This document shows, one piece after another, positions 1-64,000 of a DNA stretch of 64,000 nt. Position 1 is the stretch's first letter. Every line of letters begins with the position of its first letter. This DNA comes from Piromyces finnis finn (Eukaryota; Fungi; Neocallimastigomycota). The DNA lies in NCBI GenBank assembly GCA_002104945.1, contig MCFH01000049.1:357780-421779 (forward strand). The letters are read 5' to 3'. The position numbers and the translations under genes are program-made. The notes beneath the pieces are model-generated. The model was not told the DNA's origin and searched no databases. It saw nothing but the letters and a program-made list of their open reading frames with translations.

Positions 1-490
1 TGCTTTATTATACTCTTTTCGACTAATAGCCTATCAAAAAAAAAAAAAAAAATAGTAATAATGAATAAATGAATGTATATAAAGTTGGATATTATATTTA
101 TCAAAAAAAAAAAAAAAGTTAATTTCACATTTTGTAATAAAATTTAAGAATAAACTATTTTTTTTTAATAATAAATAAATTAAATATACTTTTCGTTATA
201 TATAATATATATAAATATTTTATAAATGTAACTGATAATAAAATAATTAAATAATTACAATTTGTGCTCTTGCTAATATACTCATTGGAGAATTTTGTTC
301 ATTCATTTTGACTATTTATATGTTCAACTACTTTTTATATATTTATATATTTATATATTTTTTACTTTTATATTTTCTATTTCTTTTCTACTTTATTTTT
401 AACAAAAAAAATAAAAAATAAAAAAATTTTAAATGTCTAAGTTTTACAAAAAAAAAAAAAAAGAAAAAAGTTTTTTTTGATTATTATTGT

Positions 491-560
<70 letters not shown>
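491..560. repeat. (TTAT)n microsatellite
   Basis: Uninterrupted TTAT tetramer run of about 70 bp. Confidence 0.85.
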
Positions 561-563
<3 letters not shown>

Positions 564-801
564 TATTAAATAAAAAAAAAAAAAGACCTATAAATGGTAT
601 AATAAAGACAACTAAAATCGATATAATAGATATTTATTTCTATATAAATGATTAAAATATTATAATATATATATAAAAAAAAAAACTTTTTTTCTTTATA
701 TCATATTTATAATATCTTATTACTTTTATTTACATGTATATAATCTGTTGTTTATATGTTACATTTATTTTTAAATATATTATTCATCTATTATTATTAT
801 G

Positions 802-835
<34 letters not shown>

Positions 836-1189
836 TTTATAATTAATAATTTAAAATTTTTATATTTTGCTTTGAGGTTTTTGTTTTTGGTGTTTTTTTT
901 TTATTTCGTTTGCTTGATTGATAATTTTGCTTATTTGCTTTATTTGATTTAAAAATTTTTAATAAATTATTATTGATAGTATAATAAGAAAATTTATAAT
1001 AATTACGTTTTATTATTACTATTATTATGTTTATTATCATTATCATGTTTATTACTATTATTACTATTATTATTATGTTTATTTATTCATTTATTTATTA
1101 TTTGATTTGGTAGATTATTGTTTTATATTTTTCATTCAGAAAAGTATGAATAATATAATAACGTATGTTTAAGGATTATGTAATTATTC

Positions 1190-4100
1190 TTATACGGAAT
1201 TAATAGATCGACTTTCAATAATTAAGTCAATATTATAGTTATAACTTTGAAGAAGGGCTTCAGCTTGTGCATAGTTATTATGTGTTCTTAGCATTACCCA
1301 TCTTATTTTTTCTTGATTTATCATAGTTTCAAGATATTTGTTACATGGTTCATAACAATGATTTTTAATCTGATAGAAAAATAATAAAATTCAATTAGAA
1401 TTTCATATTTCTATTATTATTATTTATTTCAATTTTTATATTTAAATTTATTTGTAGGATTAAATATAATTTACCTGTTGATATTTATTCAAATTCATCT
1501 TTTTAATGGATACTTTAAATGAACTACTAACTGGTCGATGATCAGATGCAGTACACTCATGTCTTTGATAATTTAATTGCTTAACTGAACCCCGGTATAA
1601 AATCTAGTTATAATTATATATATTATATGTAATATGATATAGTTAATATAAAACACCTACAACATAAAATATTTAATATATTATATTATTATTTACTCTA
1701 TCACACCACGATGGAATTCTTTGTTTTTCCGATGTATCATAATGATTAAATCCAATATCATATTTAAAGGTTGGTGGGAAATTAATTTTTCCTTCAGTTA
1801 AAGGATAGAGTGGAAAACCGGTATCCGTAGAATGAATATTATGGAATTGGTCCATCTTAATTAATTCATCATATCTTCCTTCATTAGCCATTTTGATAAT
1901 ATCATCTCTAGTTAAATTGTTAATTGGATCAATTCTATAATTCATATCACCTAATATATAGATAATTCAAATAAAAATCAGTATAACATCATTAAAAAAT
2001 AAAATATATCTATATATGCATTTTATTTATTCTTTATTAAAAATATTTATAAGTTATATAGTATACATACCAAACCAAAAGACATTTTCATAATCCATAA
2101 TTTGTGAACCATCACCACCATTAACATAACAACATGGTTTATCATGGGGCGGGAATTTTGTTTCATTCATTATAGTAACTACATCATTATTTCTGGCAAC
2201 AACTTGATCTTGATGAGCTGCCAAGTGAGTATTTATAATACAAAATGATGAATCATCAATTAACATTCTCAAAGCAATTGAACCCTAAATATACGATTAT
2301 TTTCAAAATATATATATATGATATATATTGAAATAAAATAAAATTAATAATCATTCATAAATATTTTTTTTATCATTTATGCATGAAGTAAAATTGACAG
2401 TAGATAATTAATTATTTCAATAAATTTCTATTTAATACCTTATTTCCATGATAACCCTTAAGACCAGTTTCTACTGTATCAACATGGATGCATGATATAT
2501 GTTCTGTTAAAGTTGGTTTAACAAAAACAGTTAAGAAAAGACCTACCATTTGAGTACAACTGATATTTACGTATCTTTCATTTTGAGAATTTAATAAATT
2601 ACTAGTAATGGCATCCACCCAAATTTGTTGTCTATTATCTAATTTTTCCTTTTTGCTCTTCTTTTTTGCCTTCTTAAAGAATGATTCTTAAAAAGAAAAA
2701 AAAAAAAAAAAAATTATATATATAATTTTAAACGTTAATATCATTCAAAACTTTAATATTACTAAAAAAATTTATAAATATTAAACTTACTTGCATTAAC
2801 CGCTTTGCTATTGATCGATAAAATTTTATATTCAAGTTAATAATCTATAGTATATAACATTATAAATATATATGTGTAATATCTTATTGAAACTTAATTT
2901 TTACCTTTCAAGGTCTACGATTTCTTGTAAACCGACTATAATAATATCTGGGGAATTAATAACTCTGAACCAATTATTAAAGAATTGTCTATTAAAGTCG
3001 TCTGATAGTAATTCTTGTGGTTTGGTAGAATCACAATTATAAGTGGTAACAAATACTGAAAGATCTGTTCTTTCTGAATAATAAGATTCTTGATCTTTAA
3101 TTAAATTATCTTATATAAAATAAAAGGATACAAATATTATGTAATCATTCAATGATTAATACAATATATTAAAATAATAATAGTATTATTATTTAAAAGT
3201 TTAAAAAAAACTTACTAATATAATCTTCAGATAAAAAGGCATCCCAAAAATGAACATCGCCATCTTCCGATAAACTAGCAACAACAGAAAGTGATGAGTT
3301 TGCAATAGAAGTGTATGGAGGAACTAATGCATAGGGATAAAATTGGTCACGAGTTAATTGAACAACACCTGAATGGAAATGAGCCTCAAAATCTTTAATT
3401 TTCCTCCATGGTTTTACCGAAGAATCAAAAACACATATTTTACCTGTAGATAATCCAACCCAAACATGCTTATCATTTACTGTAAGAATAGATGTAATTT
3501 TATAATATGACACACTAAAGGATTCCTTAGCTACAATATTTTCTGTATCCCATATTGTAATTTTTCCATCATCATGACCAGTATAAATTTCTTTACTATT
3601 TAATCCTGCTTCCGCAATGCAAGTTATTTTTCCCATCAATACCTTTAAATTAATAGTTTTTTTATTTGCAAAATGTGGGCATGGACCTAAAGCTGTAATT
3701 GATTTTTCGCTACACAACCATAATTTATCATCTAAAACATAAGCATGTTCAATTTCAGGTATATCGCTAAGATTATATTCAATAGTTGGTTGATGGCTTA
3801 AAGAAAAATCGTTAGTTGTATCATGTCTAGTCCAAATGGCAACATTTTTTTCAGTTACAGCCCATATTTTATCATTCCTGTAAAATATACCAATAACTGG
3901 ATAGGATGATAATATGTGTGTTTGATTAATTCGCGAAGTATTAACATCAATTTCATAGATAACACCTTTATCACAGCCTACCCAAACAACATTGCCTTCA
4001 TCAACTAAATAATGACCCGGAACAAGTAAAATACTAGTAATTCTAATCTTTTCATCTATTGCCACCATATTACTAGGCATTCCTGTCTTTGTATTATATA

Positions 4101-4365
4101 CTGAAAGATTTGAGCTACCAGAAAATAGATATTGACTACAAAATGTAATATATTTTGAATGATGTTTTGACGATAATTCAATTTTACTATAGCCATCAGC
4201 ATATGGTGTAGCTCTATTAGCTTTTGATGCGTCAACATTAATAACAGCACGCCTTGAATTTATTTTATCACCTAAACTATTTACTGTTGGGATAGCATTA
4301 TTAAGATGAATATTATCAATTTGAATTTGATTATGAAGATTAGGACGTTCGGGAATTGGTGGAGG

Positions 4366-4400
<35 letters not shown>

Positions 4401-5490
4401 GAGTTTGTATAACTGAATATTTTGTGTTAGAATTTTTTAATCTGGAAGCTGGTGACGGCTCTAATAATGGCATCTGTACATTTTGACGATATGAATTAGA
4501 TACCCCTGAGACGGTAGATGCTTTTGGTATTGGAGCAGGCCTTGTTGATTGTAAGGAATAATTATAATTTGGTTGGATACTTTCTGGGGATAAAGTGTAT
4601 GTTGGTGCAATAGGATTTTCATTAATATGATTTGATTCCAATGAATATTCCGATGACTTTTGATAAGTAGTATACATTGTTGAAGCTTTTTCTTTATTCA
4701 TAATACTAGCTCTAACAGATAATCTCTTATTTTCCTGATTATTATTTATTCTATTATTAATTAACGGAGTTGTTCCTGTTCCTAACTCGCCATTTGCATC
4801 GGGTGATGGTGTTGTATCGATTGGGGAAAATGGATTTACTAATGTTTCATTAGTTTTTGGAACGTTCAAATGGAGCTTCTTAAAATCATTAGATAAGCCT
4901 ACTGTTTGAGGAACTGTTTCATTATACTGTTTATTTGGATTATTTGAGATTGTAGAAGCATTCATTGTTGAAGGATTAGCAACAGATGATGTAATACGAG
5001 GTGAAGATCTGAATGCTAATGGTTTAGTTGGTACCAATGGAGATGGTGGTTTATTTAAAAAAACTTTTTTATCATTAGGATCTAAATATCTATTTGTATT
5101 TGGACTTTCTTCTGAGGGAGAAGGGGTTATTTTATTCGAGTCAGAAAATGGATTATCTAGAGCTGTTTGTTTATTCATTAAATTTTTTGTGTATATCGAA
5201 GTAACACTATTTTTATTTGTATTATTTAAAAAACTAGTTTTTTTATTTGTTTCATTGTATGGATTAGACTGTTGTTGTTGCTCAAAAAAAGTTTGACTAT
5301 GTCTTATTTTTGGTGATAATGGTGTAGTTCTAATTGGCGGCTTTAAAGTAGGTGACTTTAACACATTATTTTGTTTAGCTTGCTGTTCAAAGAAATTTGA
5401 ACGTTCTTTTATCGAACAATAGTTGATTGATGTATTAGTAGAATGACAATCTGAAAATGGATTACTTGGCGAATCTGGTTCTTGACTCAT
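1190..5490 (-). CDS. Inositol polyphosphate 5-phosphatase with low-complexity N-terminus and WD40-like beta-propeller (about 8 exons)
   Basis: Exon 1 (3216-5490) encodes an S/P/N/Q-rich region then WD-like repeats (GHDDGKITIWD, GDVHFWDA). Later exons spliced at GT-AG give 5-phosphatase motifs VTTYN, VGLQEIVDL, QMVGLFL, NTHLAA, FWFGDMNYRI, PPTFKYD, RIPSWCDRILY and SDHRPV. Stop TAA at 1190-1192. Confidence 0.9.
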
Positions 5491-7301
5491 TATAAATGAT
5501 AATAATTCTTTATAAAAATTATTTTAAATTTTATAATTTATTCTTATTAAATTTAATTTCTTTATAATAATAAGTATATGTATATTTATATTATATGTAT
5601 TTTATATAATTATCAATCATACATATAACAAAACTTTTAGTATTGAAAAGAGATATTCGTAATGATTATTACTTCTGTTGTGAATATATATGAATGTATA
5701 ATATATATGTTAAAAATGGATATATTATTAAAATAAATAAGTAAATAAATAAAATATGTTTATATAATTAAATTAAATATTTCTTTAATTTTCATTTACA
5801 TTAATTATCTATACTTTGATAAAATAATAGGGAAATCTTGATATTTTGGTCGACTATAAACAGAATTGGAATATATTGATGAATAACAGTGATATATCTA
5901 ATTTGTTATTAGAATTCTTTTACGAATTTGATTTATATGTTTAATAGTAAAAAATAAATGAAGATAAAAAGACTTTCTTTTCTTAAAATAAATATTTATT
6001 TAAAAAATAAAGGTTGTTTTCTTTTTTATTATTTTTTTTTCTTTTTGTATATCTTTATTAATATCTTTTCCTTATTTTCTTTTTCTTTTTTTAAAAAAAA
6101 AAAAAGAAAAAACAGTAGTTTAGGCTAATTTGAAATTACATATATAAAATAAAAGTTGTTTTTTTTTTATATTATTTTTTTTTCCTTTTTTATATTTAAT
6201 AATTATTTATTTATATATAAAAAATTATTTAATAATAATTGATTCAATAAATAATTAATAATAGAAAAAATGCCTGGCTTGTGGCCTGCTTTTCACACAC
6301 CTAATTTGTTTGTACAAAAATAATTTAAATAATCTTTCTTTTAATATTAATTTAATATAATAATTATATATTATAATATATGATTCTTTATGACTTTAGA
6401 TTTACCGTTCTAATATTTTAATATATTAATCATTTAATATTTAAAAAAACTGTCATTTATTTGTAAAGAAAAATATATATTTATTTAAAAAAAAACTTGG
6501 CATGGTAAAGAAAAAAGGAAATAGTATGAATGAAGGATAATAAAAAAAAAAAAAAGATATTATATATAATACTTGATAATTCTTATTATATAAAAAGGAA
6601 TCAATATTGAAATCGAAATATATTCAAAAAAAAAAAAAAGGTTTATTTTCTTATTAATAAAATCTTGTGGAAGTGTTATCTTCCATTACCATTTCATTGC
6701 TTATAAATAATATGATTTATATAAAAAAAAAATAGTTTTTAGAAAAGTAATAATATTATATTCTTTTGAACTTTAAATTCTTTAACTATTTTCAATAATT
6801 AATAACTATAAATACATTTAATATATAAAAATTAAAAAAAAAAAAACTAGCTAAAGATAAAGAGTTATAATGAGAAGAAGAAAAAGGTTATATTTGATTA
6901 ATAAAATTTATATTATTATATACAATAGGGTTAGATTATTTAATTCTATTTGAATTGTGAAATATATTTAATAATTTTATTAACAAGGTTAACAAAAAGA
7001 GAAAAAGATTGCATTGAAAATAAAACAGTTACAGAATGAGATGTGGGTCTATACAAACCATAAGGAATAACAAACTCTAAAACACGTAGAAATTACATTT
7101 ACAGCACTTTTATCTATTTGTGTTTTTATTTATAATTTTTACCACGTGTGTTACATATATATATTGAATAAATGAATAAAAATATGTATTCTTATATCAA
7201 ACTAAGATTAACTATCATCCATTAATTTGATTCCAAAAATAAAATTATATTGTTATGATTAATTAAAAAAAAAAAAAGTTAATAAATAAATATATATAAT
7301 A

Positions 7302-7340
<39 letters not shown>

Positions 7341-8200
7341 TTTTTTTTTTTTTTTTAAATTCAAAAATAATAATAAAGAAATTAATTTCTTTATAAATTT
7401 ACATTATATTATTATATATAATAGCAGAAATTTATTAACAGAAATTCAATAGGTAAAGAATTATAAATATATATACATTAAAAAGATATATTTAAATAAT
7501 ATAAATAGTTTTTAGTGTTGTTGATGCCTTTTTTTAAATAAGGATTTAAATTGAGAAATTCGGATTTCATTTTTATTGATGAAATTGTAATTTTAAAATA
7601 ATTTTTTAAAAAGTGTTATATAATTATCAAAATATTTTTATTTGTTAACTATATAATATTTTATTATTATTATTATTTCAATGAAGATAATAAAAAATAA
7701 TTATTAAAAGTAATTTAATCTAAATATACCTTTAAAAATCAAATTATAATTTCAGTTCAATCAATTGACATTTCAAATTTATATCTTTGTAATTCTTAAA
7801 ATACGCTTTATTTTATTTATTTACTTATATATTATTACTTATATATAATGCATGAATAACCTTAAACATTAACCTATCTATATATTTTATTTTATTTCTA
7901 TTTAAATATTGAAATTGAAACACACCACTACAATAATTACAATAATAACAAAATTAAAAATATAAAAAATAAAATTTCAAACTTTTTATTCTAGAAAAAA
8001 TAAATAAATAAATAAATTAACATTAATATTAAGAATAACATTCATAAAATTAATAAAGTTAATATAAAAATAATAAAATAAAAACTTAAATTATTTGATG
8101 AATGAACAATTATATTGACTTCTTATTTAGTAATAAAACATATTTTACTTTACTTTCTATTATTATTACTTCCTGCATTGTAAAATTAATAAGAATCAGA

Positions 8201-9755
8201 ATGAGTTTAGAAGCTGCTGGAGAAGAAAACATTATTGAAGAAAAAAAATATACATCTATTGATGAAGTACCAAAAGAAGATATAGAAAAGGCAGAAAAAG
8301 TAAAAGCTGAAGCTAATGTTTTATTCAAAAATAAAAGCTACGATAAAGCTATAGAAAAATATTCTGAAGCAATTAAATTAAATCCTTTTGCTCCAGTTTA
8401 TTATTCAAATCGTGCATTTGCACACATTAAAGAAGAATCATATGGTTACGCCTTAGCTGATGCTAATAAGGTAAAAAAAAAAAAAAAATTTATATATATA
8501 TACATATAAACAAAAAGTTTAAAATAAATTCATAAGTTTTGCTTATAGAATAATTTAAAATAAAATAATAGTATATACTAAATCTTTTTTTTTTTTATTA
8601 AAAATTTCATTTTGGTATATTCAATCAATATATTTTTATTTAATATTAATTAGTGTATTGAATTAGATTCAAAATTTATAAAGGGTTATTATCGTCGTGC
8701 CATTGCTCATATGGCATTATTAAATTTAAAAGATGCTTTAAAAGATTTACGTGCAGTATGTAAAGCAGCTCCAAATGATATAGATGCTAGAAAACAATTA
8801 AAGGCTTGTGAAAAAGAATATAGATTAAGAGAATTTGAAAAGGCTATTAAGGTAGATACAGATGTTAAAACAATTGAACAAATTTTAGGTAATCCAGATG
8901 ATATTGTTGTACCAGATTCCTATGATGGTCCAAGATATGATAATGAAATTACTGAAGATTACATTAATCAATTACTTGAATATCAAAAAGAACAAAAAAC
9001 TATTCATAAGAAATATGTATACAAAACTGTTATTAATGCTAGAAAACACTTTGAAAAGAAAGAAAGTTTAGTAAATATTACTATACCAGAAAATGGTAGA
9101 ATTACCGTTTGTGGTGATGTTCACGGTCAATATTATGATTTATTACATATCTTTGAGGTAATCTATTAAATGCTATATAAAACTATACAGTTGTAGTAAT
9201 AATTATAGAATTTTTAATATCCAAAATTTTCAAATATAATATTAAAACTGGAAAATGCATATGTATTATATATCTCTACAGGTTAATGGAAAACCATCAC
9301 CTACTAATTTATATTTATTCAACGGTAAATATTTACACGCACGTATATATATAATGTATATAGAATGTATAGTTAATATTATCATATTTATAATAGGTGA
9401 TTTTGTTGATCGTGGTTCCTTCTCTCTTGAAGTTATAATGCTTTTACTTTCATATGTATTATTATATCCAGATTGTTTCTTCCTCAATCGTGGTAATCAT
9501 GAAACTATCGATATGAATAAGGTAAATATATCAATTATCGAAAATAATAATAAAATAATAATAATAATAATTAATCATAAAATTATATATATTAAAAGGT
9601 TTATGGTTTCGAAGGTGAATGTACTTCCAAGTTTACTGAAAACTTATTTAAGGGATTTATTGAATTATTCAACTCATTGCCATTAGCTTACACCATTGAA
9701 AATAAGATCTTTGTTGTTCACGGTGGTCTCTCTGAAGATGGTGTTACCCTAGGTA

Positions 9756-9807
<52 letters not shown>

Positions 9808-10537
9808 CCTATAATATATATATAGCATTTAGGGCTTTGTATTCTTATTCTATATATATACATAATTGTTGTATTGATAAAAAAATTATTTATAATAAAA
9901 CATTATAATAGATGATATTAGAAAGATTGATCGTTTCAGACAACCAGGTCAAGGTGGTTTAATGTCTGATTTATTATGGACTGATCCACAACCAGCTAAG
10001 GGACGTGGTCCAAGTAAACGTGGTGTTGGTTTCCAGTAAGTATTTTTTTTTTTTTTTTTTATCATAAAATTTATATAATAAATATTATTTATTTATTTAT
10101 TTATTCAAAAATAATTTTATTGTATTATAGATTTGGACCAGATGTTACTGAAAATTTCTTAAAGAGAAATAATTTAGACTTATTAATTCGTTCCCACGAA
10201 GTTAAACAAGATGGTTATGAAATCGCACATGATGGTAAATGTGTTACTGTATTTAGTGCACCAAATTATTGTGATCAAGTAAGTATAAATAAAAATTTAT
10301 AAAGTTATTTAAAATATATTTTTATATATTTCAATATAATGAATGTAATTTGTATATAACATATCCATAAAAATTATAATAATTTTCTTTTTTCTTTTAA
10401 AAAAAAAAAAGATGGGTAATCTTGGTGCTTTTATCAACTTTGATAAATCATTACAACCAAAGTATAATACTTTCAAGGCTTCAGATCATCCAACCATTCC
10501 AGCAATGAAATATGCCAAGTCATTCTTTGGATTTTAA
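8201..10537 (+). CDS. PPT1: Serine/threonine protein phosphatase 5 (TPR + PPP catalytic domain), 8 exons
   Basis: TPR repeats ([31 protein letters not shown]) and PPP motifs [41 protein letters not shown]. Exons approx. 8201-8470, 8654-9157, 9282-9324, 9397-9521, 9599-9752, 9912-10035, 10131-10278, 10412-10537. An in-frame upstream ATG at 8102 is possible. Confidence 0.95.
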
Positions 10538-10923
10538 TAATAAAAATTCAATATAATTTTTATTTTATTTTTTTTTTTTTTTTTTTTTTTTTCTTTACTT
10601 TATAAAATATGATAAAGTAAGGATATAAGAGTAATCGTCGCATTGTTAAATTGAATATAGTTTTATTTAATGAATATTTATTACAAAAAAAAAAAAAAAA
10701 AAAAAAAAAGACATAAATACATCAACAGAAATTGTTTTATCAACAAATATTTGCAATTAATAAAATAAAATAAAAAAATATTAAATCAGTTTTTTTTTTT
10801 TTTTTTAACGGTAGTAAATTATTTTGAAAATTATTATTTTAATTTCCAAGAAGAAAATAAAATAAAAAAAAAAAAAGTAAAATAGGTTGAATAATGGTGT
10901 AGTTTGAATTTTAATGGGAATGC

Positions 10924-10966
<43 letters not shown>

Positions 10967-11204
10967 GGCATCAAATATTTTAAACTTTATTATTAATTTA
11001 ATTAAAATTATAATACATGTAATAAAAAATTAAAAAATAAAAATAAAAATAAAAAAAAATATGTTTAAATAAACACAAATGAATAAAAATTGGGTATAAT
11101 GTATTCTAGTAATTTTAATTAAAGTAAGAAAGCCACTATCATACTAAAGTATAATAATTGTATTTGACTTCCAATGGGACACCGAGCCAAAGATCAAAAT
11201 TTTG

Positions 11205-14200
11205 TCATGGAACAAAATTATGATCTCCATTGGTTGCGCTGGCCCTCCTGGCCTGTCTTACTGTTTCTTCAGCATTGACGCTCTTGGATGTTGCTTCAAA
11301 CCTTTTGAACATTGTCCATTGCTGGCCAATAGCAAAAGGCATGATTTTGGTTAGAAGTTCCGCGGTTACCGTCAAGAATGGTGTTCCTTCGTTAGTATCA
11401 GATTGAATCTGACGCTTACAAAGTTCTTTCCATTCCCTTGAATTGTAATTAATATTGTTAAAACTTCTTCCCCCAAGAAGGAATTTAAATATTTTACTGT
11501 ACACACTAGAATAATCATACACATTAATATTCACCGGATTATTAGAACTATTACTATCATTAACTAAATTACTATCTAAATTAGAATTATTATCTTCACT
11601 ATTGCTATCATTACTAATATTATTATTTCTATTATTGTTATTATTACTATTGTTACTATTACTATTGTTACTATTACTATTGTTATTACTACTATTGTTA
11701 CTATTACTATTAATGTTATTACTATCTCTACTGATATTAACATTTTCATTATTATTGATAGGACTATTGGAATTACGTTGACTGAAAAAATTTAATAGCT
11801 GAACTATGGAATCATAATGTTTAATACGGATATCTCTAAATGTTGGACAATCTAATAACCAATGTTTAATACTTTGAACACCACACTTGCAACATGGACA
11901 GTAGTTAGGACAAACTGGATCAACAAATTTGGCAGCTTTGGCAACTCTAGCATCCAACTTGTATCCGCTTCTTGCTTTCAATAGCCAGTAGAAGCCATAG
12001 GCAAACTCTGGGTATTCATAACATAATTTAATAAAATCTTTAGTTTCAATAAATTTATTATCATCATAATATTGCGCTTTGATTGAATTCCCTTTGAGAT
12101 CTTTCCAATAAAAGTTTTTAACTGCTTTAACATCTCCATGTTTCTTTAGTTTTTTATCAAGTGTCCTACTTGATTTGCACCACGTGTATTTTCTAAATTT
12201 AGGAATGTAATTGACAAGGTGTGAGATAATACAATTTGAGTTTTTCCATTTGTTAAAACATCTAACCTGAGCTAACGCACATTTGGCTGACAATGGAGGA
12301 ATATTCAAATCTTTTGAGATAGAGTATAAAGATATAAACGATACAGCTTTATGAACTCCGGCAACCCATCGTATTCCTTTGTTAACATGCTTCTGAGCAA
12401 TTCTAGACCTAGCTTTGTTGGATCCAAGTAATGGTGCAAAGTATGAAACTCTGCTGATTACTTGTGAGTTAAGTACTAGTTTTTTGAAAGGAATAGGAAT
12501 ATTAGGATTTCTTAAGAATTTACTGACTGAGAAAAGTCCTTTCAAAACCTTGTTATTAAGAGCTTTAATTACTGGTTTAAGGGACAGATTCTTATCAAAT
12601 GGAACACCAAGATAAGTATAGCAATCAGTAGTTGGAATGGGTTGTCCTGCTAAGTAAAATGTTGGATCTCTCTTGTTCTGATTTTCTATTGATTCAGGAC
12701 GAATCACCATCGTTGAACATTTCTGGATACCAAATTCCATTTCATTATACAGTGCCCATTCATTAACTCTTCTAAGCATCTTTTTTAAGCATCCTCTTGT
12801 TGGAGCACAAATAACTATATCATCTGCAAAAAGTCCACCACAGCATCGAGTGTCACCTAAACTGACTCCTAGATCTTCGCACTCTCTAAATATATCATTA
12901 ATAAAGAGATTAAAGAGAATAGGAGAAAGAGGGCATCCTTGACGGACTCCTTTCTTCACATCAAAAGATTTCGAGAATTGTCCATCTAATTTGACATTAG
13001 CCTTAGATGTTAAATATAAATTTTTGATAAATTGTAGACTCTTACCTCGGATTCCTAAACAATCTAATTTATGGAGAATATTACCGATTGGGACTGAATC
13101 GTATGCTTTCCTGAGATCTAAAAAGGCCAAATATGTCTCTGTATTATCTAATTGACGTCTACGGCATATTTCTTGGATTGAAATGAAAAGACTAATACTT
13201 TCTTCCTTTTTTCGAAAACCAAATTGTTCAGGTCTAATGAAATTATTCTTTAGACCATATTCTGAGATTCTAGTGGTGACAATTTTGGAAATCAACTTAA
13301 TACCATTATTGATAAGTGATATACCTCGATAGTTATCACAATCTGTCAAATCTCCCTTCTTAGGAATAGAAACAATACTGGATTCATTCCATGAGTTGGG
13401 GAAATCTCCATCCCAAATACGGTTGAATAATTTAAGAATAAAATTTAAACCATGAGCATCATTATCTGAAGTAGTATTACCAGAAGAATTATTATCTGTA
13501 GCATTATTAGAATCATTACTTGATGGAACTAATGCTTTGTAAAATTCAATTGGAATACCATCCGGACCTGATGCTTTATAATTTGGAGTAGTGAGGATAG
13601 CTGACTTGACTTCATCAATACTAATATCTTGGTTGATATCCCACTCATCAAGCATAGGAAGTGAAAAACGTTTATTCGTTGGTTCTTCATACCAATGCTC
13701 CAAATCAAGACTTACACCATTTGGGTCTGATGCAAGATTTTCGAAATGATCATGCCACACATCTAGTTGTTCTTCTGTAGCAACAACTAATTCTCCATTT
13801 TTATTTTTAATTGGTTGAGCAATAAAGAAAGAATCTTTTCCAATTTTTGCAGTTTTCTTGATCCATTTCCAGGCCTTCTTAGGATTATGACTCTTCATAT
13901 ACTCACATCCTGTTTTAATCCAATGAAGATATTCTTGCTTCCTAAATTCATTACATCTTTTGTGGATGTAATCAATGAGTTTACGGTAGATTTTAATTCT
14001 TTTAATAAATTCATCTATATCATAAATTCTTTCTTTTTTAAATCTCTTATACAACTTCATTTTGATTTTTTGAAGATTAAAAATTTGTTGTGAAATATGA
14101 AATGAAGACTTTATAACATTATTTGCTGAGGTAATACTGAGCTCGTCTGCAATTGAAAAAGCAGTTGAAGTAAACTCTTTGGAAAGTTCATCTGTAGAAA

Positions 14201-15728
14201 CATTAGGATCGCTGGATTTTGCTGAAAGTATTTGGAATTTATTATGACTGAGAATAGATTCCTTTTCCTCAATACATTTTAATCTATTCCATTTCAGAAT
14301 TTTCTTAGGAACATTAAAGTCATTAGAAAAATCTTCCATAGGAATAATTTTACCATTAATAAGAAGTGGCTTATGGTCTGATACAGGATAAAAATTATTT
14401 ATAAATGATCCTGAGTGAATAAGATCTTTCATCTTCGAATTGATAAGAGCATGGTCAATGTCGGAAGATTGATCACCTCGAGTCCAAGAGATAGTAGACC
14501 CTCTAAGCGGAAGAATTTCCCAATCTCCTAATCCATTAGTTGATAACCAGTTGGATAATTTTACTTTAGACATATTAAAATCACCAACAAGAATCGATGG
14601 ATGGGATGAATGAGTTTGTAACCACAAGCGAACTTCTAACTTTGCATGATCAACATAGATGTTGTGATGACTATGAGGCATATAAACATTACCAATCGAG
14701 CATTTGAATCTATTCCAGAGACTAAAAGTATAAATAGAAATAATATACTTTCCAGAGAAGTTTTCAAGTGAGGCTTGACATGAATTGTGAAAACCTAAAT
14801 ATAAACCTCTCATTCCCGGAACTGATTCGTCAGCTTTCTTGAAAAAGTGTCTATAGTTTCGCAAAGTAACACGACAAGGATAATCTGTATTCGATCCAGA
14901 ACCATTACCAGTTTCTTGGAAACATAAAAATAATGGTTTGAAAATAGCTGTGAAATAGCTAATACTATCTCTCTTTTCGTGATTCCACCCATTGGTGTTC
15001 CAACTAAGACAAAAAGAAAAGTTATCAGGCTTGTTGGATGAGGAAGAATCGTTGCTATTATTATTATTATTAAAGTCATCGTTATTAATGGATGATGCAT
15101 CAGAGGAATAAGTAGAACTATTACTAGATGGCTGTGAAACTGAAGAACTATCAACTATTGAACTGTTATCAGAGTTGATAGAGCTATTAGAATTAATTGT
15201 TGAATGTTGAGATTGAAATTGTGTTTGCTGTAGATCTGGAATATTTTCATGATTGGAAACTTGTTGAAGATCTTGTTGAAGATCTAGTTGAAGATCGGAT
15301 TGTTGATGAGATTGTTGAACTGATTGTTGAAATGATTGTTGAATAGAATGTTGATGTTTATTAGAAACTAAAATTTTACGTTTGAGAGTGGAAAAAGTGT
15401 ATTTGTGATTCCTTCTACTACGAGCTGAAAAGGAAATTGAGGTAACTGAAAGTTTCTTCTTTAACATGTGTAAGATTTTAATACAATCTTTCGATGAACC
15501 ATGAACCTTGACTAAGAAAAAGTGATCATTGAAAGTCTGAAAATATTTAACACTAATAACTGAATTAAATTTATCTTCTAGAATAACCTCGAGTTTTTCC
15601 CATAGCATATTTACTGACCATGATCGAATACCACGGATAAAGAAGGAGCGAATATCATCTAAGGGGATACCATAAGACCGGGTACCACGTCTGATATAAT
15701 TCTTATCTTTAATATAAAGGACTGACAT
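11205..15728 (-). CDS. LINE polyprotein: putative RRM-like N-terminus, apurinic-type endonuclease, reverse transcriptase, C-terminal CCHC-like motif
   Basis: APE motifs WNTNG, FQET, VGDFN, DIDH, SDHKP. RT motifs ASGPDGIP, KKGDLTDCDNYRGISL, LDLRKAYD, GVRQGCPLSP, FADD, YLG. C-terminal CPCCKCGVQSIKHWLLDC. Confidence 0.93.
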   Translation of the reverse strand: MSVLYIKDKNYIRRGTRSYGIPLDDIRSFFIRGIRSWSVNMLWEKLEVILEDKFNSVISVKYFQTFNDHFFLVKVHGSSKDCIKILHMLKKKLSVTSISFSARSRRNHKYTFSTLKRKILVSNKHQHSIQQSFQQSVQQSHQQSDLQLDLQQDLQQVSNHENIPDLQQTQFQSQHSTINSNSSINSDNSSIVDSSSVSQPSSNSSTYSSDASSINNDDFNNNNNSNDSSSSNKPDNFSFCLSWNTNGWNHEKRDSISYFTAIFKPLFLCFQETGNGSGSNTDYPCRVTLRNYRHFFKKADESVPGMRGLYLGFHNSCQASLENFSGKYIISIYTFSLWNRFKCSIGNVYMPHSHHNIYVDHAKLEVRLWLQTHSSHPSILVGDFNMSKVKLSNWLSTNGLGDWEILPLRGSTISWTRGDQSSDIDHALINSKMKDLIHSGSFINNFYPVSDHKPLLINGKIIPMEDFSNDFNVPKKILKWNRLKCIEEKESILSHNKFQILSAKSSDPNVSTDELSKEFTSTAFSIADELSITSANNVIKSSFHISQQIFNLQKIKMKLYKRFKKERIYDIDEFIKRIKIYRKLIDYIHKRCNEFRKQEYLHWIKTGCEYMKSHNPKKAWKWIKKTAKIGKDSFFIAQPIKNKNGELVVATEEQLDVWHDHFENLASDPNGVSLDLEHWYEEPTNKRFSLPMLDEWDINQDISIDEVKSAILTTPNYKASGPDGIPIEFYKALVPSSNDSNNATDNNSSGNTTSDNDAHGLNFILKLFNRIWDGDFPNSWNESSIVSIPKKGDLTDCDNYRGISLINNGIKLISKIVTTRISEYGLKNNFIRPEQFGFRKKEESISLFISIQEICRRRQLDNTETYLAFLDLRKAYDSVPIGNILHKLDCLGIRGKSLQFIKNLYLTSKANVKLDGQFSKSFDVKKGVRQGCPLSPILFNLFINDIFRECEDLGVSLGDTRCCGGLFADDIVICAPTRGCLKKMLRRVNEWALYNEMEFGIQKCSTMVIRPESIENQNKRDPTFYLAGQPIPTTDCYTYLGVPFDKNLSLKPVIKALNNKVLKGLFSVSKFLRNPNIPIPFKKLVLNSQVISRVSYFAPLLGSNKARSRIAQKHVNKGIRWVAGVHKAVSFISLYSISKDLNIPPLSAKCALAQVRCFNKWKNSNCIISHLVNYIPKFRKYTWCKSSRTLDKKLKKHGDVKAVKNFYWKDLKGNSIKAQYYDDNKFIETKDFIKLCYEYPEFAYGFYWLLKARSGYKLDARVAKAAKFVDPVCPNYCPCCKCGVQSIKHWLLDCPTFRDIRIKHYDSIVQLLNFFSQRNSNSPINNNENVNISRDSNNINSNSNNSSNNNSNSNNSNSNNSNNNNNRNNNISNDSNSEDNNSNLDSNLVNDSNSSNNPVNINVYDYSSVYSKIFKFLLGGRSFNNINYNSREWKELCKRQIQSDTNEGTPFLTVTAELLTKIMPFAIGQQWTMFKRFEATSKSVNAEETVRQARRASATNGDHNFVP

Positions 15729-16370
15729 GATAATAAATTCTAATTAAAAAATATTGAATATAAAATAAATACTAATAAAAATTACAAATATAACGTATAT
15801 GGAAAAAAATCTGTCTCTCTCTCTCTTCTTAAAAGTACTGGATAGAACAAAAATTGTTACGATGCTTTGTTTAAAGTTTCTTTTTTTGAATTCTAGTTGT
15901 AAATTTTCTTTAAAAATTCTAGTTTTGGTTTGTTGTTAGTAAATTCGATTCGCTTTTTGACACTAAAATTGTTTGACTTTACTTTTCATTAAATATTTAA
16001 ATTGGTAAAAAATTTGAATCAAGAATGTCGACACCAGAAAGCTTGTGAATAGTATTTTTACATGATGTAGAGTGAATCAGTCTCTTACAAGAAACAATAC
16101 AACAATAGCTACATGAATATAAAAATACAATGCAAATGCTAAAGTTGACTACATTGGATTCTTACAAGAGAAGAGTAGTACTACATGAATACATGAATAA
16201 AAGAAAAAATACAGCAACAAAATGTATTACTCTTCTAATTAAATACTATACAAACTTACCTGAATATCAAACATTCAACTTATTCATCAAATACTCAATT
16301 CGATGAATAAAATGTTTTTTAATCGCTCAGTACCATGAGCTTAGTCCTAATAATTTTCCCTTAAAGACTA

Positions 16371-16616
16371 ACCAAGCATCCATTGCGCAATGCTTGGATT
16401 TAATTCTTTCTACTCTCTCAGTACCATGAGCATGAGTAGACCCCCTTGATAAACTCCATTATTAAATAAATGAAGGCACGTTCCTAAGAGGGCACCAAGC
16501 ATCCATTGCGCAATACTTGGATTTAATTCTTTCTACTCTCTCAGTACCATGAGCATGAGTAGACCCCCTTGAGAAACTACATTTATTAAATAAATGAAGG
16601 CACGTTCCCAAGAGGG
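16371..16616 (-). repeat. Two tandem ~123-bp units at the extreme 5' end of the LINE, plus a partial third motif at 16325-16340
   Basis: Units 16371-16493 and 16494-16616 differ at only a handful of positions. The outer unit boundary coincides with the TSD. Confidence 0.9.
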
Positions 16617-17359
16617 AGGGAATGCAAGATACATTTATAAAAATTAGCATTTTATTAGGGGATTTGGACTGTATTTAAACCTAATGGCTTGTCTTGACTG
16701 TTTCTTTAACATTGATCTTTGACATAGGCTATTGACATAGGCCATTGTTATTGACAAAAAAAAAGTTTCATAGTGACCATCATAAAAATTGGAGATCCAA
16801 AAAAACGTCTGGTATAATCCAATACTTCTCAGGTTCTCTAAAGATGATATTTTTAAAGGACTTTTTAATATTTTTTCAAACGAATTAATATTCACCAAAT
16901 TGTTAGAATTTCCCTTTAAACCATTAAAATTACTCAAATTAAAAGAATTATAATAATCTGAATTATTGCCTTCACTATAACTTCTATTACAATTATGGCT
17001 AACAATACTACACTATTAAAATTATTCACAAGTACCTTTCTACAATAATGAATAAATATATTCTTATATAATTTTCACTATAACCCTAAATCACAATTTT
17101 CCAATATTCATGACTTTAAAAAATTTACCTCCAGATCCAATAACTTACTCAACAAACTTATAAAATATTAATAATATAATTTAATTCTTTAACATATTTC
17201 CACTTTTTATAACATGAATTATACTCCACTAAATTTATGTTTTAATACTTCTACACTTTCAATATTTTATCCTGTTAATACACAAATTTTACAACTTTAT
17301 AATTTAGTTTATGATGTTTATTCTTATATACTTTTATTTCTCTATTTTGGTTGAGCACT

Positions 17360-18054
17360 TTACTTCTTCTTTTCAGCTTCCTTTTCAGCAAGTTCCTTAG
17401 CACGCTTTTCACGAACACCAACTAACCAAGCGTCAGATTGGGCCTTACGAAGAGTAGCGAAGGCAGACTTCTTGTCTAAAGTGACAGACTTGCGGGCCTT
17501 TTCTCTTGGGAAAGCGTTAGCAATTGGGAGAAGAGCACCAGCTGGAAGTTGAACAGCTTCAGCCTTCTTTGGGAAGACAATAAGCTTAGACATGTATTCC
17601 TTTAATCTTTGAGCGTTTAATTGTAAAGATTCTTCGGATCTGTTCTTTCTGCGGTGATCAACAGCAATACCAATGAAACGAGCTTCGTTACGGTTAACAC
17701 CAGCTTCCTGTAAATTTTAATTTTAAATTATATTTATAAATATTATTCAGTATTGTTCACATATTTATATCTTAAGAAAATTATTTAAATGTAGATTTAT
17801 AATATGATATATACCTTTAATTCTTCTAAGGTGAAACCCTTACCAGCTCTGATCTTAGAGTTGTACTTAAGAGTTTGAGCTCTGACAGCTGGTCTAAGGA
17901 AACCATCGACTGGACGTGGAGCAATCTTGGCAGCCTTTTCAACACGGTTGAGTCTTCTTCTAACCTTACGGGCTGGTTGGTTGAACCAAGTCTTAACACG
18001 AAGTTGCCAGTCCTTGCGGAAGTGTTGATTTGGTAACTGGTTGTTGTGTCTCAT
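17360..18054 (-). CDS. RPL13: 60S ribosomal protein L13 (eL13)
   Basis: [27 protein letters not shown]...[10 protein letters not shown] spliced to EAGV...[16 protein letters not shown]...LIVFPKK...KKK. Intron approx. 17708-17814. An AG just upstream of the ATG hints at a further 5' exon. Confidence 0.97.
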
Positions 18055-19073
18055 TCTAAACGACGATTAAAATACTATTTTATAAAATAGAATATATAAT
18101 GATTACTACATCTTCTACTTATCATTAATTTTTAAAATCTAGAAAAAATAATCCTTTGTTATGTTTTATATTAAAATTCAACATTATTTGAATTAAATTA
18201 CACATCCATCGTTTATTTTTTTAATAACGGACTTCTAATTATTAAATTTCTAATTAAATTTAATAATTAATAATTACATAAATACATAACAAAGAACATT
18301 AAAAACAAAAAACATTCATCAATTCCAACTCATAAATTACTTACATAGAGACTATGGAAAGAGAGAATAAAACTGTTGTAAAGTTCATTACTTTTTAATG
18401 ATTTTTTTCAAAAATCACCATTGATTGTAGTTCTTTGATTTGATTGGATAATTTAAGCCACATATTATATATAATAATTACATTTTTATATAAAATAATA
18501 TAAATTTATAAATTTCTGTATACATAGATACAATACATAATGTAAAATATAAAAAATGGTTAAAAAGTAAATTATACACTAAAATTAAATATCAAAAAAG
18601 TTTAAATTATAATGGCACATTTTTAAAAAATTAAGATTTATTCAAAGAAATTGTTTATTTTTTTCTTCATAAAAAAATTACTACAAATTTAATAATTATA
18701 TTAATATTAATTTTAAGAAAAATGATATTTTTATACTTTAATTTATTTTTCTTTTTTAGTTGTTGAAATAAAAAAATTTTGCATATTGCCTATGTACAGC
18801 TAATTGCAAATTGCGCAAGATATTTAAAATAAAATTGTGGTGTAAAATAATACTTAAAATGAATATAAGTTTAAAAAAATAAAAAGTGATAAAAGAATTT
18901 TATTCTAATATTAAATAAATTTATTAAATAATTTAATATGTATTTTGTAAAACATTTTCATAGTATGTATTTTCTAATAAATTTTAATCATACATGAAAA
19001 ATCGATAAATAATTACTTTAATATATTAATCATAATAAACATTTGTTTTTAAATGTAGAATTCAACAATTAAT

Positions 19074-20677
19074 TTACATATCTTCATCAGAATCAGAATC
19101 ACCTTCTCTAAATCTTGGATTCTATAGCAAATAATAAAAAATTAAAAAAGAAAAAAAAATTAATACTAAAAATCATTATTATAAGATTTTTTTTATTTTA
19201 TTTTTGTATATTACGTTTCTTTTTCTTGACACATTTTCATCTTCACTATCGTCATCACGATCACGCTTACGACCTATTTAAAATTATTAAATAAGAATTT
19301 AATTAAATTTTATTAATTTGGGATGTTGGTTATCTAAATTTATTTATTATAGAATAAATATTAGATACAAACTTCTTTTACTATGGCTTCTTGAATCACC
19401 TTCACCTGATGGAACACTAGAATAGTCTCTATATGTTGATTGTTGATGTTCACGTCTTCTCTTTTCTTGTCTTAAGAATTCATGTCCATAACCACCACGT
19501 CCTGGGTCGTATTCTTGTCTATATTCATCACGAACCTATTATTTTTAATAAATATATATTAGAAAAACTCGATTTTTAAATATCTCCGACATTTTTACTA
19601 TTCATAATAATTATACCTGTCCACCACTTTTACCACGACCATATTGTCTACCATCACGATATCCTGGATCTAAATCTGTTCTAATAATTCTTTCATCTAA
19701 TTTTGTACCATTAATATATTTTAAACAATCAAGAGCATCTGAATGTTGATAATATCTGTACAAATTAACATTGTTAATATGAAGAATATAATATGTACAA
19801 TGAATAATATATATAATAATGAGGAAATATTCATATTATATAAAAAAATATAAAACAATAATGAAAATTATACAAATTATATTTTGTGTTTGTTAATATA
19901 TATTAGATATTATTGAATAAAAATTAATTTCATAAAAAATATAAAATTTATTAATTAAACAAATTTTTAATTCTTACTCAACGAAGCAAAAACCACAAGG
20001 AGTTTTTGTATTTCTATCTAAACCCATAATAATTCTCTTAATTTCACCACATTTTGAAAAAACTTCATAAATTTGTTCTTCAGTTGTGAAAAATGATAAA
20101 TTACCAACATATAATGTAGTTGAAGTCGCTAATTCTCTTACAAGATCTTCCACAGTACCCTTTTGTTTAAAATTTAATGTTAACAATTATTGTTAATAAT
20201 TAATTAAAATAAATTATATGTTATTATTATTTAATAAAGATTAAAAATATTGTTAATAACACTAAAGTAGTGCATTTATTTAATTGCTTGTGATTAGTGT
20301 CCATGTTAATTATAAATTAATTAAAACAATTTATTATAAAATATCAAATCATTTTATCAGTATTTCCAAATTATTAATTTATACAATCAATATTTTATAT
20401 TAGTTTTTTTTTTTTTTTTTAATTTTTAAATGTTTATAGAAATAAATAGAAAATAATAATATTTTTAATTATAAAAAAAAAATCTAATTTGAAATGTAGA
20501 TTAATAAGATGGATTAATTAACAATCAAATTTCGCACAATCATCTCTTTTAATTAATTTAATTTAATTATATATAAATATTGCAATGATTTTGAAAATAA
20601 TAGAAAATATAACATACAGGATATTGTTGATCTTTATATGAAGATTTCACAGCTAATGATTGTATTATTGATGCCAT
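19074..20677 (-). CDS. CBC2: Nuclear cap-binding protein subunit 2 (CBP20), 6 exons
   Basis: [20 protein letters not shown] spliced to [43 protein letters not shown], then [39 protein letters not shown] and a terminal [10 protein letters not shown]. Confidence 0.95.
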
Positions 20678-21137
20678 AATATTAGTGGAAAAAAAATAAT
20701 CTCTTACAAAAAATATCAAAAAATAAAAATTAAAAATAAAATTAAAAAATTAAAATTAAAAATATTTACTCTATATAAAAATATATTAAAAATTAATCTG
20801 AAAAAAAAAAATTTTTTTTTTTGAAAAAATATAAATGAAATTAAAATAGGGAGTAGATTAATAATAATAAAAGAAGAATCTTTGGGTTTTTTTTATAAAT
20901 ATATATATAATTTTTATTATTATTATTACTTAAATATAAACAAATTAATTAAATCTAATATTCTCTAAATATATATTTTATTATATAAAACAAAAAAATA
21001 TTATTTCTTTTTTGTCTTTAATAAGATTTCTCATGAAAAATACAACATTTATTTTTTTCGATTATATAAAATTGAAAATTAAATAAATAAATAGTAATAA
21101 AGTATAAAAAAAAGTATAATTATGATATTGAAATTAA

Positions 21138-22568
21138 CTATTTCTTTTGTTTTTTGTTTATTTGACTAGACTTAGAAGAGTTAGAACGTTTTTTTGTGTT
21201 TTTATTATTTTCATTTTCATTTTCTTCATTATTTGATTCATTTTCATTGCTTTCACTTTCTTCATCACTTGATTCACTTTCATTATTTTCTTCTTCTTCT
21301 TCTTCTTCTTCATTTTCATCATTCTCTTCATTATTATCATTATCATTTATTTCTTCTTCATTTACTTTATTTTCACTTTCTTCATTAGTATTATTTTCTA
21401 TTTCATTATCTTCTTCATTTTCTTCAGTATTAAAGAATTCATCATTCATAGTTACATCCTTAACTTCCTTTGATTTCTTATCATCTAAAACAATAATATA
21501 TGTATTAATATTTTTCAATTTAATAATTTGTTTTATTTGAATAAAAATTTTAAGAGATATTAATTTTTATTACTATTATAATTATGTTTATTATTATGTT
21601 TATTATTATTATTTACCTTTTTTAGATTTATTCGAAGTAGTACTTTGTTCTATTGAATTAACGCTTTTGATTAATGATTTTCTAGCGACATTTCTATTAC
21701 GTGGAATACTAACATCTAATAATTCTCCAGATTTAACAGCTTGTTCAATACTTGATCTAATACTATCACGCTTTTTAATAATACTTTCATTTTTAAGTTC
21801 AGATTTTGGAAATAAGGAAATGTATTTTTGGTCTTTTGGAAAATGCTTATAATTAATTAAAATTAAACAAAGGGGAAGAAAAAAAAAAGTAATTAGTAAT
21901 ATTTCATTATAACTCTTAAAATATAAATTTTTAAAAATATTCACTTCAATGTAGTTTAAGTCAAGGACATATTTTTCTAATTGTTTTTCAAGCTCTTGAC
22001 GTTTTTTTGGATCAGCATCAGAATTTAATTTAGATAATTGATTTTTGGTCTTAGTGAAATTTTTATTAGCTTTTTTAAATTCTAATATAACCAAATTAAA
22101 ACGATAAAATTTATATTAATAACTATATACATATACTAAATTCGAAATTCCTTTCTTCAATATAAAAATTGAATTGCAATATTTACCTAAAAATTTTACA
22201 AATTTATACTTTTCTGAATACTTTTCTTCAACATTAATTTTTGAAGTAACTTTAGATTTATTTTCAAATTCTATTTCATAAGCTTTTAATGAACGTTCAA
22301 GTTCTTGGCGAACATTAGCATCAATAGTATCCTTTTATTATTACATTAAATTATATTATTAATAATATTAATATTCATATGAATCAAAATAATTGTTTTT
22401 AATCGATATATAATTAATGTATATTTTTACCTTTCTGAGTAATCTTTTTGTATCCCGTATTTTTTTACGTAAAGAATCTCTACTTAATTCTTCTGGAACA
22501 TGCTTTTGCTTACGAGGTTTCTTAAAATTTTTATTGAAATTTCTCTTATTATTTGATTTGTTTTCCAT
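21138..22568 (-). CDS. EFG1: rRNA-processing protein Efg1-like, with acidic C-terminal tail
   Basis: LRKKIRDTKRLL, NVRQELERSL, KYKFVKFLEFKKA, LDLNYIE spliced to HFPKDQKYISLFP, matching the recalled Efg1/DUF2361 pattern. Several GT-AG introns. Confidence 0.8.
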
Positions 22569-23943
22569 TGTATTATGTATTTAAATGTAAAATAAAATAA
22601 TAAAATGAAAATAAATATATAAACTTTTTGTCTAAAATTCTTTATAAATAAATTAATATTTAAATAAATCTAGGTATCAATATTTAATTATCTATATTAT
22701 AACAAAGATTAAATAGTAAATTCTCAATTTTTAATCTTTAACTTTCAACAATAAAAATATCAAAAAAAAAAAAAAAAAAAAAAAAATCTATCCAATTGTA
22801 TTTTAAGATTAAGATTATATATTAATATTTTTACATAAAAATTATAAAATTCATGTGACAATATATATGGTTAAGTATATGAAGCATTTATTTATGTTCA
22901 ATAAAATTCAAAAAATTCTAACCTTTTAATTCATAAATTTATAATCTAACCTATTAATATTTAATAAAAAGGTTTATGTTTTTTTTGGTATAATTAGAAA
23001 TAATTATAAAATATAAAATATATATTTAATAATTGCTATTTTTATTATTTACTTTTTCTCATAAAATATACATAAAATAACTAACTATTTTTATAATTAC
23101 TTTAAAATTAAATATATAAATTGATTAATTTTTTCTATTTGTTATATTTGTTATTGTTGATAATGGAATAAAATAACAATTTTATCGAAATTTTTTTTTG
23201 ATTCTTAAAACTTTTTTTATTTTCTTTTTTTAAAGGAAAAAATATTTAAAATACTTATCTATAAGAAATAAATGTATTATATAAAAGAAAATAAAAATTT
23301 GAAAACATCTTTTATATTTTAAAATAATAACAATTAAATATTTAAAATACTTGTACATAAGAAACAAATATATTATATAAAAGAAGAGCAAAAAAATAAA
23401 AATTTTATTTTAAAGTTGTAACAATTAAATTAGTTATTTCTTTTTTAATAAAATAAAAAGTTTTTTAAAAGTATAATTAAAAGTTTAATGCATTATTACT
23501 ACATACACATATAAAAATATATAATTATAAAATTTATTATAACCTAACTAATAATACTTTAATTATTTACCTACTTCTTCCTATTAAAATAAAATAATTC
23601 TCCTGTTATTTATTTTAAAATTTGATTTTTATGAATTTTAAATTATTGGATAAAATTTTCATATTAATATATTTCATTTTAATTAACTTGATATTAAAAT
23701 AATATAATACAATATTTTATTTGAAATAATTTTATTATTATTATTATTATTATTATTTTTTTTTTTCATAATTACTTAGCTTTTAAGAAAAGAAAATATA
23801 ATTTATTATTATTATTTTTTTTTATGGTATTTGTATTGCATTTATACTTTAGTAATTCAATGATAGAAATTTAATAATAATAGTAAGATATAAAATTACG
23901 GAACGGTTAATATGTATACAAGTAAATAAATATTATAATAAAT

Positions 23944-25794
23944 ATGACAATTAACAATATAACAGTGACAACTTCATCCTTACTGTCAAATAGATCAAAT
24001 AATGAGAATGAAAGTAATAAAGGTATTTCGAATTTTCATTTTTAGATGTGAATTAGTAAAATCCTTATTATTATTATTATTATTTTTTTTTAATTATTTA
24101 ATACATCAATTAAAAATGAAAGGATAATATAGATGATATATTGATTAATAATTTTATTGATTATTATGATTTTAAGAAATTATATTTTATTTATTATTTT
24201 AAAATTATATTGCAAATAATATTCATTTTAATAAAAAAGATTCATGTGTTTATATATATATTTCCTCTTTCTTCTTTCTTTCTTCTTTCTTTTTTTATTA
24301 TTTATAAAACTAAAAAAAAAGAAAACTGTTAATATAATTTAAATGTTTTTATATAATTAATAGTATTTTTTTTATATTATACCTATATAATTAATTTATA
24401 TAATATTTTACAGTGGAAGGAATGAATATTGATTCACAGTCTTATTCATCAAACAATACTATATCTTCTTTAGATATATTATCTTCAGATATTGATTATA
24501 TAAATCACACAAATTTTACGAAGCATAAAGGAAAAAAGAGTTCAAATTTAAGAGAAACTAAAGTTTCTTCTTTTTTTGATGGAACAATAATTGATAATAA
24601 TAACGAAATTTCTGATAATGAAATTGAAAATCGTAGTGAATTAGAAAAAATGAATAATGATATAGATGAAGACTCTGATGATAATGATGATGATAATGAT
24701 GATAATGATGATAATGATGATAATGACGATAACGATGACAATGATGACAATGACGATGATAATGAGAGAAATAATGATGATGATAATGATGAAAATGAAG
24801 AAGAAGAAGAGGAAGAAGAAGATAGTAATGACGAAGAAAATAATGATGATGAGAGTGAAAACAGTGATAATGATAATGAAGATAATAATATATTAGAAGA
24901 TGAAAATACACAATTTTATGATGAAATGGGAAAGGAACCAGAAAGTAAATTAAAATTAAGAATAAAGCTAAAAAGAAATAATCATTTAAAAACAGAAGAA
25001 GAAGAGGGAGAAATTGTTTCTAAAGATAAAAATAGATTTGAAATTAGTACAGAAAATAATATTAAGAAAATTTCTAGGTTTGATATTTCTGGTAAAAACG
25101 AAAAACATATAATTAATAAAGAAATAAGTGATAATTTTTATCTAATTGAAAACAATAAAAAGACTTCTAAAACTGGGAGTACAAATAATATATTCGATAA
25201 AAACAACAATATAATTAATCAATCAAATAAAAATATTTTATACTCTGAACCAAAAAGTATAGTTGAATCTACCTCTGTTATAACAAAGGCACCTGTGAAA
25301 AAAAATACATCAATATCAAAAGGTAGAAAATCCAAAAAATCTATTCAAATCAATGTGAGAGGAAAAATAAAAATATTAAAAAAACCAAAAAAAATTGATT
25401 TAATGGAAATATTAAACAAAGTATTAAAAGTTATTAAATTGTTAGTATCAATATATAAATAATATTATTTGTTATTCCAGTGCTAATGTTAATTTATAAT
25501 TTATAATTAATAGGAAAGATGTTTATGGTATTTTCCATGAACCTGTTAATACAAGTATTGTAACAGATTATGCTCAAATTATTAAAAATCCCATGGATTT
25601 TGGAACAATGCAGAAAAAAATAGATACTAAACAATATAGTAGTATAAGCCAATTTCAGGTATTTATTCATTTTGATTATCAATAATTATTTTATAGTTAT
25701 ATTTAAATTATACATATAGTATTATTTTTTTTTTTAAAATGTGAAATTTATTTATTTTTATACACACATATATAATATGATGTTATTTTATATA

Positions 25795-25830
<36 letters not shown>

Positions 25831-28800
25831 AGTATGATTTTGAGTTGGTTATCCAAAATGCAAAAATATATAATGCACCTGAAACTATATATTATCGTAC
25901 AGCAGATAAAATTTCGAAAATTGGAACAAGATTAATAGAAAAAGAAATTAATACAATAAAAAATATAAAAGAAAAAAATCAATTATACTATCAAGAATTA
26001 AGAAAAACAAAGCAAAATAAATCCGCAACAAATATACCAGAAAAAGCAAATTCAAATTTAGATACTCCTAAAAATACATTGACAGGCACAAAATTAGAGA
26101 ATGTAATTATATTAATAAAAATATTATATAGCATATTTTATGATATTTACTAATAATGATTAACTTTTAATATATTTTTACATATTCTATTTTCATAATT
26201 TAATAAATATTGAAATAGGCTACAATATCTCAAGCAAAAAGTAATTAAAATAAATATAAGAATTAGTATAATATTATAATTGTTTATGCTAATTAATTTT
26301 TATTTAATTATTTTTAATTATTTTATATATTAGGGAAAAAATCGAAGAGGAAGAGGAAAGAGAATCCTGAATTATCTCCCTTTGAATCAGATGGAAGTTT
26401 AAATTCTGTAAATATAAAATATAAAGTCAATATGTTTGATCAATATTTAGATAAATATAGACAAATATGCCCATTATCTGAGCAACAATACCATTTCTCT
26501 AGTTAGTAGCAAAAATATTTAAGTTAAAATTTAAAAATAAGATTTATTTGAATTAATAATAATAATATATTTCAATTTTTTTTTATTAATTATAATGATA
26601 ATTATAGTTGCTTATGATGAATTTGAGGCATATGGGTCAAGTAGGAGAGAAAACTTCATTCCTCATTACAAGTCTTTTAAAGATTCAACACGTTTTCATA
26701 TACCATTGTCTGAATTATCAGCTATACCAAGTTCGAGTAATTTTTATCAATCACAGGGTTTAAGAGATAGTCATCAAGTAAAATTAAATTTTGCGTATGG
26801 TGATATTTTAGGAAATACATATGTAAAAAGTTTAGAACGTTTCACTGAGAATATGAGTGATTCTATAAAAGATTTTGTATTTGAATATATTGATGCAATT
26901 ACTGAAGGTGGCCATTCATTAGCAAAGGCAACGGAGTACTTAATGGATAAGAATTCAAGTGTGATAGAAAATTTTATTCCACCATCTAAAAAAATTAAAT
27001 TGAATCCTTATTTCAGTGAAAATTCAATAAGTAAGAAACAAATAAGTGAAAAGGAAAATAAAGAAATACTTAATCAAAATAATTCTAATATTATTAATAA
27101 TAATATACCATTACAATTAACTCCATATGAAATAAAACAAATTGAAAATATTATTAATAATATTATAGTTAAGAAAAATTATGAATATGAACAAAGAGAA
27201 ATTGGAATGATAGAAAGCATTATTAGAGATAATCATATAGATTATTTATCAGTAATTAAAAAGGAAGAAATATCTACTATTATTAAGGATATAATTTCAA
27301 AACATAGTAGAATGAATATTGATATAAATAATAAGTTAGTATCTGATAAATTAATAAAAGATTATATTGAAAGCAATATTATTGAATTGAAGTTATATCA
27401 AGAGATGAAATTTAATGGAAGTAATCATGATTTAAAAAAAGAAGCACAGTTAGAGTATAATATACAGAAGAGATTTTTAGAGATATTGAATATTTCGTCA
27501 AATAATGGAATTGATAAAATAAGTAGAAATAATGAACTTCAAATTAAAAAGTTGGAACAAGATATTTTATTAAAAAAGAAACTAGAACAGGAAAACATTA
27601 GAAAACAACAAGAATTACAAAAGCAAATATTGGAACAAAATAAAACAAAGCAAAAAGAGAAACAATTAGAACAACAATTATTATTAAGAAAATGTCTAGA
27701 ACAACAACAAAAAATTAATGCTAATCAACTTACCCAATTTAATTTAAAGGAAGAACGTAACCCAAATTTAAAAGATCAACAAGAAAAATTAATGATGTTG
27801 AATCATCAGCAATTTTTAAAATCTTTTCAGGTTAATGATTCAAAATTATCAGAAACAAAAATGAAAAATAATCCTTTATTTGATCAGTTGAAAAGCAAGC
27901 AACAACAGCAGCAACAAAGCTCATCACAAATAAAACCTATTTCACAGATATCAACTTCGCAAGATAAAAAACCTAATAGTAATTTTTCAAATTTTTCCTA
28001 TGGAAATTTATTAAATAATGGAAAAGGTGTTAATAATATAACATCCAATGTATCAACATCAAATATTTCATTAAATAATTTAAATTTTATGTCTCAACAA
28101 CAGCAATTATTATTACAACAACGGTTAAAAAATTATTTACAAAATCAACAAGGAAGAAAATTGACATCTTCTCATTCTTTATTGCCTAATTCGAAATTGG
28201 GTGTTAATACATCATCCGCAACAATAGTTCCATCAACAAATTCTATAGATATTAATTCAAATAACTCTAATATAAATTCATTAGTAACTAATCAAAGAAT
28301 TTCACCAGTTTCATCAACAAATATTGCATCCATATTAGCAGCATCAAGTCAAAAACTGAATAATTCCAACATATTATCTTCACAAAATATTTCATCAATA
28401 ATATCTAATAATAAAAATATACTATCGGATAAAGCTAAAGCTAATTTATTATCTACTAAAAATAAAAATGATTTTTCATCTCCATATGGATCTGTTAGTC
28501 AAAGTTTACCTTCTTCACAAGCATTCTCTAATTATTCTTCATTAATTGCTTCAAATCAAAAATTATCAAATACTTCATTATTAGCTAATGATCTTAAATT
28601 AAAAACAAAAACTAATCCAGCAACATCTCTAGCAAATAATTTAAAGTTATCCATTACTCAATCAGTACCTGATTATTCCTCTTTATTAACCTCAAAACCT
28701 ACTATAGTTTCAACTTCCAATATTTCTTCTCTTTTATCTTCATCTAATACTAATGATATTAATAAATTGCCTTCAACGTCATCTTCCTTAACAATAGGTG

Positions 28801-29846
28801 ATAAAAAACAATCACAAAAACAAGGTTCAATTCCAACCAGTATCCCAACAACTCAAACTTTATTGAATTCAAAATCGAAGAAATTACCAATAGATATTGA
28901 TTTATCCCATATATTAAATACAACTTCATTCCCAACAACAACAACAACAACAACAAAATCAACATCAATTATGAAAGATACTAAAATACCAACAACCCAA
29001 TCATTAGAGTCTAATCTTTCAGCACTATTATCTAATACCAATAATGCAAATTCATCTAAGATTCAATCGAGTTCAAATTTATCTAATTTAAATCCTAAAA
29101 GCAAGTTAAATAATAATATACCTACAGCTCAACTTGGTCCAGATTTTTCTTCTCTTCTTATATCTAAAACCAAACCACAATCAACATCATCTTTTCCAAC
29201 GACTCAATCTGGTCCAGATTTTTCATCTTTATTTGATGCAACAATTGTTCCTTCAACTCAATCATTAAACGATATTATGAATTCCAAAAAAGTTGTAGCA
29301 ACAACAAACCCACCATCTCTACCTACAGTAGATTTATCAAGTATAGATAATAATCAAAAACTAATGAATGATTCTTCAGTAACATCAAAATTTTCTTCAT
29401 TATTATCCACAAAATTGACGAAGACTCAACCTGATTCTAGTTTTAATAATTTATTGAGTAAAAGTAAATTAACAAATGATTATTCATCACTATTAGGTAT
29501 TAATACATCAATTTCTCCAACAACAACAACAACAACTCCTGATATTTCAATGTTACTACCAAATTCTGGAATTGGATCATCATCAATTGTTTCTTCTTCC
29601 TTGTCTCAATATTTATTGTCAGCATGTAATACATCTTTACCTCCCTCAACTAGTTTACCTCAACAACTATCATTATTGAATAATTCAAATATAGTTGGCT
29701 CATTACAAACACCATCTTCACAGCAAAATTTAACAAATACATTTTTAGCAAATAATTCTATATCCTCAACATCTAAAACAACTAAGGAAAAGTCAAACTC
29801 CAAAAATCCACAATTGCCAACTTCTTCAATTTCATCTTTTTTTTAA
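23944..29846 (+). CDS. Bromodomain protein, BRD7/BRD9-like, with acidic N-terminus and long S/N/Q/T-rich C-terminus (about 7 exons)
   Basis: Bromodomain KDVYGIFHEPVNTSIVTDYAQIIKNPMDFGTM...DFELVIQNAKIYNAPETIYYRTA. The downstream YGDILGNTYVKSLERF...IDAITEGGHS resembles the BRD7/9 DUF3512 segment. Start and small internal exons are less certain. Confidence 0.75.
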
Positions 29847-30123
29847 TCTTGTAAAGATTGTTATAAATAAATGCTTATCTAATTAAATATTATTTTTTTT
29901 AATATAAATATGTATAATCCTGATAATCCTGATATGTTGTTTATAAACAATTTTTTTATCAGAAAATACTTTGTTAATATTAATTATCGTTTCATATATA
30001 TATAATATTATTTTATTTTATTTTTTTTATTTTTTTTAATTGTTCTTATCAATATTTTTCCTTTTTTTTTTTTTTTTTCCTTTTAACAAACAAATTAAAA
30101 CAAACCAAATCAAGAGCGAAACA

Positions 30124-30154
<31 letters not shown>

Positions 30155-31565
30155 GAATTATAAACTATTTGTTATAAAATTATTTTGTATGAATTAATTT
30201 TATTTCAATATAAATAATTATCTTTATAAAAAAGTAAAACTTAATTATTATAACACATATGCCATAAAAAAAAATGCAATAAAAAACTAAAGAAAAAATA
30301 ATTTATATCATTTTAAATATAGTAATAATATAATAAGAATGGATGTCAAAATAAAAGCTGTAATATGTTGTTACTTTTATATTCCTTTTTTATTAGAATT
30401 TTCATATATTTATTTTTTATATTTTTTTTTTTTACCTTTTAAAGAAGAATATTTTTTAATTAAAATTTTGATACATTATTTAAATTAAGTAATTTTTTTA
30501 AGGTTATTAAATCATTAAATATATAATATATAAATTAATAATTATATATTATTATAAGGCTTGATACAAAAAATTTATTATCATTTTTTTAAATTAAATT
30601 AGAAATATTTTATTAATTGTGGCTTAAAATTCATCATGTTTAAAGATATTCATAGTATTAAATACCTAATATAATTTTTTATATACATCAACATTATTTT
30701 AATATATTTACATATATATTATACTATTATTAAATTGAATATTTATTTTATAATTCAAAAAAAAAAAAAAAAAAAAAACATCACTTTTGTTTGTAATTAC
30801 AGAATTGTAAAATAAGAAGGTATAGGATTGAATATATAATAATAATAAAAAACATTTTTTAAACTTTGTATTTCTTTAAAAAAATGAATAAGCAACTTAA
30901 GTTTATACCAATGCGAATATATTAATTCTCACTTAAGCGAGAGTAATATATTTTAAACTCTTTTTTTTTAAATATTATCCAATAAAAAATAAACTTTTAT
31001 GTTTTAACTGTACTCTCAATATAAATAGTATTTATAAATATTTTATAAGGAATTTTATTTAAAGACTTATATAAATGTAGTTCGAGTGATACTATAAAAT
31101 TACATGCATACATTCATACATACATTCATACATGCATACATTTATTTTTAAAGCGATATATGCAAATTCAATTTTTATGACCAAATCAAATTTGAAATTT
31201 TACTTTTAATTAATTCATCAATTTTTCCTTTTTTCTTTTCGGCTAAAAATGATTATTTATGATGTTAAAGGTGTTATTAATATAATTTCATTATAGTTTT
31301 CAGTAAAACATATTCATTAACTATAAACTATCCATATAAACCAATAATTAATTAATATAATTATTTGATGTGTTCAATCCAAAAGAATAAAATATTAAAT
31401 ATTAAAAGTTATATACAACAATAAAAATGTTAAATGTTTATTTATCATCATAATATCATATAATTATACATATTTGTTATTTATTTATTTAGTAGTATTA
31501 TATATCATTTATTTTTTTAAATTAAAAATTATAATTAACTCCTTTTTATTTTGGTTCATAGCATC

Positions 31566-35530
<3,965 letters not shown>

Positions 35531-38500
35531 CATTATTAATATACATTCCAATATATACCACATCATAAAACAATACTCTTAATCTTAACCAATTTAATTA
35601 TCATTCCCCCTTTTTTTTTGTAATATTTTCTTATTATTTTGAAGCAGTACTTGTTATAATATTTTATTTTTTTATTTTATTTTTTTTTTTTAAAATTATA
35701 TATTTTACCCTATTATTTCTATTATTCTTTTAATTCATCTTTTTTTCATCATTTGTTCTTTTTTATATACAGTGTATACATTATATATATTGTTTTCTAT
35801 ATATTTATAAAGATTTAAAATTATATTAATATATTTACTATTATTTTTTGGATGATAATGGTAATCTACAGATAGATTGTTATTCATGCAATGAATGATT
35901 TTTTAATAATGAATCACCACACATATATAATAATGCTATAGAAAAGAACAAAAAAATATATATGTATATATTTTATTTTTTAATGAGCTCATTAAAAAAA
36001 AGCAAGCAAGCAAACAAACAAACCAAAAAAACAAAAAACAAAAAACAAAAAAAAAAAAAAAAAACAATCAAAAAAAAAAAAAAATATTGTAACATTTACA
36101 AAAGTAAAGAAAGAAAATATTTTATTATTATTATTATTTTTTATTTTTTATTTTTTAAAATGATAATAATAATATTTAATTTTTTTTTTTTTTTTTTTTT
36201 ATAAAGTAAATAATGATAATCGTATATTAAATAAGATCAGAATAATTTTTCATTGTATTTCCCATATCTATAAATATTTATATCTTTTTATAGACTTTAA
36301 AAAAGAATTTTTTTTTTTATTAATATATATTTTAATACATTAAATTAACAAAATTTTATTTTTTCAAGTCAATTCAATTCCTATAAAATATATATACATA
36401 CCTGCAACATCTACTAAAAAAAAAAAAAAAAAAATCAATGAATTATCATCAAATAATAATGAATTCGGTAAATGATAGATATATGATAACAATCATAAAA
36501 AAAAAAAAAATCAATTATAATAAATACTACTTTTACTACTACTACAACAACTACTACCAATAATTGATTTTGCAATAAAGTATATATAAATTTTAAGCGA
36601 TAAAGTATCAATAGAATAAAAATAAAAATAAAATGAAATAAATGAAATAAGTAAATAAATAAAATAAAATAAAAAGAAATAATTATCCTACAAAATAATA
36701 AATCTATAATTAATATAATAAATATATAATATAATTAATATAATATATATAAATAAAAAAAAATAAAAATAAAAATAAAAATAAAATAAAATACTACTAC
36801 TACTACTACTACTACTTCTTCTAATAATAATGTTAAAAGAATCATCATTTTTCTAATAATTCCTTTTTTATTTTATTATTATTATAATTTTTTTCTTATC
36901 ATGGAAGAAGCAATTAAAAACAAAAATTATTTTATTGTTGAAAAAATAGAAACATAAATTTAACCATACTGGAATTTTTTTTTTTTTTTTTACTTTATAT
37001 TTCATGTGATGATGATGGATATAAAAACAAAACAAAACAGGATAAATTTTAAATAGTAATGAACACTATAATAATCCTTAAATTTAAAAAATACTTGGAA
37101 AAAACTTTTTAATGGCAAGATTTTTTTTTTTTAGAATAGTCTTTTTTTCACTTTTGACTTACTTTAATATATATATATATATTTTATTGATAGTATATAA
37201 CTATTTATTTTTTTTCCACCATTATATAGGTATAGTTAATTTTCATATAGAAGGGCTATATAAATGAATTTTATTTTTGGAATTTTAAAAAATAATAAGA
37301 ATAAAAATGTTTTTTTTTTTTTAATTTTTTCATTTTCGATATACATCAAACATAAATTTAAGAATAATATATTACTGTAGACGAGGATTTTATTTAAATT
37401 AATAATAGGATTATTATGATTTACTATATACTTGCTCTCTTTCTTGTAAAGTACTTGTCTGATAATTATATAAAAGAAAATCAAGGTGTAGCTAACGTTA
37501 GTCATAACGACTTTACAAGAATTTGGGTCAATTTTTTTTAATTAAATATTTGCACCCATATTACTTAAAAATTCAGCTAGAGATAATCCAATATTTATTA
37601 TAGCATATATCAATGAAATTTGTTTTTTTTTCTTTTTAAAGAGTTTTCTATATTAATAAAATTAAGAATATTTTTTTTTATTTTATTTTCTTAGAGTCAG
37701 ATTTATATGTTAATGAATGATTATTTTATTATAACATAATATTTATCTTATCGATATTGCTATAGACTATGGTATCATCAATAATTGAATTTTTATTAGT
37801 ATTCCGATCTTTGAAAGGAAAATTGTTTTCACGTTTCACATTTTATTTTACATATATATATATATAAAATAAAGAAACATAAAGCATAATTTTTTTCTAT
37901 TCAAGCTCATTTACCATTTTTTGTTTCAACAAAAATATAGAAATTTTTGCTTTAAATCCAATAATTCTTATATCAATACCGTTTAATCAATTCAAATTTT
38001 GTATTGTACTAACTTCTTAACCACCACCATCCATTGTAATTTCGTTAGATAAAAAAAATTAAAATTACGAAGATCTCGTTATAGGTGTTATAGGTTGGTA
38101 ATTTAGTAATTTAGTAGTAAACATTTTTTATAAAAAACAACAACATAATAATTAAAAATTTCTATAAATTAAAAAGAAAAATAGATTCTTATGTAACATT
38201 GTGGAATAACAGTATTCATTTTAATAGAAAAAAATATAGTCACTGAATTCATTTTTAAAAATAATAATAATAATAATAAAATAGCCTACAAAAAAAAAAG
38301 TAATTTGATTTATTGAAAAAATGAAAGAAAAATAATTATAAATATTAAAAATAGAATTCTAGAATTGTTAACACCATTTTTTTAAAAATGAAGATAGTTT
38401 GACACTTTAATATTAAAAATAAAAATAAATACAAAAAAAAAAAAGAATTTTTTCCTTAAATTATAATAAATATTTTTATTTATTTATCAATGGATCGTAA

Positions 38501-38619
38501 ATAAATATAATTAAAGTTTTTATCAAAATTGCTCTTTTTCGTTTAGAATCTAATAGATATTAATTGGATTTTATAAATATAAGTATATTATTTTAATTTT
38601 TAATAAATATTATCATATC

Positions 38620-40440
38620 TTAAAATAAATAAATAATAGATAATAAAATAGCAAAAATAAAAGAATAGGTAATTTTAATAGAAGTCATAGAGCCACTCTT
38701 TTCAGCTAAGGTATGAATGGCATCACAATCTTTCTTTTTGTAGTAATTAGTGAATTCTTCCCAGTCTTTAACTTCAGAACTACCAGTAAGCTTTAAAAGT
38801 TCAACTAAACTGAGGAAACGCTTGTTACATTCAGTAATTTTACAATCATCTGTTAATTCATGGTAGAATTCATGTTCGTGGTCTTCATCAGAATGGCTGT
38901 GGTCATGATCATCTTTACTTTCATCATGAGAGTGAGTCGTACCACTAAGATCAGCAATAATATCTTCAACAGAGGAAGATTCTGGGAAGAAAGTTGGCCA
39001 ATTGTTTTCTAAATCAATGTCATCCCAACTAGTACTACTGGAACGAAGATGGAAATGAGCTGCTTTAGCTGGAGCAATCATATGGTCATTGAATTCAACG
39101 TAAATTGGAGCACCAGAATTCTTATCCTTGGCAACAAATTGGTAAAGGACACCTCTTGTACCACCAGACCAGTCAACAATGAATGGACCCTTGTGTTCAT
39201 ATTCAGAACTAGCAATTTTACCATCGTCGTATACAAAAGTAATTCTATTATCTTTAATAATAACTCTGCTAATGTTACTCTTATAACCCTTTTCATAGTA
39301 ATCCTTGTATTCAGCAGCAGTCTTATCACCTTTATCTTTAGCCTTAGCTTCGAAAGCTGGATCTAATTGACCAGAAAGAACTAATTGATATGGTGATTTC
39401 CAATCCCCTTCCCAATCAGAGAGTTGTCTATCCTTAACTTCTTCATCCTTGAAAGTGGAAACGCTATTACCATGATCGTGGTCATGATCATCTTTACTTT
39501 CATCATGAGAGTGAGTCGTACCACTAAGATCAGCAATAATATCTTCAACAGAGGAAGATTCTGGGAAGAAAGTTGGCCAATTGTTTTCTAAATCAATGTC
39601 ATCCCAACTAGTACTACTGGAACGAAGATGGAAATGAGCTGCTTTAGCTGGAGCAATCATATGGTCATTGAATTCAACGTAAATTGGAGCACCAGAATTC
39701 TTATCCTTGGCAACAAATTGGTAAAGGACACCTCTTGTACCACCAGACCAGTCAACAATGAATGGACCCTTGTGTTCATATTCAGAACTAGCAATTTTAC
39801 CATCGTCGTATACAAAAGTAATTCTATTATCTTTAATAATAACTCTGCTAATGTTACTCTTATAACCCTTTTCATAGTAATCCTTGTATTCAGCAGCAGT
39901 TTTATCACCTTTATCTTTAGCCTTAGCTTCGAAAGCTGGATCTAATTGACCAGAAAGAACTAATTGATATGGTGATTTCCAATCCCCTTCCCAATCAGAG
40001 AGTTGTCTATCCTTAACTTCTTCATCCTTGAAAGTGGAAACACTATTACCATGATCGTGATTATGAACTTCTTCAACACCAAAGTCTTCTAATAAATGAC
40101 CGGAAATTGGACAAATACTTCCATTACTGTCAGTAGCACAGTACTTTAAGTAAGCGATTCTCATATTTAAAATAGTTAATGCATCTTTCTTTTCTTCATC
40201 ATTTTTAATATCACATTCACTAGAAGTGTTAATGGCATCAGCAATGAAGGAATTACAATCCTTACTTTTAAATTTGTTACATAAGGTTTGAATATCATTA
40301 CCATTTTCTGAAGTAAGTAATTTTGAATCAATTGATGAAATACAAGTATTATATTTTTCTAATTCACTTGTACAATTAGATGAATGAGCCAAAACAGCAT
40401 TGATGGCTATTAATAAACCACTTAATAATTTAAATTTCAT
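38620..40440 (-). CDS. Secreted, probably GPI-anchored protein with two tandem ZinT (YodA/AdcA C-terminal) zinc-binding domains and His-rich linkers
   Basis: Signal peptide MKFKLLSGLLIAINAVLA (ATG at 40440). Two copies of FKDEEVKDRQLSDWEGDWKS...YKDYYEKGY...FNDHMIAPAKAAHFH...NWPTFFP. C-terminal SGS plus hydrophobic tail. Intronless. Confidence 0.88.
   Translation of the reverse strand: MKFKLLSGLLIAINAVLAHSSNCTSELEKYNTCISSIDSKLLTSENGNDIQTLCNKFKSKDCNSFIADAINTSSECDIKNDEEKKDALTILNMRIAYLKYCATDSNGSICPISGHLLEDFGVEEVHNHDHGNSVSTFKDEEVKDRQLSDWEGDWKSPYQLVLSGQLDPAFEAKAKDKGDKTAAEYKDYYEKGYKSNISRVIIKDNRITFVYDDGKIASSEYEHKGPFIVDWSGGTRGVLYQFVAKDKNSGAPIYVEFNDHMIAPAKAAHFHLRSSSTSWDDIDLENNWPTFFPESSSVEDIIADLSGTTHSHDESKDDHDHDHGNSVSTFKDEEVKDRQLSDWEGDWKSPYQLVLSGQLDPAFEAKAKDKGDKTAAEYKDYYEKGYKSNISRVIIKDNRITFVYDDGKIASSEYEHKGPFIVDWSGGTRGVLYQFVAKDKNSGAPIYVEFNDHMIAPAKAAHFHLRSSSTSWDDIDLENNWPTFFPESSSVEDIIADLSGTTHSHDESKDDHDHSHSDEDHEHEFYHELTDDCKITECNKRFLSLVELLKLTGSSEVKDWEEFTNYYKKKDCDAIHTLAEKSGSMTSIKITYSFIFAILLSIIYLF
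38899..40059. repeat. 579-bp tandem duplication encoding the ZinT domains
   Basis: Offset 579 bp. Only two substitutions seen (39322/39901 and 39462/40041), both synonymous. Confidence 0.93.
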
Positions 40441-41345
40441 TTTTTTTTTTTTTAAAATAAATAAAATTATTAAATAAAGAATGTATGATATTGAAAAAAA
40501 AGTTTCCTTTTTTTCCCTTTTTATACTTTTTTTTTTTTTTTGTAGATAGACACACATAACATAATATAATCTCTTTTTTTAAATTTCATTAATTACAAAA
40601 ACGCAATTCTTTCGTATCCATTGTAAATTTTAATTTAATTAGGATGGTCTCATTTGTGTAAAACTTTAAATTTACAATTCTTCATCATTCAAATAGTAAA
40701 ATTGCAAATTTAAAGTTTCTTATGGTTACACACATTATTTATATTTAATAAAGTTTAAGTAACAAAAAAATACAGAAAAATAAAAATACAGTTGTGAAAG
40801 ACAGCAGTGGATGACTCCATTAAAACAATCTAAAATACTATTTTTATATTTTAGTATAATTAATAATGTATAAAAGTGAAGCTTTGATCTCTTAGAGATA
40901 CACCTTTTTTTCTAAGTAATTTGTACTATTTTTTTTTTTTTTTTTAAAATTTATCTTTCTTTATTTCATCTTAATTAGGTTTAGCAAAAAATATTAAATA
41001 GCATCATTAATTATATTGATTGTATTAGATACAAGAACAGAAAAACTTACTAGAATACCTCTATCGTATCTGTAAAATATCAATACTCTAAAGTATTCTA
41101 CCACTAACCCTATAAAAGGAAGGATGAAGAATAAAAAAAAAAGATTGTTGTATCTGAATATAAAATAATGTGTATTTTTATTATAAAAATATATGAAATT
41201 ATTTTTTTTTATTGTAAAGAAAACACTATTGTTTTATTATAATTTATTAACATAATAATTTAAAAAAAACACTTTAATAAAATAATTATATAAAAAAAAA
41301 CTATTCATACAATGAAATAACCTTTTTTTATTTTTAAAAATTATC

Positions 41346-41488
41346 AGAATATGTGAAACTATGTATTGAAATGTATCGAAATGGTATGAAACGTATTTGC
41401 ATGTATTGCATTTGATTAGATGTTTATACTACAATGTAAATGTATAAATACATATAGTTTGAATAGAATGTAATGTTAAGTAGTTCTT
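41346..41488. repeat. Dispersed ~145-bp repeat, copy 1 (copy 2 at 58118-58268)
   Basis: Shared AGAATATGTGAAAC...AAACGTATTTG...ACAATGTAAATGTATAAATACA...AAGTAGTTCTT with many substitutions. Confidence 0.7.
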
Positions 41489-42402
41489 AGAATATAATAA
41501 TAACTAGAATAATAATAGCAGTCGATATGAAACCAATATATCTAGTTAAACATACTAGTCTTTATTAATAATAATTTTCACTATTTAAAGTATTGCAATA
41601 ATTCCTGTTGAAAATTTTATAATAAAATAATTTGTAGTTCCAATAGATATTATATGTATGTATTTATAACACTTTATTCGTTAAACATTGTCATATTTTA
41701 TTATATTCTTAAATATATTAACCAATATTCTATTCATTTTTGTATTCCTTATTAAATATTTTGTTATTTTATTGTTAAGATTAATTATTTTACTAATAGT
41801 TTATTAAAACATAAAAGTAAAAAAAGTTATATTAACCTATTGTTTTTATATATTCTAAGCATTAAGTATATACAGTTGATAATAATTAAAAATTTTAAAC
41901 TATAAAACTATTACTAAAAATACAATAAAATAGATTAATTAGTTTATAAAGGTGAATTGAATAGTAAAAGAAAGAGATCTTTAAAGAACAATTTTCACCT
42001 AATATAATATTAAATAAAACTAAAATTAAAGGTTTTCAAAATAAAAAAAAAAAATCTATATCACAACCATAAACGTTCTTTTATTCATTTATGTCATTAT
42101 AAACGTACGTAACTAATGGATTGATATATGTTTCTTTTATGTTGTCATTTAATATTAGTATATTTATAATTTATTATATTAGGTGAAAAATATTTTTTTA
42201 TTATAATTAATTCTTCTTTCTAAATAATTTCTTATTTTGTTTTATTATTAATTATTAGAATCTGATATAACTCGGTTCAATACAATTTTATTTTTAAGGG
42301 TTTTTGTGATTAAATACTAAATTTATTAATAATATATTTTTAATACAAGATGTGGTTTTAATAATTCATATTTTTCATAATCTATACTAAATATTTAAGA
42401 AT

Positions 42403-42632
42403 TGTTAAACATTAATAATTTAACTTAAATCTAGAAATATGTAGAATAGAATAGAATTATGTATTACTAATATATTTAGTCATAGAATATTCTCATGATA
42501 AATAATACGCCACAATCCTTAGTATAAATAGAGAATAAATTTATGAACTATTTATGTACTTTGTAATTACCTTTTTATTAATAATATTAATAAATAAAGT
42601 TTATATTAAAAACAATATTATAAATTTTCTCA
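42403..42632 (+). repeat. Copia 5' LTR
   Basis: Starts TGTTAAAC, ends TTCTCA, matches 53887-54116. Confidence 0.96.
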
Positions 42633-42646
42633 GATTAAGAGTCTCA
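42633..42646 (+). promoter_or_regulatory. Copia primer-binding site complementary to the tRNA-Lys(CUU) anticodon arm (half-tRNA type)
   Basis: GATTAAGAGTCTCA directly after the LTR. Its reverse complement TGAGACTCTTAATC contains GACT-CTT-AATC, the recalled eukaryotic tRNA-Lys(CUU) anticodon stem-loop. Confidence 0.7.
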
Positions 42647-43236
42647 AAACTTTCTTAATACCATGGATTACAATTTATTCAAAGGCCCTTCTCTCAATGG
42701 ATCCAACTTTAACGCCTGGTACAACCGTACCAAGAATACTTTGACTGCATTTCAACTTAGTCAATATATTGAATCTGACGTCATTAATAATTTAAAGAAA
42801 AATAATACTACTCCGGATGTTTTAAACAATGCCAGAATCGAAAATGCCAAAGCCCTCGGTATCATTTATGGAAGTATAGATGACAACATTCATAACTACC
42901 TAAGAGGACTTAATACAGCTTATGAAGTCATGAACAAGTTAACTAAACTGTTTAAACAAGACGATGCTGTAAACCTTGAAGCCTGGTTAAATAAGATTAA
43001 CAATATGAAGGCTAGAAATGAAAAAGAAATTATAAAAACTCTGAGCAATATGATGGAACTTTTTAGATTAATGGAATCAAATAATTCAAAACTTACCGAA
43101 ACAGAAAAAATGCGGTACATGTATAACTCATTACCCAGCAATATTAGAAATATTATAATCCTATCAAACACTTACAATACTTCATCAGAATTATTCAACT
43201 CTATCAAAGAAAGAATTAAAACTATGAACCATGCCG

Positions 43237-43458
43237 TGACACGTGATCAAATTGACTATAAGAGGCTTAGCATTGTAGTTGTGAAATATCGTACAACGAC
43301 ATGCATCTAATGTACATGGATTAAGTGAGCGTCGAAGCTGAAGAAACAGTATGACAGACCAGGAGGGTCACAACCACCTAGCAATAGGAATGAGCCAACG
43401 TTTCTCTAAGAACCACCATTGGAGCTAACTCTGATCGATGGGAGAAATGCACTCGGAA

Positions 43459-43491
<33 letters not shown>
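43237..43491 (+). mobile_element. 5'-truncated non-LTR (LINE-type) 3' fragment inserted in Copia gag
   Basis: 13-bp TSD ATGAACCATGCCG (43224-43236, 43492-43504). About 30-A tail. Contains GCTGAAGAAACAGTATGACAGACCAGGAGGGTCA, similar to the end of the 11-15 kb LINE ORF. Confidence 0.9.
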
Positions 43492-43494
<3 letters not shown>

Positions 43495-46400
43495 AACCAT
43501 GCCGATGAAATAACACCTCCAAAAATATTTATAAATAGTGAAGATAAAATGGATATCGATTACCTTGATAAATTTTTCCATAAAAATAAAAATAATAATT
43601 TTAGAAAGGATTTTAAACAAAATAAATACTGCGATATTTGCAAAAAGAATAATCACAATACTGAAAACTGCTACTATAATTCAAAAAATAATAATAATAG
43701 AAAATCAAGCCACAATACAAGAAGGTCAAGCCACAAATCATACCACAATAGTCAATATAATAAATTTAATGGAAAAGTAAACAATATCTCATACGATATT
43801 AACAAGCAAAATATTAATAATTACAATGATAATTTTACACTAGATGAACTTAGACCGATACTAGAAAAACACAATATAAATTCCATTCAAATAAACAATG
43901 GTTTAAATAAGAATATAAATAAATATCATACATGTTGGATATACGATACAGGTGCGTCAGAACATGCTACAAATAATAAAAATATCCTCAAGAATTTTCG
44001 CTATAAGAAAATTAAAATGAACTGTGCTAACAATACAGTATGCTACTTTGATGGATTCGGTACATACGAAGGATATATAAATAATTATCCGATAAAATTA
44101 GCCAACGTATACTATTCTAAACAATTAAACAAAAATTTAATTAGCGGAATTAAACTTAGTAACTCTGGATTTAAAAGTACTATAAGTCAAGAAAATAATA
44201 AACCATATATCATAATTAAATCTCAAGATAACAAGAACATTTACAAAACTTTCTCAAACAATGATAATAGCTTTCTTATTCATACTAAAAACAAAGAATT
44301 CAATTATAAGCAAATATTCAATATCAATACTTCAAATTTTAATGAAACATTATGGCATAATCGACTTGCTCATTACTATAATAAAGATCTCAAAAAATAT
44401 TTAATTGATCACAATATTTCCAAAAATTTTTGTAATGAATGCAAAGCCAGCAAATTAAAAAGGAAGCCCCACAATAAAATTACTCCTAAAGCTTCCGAAA
44501 TCAATGAAGTTATCCACTCAGATATTATTGGCCCACTTACCGAATCTGTTAATAAAAAGAAATATATTCTTACTTTCATTGACGATTTTTCAAGACACTC
44601 TTGGATATATCTACTTTCTTCTAAAGCTGAAGCTCCTAAAATAATTACTGAATTTTTAACCCTTATTAATAACCAATCAAATGATCACAAAGTTAAATAT
44701 TTCAAAAGTGATAATGGTAAAGAATACACTAACAAAAAGGTTATTAAATTCTGCAAAAAACATGGAATTATCAAATTATTTTCTCCTCCTTACAACCCAG
44801 AAAATAACGGAATTGCAGAAAGGTTCAACCAAACAATCATTTCTTCAACCAAAACTTTACTATATTGGAGCAAACTTAGTCTTAATTTTTGGAATTTTGC
44901 TGTACAATATTCTAATTATATTTATAATTTAGTTCCTCACCAAAGCATTTCAAATCATATTCCATACGAAATTTATAATGGTAAAAAAGCTAATATTAAC
45001 CATATCAAAGTCTTTGGATGCATTTGCGAATACAAAATTTTTAATCAAAACAAAAATAAGTTATCACCAAATACTGCTAAAGGCATATTTTTAGGATTTA
45101 ATACAAATGCGAATTCATATATAATAATGGACTATAATAAACAAACCATACATCTGGTTAGAGAAGCCTACTTCCACGAAGATACTCCTGCTAACTACTC
45201 TGCTGACTCCGAATCAACAATTAAAGATCCATACGATTTTAATTCTTATGTCCCAATGGTTAATGACAGTTCTACTAAGTTCGACCCTCCAGAGTTCGAT
45301 TCCGCCAACAGTACCAATTCAGAAATTTTTAATTATAACCCAATCACAAATATTTCACCTAACCCTTCAGATAATTTAAATGAATTTTCAGGTACTACAT
45401 CAAAATTTTCTGGTGAAACATCAAAAATTTTATCCAATTCAAATAATGAAAATTTTAATTTAAATAATCAAAATTTTAATAACAAAATTTCAAATTCTGA
45501 AAATGATTATAATCTTGAAATTTCAAAAAACATTTCAAGAAATTTCTCGTCAAATAATGAGTTTAACACACCAAATGATAATTATAATGACACAGACACA
45601 TCTAATGATATCAACGTTAATTATAATAATCAAATTTCTCCAACTCCAACAAATAATGATCTCGAAACTCATGATGAATTTCTTAATACAAATTATTTTC
45701 CTTCAAATAATTTTAATAATTCGACTCCTATCATAAAAAATAATAATTTTAATAATTTTTCAAATAATCCAACTAATTTTTACGACCAATTTTCCACATT
45801 TAATACAGATACAAATCATAAAATTCCTAAAAGAACTACCAGTCCACCTATTAATCCAAATCTCAAAAGACTTAATTCTTATTCTTACCCTAAAATTGAT
45901 TCTATTTCTTCAATACATACATCAATTCCTATAACCTATCAAGATGCATTATCAAATGCTAATAGTGACAAATGGATTAATGCTATTAATGATGAACTTA
46001 ACAATCTTTATAGAAATAAAACTATGACATTCGTTAAAAATCTTCCCAAAGGTAAAAATGTTGTTACCACCAAATGGATTTTCACTATTAAAACAGATGA
46101 AAATAATAACATTACTAAATATAAAGCACGTATTGTAGCTAGAGGTTACACACAAAAATATGGCATTGATTTTGAATTTACATACTCTCCAACTTTAAAT
46201 TTTGATATTATTAAACTTCTTCTTGCTATTTCAGCCAAATTTAAATGGAACGTTTACCAATTGGACATCAAATCTGCCTACCTCCATGCAAATCTAGATA
46301 CTGAAATTTATACAACTATTCCCGAAGGTGATAAAAACTATGGTAAAGGATTTTGGAAACTGAATAAAGCTCTATACGGACTCAAACAAAGCGGAAGACA

Positions 46401-47092
46401 ATGGAATGAATACATTTCTACTTTTCTTATTAATCATGGATTTTCTCAATGCACTTCAGACTATTGTATTTTCTTTAAAACTTTTGATAACCAAATTTCT
46501 TGCATTATTGGACTTTATGTCGATGATATGATTATTTGTGGAACAAATCTTGAACTTATAAGTATAATCTCACAAATTAAATCTAAATTTAAAATTTCTA
46601 ACTGTCAACCTATCCATTATTTATTAGGTATTAAAATTGAAAACAATAATTTTTCTTATTCTATTTCACAAAAACATGTTATTGAAAATATTTTAGACCA
46701 ATATAATCTTAATAACTGCAGATCTCGAAAAACACCATGTACTGGTGATAATGATTCTGAAAACACTAAACGATTTGATACGACTATTTACAAAAGTTTA
46801 ATTGGTTCTCTTATTTATATTGCTAGATGTACAAGACCAGATATTTCTTTTGCTGTTCACAAAGCTGCTCGAAAATCTGAACAACCTACTATTTCCGACT
46901 ACAACAAAGTTATAAATATTATCAAGTATCTTAAAACTACTATAGACTACAAAATTACTTATGATGGTAATGGAAAAATTATTGCATTCACTGATGCTGA
47001 TTTTGGGGGAGATAAGACGGATGGAAAATCAACATCAGGATATATAATTCTTATGGAAAATAATCCAATATGTTGGTGCTCAAATAAACAAC

Positions 47093-47698
47093 TGTAAAGA
47101 TATCAAACGCCTCTGTTTGATATCTTTAATGTAACTTAAGCCACAAGTATTATTGTTTAAGTTACACAAATTATATTCAGAAAAAGAAAATGAGACATAA
47201 TTTATTTATTAATAATTAAAGTTTAAAACAAAATAAATTATTAATTTATTTTTAATGTTTAACAAGCAAATTAATATTCTCAATTTAAATCCCTAGTTTT
47301 AGTATTGTTTTTTTATAGAAATAGATAAATAATAAATGATTAATATATCAATAATACATGGGCACATATTCAAATTAAATAGTACTTAATTTGAATTGCC
47401 AATTGTATTTTACTAAAAATAGTTATAGTTTAAATATTTATTAATAATTAAGATTTTAGTGTAGATTTTAAATAATAATATATAAGAAATAAATAGTTAT
47501 AATATAATATAAATGTATTTAGGAAAAATATAAATAGAAGATATTTTTCATCATTTTATCGATGTAATTGTTATTATTAAAATTCTATTATAATAAAAGA
47601 TATTTTATAAAACAATTTTTTATTTTATTTTTTCAAAATCTTGTGTTATTGTAATAGAATAGATATCCTAATCTATTCTTTCAGTGTTCAACATTACA
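47093..47698 (+). repeat. Gypsy 5' LTR
   Basis: TGTAAAGA...CATTACA, matches 52788-53393. Confidence 0.96.
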
Positions 47699-47709
47699 AT
47701 AACAATTAC
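47699..47709 (+). promoter_or_regulatory. Self-priming-type PBS (11 nt)
   Basis: ATAACAATTAC is the exact reverse complement of LTR positions 47564-47574 (GTAATTGTTAT), which lie about 28 nt after a TATAAATA box at 47529-47536. Confidence 0.75.
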
Positions 47710-47987
47710 CTAACATACAAATAAGAGTACGTTAGGATATCTTGGATAACTACTGATAACTTTGGGAACTACCAGGTATTTTGGATAACTACTGATATCT
47801 TTTGAAACTACCAGATATTTTGGATAACTACTGATATCTTTTGGAACTACCGGATATCTTGGATAACTACTAGTGTCTTTGTGAGCTACCATTTTTATAA
47901 ATTTATTCTATTATCTTGCTCGACACTGTAACATACAGAGAGAGTCTGAAGCAACGTTTTAGTATAGATTTTTCTTTAGTTACTTTG

Positions 47988-48034
<47 letters not shown>
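47710..48034 (+). mobile_element. Poly(A)-tailed non-coding insertion (SINE-like or LINE 3' fragment) in the Gypsy leader
   Basis: About 43-45 A tail starting at 47992. Probable 6-bp TSD AATTAC (47704-47709, 48035-48040). Internal 39-bp tandem repeats. Confidence 0.65.
47737..47890. repeat. Four copies of a 39-bp minisatellite
   Basis: Units start at 47737, 47776, 47815 and 47854. Consensus ATATTTTGGATAACTACTGATATCTTTTGGAACTACCAG, built from two ~20-bp sub-repeats. Confidence 0.9.
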
Positions 48035-48038
<4 letters not shown>

Positions 48039-48107
48039 ACTTGCTTGTAATAGTAGCAGGAAACAATCGGTAATCTTAATTTTTTCATTTAGTGTCTAGT
48101 TGGTGAA

Positions 48108-51100
48108 TTGGAGGAATTAATAAATATATTTGATAATTGGAATTTGGAGGAAATGACGGATAGAATGGAGAATGCTGCTGGGAATCATGGAAGCATTATT
48201 AATGCTCCACCATTATTCACTGGTAGGCAAAGGGAATTAGATGGTTTTTTAACCAGAGTGGAATTGGTTTTCCGAACTCGACCGGCACTGTATAATACAG
48301 ATCGCGTCCGGGTTGACTTCGTTATTTCCTACTTCTCTGGGAAACCGTTGGAATGGGCTTCATCACTAATGCGGAATAATAGTGGGATATTAAACAATTA
48401 TGATGAATTTATAGATCGTTTGAGGGCTAATTTCGGATGTGACCGTTATGATACTGTTGTTGCGAATGGTAAATTAGACAACATCCGACAAAAAAAACTT
48501 GGATATGTTGTTGATTATATTACCGAGTTTCAAAGAATAAGCCAAAATTCAAACTTTAATGAAAGTGCAAAGATCTATATGTTTCTGAAAGGTTTAAACC
48601 CACAGTTAAGAGAAAAGTTGGCTTTTGTTGAAACCAATCCAAATTCAATGGAACAGTTAATATCTTCAACAATTTTGGTTGAAGATATGATGAAAAGAAA
48701 TTCTTTAAGTGAATTCTATTTTAACAATAGGATTGCGGGAGATCCTATGGATGTTGATGTTTTTAAAATTAGTGCGGATAGGAAACGTAAGCGTTATATC
48801 AACATTCAAGGATCCAGCGGTCGTTATGAGGAGAGATCAAATAATTTTGAAGAAGAAAGAAAAAAGGGTGTTTGTTTTCTTTGCAAGAAACCAGGACATT
48901 TGAAATTCAATTGTCCTAATAGAGTTAAACCAAAAAGAGTATTCCGGATTATTAAGGAAAAGACTCCTAGAATTGCTAATCCAAGGATTTATAAAGTGGG
49001 AGTCATGGATAGCAAAAAAGACGTAAATATTATCGATTTTTATTTAAGTACAAACAATATTCCGGAAGTTAAAGTTAGAGTGTTAGTTGATTCAGGATCC
49101 GAATTAAGTTTTATTAATCCTGAACTTGCTAAAGAAATTGGAATTCATTTTGAAACTGTTGAGCCTTTCCGAGTTTCAGGAGTTAACGATGGGATTTCTT
49201 GTGTAATGGAACGGAGTGAAAAGTGCATATTAAGATGTAGAAATCATTTTGAAACTATTCAATTATATAGTTTAAAGGTTCCTGGTGTCGACGTAATTCT
49301 TGGACTACCATGGATTAAAAAGCACAATCCTGAGGCTTTTTATGATTCCAAGAAAATCAATTTTAGTTCGGGATATTGCGCTAGACACTGTAACCATGGG
49401 AAAAGAAATAGAAAAAGTAAGAAGAAATCTAAGAAGGACGAATTAGACCATGAAGTCCTCGACAAAAGTATTATGAAAAAATCGGCTAAATCCATCGGTC
49501 TCTCGGATAATGCAAACACCTCGAATAATGAAGACAAGGAGTACGTTAGAGGACGCCTAGTAAGAACTATTAATGATGAAGAAGACAGCGAAGATGACGG
49601 AGACAATTATAATAAAAAAGTTAAATGTATAATTAGTAAAATTAGTGAAACATGTAATAGTAATAATAAATGTAATTATGAATGTAATGAAAATAGTCTT
49701 AGTTTAATAGAAACAAAGATTAAGAATAATGAATTAAATAAAGAAAAAATGGTCACCGTACCATCCGAATATATTGAATTTTTAGAAGTGTTTAACGAAA
49801 AAAATTGTGAAGTGTTACCTCCTCATAGACCTTATGATTGTGAAATCAAGCTTAAGGATGATTCAACTTTATTTTATGGACCCTTGTATCCATTAACTGA
49901 AGTTGAAAGAGAGGAACTTAAAAAATATATAGATGAAAATTTAAATAAGGGTTTTATTAGGAAATCATCGTCTCCTGCAGGGGCTCCAATTTTGTTTGTT
50001 AAAAAGAAGGATGGCTCCCTGAGACTTTGTATTGATTATAGAAAGTTGAATGACATTACCATTCGTAATTCATATCCTTTACCTTTAATTAGTGACCTTC
50101 TGGAAAGAGTGAAAAATGCTAAAATTTTCACTAAATTAGATCTCAAATCTGCTTATAATCTTATTCGTATTAAAGAAGGTGACGAATACAAAACAGCTTT
50201 TCGTACTAGGTATGGTCATTATGAATATCTAGTTATGCCTTTTGGATTAAAGAATGCACCTGCAACTTTTCAACACTTTATTAACGATGTTCTCAGTGAT
50301 TACTTAGACGATTTTGTTATCTCGTATATTGATGATATCCTTATTTATTCTAATAATATCGAAGAGCATCATGAGCATGTTAAAAAGGTACTTAAGAAAC
50401 TACTTGAAAATAATCTTTATGTTAAATTAGAAAAATGTGAGTTTGATGTTGAGAAAACCACTTTTCTTGGTTATGTCATTTCAAAGGATGGATTGCAAAT
50501 GGATGAAAATAAAGTTAAAGCAATTCTCGATTGGCCGGTTCCCAAGAATGTTAAAGAGGTTCAGTCTTTTATTGGTTTATGCAACTATTACAGAATTTTT
50601 ATTAAAGACTTTGCTAAAATTGCAAACCCTCTTCACAAACTCACTAGAAAGAATGTTGCTTTTAACTGGGTGAAAGAAGATCAGGACGCTTTTATTTTAT
50701 TAAAATCTCTGTTCACGTCAGCTCCTATTCTGAAACATGCGGATAGTAATAAACAATTTATTGTAGAAACTGATGCTAGTAATTATGCTGTCGGTGCTAT
50801 TCTCTCTCAAGAATTTGATGGCAAATTACATCCTATTGCATTTCTTTCTAAAAGTTTGACGAGTTGTCAAAGAAACTATCCTATATATGACAAGGAACTT
50901 TTAGCTATTGTAATTGCTCTTGAAGAATGGCGTCATTATTTAGAAGGTGCACGCCATCCGTTCATAATTTATACTGATCACAAGAATTTAACATTTCCTA
51001 GAAAACCTGAAATGTTATCTCAGAGACAAATTAGATGGAATTTGTTCTTATCCAGATTTGATTTTAAACTCATTTATAGAGCTGGAAAGAAATCCGGTAA

Positions 51101-52751
51101 GCCTGATATCCTGTCTCGTAGAAGTGACCATTTAGAGAATAATATTAATTCTGATGTTTCTTGTCTTACTATTTCGTTTCATCATAGCGATAACAAACCG
51201 TTAATCGATTCTATTTTATTAGAACTTAAAAATGACGATTTGTATAATTCTATTGTCCAATTTAAAATGAATGGTTCTGCATGTAATGCACCTATTAAAA
51301 ATATTGATAAAGTTATTATTGATAATGAAGGATTTTTGTTATATAATAATCTTATTTATGTTCCTAAATCTCTTAGGACAAGAGTTTTGGAACTTCATCA
51401 TGATTCTGTTGCTGCTGGTCATTTCGGTATTAAGAAAACCACTGAACTGATTTCCAGAAACTTTTGGTGGCCAAGGTTTCATTCAGACGTTAAATCTTTT
51501 ATCAAATCTTGCGTGACTTGTTGCAAATCCAAAGTCCCCAGACATAAGCCTTATGGACTATTATCCCCCTTGGGCACTCCCAGTAGGCCCTGGTCTGATA
51601 TTTCTATTGATTTTATTGTTGATCTTCCTAAGTCCAGAGATATGACAACTCTCATGGTTGTTGTCGATAGATTTACTAAATTTGCTCACGCCATTCCTTT
51701 ACGTTGTCTTCCTACTGCTTCGATTGCTGCTGATGCTTTTATTGCTAATGTCTTCCGTTTGCATGGTCTTCCTGATTCCATCATTTCTGATAGAGGCTCG
51801 CAATTTACTTCTGACTTTTGGTCAAGACTTTGTGACCTTCTTAATATCAATCATTCATTATCGACTGCCAACCATCCGCAGACAGATGGTCAAACGGAGA
51901 GGGTGAACGGCATATTAGAACAATATTTCCGTTGTTTTATAAATAAAAAGCAGAATAACTGGGTTGATCTTATCCCATTTGCTGAATTTGCATATAATAA
52001 TACTTTACAACAATCTATAAATCAATCCCCATTCTTTGCTAATTATGGTTTTCATCCAAAGTTCAGCTTAGAAATTCCAGCTAATGATAGACCTAGTAGA
52101 GCTGAACAAAGAGTAATTGATATGAATGAAAACTTTAAATTATTAAAAGAAAACTTAGAAAAAGCAAAAGAAACATATAAGAAATATGCCGATATGAAGA
52201 GAATGATTCCCCCGGAGTTCGAAGTAGGAAAGAAGGTATGGTTATTGAAAGATTCTCCTGGAACTAACCTAAAGAGAAAATTAGCACCTCAAATGCTTGG
52301 TCCATTTGAGATAATTGAAAAAGTTAGTTCTCTCGCTTTCAAATTGAAACTTCCAAAGACAATGAGATGTCATCCAGTCTTTCATGTTTCATTGTTAGAA
52401 CCATATTTTGAAAACAAGTTTAACGACAGGTCTAATCGTAGGAAGAGGAACATTCACCTTAACACAGATTTAATTGAAAAAATTCCAGAGAAAATTGAAA
52501 AGATGAAATCTGTTAATGGTGAAACATTTTATAAGTTATCATGGAAAGGATTTGACAAATCCACTTGGATTTCTGAAGATCAGATTCCAGATAAACAATT
52601 AATACAAGAGTTTGAAAGAAACTCTAAAAAGTCAAAATATAAGTCGAACGACTCCTCCATGAAAATTAGAGAGAATAAAGTTGGTAATCTAATCAAGCAT
52701 AGATACCAACCATTTGTAATTGAAATTCCTTCGAGAAAAGATTCCTTATAA
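48108..52751 (+). CDS. Gypsy single-ORF gag-pol with C-terminal chromodomain
   Basis: Capsid-like PPLFTG..LEWA, Zn knuckle CFLCKKPGHLKFNCP, protease VLVDSGS, RT LRLCIDYRKLN/YIDDILIYS, RNase H ETDASNYA/DKELLAI, integrase GHFG..CVTC/DRFTK/SDRGSQF/GQTER, chromodomain-like FYKLSWKGFDKSTWISED. The listed start is TTG and the first ATG lies slightly downstream. Confidence 0.95.
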   Translation: MEELINIFDNWNLEEMTDRMENAAGNHGSIINAPPLFTGRQRELDGFLTRVELVFRTRPALYNTDRVRVDFVISYFSGKPLEWASSLMRNNSGILNNYDEFIDRLRANFGCDRYDTVVANGKLDNIRQKKLGYVVDYITEFQRISQNSNFNESAKIYMFLKGLNPQLREKLAFVETNPNSMEQLISSTILVEDMMKRNSLSEFYFNNRIAGDPMDVDVFKISADRKRKRYINIQGSSGRYEERSNNFEEERKKGVCFLCKKPGHLKFNCPNRVKPKRVFRIIKEKTPRIANPRIYKVGVMDSKKDVNIIDFYLSTNNIPEVKVRVLVDSGSELSFINPELAKEIGIHFETVEPFRVSGVNDGISCVMERSEKCILRCRNHFETIQLYSLKVPGVDVILGLPWIKKHNPEAFYDSKKINFSSGYCARHCNHGKRNRKSKKKSKKDELDHEVLDKSIMKKSAKSIGLSDNANTSNNEDKEYVRGRLVRTINDEEDSEDDGDNYNKKVKCIISKISETCNSNNKCNYECNENSLSLIETKIKNNELNKEKMVTVPSEYIEFLEVFNEKNCEVLPPHRPYDCEIKLKDDSTLFYGPLYPLTEVEREELKKYIDENLNKGFIRKSSSPAGAPILFVKKKDGSLRLCIDYRKLNDITIRNSYPLPLISDLLERVKNAKIFTKLDLKSAYNLIRIKEGDEYKTAFRTRYGHYEYLVMPFGLKNAPATFQHFINDVLSDYLDDFVISYIDDILIYSNNIEEHHEHVKKVLKKLLENNLYVKLEKCEFDVEKTTFLGYVISKDGLQMDENKVKAILDWPVPKNVKEVQSFIGLCNYYRIFIKDFAKIANPLHKLTRKNVAFNWVKEDQDAFILLKSLFTSAPILKHADSNKQFIVETDASNYAVGAILSQEFDGKLHPIAFLSKSLTSCQRNYPIYDKELLAIVIALEEWRHYLEGARHPFIIYTDHKNLTFPRKPEMLSQRQIRWNLFLSRFDFKLIYRAGKKSGKPDILSRRSDHLENNINSDVSCLTISFHHSDNKPLIDSILLELKNDDLYNSIVQFKMNGSACNAPIKNIDKVIIDNEGFLLYNNLIYVPKSLRTRVLELHHDSVAAGHFGIKKTTELISRNFWWPRFHSDVKSFIKSCVTCCKSKVPRHKPYGLLSPLGTPSRPWSDISIDFIVDLPKSRDMTTLMVVVDRFTKFAHAIPLRCLPTASIAADAFIANVFRLHGLPDSIISDRGSQFTSDFWSRLCDLLNINHSLSTANHPQTDGQTERVNGILEQYFRCFINKKQNNWVDLIPFAEFAYNNTLQQSINQSPFFANYGFHPKFSLEIPANDRPSRAEQRVIDMNENFKLLKENLEKAKETYKKYADMKRMIPPEFEVGKKVWLLKDSPGTNLKRKLAPQMLGPFEIIEKVSSLAFKLKLPKTMRCHPVFHVSLLEPYFENKFNDRSNRRKRNIHLNTDLIEKIPEKIEKMKSVNGETFYKLSWKGFDKSTWISEDQIPDKQLIQEFERNSKKSKYKSNDSSMKIRENKVGNLIKHRYQPFVIEIPSRKDSL

Positions 52752-52787
52752 ATTAATCTCGCAGGAGCTCGACTTAGAGAGAGAGAT

Positions 52788-53393
52788 TGTAAAGATATCA
52801 AACGCCTCTGTTTGATATCTTTAATGTAACTTAAGCCACAAGTATTATTGTTTAAGTTACACAAATTATATTCAGAAAAAGAAAATGAGACATAATTTAT
52901 TTATTAATAATTAAAGTTTAAAACAAAATAAATTATTAATTTATTTTTAATGTTTAACAAGCAAATTAATATTCTCAATTTAAATCCCTAGTTTTAGTAT
53001 TGTTTTTTTATAGAAATAGATAAATAATAAATGATTAATATATCAATAATACATGGGCACATATTCAAATTAAATAGTACTTAATTTGAATTGCCAATTG
53101 TATTTTACTAAAAATAGTTATAGTTTAAATATTTATTAATAATTAAGATTTTAGTGTAGATTTTAAATAATAATATATAAGAAATAAATAGTTATAATAT
53201 AATATAAATGTATTTAGGAAAAATATAAATAGAAGATATTTTTCATCATTTTATCGATGTAATTGTTATTATTAAAATTCTATTATAATAAAAGATATTT
53301 TATAAAACAATTTTTTATTTTATTTTTTCAAAATCTTGTGTTATTGTAATAGAATAGATATCCTAATCTATTCTTTCAGTGTTCAACATTACA
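52788..53393 (+). repeat. Gypsy 3' LTR
   Basis: Matches 47093-47698. Confidence 0.96.
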
Positions 53394-53886
53394 ACAACAA
53401 ACTGTTGCTACTTCTACTGCTGAAGCCGAATATATCAGTACTACAGAATGCACTAAGAAAATTTTATACTTTAGAAATATCTTAGAAGAATTATTCAAAT
53501 TCAACGAACCTATAACTATTTATACTGACAACTTAGCAAGTAAAAGAGCAATTGAAAATGGTGAATTAAATTCCAAACTTAAACACATAAATATAAAATT
53601 TCATTTCAATAGAGACAATATTAAAAATAACAAAATTAAATTAGAATATATCGACACAAACAATATGCTAGCAGACTTTTTAACAAAAAATATTAATGGA
53701 TCAAAAATGAAAAAGTTCACTGACACTATATTTAAAAAATAACAAAATTTGCAAAAACTTATAATCAACTTTATTTTATTAATATCTTATATTTTATATT
53801 TTACATTCTACTACTTAAATTTTTCAATTTCTTAATCTCTTCAAATTTTATTTTTATTTTTCATAAAAACAAATTTGAGGGGGGAA

Positions 53887-54116
53887 TGTTAAACATTAAT
53901 AATTTAACTTAAATCTAGAAATATGTAGAATAGAATAGAATTATGTATTACTAATATATTTAGTCATAGAATATTCTCATGATAAATAATACGCCACAAT
54001 CCTTAGTATAAATAGAGAATAAATTTATGAACTATTTATGTACTTTGTAATTACCTTTTTATTAATAATATTAATAAATAAAGTTTATATTAAAAACAAT
54101 ATTATAAATTTTCTCA
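53887..54116 (+). repeat. Copia 3' LTR
   Basis: Matches 42403-42632 and follows the PPT. Confidence 0.96.
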
Positions 54117-54855
54117 AGAATAATTAATATAAAATTTAATTTAGAACTAGTAGATAATATAAATATAATGGAATTAATAATAATATATAAAATAAATATA
54201 GAAACATTAATAAAATAAGAAATAACATTTATTTATGTACAATAATTTCTCGTGATAATCATAATTTAAATATACGCCACGACTATAACTTTTTATGTAA
54301 ATTTAAGATTTTTATCGGATTTTATGTAATTATTATAAATTTACCAATTTATAATAATTAAGGTTTATAATTTATATTTTATATCAAATCTCTCTAATTA
54401 ATTATTAAGCATCTATATATTATGAAATTTCTAGAATTAAATATAATTGAATATCAATTATATAATGCATTCATAATATATGACTGATAATTAAATAAGA
54501 TATAATATAATATATTTTACATAAATGAAATATTACTATAAAAGTAAAAAGTAATGTAATACAAATTAGTATTACAATAAAATGAAATTCTACATTGAAT
54601 CATGAATATAAATATTAATATATAAGAATATTAAATTAATTCTTAAATTTAATATGAAAGAAAAAAGCCAAAAAATAAAGTTATTTTGTATTATTCAATA
54701 AAGAATATTCAAAAAATTCAATGATTCATCATCATTTACTATGAATAGACACAAGGTTTTAGATTTAGATAGGTGTAATTCTATTACAAGTAATAATTTA
54801 AATACATGATTTTCTTTATTAAATAAAACATTCTTGCTTGTTCACTACAAATAAC

Positions 54856-55279
54856 TTTTTTTTTAACGACATCAACTATTTTTAAACTTTATTATTAAAA
54901 TTATAATACATGTTATAAAAAAAATATGTCTTAATAAACACAAATAAAAATAAAAAAAAAAATAGGATTAAATAAACACAAATGAATAAAAATTGGGTAT
55001 AATATATTCAAGTCACTTTAATTAAAGTAAGAAAGCCACTATCATACTAAAGTACAATAATTGTATTTGACTTCCAATGGGACACCTAGTCAAAGATCTC
55101 CATTGGTTGTGCTGGCCCTCCTGGCCTGTCATACTGTTTCTTCAGCATTGACGCTCTTGGCTGTTGCTTCAAACCTTTTGAACATTGATCATTGCTGGTC
55201 AATAACAAAAGGCATGATTATGGTTAGAAGTTCTGCTGTTATCGTCAAGAATGGTCAAGAATGGTGTTCCTTTGTAAGT
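54856..55279 (-). mobile_element. 5'-truncated copy of the 11-16 kb LINE family
   Basis: Aligns to about 10955-11395. Short A tail. Lacks 30 bp between two GATC motifs (11192-11225 in the full copy). Possible 7-bp TSD AAATAAC (54849-54855, 55286-55292). Confidence 0.9.
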
Positions 55280-55816
55280 GAGTAAAAATAACTAACAAGA
55301 AGAGATAACTCTTACGTTTCTTGTAAGAGTGTACCTGGTTAATAAATAAATTTCTTTCCTACAAAAAAATTCATTTTAATAAAATGAAAATTATCTGTGT
55401 TCTTCCTTGCCCTTTATTAAAATCACTTAAATACCCATTCTAGTCATTTAGGTTCAATTTAAAAAAAAAAAATTCTTTTTTAAACCCATTAAATTAACCA
55501 GTAAAATGAATTTCAAATAATTTTTATGCAATTAATTAAAAAAATTCAAATGATCCACAAATTATTTTTTTTAAAAAAAACACAAATAAATCTATTGAAA
55601 TTTTTTAAATGAAAATACTTTTTTTTTATTTTGTTTTGTTTCTTAATAACTTGTAAATATAAATACTTTATATATATTTTTTCTCTTTAATAATGTATGT
55701 TCGAATTTTTTAAAAATTTCTAAATTTTTAATTTATTTTATTTGTTTTTCCATATAAAATTATATTTATAAATTTTTGTTTTTAATTTATAATGATATAG
55801 ATTAGATGTTCGTTAT

Positions 55817-57292
55817 TTATAAACATTGATAATAGTAATCACTAATTTTTTGGCATTTAAATCCTGATTGACAACAAGTTGGTCCATTAAAACCTATACC
55901 ACCACATTGTTCCCATCTAGAAGCACAGTTTTGAGCTTGAGCTCCATTAGTTGGAGATGAATTTCCACCAACAGTTACTGTAATTGTTTCCTTCATAGTA
56001 ATTGTTTCTTTTTTGGTAACAGTGATAGTAACAGGAGCACATCCATTTGAAATTGTTTTAGTGGTAGTTGGAATAACCTTGGTTGAAGTAGTAGTGGTTG
56101 GAATAACCTTGGTTGAAGTAGTAGTAGTTGGGATAACCTTAGTGGAAGTAGTAGTAGTTGGGATAACCTTAGTGGAAGTAGTAGTGGTTGGAATAACCTT
56201 GGTTGAAGTAGTAGTAGTTGGGATAACCTTAGTGGAAGTAGTAGTAGTTGGGATAACCTTGGTAGAAGTAGTAGTTGGGATAACCTTGGTAGAAGTAGTA
56301 GTTGGGATAACCTTGGTAGAAGTAGTAGTGGTTGGAATAACCTTGGTTGAAGTAGTAGTGGTTGGAATAACCTTGGTAGAAGTAGTAGTGGTTGGAATAA
56401 CCTTGGTTGAAGTAGTAGTAGTTGGAATAACCTTAGTGGAAGTAGTAGTAGTTGGAATAACCTTGGTTGAAGTAGTAGTAGTTGGGATAACCTTGGTTGA
56501 AGTAGTAGTAGTTGGGATAACCTTAGTGGAAGTAGTAGTAGTTGGAATAACCTTGGTTGAAGTAGTAGTAGTTGGAATAACCTTGGTTGAAGTAGTAGTA
56601 GTTGGAATAACCTTGGTTGAAGTAGTAGTGGTTGGGATAACCTTAGTGGAAGTAGTAGTAGTTGGAATAATCTTGGTGGAAGTAATAGTAGTTGGGATAA
56701 CCTTGGTGGAAGTAGTAGAAACAGATGGAACTATTTTAGTAGAAATTTCAACTGGAGAAAAAGTTGTACTACAACCATTTCTAAAAAAACCACTTGGTTT
56801 CATAGTGTAACTCTTTTTATAACAATATAAAGTTTTATCATGAATAATATATTCAGTATTTTCTTTAAGTGTAAGTTTTATTTGATCTAAGTCATATAAT
56901 TCCTTTGGATCAAAAGCACTTTTTTGGTTTGGACTTGCGGTAGCAATAACATCATCCTTACTAAAACCAAGATCTGGACATTCAATTTGAGTATAGATTG
57001 GTACACCTTTAACAGAATCATAGATAGTTACTGGACCTCCTTTACAATTTTCCAAAAACTTTGTACAATATTCATATGCTTTTGGAACAACAGTGTAAAC
57101 TGGGATATCTAAAGCATTTGTTTTTGATGGAGTAATACTTGTAGTAACAGATACAAGCTTTTGTGAAGTGGAACATACAGTTCTGTATGGAACAGTTTTA
57201 GTTGAACCAGATTTAGTAATGGTATTTACAGTTGTTGAACTAGAGGCTGTAATTAAACCTAATAAAGTTAAAAATAAAGAACCAGTCTTCAT
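55817..57292 (-). CDS. Secreted protein: Cys-containing N-terminal domain, Thr-rich mucin-like repeats, C-terminal CBM1
   Basis: Signal peptide MKTGSLFLTLLGLITASS. 22 copies of (T)TTTSTKVIP. Terminal CBM1 CASRWEQCGGIGFNGPTCCQSGFKCQKISDYYYQCL. No catalytic motif recognised. Confidence 0.88.
   Translation of the reverse strand: MKTGSLFLTLLGLITASSSTTVNTITKSGSTKTVPYRTVCSTSQKLVSVTTSITPSKTNALDIPVYTVVPKAYEYCTKFLENCKGGPVTIYDSVKGVPIYTQIECPDLGFSKDDVIATASPNQKSAFDPKELYDLDQIKLTLKENTEYIIHDKTLYCYKKSYTMKPSGFFRNGCSTTFSPVEISTKIVPSVSTTSTKVIPTTITSTKIIPTTTTSTKVIPTTTTSTKVIPTTTTSTKVIPTTTTSTKVIPTTTTSTKVIPTTTTSTKVIPTTTTSTKVIPTTTTSTKVIPTTTTSTKVIPTTTTSTKVIPTTTTSTKVIPTTTTSTKVIPTTTSTKVIPTTTSTKVIPTTTTSTKVIPTTTTSTKVIPTTTTSTKVIPTTTTSTKVIPTTTTSTKVIPTTTTSTKVIPTTTKTISNGCAPVTITVTKKETITMKETITVTVGGNSSPTNGAQAQNCASRWEQCGGIGFNGPTCCQSGFKCQKISDYYYQCL
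56064..56718. repeat. Coding 30-bp minisatellite (22 units, two of them 27 bp)
   Basis: Unit GTTGG(A/G)ATAACCTT(G/A)GT(T/G/A)GAAGTAGTAGT(A/G), counted by eye. Confidence 0.92.
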
Positions 57293-57863
57293 ATTTATAA
57301 TTTTATTTAAATCTAAACTATTTTAAAAAAAATGTCCTTTATATATTTTTATTTTATTTTTATTTTTATTTTTTTATAATTACTTTTCTTTTTGTTATTA
57401 TTTTTTTACTTTTTATTATTTTTATTTTTTTACACAAAATTTAATCTTTTTATATTTTTTTTTAATATAAAAAATTTTTCTTGTGCTATCTATTTTAAAT
57501 TAAATTTTTTTTTTTTTAAAAAAATCTCAAAAACTTTTTTTTTCTTATTTTTTTTTTTCTTTAGCAGTAATAAAGCTTCAAAAAAAAAAGAAAGAGATAT
57601 TTTACAGCAAATATTAGAAATATTAAAATTGCACTAAACGTCCTTTTTTCTTTAAGAAAATATTAAATAAAGAAAGGTAAAAAAAAAAAAAAACTTAAAA
57701 TTTGAAAAATTCCACTTTTCATTAAAATGTCTGTTGTTGAAGGAAAAAATGATTAATTTTGTTTGTTGTTTGTCATACCTTCCAATTTAATCATCCATTT
57801 TTAATTTATTAATAAATGAATGAATAAATTACTAAATAAATAAATAAATAAAAAAAGGTTAAA

Positions 57864-58670
57864 AAATTTCAATGTTCCTTTTTGTCTAGTTTTCTTTCCT
57901 CTATTTTTGTCATACCTTCAAGTCATGTGAAAATGCTTTGTGATACAAGATTTAATCTATTTTAACAGATTTTCATATTAAAATATAATTTATTTATTGT
58001 TTGAATAAATTGTGTAATAATATATAAATAATATAAATAGACTATTTAAAATTTATATTGAATCATATAATAAATCAAAACTTGATTGAATAATAAAGAA
58101 GCTTTTTTAATTTTGTTAGAATATGTGAAACGTTATGTCACATGTATTCAAATGTATTGAAATATATTAAAACGTATTTGTATATATTGTATTTGATTAT
58201 ATGTTTAAGTCACAATGTAAATGTATAAATACATGTAGTTTGAGAAGAATGTAACGCAAGTAGTTCTTTATCATAAAATATATTAATAAAGTTGACATAA
58301 TTATAAACCTAAATCCTAAATTAAACAACTCTTAATAAAATTTCAATGTTCCTTTTTGTCTAGTTTTCTTTCCTCTATTTTTGTCATACCTTCAAGTCAT
58401 GTGAAAATGCTTTGTGATACAAGATTTAATCTATTTTAACAGATTTTCATAAACAACATAGTAATATATTATTTTATATATTATTATATATATAGAGTCA
58501 ATTGTATATAATTCAGATTATGAATACAAAAATAATTTATTAAAATATAATTTATTTATTATTTGAATAAATTGTGTAATAATATATAAATAATATAAAT
58601 AGACTATTTAAAATTTATATTGAATCATATAATAAATCAAAACTTGATTGAATAATAAAGAAGCTTTTTT
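57864..58670. repeat. Local duplication of two adjacent blocks upstream of the NSS gene
   Basis: 57864-57977 is repeated at about 58338-58451, and 57978-58108 at about 58540-58670, nearly identically. Confidence 0.85.
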
Positions 58671-58875
58671 ATTTTTTTTTAAATAAATTATAATAATATA
58701 AAAAAAATAATTTAAATTATTATTATATAATTATATAAGAAAAGAAAAAAGAAAATATTGGCTTCTTAATAAATAAAAGAGTCAAAGGAAGAAGAAGAAA
58801 AAAAAAAGAATATATATATAATAAAAATTATTAAATATATATTTATAAAAGTAGAAAAAAATAAAATAAAAAAAA

Positions 58876-60413
58876 ATGTCTGTTGTTGAAGGAAAAAAAA
58901 ACTCAACAAAATGAATGGGGTAGTAATCTTTCATTCATTTTAGCTATGATTGGATCAGCAGTTGGTCTTGGAAATATTTGGAGATATCCATATGTACTTT
59001 GTTTTAATGGTGGTGGTGCTTTTTATATTCCATACCTTGTAGCTATTCTTTTAATGGGTGTACCTTTTCTAATTTTAGAATATGGTGTTGGTTACAATTA
59101 CAAATCATCATTTGCTAAAGCTGTCAAAAAGATTCATTCAAAATTCGAATTTTTAGGTTGGTTTTTACCAGTATCAGTATATATGATTATGATTTATTAT
59201 TCAGCCATTTTAGGTTGGGATGGTATATATATCGTATTAAGTTTTTTCAAAGGTTGGGGTAACGAACCAAAAACTTACTTTGGAAAAGAACTTTTACAAT
59301 CCACTGAAAGTTATACCGGATTATTTCATTTCCTTCCAATTATTGCTATAGCTATGCTTATTGGTTGGGTAATTATTTGGTTTATTTCTCATAGAGATTT
59401 AGAAAAAGGTCTTGGAAAATTATCAAAATTATTGGTTCCATTATTATTCATTATTATGGTATTTATTGTTATTTACTCTTTATCTCTAAGTGGTGCTTCT
59501 ACCGGTTTAGAAAAATTATTTAAACCAGATTGGTCAAATTTATTAAAGTTTGATATATGGATGGCTGCCTTTGGTCAAATCATTTTTTCTCTTAGTCTTG
59601 GTATGTCTATTGCCTTTACCTATGCCAGTTACACTAAAAAGGAAACTGATTTAATTACCAATACTTTATCTATTGCTATCGCTAATTGTTCATTTGAAAA
59701 CTTTGCTGCTCTTGGTGTATTCTCTATTTTAGGTTACATGGCCAATCAATCAGGAAAAAGTATGGACCAACTTTTAGATACAAAAAGTGCTGATGGATTA
59801 AATATTCAAGGTGCTGGATTAGTATTTGTTGTTTATCCAACTATTTTAAATGTATTAGGAAAGTTTTCTGTAATTATTGGTCCATTATTCTTCATTACTG
59901 TTTATCTTGCTGGTATTACTAGTATTTTATCTACTATTGAACCATTATCCTTTTCAATTCAAAATAAATTCGGATGGTCTAGACACACTACAATGTCAGT
60001 ATTATGCGGTATTGGTGCTGTTATTTCAATGCTTTATGCCACCCAATTTGGTGGAATCTCTTTTAGGTATTGTAGATACCTTTATCAATCAAGTTGCCAT
60101 TTTAATTGGTGTTGTATTAGAATGTGTTGTCTTTGCTTGGATATTTGATTCTAAGAAATTAATTGGTTTCTTAAATAATAAAAGTAGATTCTTAAAGGTG
60201 GGTACATGGTGGTTACTTATTGTAAAAATTATTCTTCCAATCTTTATTATCATTATTTGGGTTGGTGGTTTAATTGATAGTATTAAATCTGGAACAACAG
60301 AACAATTAATATTTACTTTAATATCTGCGGCTGTATTAATAATTGCAACCTTGGTATTTACTTTCTTACCAGCTAAAAGTGAAGAATGGGAACAAACAGA
60401 GGATAGAGTTTAA
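58876..60413 (+). CDS. Prokaryote-type Na+-dependent transporter (NSS/SNF, SLC6 family), intronless, with two +1 frameshifts (pseudogene or sequencing error)
   Basis: EWGSNLSFILAMIGSAVGLGNIWRYPY, NGGGAFYIPY, WMAAFGQIIFSLSLG, GAGLVFVVYP, LAGITSILSTIEP. The ATG at 58876 is out of frame at a 9-A run (58893-58901) and a second shift lies near 60055. Stop at 60411-60413. Confidence 0.88.
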
Positions 60414-62129
60414 ATTTTTATTTTCCCAATGAAATAGATGCTATACCCATATATATATTTCTGAATTATTCATCATAATATGACTTTTATGAATTATTTA
60501 AAGGATTATCCATTCAATATAGTAAAGAATTATATATATATATGTATATTAATTTGATTGATAAGAAACCAAATAAAAACAAGCAATATATTTAAGATAA
60601 CATTTGTCAAGGAATAATTCATTTTACCGATATATTATGAAAATTATGAAAAAGAAAATCAACAACAACAAATCAAGATAGATATAACATTAATGGTGTG
60701 TTATATAATAACAATAATCGTATTTTTTTTTTTTTTTTTAAAAAAAAAAAGAAATGCTTAATATATCAATAAATTAAAAATATTTATATAATTTATATAG
60801 TAGTTTAAAATATCTTTTAAAATAAATTATAATTAATTATTTATTAACAACAACTTTTCAACAATAGATTTTTTTTTTTTTTAAAAATATAAAAAAATAT
60901 TTAATTTTTTCATTGTAAATATTTATTATAACTAAAATAATAAATTAAAATAACTTATTAATAAAAAATAAAATAATGATAAAATATATACGTATTTTAT
61001 ATAGTAAAAAATATATATTTTATGTGTCCTTTTTTTAATCTTTTATTCTTTGATCAATTATATCATATATATAATATATATAATTTAGGTAAAAAGTATA
61101 TAAATTTATCAATAATCTTTCAAGTAATCATCAATTTTAGAAATGTAGGATTAAAAGTTGGAACATCTATAATTTTAAAAATAAATGGAAATCGTTTTAG
61201 CCTTTATAAGAAATAATATTCTAAATTTTAAGATATGAAATTACCTTTTTCCTTATTAGAGAGGTAATAATAGAGGACCAACTGTACCAAATGATAAAAA
61301 TAGTTCAATTATTGTTATTTACTAGTTATTAACTTATTATTATATATATTTCAACGTAAAATATTAAAAAGATGATATAGAAAAATATTGAAAAATTACA
61401 TTTTTTGAGTATTCAAATCAAAATTTTAGTATTAATAATACTATTTGAGTTTTAACAACAACAACAACAACAACAAACAAATCTTATTTATCTAAATACT
61501 ATCATCTAAATTTATAAAAAGGTTAAAATGAATATATAACTATTTATAACATATATGGGATCATAAGCATAGAATAACAGGCATTTATCATTACAACATT
61601 TGGCAACAACTAATATTAATATTAAATAACATAGAATGTTGAATAACAATACATATTTTGTAATTACAACATTGAACAAGCAAATATAATAAAACATTGA
61701 ACGAAATGAAAATTTATTATTTCCTAAAGTATCCATAAATATTAAATTAAATTATAAAACAGATTTCCTTTTAAATACTTTTTTTTTTTTTTTAACAATT
61801 AAATTTTTTAATCATAGAATCAAGTATAAAAAAAAGTGTCTTTTTATGTTTCATATTTCATATGATATTACTTTTGATGTATGACAAAATATATTAAATT
61901 TATAATTATTAATAAAGTTTCAATTAATAAATTAAACTAAATTTAATTAAAATTATATTAACTATCAACCTTATTTGACTCATTCATTTTCTATAATACA
62001 AATATATTAAAATCGAAGTTGATAATTAATATAATACCTAAAAGTATCATTGTAAAATATTAGAATATTCTATTAATTGTTAAATGAAAATTTCTATCAA
62101 AGCCTTGTCGTAGTGAAAGTAATAATCAA

Positions 62130-62537
62130 AGTAATAGTAATAGTAATAGTCAAAGTAATAGTAATAGTAATAGTAATAGTAATAGTAATAGTAATAGTAA
62201 TAGTAATAGTAATAGTAATAGTAATAGTAATAGTAATAGTAATAGTAATAGTAATAGTAATAGTCAAAGTAATAGTAATAGTAATAGTAATAGTAATAGT
62301 AATAGTAATAGTAATAGTAATAGTAATAGTAATAGTAATAGTAATAGTAATAGTAATAGTAATAGTAATAGTAATAATAATAGTAATAGTAATAGTAATA
62401 GTAATAGTCAAAGTAATAGTAATAGTAATAGTAATAGTAATAGTAATAGTAATAGTAATAGTAATAGTAATAGTCAAAGTAATAGTAATAGTAATAGTAA
62501 TAGTAATAGTAATAGTCAAAGTAATAGTCAAAGTAAC
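62130..62537. repeat. (GTAATA)n microsatellite with GTCAAA interruptions
   Basis: Hexamer array, mirrored as (TATTAC)n at 63707-64000. Confidence 0.95.
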
Positions 62538-64000
62538 AACATAAGAAATAATGTATATAGAGAAAATTAATATATCCATTCATTTAGTAGTATTATATCT
62601 TAATGCCTTTTATTAAAAATATATCTTTTTATTATTAAGTTATGATTAATATGAATTTATGTTATTAAGAATACAATGAAAATAAAATATAAAATTTTTG
62701 AAGTATTATAATAAACAGTAAAAAAAAAAAAAAAAGAAAAAAATTAATTATTATTTAGATAATATAAATAACTATAATATTTTTTATTTATACAATGACT
62801 CTATTATTAAGAAGGAATTATAATTTTATTTTTTTAATCTTTATAATAAGAAAAAAAAAAGAAAGAGAAAATAGTTGTAAATTGTTAAAAAAGATAAATT
62901 ATTGAAATTTAAAGTTTTTATAGAATATATTTGAGTAATAAAAATTGTATGATGAATTAGTAATTTAATAATTATTCTAATTTTTGACGATTTTAGCCAG
63001 AAGAAATTCGACCTCTGCCATTATATATATTAATTACCGTGTAACTTTTTTTTTTTGTTATTTAAATGATATCAATTACTTTATTAATAAATTTTTACTT
63101 TTTTATAATAATAATAAAAATTTATTATATTATTATTATAAAAAAAAAAGTAAAAATTATTATAAAATAATTGATATCATTTAAATAACAAAAAAAAAAA
63201 AGTTACACGGTAATTAATATATATAATGGCAGAGGTCGAATTTCTTCTGGCTAAAATCGTCAAAAATTTAGAATAATTATTTAAATTACTAATTCATCAT
63301 ACAATTTTTATTACTCAAATATATTCTATATAAAAACTTTAAATTTCATAATTTATCTTTTTTTAACAATTTACAACTATTTCTCTTCTTTTTTTTTTCT
63401 TATTAAAAGATTAAAAAAATAAATTATAATTCCTTCTTAATAATAGAGTCATTGTATAATAAAAAATATTATAGTTATTTATATTATCTAAATAATAATT
63501 AATTTTTTTCTTTTTTTTTTTTTTACTGTTTATTATAATACTTCAAAATTTTATATTTTATTTTCATTGTATTCTTAATAACATAAATTCATATTAATCA
63601 TAACTTAATAATAAAAAGATATATTTTTAATAAAAGGCATTAAGATATATACTACTAAATGAATGGATATATTAATTTCTCTATATACATTATTTCTTAT
63701 GTTGTTACTTTGACTATTACTTTGACTATTACTATTACTATTACTATTACTATTACTATTACTTTGACTATTACTATTACTATTACTATACTATTACTAT
63801 TACTATTACTATTACTATTACTATTACTTTGACTATTACTATTACTATACTATTACTATTATTATTACTATTACTTTACTATTACTATTACTTTACTATT
63901 ACTATTACTATTACTATTACTATTACTATTACTATTACTATTACTATTACTATTACTATTACTATTACTTTGACTATTACTATTACTATTACTATTACTA
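62237..64000. repeat. Large, nearly spacer-less inverted repeat centred near 63120 and running off the window end
   Basis: Unique sequence 62533-63120 is the reverse complement of 63121-63708. Spacings of the microsatellite interruptions mirror each other (12/42/66/144 versus 12/42/65/141). Confidence 0.95.

What the first reader, a model, noticed from the sequence alone, without database searches (positions are those of the whole stretch)
38620..40440. Bacterial ZinT zinc-capture domains grafted into a fungal GPI-anchored Cys-rich surface protein
ZinT/AdcA-C is a bacterial periplasmic or lipoprotein Zn chaperone that feeds ZnuABC/AdcABC. Here two complete domains keep the metal-site motif DHMIAPAKAAHFH and alternate with His/Asp-rich linkers (HNHDHG, HSHDESKDDHDHDHG, HDHSHSDEDHEHEFYH). 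They sit between two Cys-rich halves (C..YCATDSNGSICP and DCKITECNKRF..YYKKKDC) that look like one fungal secreted domain split by the insertion. The protein has a signal peptide, a GPI-like tail and no introns. Inference: a horizontally acquired, cell-surface-tethered multivalent zinc scavenger, functionally analogous to but unrelated to the Candida Pra1 zincophore. It would need a eukaryotic partner transporter, since fungi lack ZnuABC. I cannot confirm whether it has been described.
Basis: partly seen in the sequence, partly recalled or inferred. Interest (0 to 1): 0.8.

Follow-up and report, generated by a model that had tools for sequence, protein, structure and literature searches.

The report
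Bacterial zinc-binding domains in gut-fungus surface protein
An anaerobic gut fungus (Piromyces finnis) carries a surface-protein gene in which two copies of a bacterial zinc-capturing domain, taken from rumen Ruminococcus bacteria, sit inside a loop of a fungus-specific ten-cysteine domain, probably as a cell-surface zinc scavenger that nobody has tested or described in detail.

Summary
Window 38620-40440 (minus strand) is one uninterrupted 606-aa ORF: signal peptide, Cys-rich N part, two complete ZinT domains (Pfam E 1e-119) with His-rich linkers, Cys-rich C part and a GPI-type tail.

The genome is Piromyces finnis. GenBank already holds this gene as a 411-aa "YodA-domain-containing protein". 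That model removes one repeat as a 585-nt in-frame intron, which public read contigs do not support.

The two ZinT units are a 579-nt tandem repeat with two synonymous differences, so the duplication is recent.

Trees place the gut-fungal ZinT domains inside Ruminococcus-type proteins, where ZinT is itself inserted in the zinc-binding protein ZnuA. A sister fungal family keeps two ZinT types that each group with the matching bacterial type.

A profile search found about 40 gut-fungal proteins in which the N and C Cys-rich parts are contiguous. They form one compact all-helical 10-Cys domain with no Pfam family and no fold match. The "split scaffold" idea therefore holds.

Zinc scavenging at the cell surface is inferred, not shown. 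Prior literature found: ZinT listed in one supplementary table as a domain unique to gut fungi. The scan separately noted the 10-Cys domain elsewhere in this genome.

The parts
38620..40440 (-). Whole CDS: 606 codons plus the stop codon at 38620-38622, with no interruption
   Evidence: ORF list and translation. The start at MKF is shared by all orthologues.
40381..40440 (-). Signal peptide, aa 1-20
   Evidence: Sequence read; h-region hydropathy 2.2; conserved in orthologues and in scaffold paralogues.
40069..40380 (-). N part of the gut-fungal 10-Cys scaffold domain (aa 21-124, 7 conserved Cys, all-helical)
   Evidence: Alignment A3. The profile finds 62 relatives. pLDDT is about 90 in the model.
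39487..40068 (-). ZinT unit 1 with its leading His-rich linker (aa 125-318). His triad at H260, H269 and H271.
38908..39486 (-). ZinT unit 2 with its leading His-rich linker (aa 319-511). His triad at H453, H462 and H464.
38860..38907 (-). Trailing His/Asp/Glu-rich linker (aa 512-527)
   Evidence: The equivalent His-rich flank follows ZinT in the Ruminococcus proteins.
38698..38859 (-). C part of the 10-Cys scaffold domain (aa 528-581, 3 conserved Cys, DCKxxxCN and YKKKxC motifs)
   Evidence: Alignment A4. Contiguous with the N part in paralogues.
38623..38697 (-). GPI-type C-terminal signal (aa 582-606): small residues SGS, a polar spacer and a 15-17-residue hydrophobic end
   Evidence: The same kind of tail is present in most scaffold paralogues.
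38899..40059 (.). Tandem direct DNA repeat, two units of 579 nt (about 38899-39478 and 39478-40059) with two synonymous differences inside
   Evidence: The junction-specific contig 39433-39507 is present in four runs, and the repeat contig has about 2.2 times the depth of the flanks in the DNA run.
38913..39497 (-). Stretch removed as a GT..AG 'intron' in the public 411-aa gene model. It is in frame, coding-like and equals one repeat unit plus 6 nt. Probably an annotation artefact.
   Evidence: Deleting exactly this stretch reproduces P0003 residue for residue. No joint and no 6-nt gap appear in any contig.

Best explanation
This is a Piromyces finnis gene for a secreted, probably GPI-anchored surface protein.

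Its frame is a ten-cysteine, all-helical domain found only in anaerobic gut fungi (AGF). A variable loop of that domain carries a cassette of bacterial origin: ZinT zinc-binding domains flanked by His/Asp/Glu-rich linkers.

The cassette came by horizontal transfer from a Ruminococcus-like rumen bacterium. In that bacterium the same cassette sits in the His-rich-loop position of the zinc ABC-transporter binding protein ZnuA. The transfer predates the split of the sequenced AGF genera.

In P. finnis the single ZinT unit was recently duplicated in tandem, giving two nearly identical domains.

Inferred mechanism:
- The His-rich linkers collect Zn(II) at low affinity.
- Each ZinT His triad holds it at high affinity at the cell surface.
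- The metal is then passed to a fungal importer, most likely of the ZIP family, since the ZnuA part was not retained.
- Copy number (1 to 4 among AGF) sets capture capacity in the zinc-competitive gut.

Shown here: architecture, domain identity, fold, bacterial ancestry, scaffold continuity in paralogues, recent duplication, and presence in contigs of probable RNA runs.

Inferred: metal binding, metal specificity, GPI anchoring and the transporter partner.
For: - ZinT identity: Pfam E 1e-119 in two stretches; 40% identity to solved ZinT/AdcA with the DH-x8-HxH site aligned; model-to-crystal TM 0.88.
- The His triad is kept in every AGF ZinT domain except P0141.
- Bacterial ancestry: the best non-fungal hits are Ruminococcus ZnuA+ZinT proteins at 55-62% identity, against at most 45% for stand-alone ZinT.
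- Careful tree: 17 AGF d2-type domains form one clade (96/98) inside the bacterial clade of ZnuA-inserted ZinT (100/99). Five AGF d1-type domains are sister (100/96) to d1 of Ruminococcus flavefaciens double-ZinT proteins.
- An AU test rejects a single AGF clade, p 6e-10.
- Donor architecture: the Pfam ZnuA match is split around ZinT at profile positions about 80-86, and His-rich flanks lie on both sides.
- Eukaryotic context and amelioration.
- Scaffold: (pTM 0.79); named members are all AGF.
- Recent duplication; WIN_d1 and WIN_d2 are sisters at 100/99.
- Reads: the junction contig is present in one DNA run and three probable RNA runs. The probable RNA runs cover only 38461-40424, whereas the DNA run also covers the flanks.
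Against: - No experiment or expression data under zinc limitation exists.
- No yeast-type zinc-response element lies upstream, although the AGF element is unknown.
- No ZIP transporter gene was seen among the long ORFs of the window.
- ZinT proteins also bind Cd, Ni and Co in vitro (titles of PDB entries 1oee and 4tnn), so specificity is open.
- No GPI predictor was available, and the tail could be a transmembrane anchor.
- The AGF d2-type clade is not resolved as sister to the d2 of the same R. flavefaciens proteins. One transfer of a d1-d2 cassette versus two transfers is therefore undecided.
- The run kinds X2-X4 are only guessed to be RNA.
Confidence: 0.6

Rival explanations
1. The same protein and the same origin, but its role is metal buffering, detoxification or withholding (Cd, Ni, Co or excess Zn, or starving competing bacteria of zinc) rather than feeding a fungal importer.
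For: ZinT/YodA crystallises with Cd and Ni as well as Zn (PDB titles). The protein has 27 His in 606 residues and acid-rich linkers. No transporter partner was identified.
Against: In the bacterial donors the cassette is built into a zinc-uptake binding protein. In bacteria the family is known as part of zinc uptake (established knowledge of ZinT/ZnuA and AdcA).
Confidence: 0.2
2. The ZinT domains are now only structural spacers in a cell-wall or adhesion protein. The function lies in the 10-Cys scaffold, and metal binding is irrelevant.
For: The scaffold family is large and mostly lacks ZinT. One AGF member (P0141) has lost the His-triad motif and sits on a very long branch.
Against: The His triad and the His-rich linkers are conserved in all other AGF copies across four genera, in both d1-type and d2-type domains. 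This indicates selection on the metal site.
Confidence: 0.08
3. The second ZinT copy is not part of the mature protein. Either the 585-nt stretch is a real intron, as in the GenBank 411-aa model, or the duplication is an assembly artefact.
For: The public model P0003 equals the ORF minus window 38913-39497, which starts with GT and ends with AG. Short-read contigs collapse the repeat.
Against: - The 'intron' is in frame, coding-like and exactly one repeat plus 6 nt, with both splice sites inside the repeated linker.
- A junction-specific contig, 39433-39507, occurs in four runs from four studies, including the three probable RNA runs.
- No contig shows the joint or the 6-nt gap that splicing would create.
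- The repeat contig has about 2.2 times the flank depth in the DNA run.
- P0001 independently has two ZinT units, and other AGF proteins have three or four.
Confidence: 0.07
4. The locus is bacterial contamination or a chimeric contig.
For: The nearest non-fungal relatives are rumen bacteria.
Against: - The gene lies between LINE, copia and gypsy elements, next to a CBM1 gene, in flanks of 17% GC.
- Its GC3 of 0.23 matches host genes.
- It is fused in frame to an AGF-only scaffold with a eukaryotic signal peptide and a GPI-type tail.
- Orthologues exist in four AGF genera.
Confidence: 0.01

Closest known systems
Ruminococcus/Oscillospiraceae 'ZinT/AdcA family metal-binding proteins' (e.g. P0055 R. 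albus 549 aa, P0021 R. flavefaciens 716 aa)
   Same: These are the closest ZinT sequences, at 55-62% identity. They share the same His triad, have His-rich linkers on both sides of ZinT, and carry one to three ZinT units as an internal insert. d1 and d2 types are present, as in the second AGF family.
   Different: The host domain there is ZnuA (PF01297), a lipoprotein of an ABC importer. Here the host domain is a eukaryotic 10-Cys scaffold, no ZnuA part is retained, and the anchor is GPI-type.
Stand-alone periplasmic ZinT/YodA of E. coli and Salmonella (PDB 1oee, 4arh, 5aq6)
   Same: Same lipocalin-like fold (TM 0.88, rmsd 1.4-1.6 A) and the same DH-x8-HxH site, at about 40% identity.
   Different: Those are single soluble periplasmic domains that work with ZnuABC. 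The fungal protein is multi-domain, secreted by a eukaryote and tethered.
Streptococcus pneumoniae AdcA (PDB 7jj9, 7jja)
   Same: A ZinT domain covalently joined to another extracytoplasmic protein and anchored to the membrane by a lipid. About 40% identity.
   Different: In AdcA the ZinT is C-terminal to ZnuA, not inserted. The NCBIfam AdcA model scores only 309 bits against a cut-off of 700 here, because the ZnuA part is absent.
Candida albicans Pra1 / Aspergillus fumigatus Aspf2 zincophores with Zrt1/ZrfC (from general knowledge)
   Same: A proposed functional analogy only: an extracellular fungal zinc-capturing protein that would serve a ZIP importer.
   Different: No sequence or fold relation. 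Pra1 is mainly secreted and re-captured. No adjacent transporter gene was seen here, whereas PRA1 and ZRT1 are neighbours.
Fungal CFEM GPI-anchored proteins (Rbt5/Pga7 haem relay)
   Same: Cys-rich, helical, GPI-anchored fungal surface domains used for nutrient-metal capture. UniRef labels one scaffold paralogue (N. californiae ORY49208.1) as CFEM-containing.
   Different: No Pfam CFEM match at E 0.01 in the paralogues or at E 10 in the scaffold parts. The family has 10 Cys rather than 8, and no CFEM structure appears among the top fold matches.

Membership tests
ZinT/YodA (Pfam PF09223) | Profile match above the curated cut-off over the full domain | tested here: met
   397 bits against a cut-off of 27, in two stretches that each cover profile positions 8-178 of 181.
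ZinT/YodA (Pfam PF09223) | Lipocalin-like (calycin) fold | tested here: met
   The AF2 model has pLDDT above 95 over aa 140-300. Foldseek gives TM 0.87-0.90 and rmsd 1.3-1.6 A to 4arh, 1oee and 7jja.
ZinT/YodA (Pfam PF09223) | Three-histidine metal site (DH-x8-HxH) plus a His-rich N-terminal segment | tested here: met
   H260/H269/H271 and H453/H462/H464 align with the SDH...HFH site of 4arh. His-rich linkers precede each unit.
ZinT/YodA (Pfam PF09223) | High-affinity Zn(II) binding and zinc-limitation control | not testable with these tools
   Needs biochemistry and expression experiments.
AdcA-type ZnuA-ZinT fusion (NCBIfam NF033605) | ZnuA solute-binding domain joined to ZinT | tested here: not met
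   309 bits against a cut-off of 700, covering only profile positions 316-512. No PF01297 match. The flanking parts are all-helical and Cys-rich.
GPI-anchored fungal surface protein | N-terminal signal peptide | tested here: met
   By inspection and hydropathy; conserved in the family. No dedicated predictor was available.
GPI-anchored fungal surface protein | C-terminal signal: small omega-region residues, a polar spacer and a terminal hydrophobic stretch with no cytoplasmic tail | tested here: inconclusive
   KSGS, then a 7-residue spacer, then 15-17 hydrophobic residues at the very end. The same pattern is in most paralogues. No GPI predictor or experiment was available.
Anaerobic-gut-fungal 10-Cys scaffold domain (unnamed, no Pfam) | Ten conserved Cys with the CPxSxY, DCKxxxCN and YKxxxC motifs, forming one compact helical domain | tested here: met
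   Seven Cys in the N part and three in the C part align with the ten near-invariant Cys of 51 family rows. The paralogue model has pTM 0.79.
Horizontally transferred gene in Neocallimastigomycota | Nested inside a bacterial clade with support, and integrated in the eukaryotic genome | tested here: met
   Support values 96/98 within 100/99, and 100/96 for the d1 type. Eukaryotic flanks and host-like GC3.
Horizontally transferred gene in Neocallimastigomycota | Absent from other fungi | tested here: inconclusive
   Searches returned only AGF and bacteria, and only the best 120 hits were listed. Wang et al. 2019 (PMC6712302, Table S1) list ZinT as unique to AGF compared with Chytridiomycota.

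The most novel reading that the evidence does not exclude
A 'ZinT plus His-rich linker' cassette behaves as a portable loop-insert module. It sits in the His-rich loop of ZnuA in Ruminococcus. It was transferred, probably as a d1-d2 pair, into a surface loop of a gut-fungus-specific GPI-anchored domain. There it founded a eukaryotic zinc-acquisition system unrelated to Pra1-type zincophores, and its capacity is tuned by ongoing tandem duplication (1 to 4 units, with near-identical copies in P. finnis and A. robustus).
Probability: 0.45. Interest if true: 0.7.

Novelty: new variant of a known kind. Interest (0 to 1): 0.6.

Why it matters
If the inferred function is right, this would be a clear case of a eukaryote using ZinT. 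It would also be a fungal zinc-uptake front end built from a bacterial domain, which shows how anaerobic gut fungi compete for trace metals with the bacteria they took the domain from.

It is also a clean example of domain-level horizontal transfer. Only the insert of a bacterial protein was kept, and it was placed as an insert in a lineage-specific eukaryotic domain.

Three practical points follow:
- The public gene model of P. finnis lacks one whole domain and should be corrected.
- A sizeable unnamed 10-Cys surface-protein family of gut fungi is defined here by a profile and a confident model.
- The bacterial 'ZinT inside ZnuA' architecture deserves description.

Tried and rejected
1. TRF found no tandem repeat because the 579-nt period exceeds its limit. 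The repeat was found with the repeat finder and a script.
2. Pfam scans of the N and C scaffold parts of five orthologues at E up to 10 gave only noise.
3. The word-based protein search with aa 1-140 found nothing. Only the exhaustive profile search found the scaffold family.
4. The Atlas feature search suggested DUF7729 for both halves, at scores 0.84 and 0.76, within the range of chance. Pfam did not support it, so I dropped it.
5. Fold searches with the scaffold model gave no convincing match: Atlas TM at most 0.37 and best PDB Z 5.9, below the noise level for helical proteins.
6. I considered the idea that the fungal flanks are relics of the donor's ZnuA halves and rejected it. There is no PF01297 signal, the flanks are all-helical and Cys-rich, and the same domain exists without ZinT.
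7. A yeast-type zinc-response element (ACCNNNAAGGT, one mismatch allowed) is not enriched in the window and is absent upstream of the gene. This is uninformative, because the AGF element is unknown.
8. ARAGORN found no tRNA in 36000-43000.
9. Literature searches returned nothing relevant for ZinT or YodA with Neocallimastigomycota or anaerobic fungi, or for ZinT with ZnuA and Ruminococcus. The Murphy et al. HGT preprint does not mention it in the text or the supplement held.
I used the contiguous paralogue instead.
Full report
**What is in the sequence**

On the minus strand, 38620-40557 is a 645-aa ORF. All relatives begin at the internal MKF, so the CDS is 38620-40440, 606 aa. Its order is:
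- a signal peptide, aa 1-20;
- a helical part with 7 Cys, aa 21-124;
- a short His-rich linker;
- ZinT unit 1, to aa 318;
- a His/Asp-rich linker and ZinT unit 2, to aa 511;
- a longer His/Asp/Glu-rich linker;
- a helical part with 3 Cys, aa 528-581;
- a tail of small residues (SGS), a 7-residue spacer and 15-17 hydrophobic residues at the very end.

Pfam ZinT matches at E 1e-119 with two full-length stretches. The NCBIfam ZinT equivalog scores above its cut-off. The AdcA model scores far below its cut-off, because there is no ZnuA part.

**Whose genome, and is the locus sound?**

The window averages about 20% GC. The gene lies between a LINE, a copia element and a gypsy element. The window also holds a protein with a fungal CBM1 module and an NSS transporter.

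The word-based protein search returned "YodA-domain-containing protein [Piromyces finnis]" (P0003, 411 aa) at 98% identity. A script showed that P0003 is exactly the window ORF with 585 nt (window 38913-39497) taken out. The window is therefore P. finnis.

The gene's GC3 of 0.23 resembles that of neighbouring host ORFs (0.15-0.19), and its flanks are 17% GC. Contamination or chimerism is excluded for practical purposes.

**The tandem repeat and the public gene model**

The two ZinT units are a 579-nt direct repeat. Inside the repeat there are only two differences, and both are synonymous. In the trees the two units are sisters with 100/99 support. The duplication is therefore very recent, or the copies are kept alike by gene conversion.

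The public 411-aa model removes one unit as an "intron". That stretch begins GTAAAG and ends GTAAAG, with both sites inside the repeated linker. It is in frame and coding-like.

Logan contigs of four runs from four studies were laid on 38300-40800:
- A 75-nt contig specific to the unit-to-unit junction (39433-39507) is present in the DNA run X1 and in X2, X3 and X4. The X2-X4 run kinds are only guessed to be RNA.
- No contig shows a joint, or the 6-nt gap that the proposed splice would create.
- In X1 the collapsed repeat contig has about 2.2 times the depth of the unique flanks.
- X2-X4 cover only 38461-40424, whereas X1 also covers the intergenic flanks. This fits transcripts of an expressed gene.

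I conclude that the 606-aa two-domain protein is real and that the 411-aa model is an annotation artefact. Contigs cannot exclude a rare spliced form.

**ZinT identity**

One unit is about 40% identical to the solved ZinT/YodA of Salmonella and E. coli and to the ZinT domain of S. pneumoniae AdcA. The site DH-x8-HxH aligns with theirs.

An AlphaFold2 model of the one-unit form has pLDDT above 95 across the ZinT part. It superposes on those crystal structures at TM 0.87-0.90 and rmsd 1.3-1.6 A.

The His triad is kept in every gut-fungal ZinT unit examined, except in one divergent protein, P0141.

**Origin**

The best non-fungal hits are Ruminococcus and other Oscillospiraceae "ZinT/AdcA family" proteins, at 55-62% identity over a unit. 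Stand-alone ZinT proteins reach at most 45%.

In all of those bacterial proteins ZinT lies in the middle of the protein. The Pfam ZnuA match is split around it at profile positions about 80-86. From what is known of ZnuA structures, that is where the His-rich loop lies. His/Asp/Glu-rich stretches flank ZinT on both sides, as they do in the fungus. Some bacterial proteins carry two or three units, and their first unit (d1) is a distinct type from the second (d2).

A careful maximum-likelihood tree of 101 domains, rooted on stand-alone ZinT, puts the gut-fungal domains in exactly two places:
- Seventeen d2-type domains, including both window units, form one clade (96/98) inside the bacterial d2/single clade (100/99).
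- Five d1-type domains, from a second fungal family (P0005, P0009, P0139 and Anaeromyces robustus ORX88208.1), form a clade (100/99). That clade is sister (100/96) to d1 of R. flavefaciens-type double-ZinT proteins.

A tree forcing all fungal domains together is rejected (AU p 6e-10). The caveat is that I named the group after seeing the tree.

The simplest reading has four steps:
1. A d1-d2 cassette was transferred once from a double-ZinT Ruminococcus gene.
2. The gene then duplicated within the fungi.
3. The d1 unit was lost in the window's family.
4. Later tandem duplications followed.

Two separate transfers are not excluded, because the fungal d2 clade is not resolved next to the d2 of the same donors.

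Members occur in Piromyces, Neocallimastix, Anaeromyces and Orpinomyces, so the event is old. Host-like GC3 agrees with that.

**The scaffold**

Pfam and the word-based search found nothing for the Cys-rich parts. I therefore searched a profile of the N part (A3) against 1.84 billion representative proteins, which gave 62 hits.

About 40 of them are proteins of 200-300 aa with these features:
- a signal peptide;
- exactly ten Cys;
- a GPI-type tail;
- the N part followed within about 10-30 residues by the C part (profile A4).

Examples are P0158 (216 aa), Piromyces sp. E2 OUM59113.1 and N. californiae ORY49208.1. Others are arrays of four to six such units, up to 1289 aa. All members that carry a name are gut fungi, including three from P. 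finnis.

In the family alignment the ten Cys are nearly invariant. The ZinT cassette sits in the variable loop between the CPxSxY helix and the DCKxxxCN motif.

P0158 folds with pLDDT above 90 over aa 20-185 and pTM 0.79, as one compact all-helical domain. That model has no convincing match in the ESM Atlas (TM at most 0.37) or in the PDB (best Z 5.9).

The domain is an unnamed family specific to gut fungi. An earlier first-stage note of this scan (s1-261020) independently flagged an unnamed 10-cysteine GPI-type domain elsewhere in this genome.

**How it most likely works**

Shown here: the architecture, the ancestry, an intact metal site, the secretory signals, and probable expression.

Inferred from established ZinT, ZnuA and AdcA biology: the linkers and the His triads capture Zn(II) outside the cell.

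The ZnuA part and the ABC importer were not taken over. The metal must therefore go to a fungal importer, most plausibly a ZIP-family protein. In outcome this resembles the Pra1/Zrt1 and Aspf2/ZrfC systems, but the protein is unrelated to them.

Copy number varies from one to four among gut fungi. Near-identical copies occur in P. finnis and in A. robustus, where d1 and d3 are 98% identical. This suggests ongoing selection for, or at least tolerance of, higher valency.

The rivals are metal buffering or withholding, and a purely structural role. Neither can be excluded without experiments.

**Novelty**

The protein and its orthologues are in GenBank under automatic names: "YodA-domain-containing", "Calycin-like", and JGI's "Zn/Cd-binding protein ZinT".

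ZinT appears among the domains unique to gut fungi in Table S1 of Wang et al. 2019 (PMC6712302), without discussion. The Murphy et al. HGT preprint does not mention it. Four other literature searches found nothing.

The following appear undescribed in the library searched:
- the insert-in-scaffold architecture;
- the donor's insert-in-ZnuA architecture;
- the two-type cassette;
- the recent duplication;
- the faulty gene model;
- the definition of the scaffold family.

I rate it a new variant of a known kind and of moderate-to-good interest. Horizontal transfer into gut fungi is commonplace. A domain-level graft that may have created a new eukaryotic zinc-capture device is not.

Noticed in passing
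window 38913-39497: The GenBank/JGI model of this gene (411 aa, 'YodA-domain-containing protein [Piromyces finnis]') deletes one whole ZinT unit as a 585-nt in-frame GT..AG intron. Contigs from four runs show the unspliced junction and no spliced form.
   Followed up: yes
P0055, P0029, P0021 and about 100 other bacterial hits: In Ruminococcus and other Oscillospiraceae, ZinT (one to three units, with His-rich flanks) is inserted inside ZnuA at Pfam profile positions about 80-86, the His-rich-loop position. It is not C-terminal as in streptococcal AdcA. No paper describing this turned up in the search.
   Followed up: partly
P0133-P0138, P0143-P0145: The gut-fungal 10-Cys scaffold also occurs as arrays of two to six units in proteins up to 1289 aa with GPI-type tails. 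The family has no Pfam model and no fold match.
   Followed up: partly
P0140 = Anaeromyces robustus ORX88208.1: This protein has four ZinT units arranged d1-d2-d1-d2, and the two d1 units are 98% identical. It is an independent recent tandem duplication of a whole d1-d2 pair.
   Followed up: partly
P0141: A gut-fungal family member whose ZinT domain lacks the DH-x8-HxH motif and sits on a very long branch (3.17). It may have lost metal binding or changed function.
   Followed up: no
window 38461-40424, run X2: In run X2 the collapsed repeat contig has about 3.9 times the flank depth and the junction contig about 1.8 times. In the DNA run X1 the figures are 2.2 and 1.2. This could mean more than two units in that culture, but contig depth is a poor measure.
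   Followed up: no
P0195 = N. californiae ORY49208.1: UniRef names this scaffold paralogue 'Extracellular membrane protein CFEM domain-containing protein'. No Pfam CFEM match was found at E 0.01 for its cluster representative P0146, and the Cys count is 10-11 rather than 8.
   Followed up: partly
window 41040-41115, minus strand: A short GC-richer stretch upstream of the gene begins like a tRNA 5' half (GGGTTAGTGGTAGAATAC). ARAGORN calls no tRNA there, so it may be a tRNA-derived fragment or a SINE piece.
   Followed up: partly
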